11,369 nt of DNA, taken from positions 1 to 11,369 of the forward strand of contig NW_021827052.1 of assembly GCF_006345805.1 (NCBI RefSeq), given 5' to 3'. This stretch comes from Octopus sinensis (Eukaryota). The notes under the pieces are model-generated. The model had not been told where the DNA came from, made no database searches, and worked only from the letters and a program-made list of their open reading frames with translations. A program made the translations under genes and the position numbers. Of the stretch, positions 1 to 11,369 are shown one piece after another; the first letter of the stretch is position 1, and each line of letters opens with the position of its first letter.

Positions 1-3000
1 CCCTAGGTGTGAGAAATGGGGTGACTTGAGATTATAAATGAATTGCCTAATATTTTATGCAATTTTTCGGAGTTCCCTAGATGTGAGCATAGTGGGGTAC
101 TTGAGATTATGCAATAAATACGTAATAATTTATGCAATTTTTGGGAGCTCCCTAGATGTGAGCATATGCAGGTATTTGAGATTATGCAATAAATTGCGTA
201 TATATTATCCAATTTTGGAAGCTCCCTAGTGTGAGAAAATGGGGTTACTTGAGATTATAAATGATATGTATATTTTATGCAATTTTTCGGAGTTCCCTAG
301 ATGTGAGCATATGGGGTATTTGAGATTATATAATAAATTACGTAATATATTATGCACTTTTGGGAGGTCCCTAGATGTGAGCATGTGGGGGTATTTGAGA
401 TTATATAATAAATTACGTAATATATTATGCAATTTTGGGGGTCCCTAGATGCGTACATATGGGGGTATTTGAGAATATAATAAATTACGTATATATTATG
501 CAATTTGGGAGGTCCCTAGATGTGAGCATGTGCGGGTATTTGAGATTTATATAAATTACGTAATATATTATGCATTTTGGGAGGTCCCTAGATGTGTACA
601 TATGGGGGTACTTGAGATTATGTAATAAATTGCGTATTATATTATTCATTTTGGGAAGTCCCTAGATGTGAGCTATGGGGGTACTTGAGATTATGTAATA
701 AATTCGTAATATATTATTTATTTTGGGAGGTCCCTAAATTTGAGCATATGGGGTACGTGAGATTATGCAATAAATTACGTAATATTTTATGCAATTTTGG
801 GAGGTCCCTAGATGTGTACATATGGGGATACTTGAGATTATGCAATAAATTACGTAATATTTTATGCAATTTTGGGAGCTCCCTAGATGTGAGAAAATGG
901 GGTTACTTAAGATTATAAAATGAATTGCCTAATATTTTATGCATTTTTCGGAGTTCCCCTAGATGTGAGCATATGTGGGTACTTGAGATTATGCAATAAA
1001 TTAAGTAATATTTATGCAATTTTGGGAGCTCCCTAGATGTGAGCATATGCAGGTATTTGAGATATGCAATAAATTGGGTAATATATTATCCAATTTTGGA
1101 AGCTCCCTAGGTGTGAGAAAATGGTTACTTGAGATTATAAATGAATTGCCTAATATTTTATGCAATTTTTCGGAGTTCCCTAGATGTGTATGGGGGTATT
1201 TGAGATTATATAATAATTACGTAATATTATGCAATTTGGGGAGGTCCCTAAATTGAGCATATGGGGGTACGTGAGATTATGCAATAAATTACGTAATATT
1301 TTATGCAATTTTGGAGGTCCCTAGATGTGTACATATGGGGTACTTTGAGATATGCAATAAATTACGTAATATTTTATGCAATTTTGGGAGCTCCCTAGAT
1401 GTGAGCATATGCAGGTATTTGAGATTATGCAATAAATTGCGTAATATTTAATGCAATTTTGGGAGGTCCCTAGATGTGAGCATATGTGGGTACTTGAGAT
1501 TATGTAATAAATTGCGTATTATATTATTCATTTTGGGAAGTCCCTAGATGTGAGCATATGGGGGTACTTGAGATTATGCAATAAATTACGTAATATATTA
1601 TTTATTTTGGGAGCTCCCTAGATGTGAGCATATGGGGGTACTTGAGATTATGTAATAAATTGCGTAATATATTATTTATTTTGGGAGGTCCCTAAATTTG
1701 AGCATATGGGGGTACGTGAGATTATGCAATAAATTACGTAATATTTTATGCAATTTTGGGAGGTCCCTAGATGTGTACATATGGGGGTACTTGAGATTAT
1801 GCAATAAATTACGTAATATTTTATGCAATTTTGGGAGCTCGCTAGATGTGAGCATATGCAGGTATTTGAGATTATGCAATAAATTGCGTAATATTTAATG
1901 CAATTTTGGGAGGTCCCTAGATGTGAGCATATGTGGGTACTTGAGATTATGTAATAAATTGCGTATTATATTATTCATTTTGGGAAGTCCCTAGATGTGA
2001 GCATATGGGGGTACTTGAGATTATGCAATAAATTACGTAATATATTATGCAATTTTGGGAGGTCCCTAGATGTGAGCATATGGGGGTACTTGAGATTATG
2101 CAATAAATTACTTAATATTTCATGCAATTTTGGAAGCTCCCTAGATGTGAACATATGCAGGTACTTGAGATTATGCAATAAATTACGTAATATATTATGC
2201 AATTTTGGGAGGTCCCTAGATGTGAGCATATGTAGGTACTTGAGATTATGAAATAAATTACGTAATATTTTATGCAATTTTGGGAGCTCCCTAGATGTGA
2301 GCATATGTGGGTACTTGAGATTATGTAATAAATTGCGTAATATATTATTTATTTTGGGAGGTCCCTAATGTGAGCATATTGGGTACGTGAGATTATGAAT
2401 AAATTACGTATATATTATTTATTTTTGGAGGTCCCTAGATGTGAGCATATGTGGGTACTTGAGATTATGTAATAAATTACGTAATATATTATGCAATTTT
2501 GTGAGGTCCCTAGATGTGTACATATGCAGGTACTTGAGATTATGCAATAAATTACTTAATATTTCATGCAATTTTGGAAGCTCCCTAGATGTGTACATAT
2601 GCCGGTACTTGAGATTATGCAATAAATTACGTAATATATTATGCAATTTTGGGAGGTCCCAAGATGTGAGCATATGTAGGTACTTGAGATTATGTAATAA
2701 ATTGCGTATTATATTATTAATTTTGGGAAGTCCCTAGATGTGAGCATATGGGGGTATTTGAGATTATGTAATAAATTGCGTAATATATTATGCAATTTTG
2801 GGATGTCCCTAAATGTGAGCATATGGGGGTAGTTGAGATTATGCAATAAATTACGTAATATTTAATGCAATTTTGGGAGGTCCCTAGATGTGAGCATATG
2901 GGGGTACTTTAGATTATGTAATAAATTCCGTAATATTTAATGCAATTTTTGGAGTTCCCTAGATGTGAGCATATGTGGGTACTTGAGATTATGTAATAAA

Positions 3001-6000
3001 TTGCGCTATATATTATTTATTTTTGGAAGTCCCTCGATGTGAGCATATGGGGGTATTTGAGATTATGTAATAAATTCCGTAATATTTAATGCAATTTTGG
3101 GAGTTCCCTAGATGTGAGCATATATGGGTACTTGAGATTATGTAATAAATTGCGCTATATATTATTTATTTTTGGAAGTCCCTCGATGTGAGCATATGGG
3201 TGTATTTGAGATTATGTAATAAATTCCGTAATATATTATGCAATTTTGGGAGGTCGCTAGATGTGAGCATATGTGGGTGCTTGAGATTATTTAATAAATT
3301 CCGTTATATATTATTCATTTTGGGAAGTCCCTAGATGTGAGCATATGGGGGTACTTGAGATTATGCAATAAATTACGTAATATTTTATGCAATTTTGGGA
3401 GCTCCCTAGATGTGAGCATATGCAGGTATTTGAGATTATGCAATAAATTGCGTAATATATTATCCAATTTTGGAAGCTCCCTAGGTGTGAGAAAATGGGG
3501 TTACTTGAGATTATATAATAAATTCCGTAATATATTATGCAATTTTGGGAGGTCCCTAGATGTGTACATATGCGGGTACTTGAGATTATGCAATAAATTA
3601 CGTAATATATTATGCAATTTTGGGAGGTCCCTAGATGTGTACATATGCAGGTACTTGAGATTATGCAATAAATTACGTAATATATTATGCAATTTTGGGA
3701 GGTCCCAAGATGTGAGCATATGTAGGTACTTGAGATTATGAAATAAATTACGTAATATTTTATGCAATTTTGGGAGCTCCCTAGATGTGAGCATATGTGG
3801 GTACTTGAGATTATGTAATAAATTGCGTAATATATTATTTATTTTGGGAGGTCCCTAAATTTAGCATATGGGCTACGTGAGATTATGCAATAAATTACGT
3901 ATATATTATTTATTTTGGGAGGTCCCTAGATGTGAGCATATGTGGGTACTTGAGATTATGTAAAATTACGTAATATATTATGCAATTTTGAGAGGTCCCT
4001 AGATGTGAGCATATGTGGGTACTTGAGATTATGTAATAAATTACGTATATATTTGCAATTTTGGGAGGTCCCTAGATGTGTACATATGCGGGTACTTGAG
4101 ATTATTCAATAAATTACGTAATATATTATGCAATTTTGGGAGTCCCTAGATGTGTACATATGCAGGTACTTGAGATTATGCAATAAATTACGTATATATT
4201 ATGCAATTTGGGAGGTCCCAGATGTGAACATATGTAGGTACTTGAGATTATGAAATAAATTACGTAATATTTTATGCAATTTTGGGAGCTCCCTAGATGT
4301 GAGCATATGTGGGTACTTGAGATTATGTAATAAATTGCGTAATATATTATTTATTTTGGGAGGTCCCTAAATTTAAGCATATTGGGCTACGTGAGATTAT
4401 GCAATAAATTACGTAATATATTATTTATTTTGGGAGGTCCCTAGATGTGAGCATATGTGGGTACTTGAGATTATGTAATAAATTACGTAATATATTATGC
4501 AATTTTGGGAGGTCCCTAGATGTGAGCATATGTGGGTACTTGAGATTATGTAATAAATTACGTAATATATTATGCAATTTTGTGAGGTCCCTAGATGTGT
4601 ACATATGCAGGTACTTGAGATTATGCAATAAATTACGTAATATATTATGCAATTTTGGGAGGTCCCAAGATGTGAGCATATGTAGGTACTTGAGATTATG
4701 AAATAAATTACGTAATATTTTATGCAATTTTGGGAGCTCCCTAGATGTGAGCATATGTGGGTACTTGAGATTATGTAATAAATTGCGTAATATATTATTT
4801 ATTTTGGGAGGTCCCTAAATTTAAGCATATTGGGCTACGTGAGATTATGCAATAAATTACGTAATATATTATTTATTTTGGGAGGTCCCTAGATGTGAGC
4901 ATATGTGGGTACTTGAGATTATGTAAAAATTACGTAATATATTATGCAATTTTGTGAGGTCCCTAGATGTGAGCATATGTGGGTACTTGAGATTATGTAA
5001 TAAATTCCGTAATATATTATGCAATTTTGGGAGGTCCCTAGATGTGAGCATATGTGGGTACTTGAGATTATGCAATAAATTACTTAATATTTCATGCAAT
5101 TTTGGAAGCTCCCTAGATGTGTACATATGCAGGTACTTGAGATTATGCAATAAATTACGTAATATATTATGCAATTTTGGGAGGTCCCAAGATGTGAGTA
5201 TATTTAGGTACTTGAGATTATGTAATAAATTGCGTAATATATTATGCAATTTTGGGATGTCCCTAAATGTGAGCATATGGGGGTAGTTGAGATTATGCAA
5301 TAAATTACGTAATATTTAATGCAATTTTGGGAGGTCCCTAGATGTGAGCATATGGGGGTACTTTAGATTATGTAATAAATTCCGTAATATTTAATGCAAT
5401 TTTGGGAGTTCCCTAGATGTGAGCATATGTGGGTACTTGAGATTATGTAATAAATTGCGCTATATATTATTTATTTTTGGAAGTCCCTCGATGTGAGTAT
5501 ATGGGGGTATTTGAGATTATGTAATAAATTCCGTAATATTTAATGCAATTTTGGGAGTTCACTAGATGTGAGCATATATGGGTACTTGACATTATGTAAT
5601 AAATTGCGCTATATATTATTTATTTTTGGAAGTCCCTCGATGTGAGCATATGTGTGTATTTGAGATTATGTAATAAATTCCGTAATATATTATGCAATTT
5701 TGGGAGGTCGCGAGATGTCAGCATATGTGGGTGCTTGAGATTATTTAATAAATTCCGTTATATATTATTCATTTTGGGAAGTCCCTAGATGTGAGCATAT
5801 GGGGGTGCTTGAGATTATTTAATAAATTCCGTTATATATTATTCATTTTGGGAAGTCCCTAGATGTGAGCATATGCAGGTATTTGAGATTATGCAATAAA
5901 TTGCGTAATATATTATGCAATTTTGGAAGCTCCCTAGGTGTGAGAAAATGGGGTTACTTGAGATTATAAAATGAATTGCCTAATATTTTATGCAATTTTT

Positions 6001-8884
6001 CGGAGTTCCCTAGATGTGAGCATATGTGGGTACTTGAGATTATGCAATAAATTACGTAATATTTTATGCAATTTTGGGAGCTCCCTAGATGTGAGCATAT
6101 GCAGGTATTTGAGATTATGCAATAAATTGCGTAATATATATCCAATTTTGGAAGCTCTCTAGGTGTGAGAAAATGGGGTTACTTGAGATTATAAAATGAA
6201 TTGGCCTAATTTTATGCAATTTTTCGGAGTTCCCTAGATTTATGGGGGGTATTTGAGATTATATAATATTACGTAATATATTATGCAATTATAGGAGGTC
6301 CCTAGATGTGAGCATGTGCGGGTATTTGAGATTATATAATAAATTACGTAATATATTATGCATTTTGGGAGTCCCTAGATGTGTACATATGGGGGTACTT
6401 GAGATTATGTAATAAATTGCGTATTATATTATTCATTTTGGGAAGTCCCTTGATGTGAGCATATGGGGTTACTTGAGATTATAAAATGAATTGCCTAATA
6501 TTTTATGCAATTTTTCGGAGTTCCCTAGATGTGAGCATATGTGGGTACTTGAGATTATGCAATAAATTAAGTAATATTTATGCAATTTTGGGAGCTCTAG
6601 ATGTGAGCATATGCAGGTATTTGAGATTATGCAATAAATTGGGTAAATATTATCCAATTTTGGAAGCTCCCTAGGTGTGAGAAAATGGGGTTACTTGAGA
6701 TTATAAAATGAATTGCCTAATATTTTATGCAATTTTTCGGAGTTCCCTAGATGTGAGCATATGTGGGTACTTGAGATTATGCAATAAATTACGTAATATT
6801 TTATGCAATTTTGGGAGGTCCCTAGATGTGTACATATGGGGGTACTTGAGATTATGCAATAAATTACGTAATATTTTATGCAATTTTGGGAGCTCCCTAG
6901 ATGTGTACATATGCAGGTATTTGAGATTATGCAATAAATTGCGTAATATTTAATGCAATTTTGGGAGGTCCCTAGATGTGAGCATATGTGGGTACTTGAG
7001 ATTATGTAATAAATTGCGTAATATATTATTTATTTTGGGAGGTCCCTAAATTTGAGCATATGGGGGTACGTGAGATTATGCAATAAATTACGTAATATTT
7101 TATGGAATTTTGGGAGGTCCCTAGATGTGTACATATGGGGGTACTTGAGATTATGCAATAAATTACGTAATATTTTATGCAATTTTGGGAGCTCCCTAAA
7201 TGTGAGAAAATGGGGTTACTTGAGATTATGCAATAAATTACGTAATATTTTATGCAATTTTGGGAGCTCCCTAAATGTGAGAAAATGGGGTTACTTGAGA
7301 TTATAAAATGAATTGCCTAATATTTTATGCAATTTTCGGAGTTCCCTAGATGTGAGCATATGTGGGTACTTGAGATTATGCAATAAATTACGTAATATTT
7401 CATGCATTTTGGGAGTTCCCTAGATGTGAGCATATGCAGGATTTGAGATTATGCAATAAATTGCGTAATATATTATCCTATTTGGAAGCTCCCTAGGTGT
7501 GAGAAAATGGGGTTACTTGAGATTATAAAATGAATTGCCTAATATTTTATGCAATTTTTCGGAGTTCCCTAGATGTGAGCATATGGGGGTATTTGAGATT
7601 ATATAATAAATTACGTAATATATTATGCAATTTTGGGAGGTCCCTAGATGTGAGCATGTGGGGGTATTTGAGATTATATAATAAATTACGTAATATATTA
7701 TGCAATTTTGGGAGGTCCCTAGATGTGTACATATGGGGGTACTTGAGATTATGCAATTAATTACCTAATATTTTATGCAATTTTGGGAGCTCCCTAGATG
7801 TGAGCATATGCAGGTACGTGAGATTATGCAATAAATTACGTAATATTTTATGCAATTTTGGGAGGTCCCTAGATGTGTACATATGGGGGTACTTGAGATT
7901 ATGCAATAAATTACGTAATATTTTATGCAATTTTGGGAGCTCCCTAGATGTGAGCATATGCAGGTATTTGAGATTATGCAATAAATTGCGTAATATATTA
8001 TGCAATTTTGGAAGCTCCCTAGGTGTGAGAAAATGGGGTTACTTGAGATTATATAATAAATTACGTAAGGGAGGTCCCTAGATGTGTACATATGGGGGTA
8101 CTTGAGATTATGCAATAAATTACGTAATATTTTATGCAATTTTGGGAGCTCCCTAGATGTGAGCATATGCAGGTATTTGAGATTATGCAATAAATTGCGT
8201 AATATATTATGCAATTTTGGAAGCTCCCTAGGTGTGAGAAAATGGGGTTACTTGAGATTATAAAATGAATTGCCTAATATTTTATGCAATTTTTCGGAGT
8301 TCCCTAGATGTGAGCATATGTGGGTACTTGAGATTATGCAATAAATTACGTAATATTTTATGCAATTTTGGGAGCTCCCTAGATGTGAGCATATGCAGGT
8401 ATTTGAGATTATGCAATAAATTGCGTAATATATTATCCAATTTTGGAAGCTCCCTAGGTGGAGAAAATGGGGTTACTGAGATTATAAAATGAATTGCCTA
8501 ATATTTTATGCAATTTTTCCGAGTTCCCTAGATGTGAGCATATGGGGGTATTTGAGATTATATAATAAATTACGTAATATATTATGCAATTTTGGGAGGT
8601 CCCTAGATGTGAGCATGTGGGGGTATTTGAGATTATATAATAAATTACGTAATATATTATGCAATTTTGGGAGGTCCCTAGATGCGTGCATATGGGGGTA
8701 CTTGAGATTATGCAATAAATTACGTAATATTTTATGCAATTTTGGGAGCTCCCTAGATGTGAGCATATGCAGGTATTTGAGATTATGCAATAAATTGCGT
8801 AATATTTAATGCAATTTTGGGAGGTCCCTAGATGTGAGCATATGGGGGTACTTGAGATTATGTAATAAATTGCGTAATATATTA
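1..8884. repeat. Satellite DNA array, 74/75-bp monomer, ~118 copies
   Basis: Consensus CCCTAGATGTGAGCATATGGGGGTACTTGAGATTATGCAATAAATTACGTAATATATTATGCAATTTTGGGAGGT (75 bp). CCCTAG anchors at 1989 and 2064 are 75 bp apart; monomers with TTATTTATTTTGGG are 74 bp (4365 to 4439). The 25-aa periodicity of the ORF track matches. The array extends past the left edge. Confidence 0.98.
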
Positions 8885-8910
8885 TGTCGCGACCCACGCT
8901 GGCGACCATC
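8885..8910 (+). repeat. Terminal inverted repeat (26 bp) TGTCGCGACCCACGCTGGCGACCATC
   Basis: Exact reverse complement of 9964-9989; GC-rich against an AT-rich background; identical sequence starts copy 2 at 10126. Confidence 0.97.
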
Positions 8911-8977
8911 CCACGCTGGCGACCAGAGCGACCTTCATTGTTGACAAGATTGACATGGCGACCTACATAGTTTGACA
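8889..8977 (+). repeat. Subterminal repeats at the left end (probable transposase-binding sites)
   Basis: CCCACGCTGGCGACCA at 8893-8908 and 8910-8925; GCGACC at 8889, 8902, 8919, 8928, 8958; TTGACA at 8941, 8950, 8972. Binding function is inferred. Confidence 0.75.
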
Positions 8978-9201
8978 CTAATTACTGACTAAAGATAATT
9001 GCTGAAAAATCAAAAAACTTAACATTTTTTTATCTCTATTCATAGTAACTATTTTGTAATTCGAACTAAATGTTTGTTAGGAAAGACAACTAACCATTAA
9101 TCTGTATTTAGACATTATATTTTTCCCTTTTCTTCATATGGGGATTCAAATCTGTGTAGCTTCAATGACGGATTCGTCCCACAATCTTTTATTATTCGTT
9201 T

Positions 9202-9228
9202 CTAAAAATAAATATATCGTAAATTTAC
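9202..9228 (-). other. Putative 27-nt mini-intron 4
   Basis: GTAAATTTACGATATATTTATTTTTAG: GTAAAT donor, T-rich tract and TAG. Removal gives DELN|ETNNK. Splice sites are conserved in copy 2 (10452-10478). Confidence 0.62.
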
Positions 9229-9270
9229 CATTAAGTTCATCTTCGACAAACAATGCCTCGTTATTTTCAT

Positions 9271-9294
9271 CTAAATTATAAATAAGATTATAAC
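9271..9294 (-). other. Putative 24-nt mini-intron 3
   Basis: GTTATAATCTTATTTATAATTTAG: GT...TTTAG, very AT-rich. Removal gives EIP|DENNE. The length is 3n and it has no stop, so frame logic cannot confirm it. Confidence 0.55.
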
Positions 9295-9558
9295 CTGGTA
9301 TTTCATAAATCACAGTGTTAATTCCAGAAATACCCATAAACTTTTGAAGCGGGTCTCATTGATCGCCGAGTGGTGTGTCGTATTATAGGAAAAAGTTACT
9401 ATTTAGTTAAAGCGCTCAATTACACCCTAATTTATTTCAAATTTATTCCTCGCATAGTTGAGCCATAAGTTGGTTTTTAAATTCCAACCCGTTGTCCGTT
9501 TGCAAGATCTGACAATATCCAATTTGATAAAACAATTTTTGGAATTTATTCACCACTT

Positions 9559-9582
9559 CTTCAATTAAATTTCAAGTCTTAC
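9559..9582 (-). other. Putative 24-nt spliceosomal mini-intron 2
   Basis: GTAAGACTTGAAATTTAATTGAAG: GTAAG donor, AAG acceptor, in-frame TGA inside. Removal gives TCT G|AA GTG = KNKTASEVVNKF, matching the integrase K-x-K-T-A-x-E-V pattern. Confidence 0.75.
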
Positions 9583-9767
9583 CAGAAGCAGTTTTATTTT
9601 TTAAAGATTTGCAGGACGTTTTACAGTGAAATAGAATTCACTGCACTTTTTCTGAAGCTTTCGTATTCCCTAGTGGGATTCTTGGTGAATGGAGAATGTT
9701 AGTGTCCTCATCTCCATTTCAAATGACCAATTTGTGTTTTTGGTTATTCTCGTCCTTTAGATAAAGA

Positions 9768-9793
9768 CTATGAGTTAGGAGTCGCAAATATAC
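9768..9793 (-). other. Putative 26-nt spliceosomal mini-intron 1
   Basis: GTATATTTGCGACTCCTAACTCATAG: GT...TAG with a CTAAC branch-like motif. Removal restores the frame and gives GAT CG|T CTT TAT = FIIINDRLYLK. Confidence 0.75.
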
Positions 9794-9929
9794 CGATCAT
9801 TAATAATGATAAATTGAGTCGCTTTTTTCATGCTAACATATTTTGAGAGAAACCATAATTTTTTTTCTAAAATGACGCTAAACCATTTCTTAAAATGAAT
9901 TTTTTCCGGTTTAAATTAAATAACTAATC

Positions 9930-9970
9930 ACCTGTCAAACTGAAGGTCATAACCTGTCAAACTGATGGTC
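9930..9970 (-). repeat. Subterminal 19-bp direct repeats at the right end
   Basis: ACCTGTCAAACTGAAGGTC (9930-9948) and ACCTGTCAAACTGATGGTC (9952-9970), 22-bp period. They contain TGTCAA, the inverse of the left-end TTGACA motif. Confidence 0.8.
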
Positions 9971-9989
9971 GCCAGCGTGGGTCGCGACA
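9964..9989 (-). repeat. Terminal inverted repeat (26 bp) GATGGTCGCCAGCGTGGGTCGCGACA
   Basis: Exact reverse complement of 8885-8910, followed directly by the TATTA duplication. Confidence 0.97.
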
Positions 9990-10125
9990 TATTATTTATT
10001 TTGGGAGGTCCCTAAATTTGAGCATATGGAGGTACGTGAGATTATGCAATAAATTGTGTAATATATTCTTCATTTTGAGAAGTCCCTAAATTTGAGCATA
10101 TTTGGGTACTTGAGATTATGTAATA
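9990..10125. repeat. Continuation of the 74/75-bp satellite (~1.8 more-diverged monomers)
   Basis: Resumes the interrupted monomer (TATTATTTATTTTGGGAGGTCCCTAAATTTGAGC). Carries variants not noticed in the main array (ATGGAGGTAC, TTGTGTAAT, TTGAGAAGTCC). Confidence 0.93.
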
Positions 10126-10525
10126 TGTCGCGACCCACGCTGGCGACCATCCCACGCTGGCGACCAGAGCGACCTTCATTGTTGACAAGATTGACAGGGT
10201 TTGACATTAACTACATAGTTTGACATTAATTACTGACTAAAGATAATTGCTAAAAATCAAAAAACTTAACATTTTTTTATCTCTATTCATAGTAACTATT
10301 TCGTAATTCGAACTAAATGTTTGTTGGGAAAGACAACTAACCATTAATCTGTATTTAGACATTATTATTTTTACTTTTCTTTCTTCATATGGGGATTCAA
10401 ATCTGTGCAGCTTCAATGACGGATTCGTCCCACAATCTTTATTATTCGTTTCTAAAAATAAATACATCGTAAATTTACCATTAAGTTCATCTTCGACAAA
10501 CGATGCCTCGTTATTTTCATCTAAA
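10126..10525 (-). mobile_element. Second, truncated copy of the same transposon (one TIR plus ~400 bp)
   Basis: Starts with the identical TIR and aligns to 8885-9275 with 6 isolated transitions and several small indels. Different flank (GTAATA|TGT). Homology stops at CATCTAAA; the other end is not in the window. Confidence 0.9.
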
Positions 10526-10544
10526 AAAAAAAAAAAAAAAAAAA
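10523..10544 (+). repeat. Poly(A) tract, 22 nt
   Basis: A22 directly at the breakpoint of transposon copy 2; the homologous site in copy 1 has only AAA (9273-9275). Confidence 0.9.
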
Positions 10545-10571
10545 TCTAAATCTTAATAATAAAATGGTATG

Positions 10572-10604
10572 GTGTGTGTCTGTCTGTCTGTCTGTCTGTG
10601 TGTG
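10572..10604 (+). repeat. Compound microsatellite (GT)3(GTCT)5(GT)n
   Basis: GTGTGT GTCTGTCTGTCTGTCTGTCT GTGTGTG; GTCT x5 at 10578-10597. Confidence 0.92.
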
Positions 10605-10626
10605 CACACCAACTTCAAATTGGCAA

Positions 10627-11369
10627 TACGATGTCCTCGACTTACATGATGAGGTCCTTAAAACCTTCCGCCAAAAAAAAATTGAAAGAACTTTTCTGCA
10701 TTTTGGTTAAAATGAACAACTACGATGTCCTCGACTTACATGATGAAGTCCTTAAAACCTTCCCCCCAAAAAAAATTAAAAAAAATTTTCTGCATTTTGG
10801 TTAAAATGAACAACTACGATGTCCTCGACTTACATGATGAAGTCCTTAAAACCTTCCCCCTAAAAAAATTAAAAAAAATTTTCTGCATTTTGGTTAAAAT
10901 GAACAACTACAATGTCCTCGACTTACATGATGAAGTCCTTAAAACCTTCCCCCCAAAAAAATTAAAAAAAATTTTCTGCATTTTGGTTAAAATGAACAAC
11001 TACGATGTCCTCGACTTACATGATGAAGTCCTTAAAACCTTCCCCCCAAAAAAATTAAAAAAAAATTTCTGCATTTTGGTTAAAATGAACAACTACGGTG
11101 TCCTCGACTTACATGATGAAGTCCTTAAAACCTTCCCCCCAAAAAAAATTAAAAAAAATTTTCTGCATTTTGGTTAAAATGAACAACTACGATGTCCTCG
11201 ACTTACATGATGAAGTCCTTAAAACCTTCCCCCCAAAAAAAATAAAAAAAAATTCTGCATTTTGGTTAAAATGAACAACTACGGGTCCTCGACTTACATG
11301 ATGAAGTCCTTAAAACCTTCCCCCCAAAAAAAATTAAAAAAAATTTTCTGCATTTTGGTTAAAATGAAC
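10627..11369. repeat. Tandem repeat, 92-94-bp unit, 8 copies (continues past the window end)
   Basis: Units start (TACGATGTCCTCGACTTACATGATGA...) at 10627, 10721, 10815, 10908, 11001, 11094, 11188, 11280. Length variation is mostly in the C and A homopolymers. Unrelated to the 75-bp satellite. Confidence 0.97.

Follow-up and report, generated by a model that had tools for sequence, protein, structure and literature searches.

Probable relics of two mini-introns in an apparently dead Ginger2/TDD-type transposon copy from a microsporidian clade

Two copies of a transposon in satellite DNA

The window, by which we mean the whole stretch of DNA analysed here (11,369 nt), has a GC content of ~33% throughout and contains two copies of a transposon, element B and copy A, set among satellite arrays (Table 1). 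Large arrays of satellite DNA are more usual in animals than in the microsporidia whose genomes have been described to date. Scans of the window for tRNAs and against Rfam gave no match, and neither did searches of both satellites against genome contigs.

Element B is bounded by terminal inverted repeats (TIRs; TGTCGCGACCCACGCTGGCGACC) that start with TGTCGCG. The arms at 8879-8910 and 9964-9995 are 97% complementary, giving a TIR length of 26-32 nt. The element was inserted within the 75-bp satellite: when its flanks were joined to represent the empty site, the continuous 75-bp satellite was restored. A search with the TIR against viral contigs gave no match. Its core had a single exact match among metagenome contigs, in a bacterial contig of 70% GC (L003), which we dismissed as a chance match.

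Copy A comprises the 3' 400 bp of the element, and the sites of segments 1 and 2, discussed below, fall outside it. Because copy A abuts TAATA at a different position of the satellite unit, it represents an independent insertion. The two independent insertions have a common linker structure, which suggests that a deletion derivative was mobilised in trans. The same derivative would then have inserted twice, two satellite units apart, with an autonomous partner mobilising it.

Table 1 Features of the window. Segments 1 to 5 are the GT...AG candidates discussed in the text.
Feature	Position	Strand	Remarks
75-bp satellite array	1..8879		~119 units; insertion target of the element
Element B	8885..9989	-	1,105 bp; Ginger2/TDD-type TIR transposon copy, non-autonomous and internally deleted
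Target-site duplication, 3' end of element B	8880..8884	.	TATTA
3' TIR of element B	8885..8910	-	26 nt
C-terminal domain remnant	9040..9198	-	KDCGTNPSLKLHRFESPYEE...IVTMNRDKK
Segment 5	9066..9094	-	29 nt; coding sequence of the C-terminal domain
Segment 4	9202..9228	-	27 nt, GTAAATTTACGATATATTTATTTTTAG; in frame, no stop; also in copy A at 10452-10478
Segment 3	9271..9294	-	24 nt, GTTATAATCTTATTTATAATTTAG; variable linker; in frame, no stop
Catalytic E region	9337..9425	-	GVIERFN-stop and VTFSYNTTHHSAINETRFKSL; remnants
rve core remnant	9443..9558	-	EVVNKFQKLFYQIGYCQILQTDNGLEFKNQLMAQLCEE; second catalytic D (DNG); 44 bits to family profile
Segment 2, candidate mini-intron	9559..9582	-	24 nt, GTAAGACTTGAAATTTAATTGAAG; extra relative to all homologs; contains in-frame TGA
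Coding remnant	9583..9607	-	SLKNKTAS(E)
Deletion	after 9616	-	~70 codons; C-x2-C and first catalytic D lost
H-H half of H2C2 zinc finger	9616..9720	-	EMEMRTLTFSIHQESH-stop-GIRKLQKKCSEFYFTVKR; in-frame stop; profile domain 33-103
Net 11-nt deletion	~9721	-	reading returns to first frame
Coding remnant	9722..9767	-	(R)LYLKDENNQKHKLVI; profile positions ~51-66
Segment 1, candidate mini-intron	9768..9793	-	26 nt, GTATATTTGCGACTCCTAACTCATAG; extra relative to all homologs; shifts frame by 2
N-terminal block, coding remnant	9794..9846	-	SKYVSMKKATQFIIINDR; profile positions ~33-50
5' TIR of element B	9964..9989	-	26 nt; terminus TGTCGCGACCCACGCTGGCGACCATC
Target-site duplication, 5' end of element B	9990..9994	.	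TATTA
Further 75-bp satellite units	9995-10120		2 units, between copies B and A
Flank of copy A	10121-10125		TAATA
Copy A	10126..10525	-	3' 400 bp of second copy; 94-98% identical to copy B
TIR of copy A	10126-10151
A(22) run, (TGTC)n microsatellite, 93-bp satellite	10627-11369 (93-bp satellite)

Family and state of the transposase

A Pfam search of the spliced reconstruction, one of the checks put forward in the earlier note, did return rve, and rve only, but below threshold. A word-indexed protein search with the same reconstruction gave no match. For a full HMMER scan we used as query the longest stop-free piece (42 aa, window 9443-9571, minus strand), which matched P0004 (458 aa) and P0002 (231 aa); both then served as queries. 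The closest relatives are microsporidian, from Dictyocoela roeselum (P0004), D. muelleri (P0012 and P0014), Nosema granulosis (P0015) and Pseudoloma neurophilia (P0021). Other close relatives are unnamed Logan and JGI proteins, and more distant matches bear the names SCAND3-like or KRBA2-like. Among the best 120 relatives there was no myxozoan, dicyemid or ciliate protein.

The microsporidian relatives are single-exon H2C2+rve transposases of 420-460 aa. Relatives' domains comprise PF00665 and weak PF17921/PF09337 (H2C2 zinc finger, rve core), with no RT, PR or gag. The element of D. muelleri is complete: it measures 1.8 kb, contains a single uninterrupted ORF of 451 codons and ends in 213-bp TIRs that start with TGTCGCG, with a TATTA target-site duplication (TSD) on both sides. 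In a neighbour-joining tree the window remnant fell within the microsporidian group, beside P0002 and the Dictyocoela sequences. It is colinear with the microsporidian relatives over all surviving blocks, with identities of 52% to P0002, 45% to P0004 and 38-52% to the single-ORF microsporidian relatives. The element's family thus sits in Microsporidia, one of the tiny-intron lineages that the earlier note had named.

The Ginger2/TDD superfamily of Bao et al. is characterized by TGTNR termini, an AT-rich target and, in TDD-4/5, a 5-bp TSD (PMC2836005). In the family of our element the transposase joins an H2C2 zinc finger to an rve DDE core and lacks RT, PR and gag, and the element itself has TIRs with TGTNR termini (TGTCG at 8885 and 9989) and a short TSD in an AT-rich target (TATTA, 5 bp). 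Together, these features point to a TIR cut-and-paste DNA transposon of Ginger2/TDD type. SCAND3 and KRBA2, whose names some distant matches bear, are reported to derive from Ginger2 (PMC3575427). The profile matches, TIRs and TSD likewise bear out an initial reading of the locus as what is left of an integrase-type (rve/DDE) transposase gene in a TIR DNA transposon.

The element resembles TDD-4 and TDD-5 of Dictyostelium and animal Ginger2 in its H2C2 and rve DDE domains, its single small ORF and its TGTNR ends, a likeness drawn from published features. It shares the 5-bp TSD in an AT-rich target with TDD-4/5, whereas animal Ginger2 duplicates 4 bp in RTATAY. The microsporidian single-ORF rve elements have the same TGTCGCG terminus and TATTA duplication as the window element. 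They differ from it in that their rve genes are uninterrupted, whereas the window copy has GT-AG inserts of 26 and 24 nt; the TIRs also differ in length, reaching 213 nt in the D. muelleri relative.

It is very improbable that the remnant is instead the integrase part of an LTR retrotransposon or a retrovirus-like pol gene. Such an origin would agree with the name 'Gag-Pol polyprotein' given in the source records, and the rve and H2C2 architecture is common to retroelement integrases. However, the repeats that bound the element are inverted, not direct, a TSD is present, and the 1.8-kb D. muelleri relative has one 450-aa ORF between its 213-bp TIRs and no RT, protease or gag. The TIRs, the TSD and the TGTCGCG/TATTA signature in common with D. 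muelleri thus indicate a Ginger2/TDD-type transposon and not a retroelement, and since the features of the relatives match Ginger2/TDD, their public name is a misnomer. The element is a new Ginger2/TDD member, and its clade is a microsporidian one whose members are already public under wrong names. Ginger elements in microsporidia have been mentioned in passing (PMC5751038).

Mapping all three frames onto a profile of 13 homologs gave the order of the remnant pieces. Of the zinc finger the remnant keeps the H-H half, and of the catalytic core the DNG aspartate and the ERFN glutamate region; about half of the transposase protein is missing from the window copy, including the first catalytic D. 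By this mapping, the damage to copy B comprises stops, frameshifts and at least five deletions. The rve core is followed by a frameshift, and in-frame deletions of ~10 and ~25 codons lie before GVIERFN and between it and VTFSYNTTHHSAINETRFKSL. Downstream of VTFSYNTTHHSAINETRFKSL come another frameshift, a short variable linker and a conserved C-terminal domain. Of the five in-frame stops that the remnant contains, three are TGA, and on these grounds a ciliate genetic code was rejected.

The C-terminal domain of copy B is broken by an additional A (~9189) and a 4-nt deletion, while copy A retains it as an intact ORF (10237-10467), colinear with the C-terminus of the homologs. Two details of the initial reading change. 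The tail that it ended with LWDESVIEATQI and a stop results from the 1-nt insertion in copy B; copy A and the homologs continue KDCGTNPSLKLHRFESPYEE... The frame that it followed after HKLVI is also superseded, the true frame returning to that of MKKATQ and reading EMEMRTLTFSIHQESH-stop-GIRKLQKKCSEFYFTVKR. We also considered CKTSCK as the C-x2-C of the zinc finger and rejected it, since the profile puts the true frame elsewhere and the C-x2-C part is deleted. Judging by its sequence, copy B is a dead deletion derivative that would be unable to make transposase.

GT...AG segments of the transposase gene

The earlier note had proposed four GT...AG segments, of 26, 24, 24 and 27 nt, as mini-introns, with a fifth candidate of 29 nt, and all five lie where it had placed them, with the correct lengths. 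Pairs of this kind occur at chance frequency, however: on the coding strand of the element we counted 25 GT..AG pairs spaced by 22-30 nt, and dinucleotide shuffles gave 25.4 +/- 4.4, which is no enrichment. GT...AG pairs of this spacing are thus unremarkable, and the case for an intron rests on a segment being absent from the rest of the protein family.

Segments 1 and 2 are extra in this sense. All 13 homologs are gap-free at both sites, reading FILIxxxLYLKD at site 1 and PLKxKSxxEV at site 2, so that none contains the residues encoded by the inserts. To place the inserts we ran an excision scan in which, from any start, 0-45 nt were removed and each product was scored against the 13-homolog profile. 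At site 1 the optimum was the removal of exactly 26 nt, which raised the score from 4.0 to 22.7 bits. The GT..AG placement (9793-9768) was among eight whose scores came within 2 bits of this optimum. At site 2 the optimum was exactly 24 nt, with a rise from 48.1 to ~59 bits, and the GT..AG placement (9582-9559) was one of six within 2 bits of the best. The two excisions remove a frameshift and an in-frame TGA, respectively, as the earlier note had held. With GT and AG each at ~5% of dinucleotides, the chance of finding GT-AG at both inserts is ~0.02 x 0.016 = 3e-4.

Both segments also carry the motif TAAYT ~3-5 nt before the AG (TAACT-CAT-AG in segment 1, TAATT-GA-AG in segment 2). Compared with the microsporidian consensus GTA[AG]GT, the 5' site of segment 1 (GTATAT) has two mismatches and that of segment 2 (GTAAGA) one. 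Segment 2 differs at one position from the full microsporidian expression GTA[AG]GT..TAATT N{0,4} AG (PMC3486916). Both segments, at 26 and 24 nt, have the GT-AG ends and the length of ~22-30 nt that mark introns of microsporidian type. A branch site of the form TAATT/CTAAYTT within 0-4 nt of the AG occurs in segments 1, 2 and 3, and none is found in segment 4. The pattern GT..TAAYT N{0,4} AG, with 20-34 nt, was found four times on the coding strand, where 0.75 occurrences would be expected (P ~0.01). One of these four sites lies within the conserved GVIERFN codons, however, and the pattern can thus arise by chance.

Segments 1 and 2 are the sole insertions in this copy, in which deletions otherwise prevail. 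We considered tandem duplication or filler DNA as their source and rejected it, the longest match elsewhere being 8-11 nt. An apparent likeness of YICDS, the translation of segment 1, to LYLKD was also discarded, with DNA likeness at chance level. As the probable interpretation of this sequence evidence we therefore favor real mini-introns, gained by the autonomous parent in this lineage, of which segments 1 and 2 are the relics.

The remaining candidates differ from these two. Segments 3 and 4 are the only GT..AG pairs 22-30 nt apart in the variable linker, whose length and sequence vary freely among homologs. Removing them from the linker changed the profile scores by 1-3 bits, and in semi-global alignments to six homolog tails their excision gave score changes that were inconsistent in sign. 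The AT-richness that had drawn attention to them is real (12-15% GC, against 33% in the flanks), but GT-AG occurs there only at chance level, and the two may be either introns or coding sequence. With respect to the microsporidian consensus, the 5' site of segment 3 (GTTATA) has three mismatches and that of segment 4 (GTAAAT) one; segment 3 closes with TAATT-T-AG. At the start of segment 4 the codons GGT AAA TTT form part of ELNGKF, which is similar to the family motif LNxKY, as TIYLF is to SKYDF, both being weak likenesses in an AT-rich translation. The sequence leans towards segment 4 being coding, its first codons (GKF) perhaps belonging to LNxKY. Segment 5 was correctly located and measured but is not an intron: in copy A the ORF at 10237-10467 continues across it, and its excision would destroy the frame.

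Possible splicing, insertion and the host of the element

The introns known from microsporidia are few, and most of them sit at the 5' end of a ribosomal protein gene. They have a strict GTAAGT-type 5' site (PMC2483917, PMC3486916) and measure 22-76 nt in E. cuniculi (PMC3629993) and 28 bp on average in Hamiltosporidium (PMC10542269); the branch site in E. cuniculi is CTAAYTT (PMC2483917). Segments 1 and 2 are like them in length, in their GT-AG ends and in the branch-site-like TAAYT near the AG. Unlike them, they would be internal, recently gained and located in a transposase gene, and segment 1 starts with GTATAT instead of the strict GTAAGT.

Myxobolid and Dicyema introns, with a median of 22-27 bp, signals reduced to GTa...AG and a genome GC of ~29% (PMC13644364), are of the same size class as the window segments and have the same minimal GTa...AG signals. 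Myxobolid introns have a weak A-run, however, whereas the TAAYT-AG of the window segments is of microsporidian or yeast-like type. Introns of mikrocytid type (16-17 nt; PMC10245619) were rejected as being of the wrong size. Ginger1, which has 1-4 canonical introns in Hydra, Aplysia and aphid (PMC2836005), provides a precedent for an integrase-type DNA transposon with host-type GT-AG introns. Unlike the window element, it has YPYY and GPY/F motifs, CCGG-type 4-bp TSDs, extra protease domains and introns of ordinary size.

All relatives that we compared are intronless, and the broken copies in Dictyocoela and a JGI metagenome show simple frameshifts only, without mini-inserts. The mini-introns, if real, would thus be specific to the lineage of the window. 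Since the relatives are intronless there is no conserved adaptation, and the copy itself is dead; the suggestion of a transposon adapted to a tiny-intron spliceosome is not supported.

Taken as a whole, the locus is best explained, and we think likely so, as a dead, internally deleted transposon copy in which segments 1 and 2 are relics of mini-introns. The parent autonomous element would have had introns 1 and 2, each with a GTA 5' site and a TAAYT branch site 3-5 nt before the AG, and transposase production would have needed both to be spliced out. The distribution of the family makes a microsporidian the most likely host, though it may also be an animal to which the element was transferred horizontally, or a different parasite with tiny introns, for example a myxobolid. 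A more specific version we put forward only tentatively on the basis of the sequence: in a microsporidian host, segments 1 and 2, and perhaps 3 as well, would be functional mini-introns that the transposase gene gained recently.

Segments 1 and 2 might instead be ordinary insertions in a decaying pseudogene that were never spliced, with coincidental GT-AG ends and TAAYT motifs, for example in an element that entered an arthropod genome by horizontal transfer from a microsporidian. The heavy damage to the copy (stops, frameshifts and at least five deletions), the intronless state of all relatives, the chance density of GT-AG pairs and the intron-like string within the conserved GVIERFN coding sequence are all consistent with this, and so are the large satellite arrays, which are more usual in animals. 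Microsporidia and animals have also been reported to exchange transposons horizontally (PMC4202319). We nevertheless regard ordinary insertions as unlikely. By chance, GT-AG at both profile-defined inserts would be expected at ~3e-4, and coincidence would also have to account for two inserts of 24-26 nt that both have TAAYT 3-5 nt before the AG. Moreover, the inserts are the sole insertions amid deletions, and no filler-DNA donor sequence was found (longest match elsewhere 8-11 nt).

It is more doubtful still that all four or five segments are introns of a transposon adapted to an intron-rich host with tiny introns, for example a ciliate of Paramecium type, a dicyemid or a myxobolid myxozoan. 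The size, GTa...AG signals and genome GC of the myxobolid and Dicyema introns (PMC13644364) would suit such a host, the AT content of segments 3 and 4 far exceeds that of their flanks, and segment 3 has TAATT-T-AG at its end. But segment 5 is coding, and segments 3 and 4 are stop-free multiples of three in a linker of variable length, where their removal changes the score by only 1-3 bits; across the 5' end of segment 4, ELNGKF resembles LNxKY. The best 120 relatives include no protein from myxozoans, dicyemids or ciliates, and their clade is microsporidian. A ciliate code would not rescue the reading frame either, as TGA accounts for three of the five in-frame stops.

If the inserts arose by chance, what we have is a decayed transposon of an ordinary kind within a satellite. 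If segments 1 and 2 are relics of mini-introns, as we favor, the consequences reach further. Our literature searches gave no report of mini-intron gain in a microsporidian transposon. Intron-bearing transposases are known, for example in Ginger1, and the novelty would lie in such a gain. Annotation based on ORFs would miss or truncate intron-bearing transposases, and the intronless members of the family are publicly recorded as 'Gag-Pol polyprotein' although they are transposases of TIR transposons.

Short microsporidian introns are spliced inefficiently, at ~20-55% in published data. Because of this inefficiency, the introns, if real, could act as a built-in throttle on transposase dosage. 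In a microsporidian host, they would be the first case on record of introns gained in a lineage that is known in essence for losing them, and would mean that ribosomal protein genes are not the only place where the reduced spliceosome of microsporidia can take on new substrates. Introns would then have been created in a textbook group of intron and spliceosome loss, and the transposon family, with copies that have the introns and copies that lack them, could be used to date and study such gains.

Microsporidian relatives and chance look-alikes

Four microsporidian relatives of element B, the internally deleted transposon copy (P0004 from Dictyocoela roeselum, P0012 and P0014 from D. muelleri, P0015 from Nosema granulosis), carry the public labels 'Gag-Pol polyprotein' or 'Retrovirus-related Pol polyprotein'. 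These proteins are the sole open reading frame of 1.8-kb transposons with terminal inverted repeats (TIRs), as at 3783-5598 of the D. muelleri locus L002; H2C2 and rve are present, and RT, PR and gag are absent.

Two look-alikes were rejected. The string GTGTAATTGAGCGCTTTAACTAAATAG (window 9399-9425, - strand) fits the microsporidian intron pattern GT..TAACT..AG of 25-27 nt; it encodes the conserved GVIERFN, and its intron-like appearance is a coincidental resemblance within coding sequence. The GC-rich, 23-nt TIR core had one exact match, within a long open reading frame of a bacterial contig with 70% GC (L003, JAESGM010000053.1, 6743-6765). No further similarity accompanies it, so this match is a product of chance in a very large collection.

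Satellites and the end of copy A

The two satellites of the window are unrelated to each other, and the 75-bp array has a strong G-over-C skew on its + strand (+0.37). Copy A, the 3' part of a second copy of the family, breaks off at most 5 nt from the position where, in element B, candidate segment 3 (a 24-nt GT-AG segment) has its 3' end. The truncation, with the A(22) run that follows it, may mark the junction of a deletion, stem from a retroposed antisense transcript or be a coincidence.

Repeat features and target pentamers
Feature	Position	Detail
75-bp satellite	window 1-8879	~119 copies; higher-order periodicity 150/225 bp
93-bp satellite	window 10627-11369	8 copies, 96% identical
17-bp unit CCCACGCTGGCGACCAT		doubled, 3' end of element B only
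22-bp direct repeat (..CCTGTCAAACTGA.GGTC)		adjoins 5' TIR of element B
Pentamers, element B	window 8880-8884, 9990-9994	
Pentamer, copy A	window 10121-10125	
Pentamers, L002 element	L002 3788-3792, 5589-5593	
Copy A truncation, A(22) run, then (TGTC)n microsatellite	window 10520-10603	run and microsatellite follow the truncation on the + strand

Subterminal repeats and insertion target

The subterminal repeats of element B (8893-8925 and 9927-9970) are asymmetric between its ends and may be transposase binding sites. All three insertions inspected (element B, copy A and the L002 element) sit in a pentamer that reads TATTA or, as the complement, TAATA. Element B and copy A lie in the same orientation, separated by just two satellite units. 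The common pentamer and these two nearby insertions suggest that the family has a sequence-specific target, perhaps with a preference for the 75-bp satellite.
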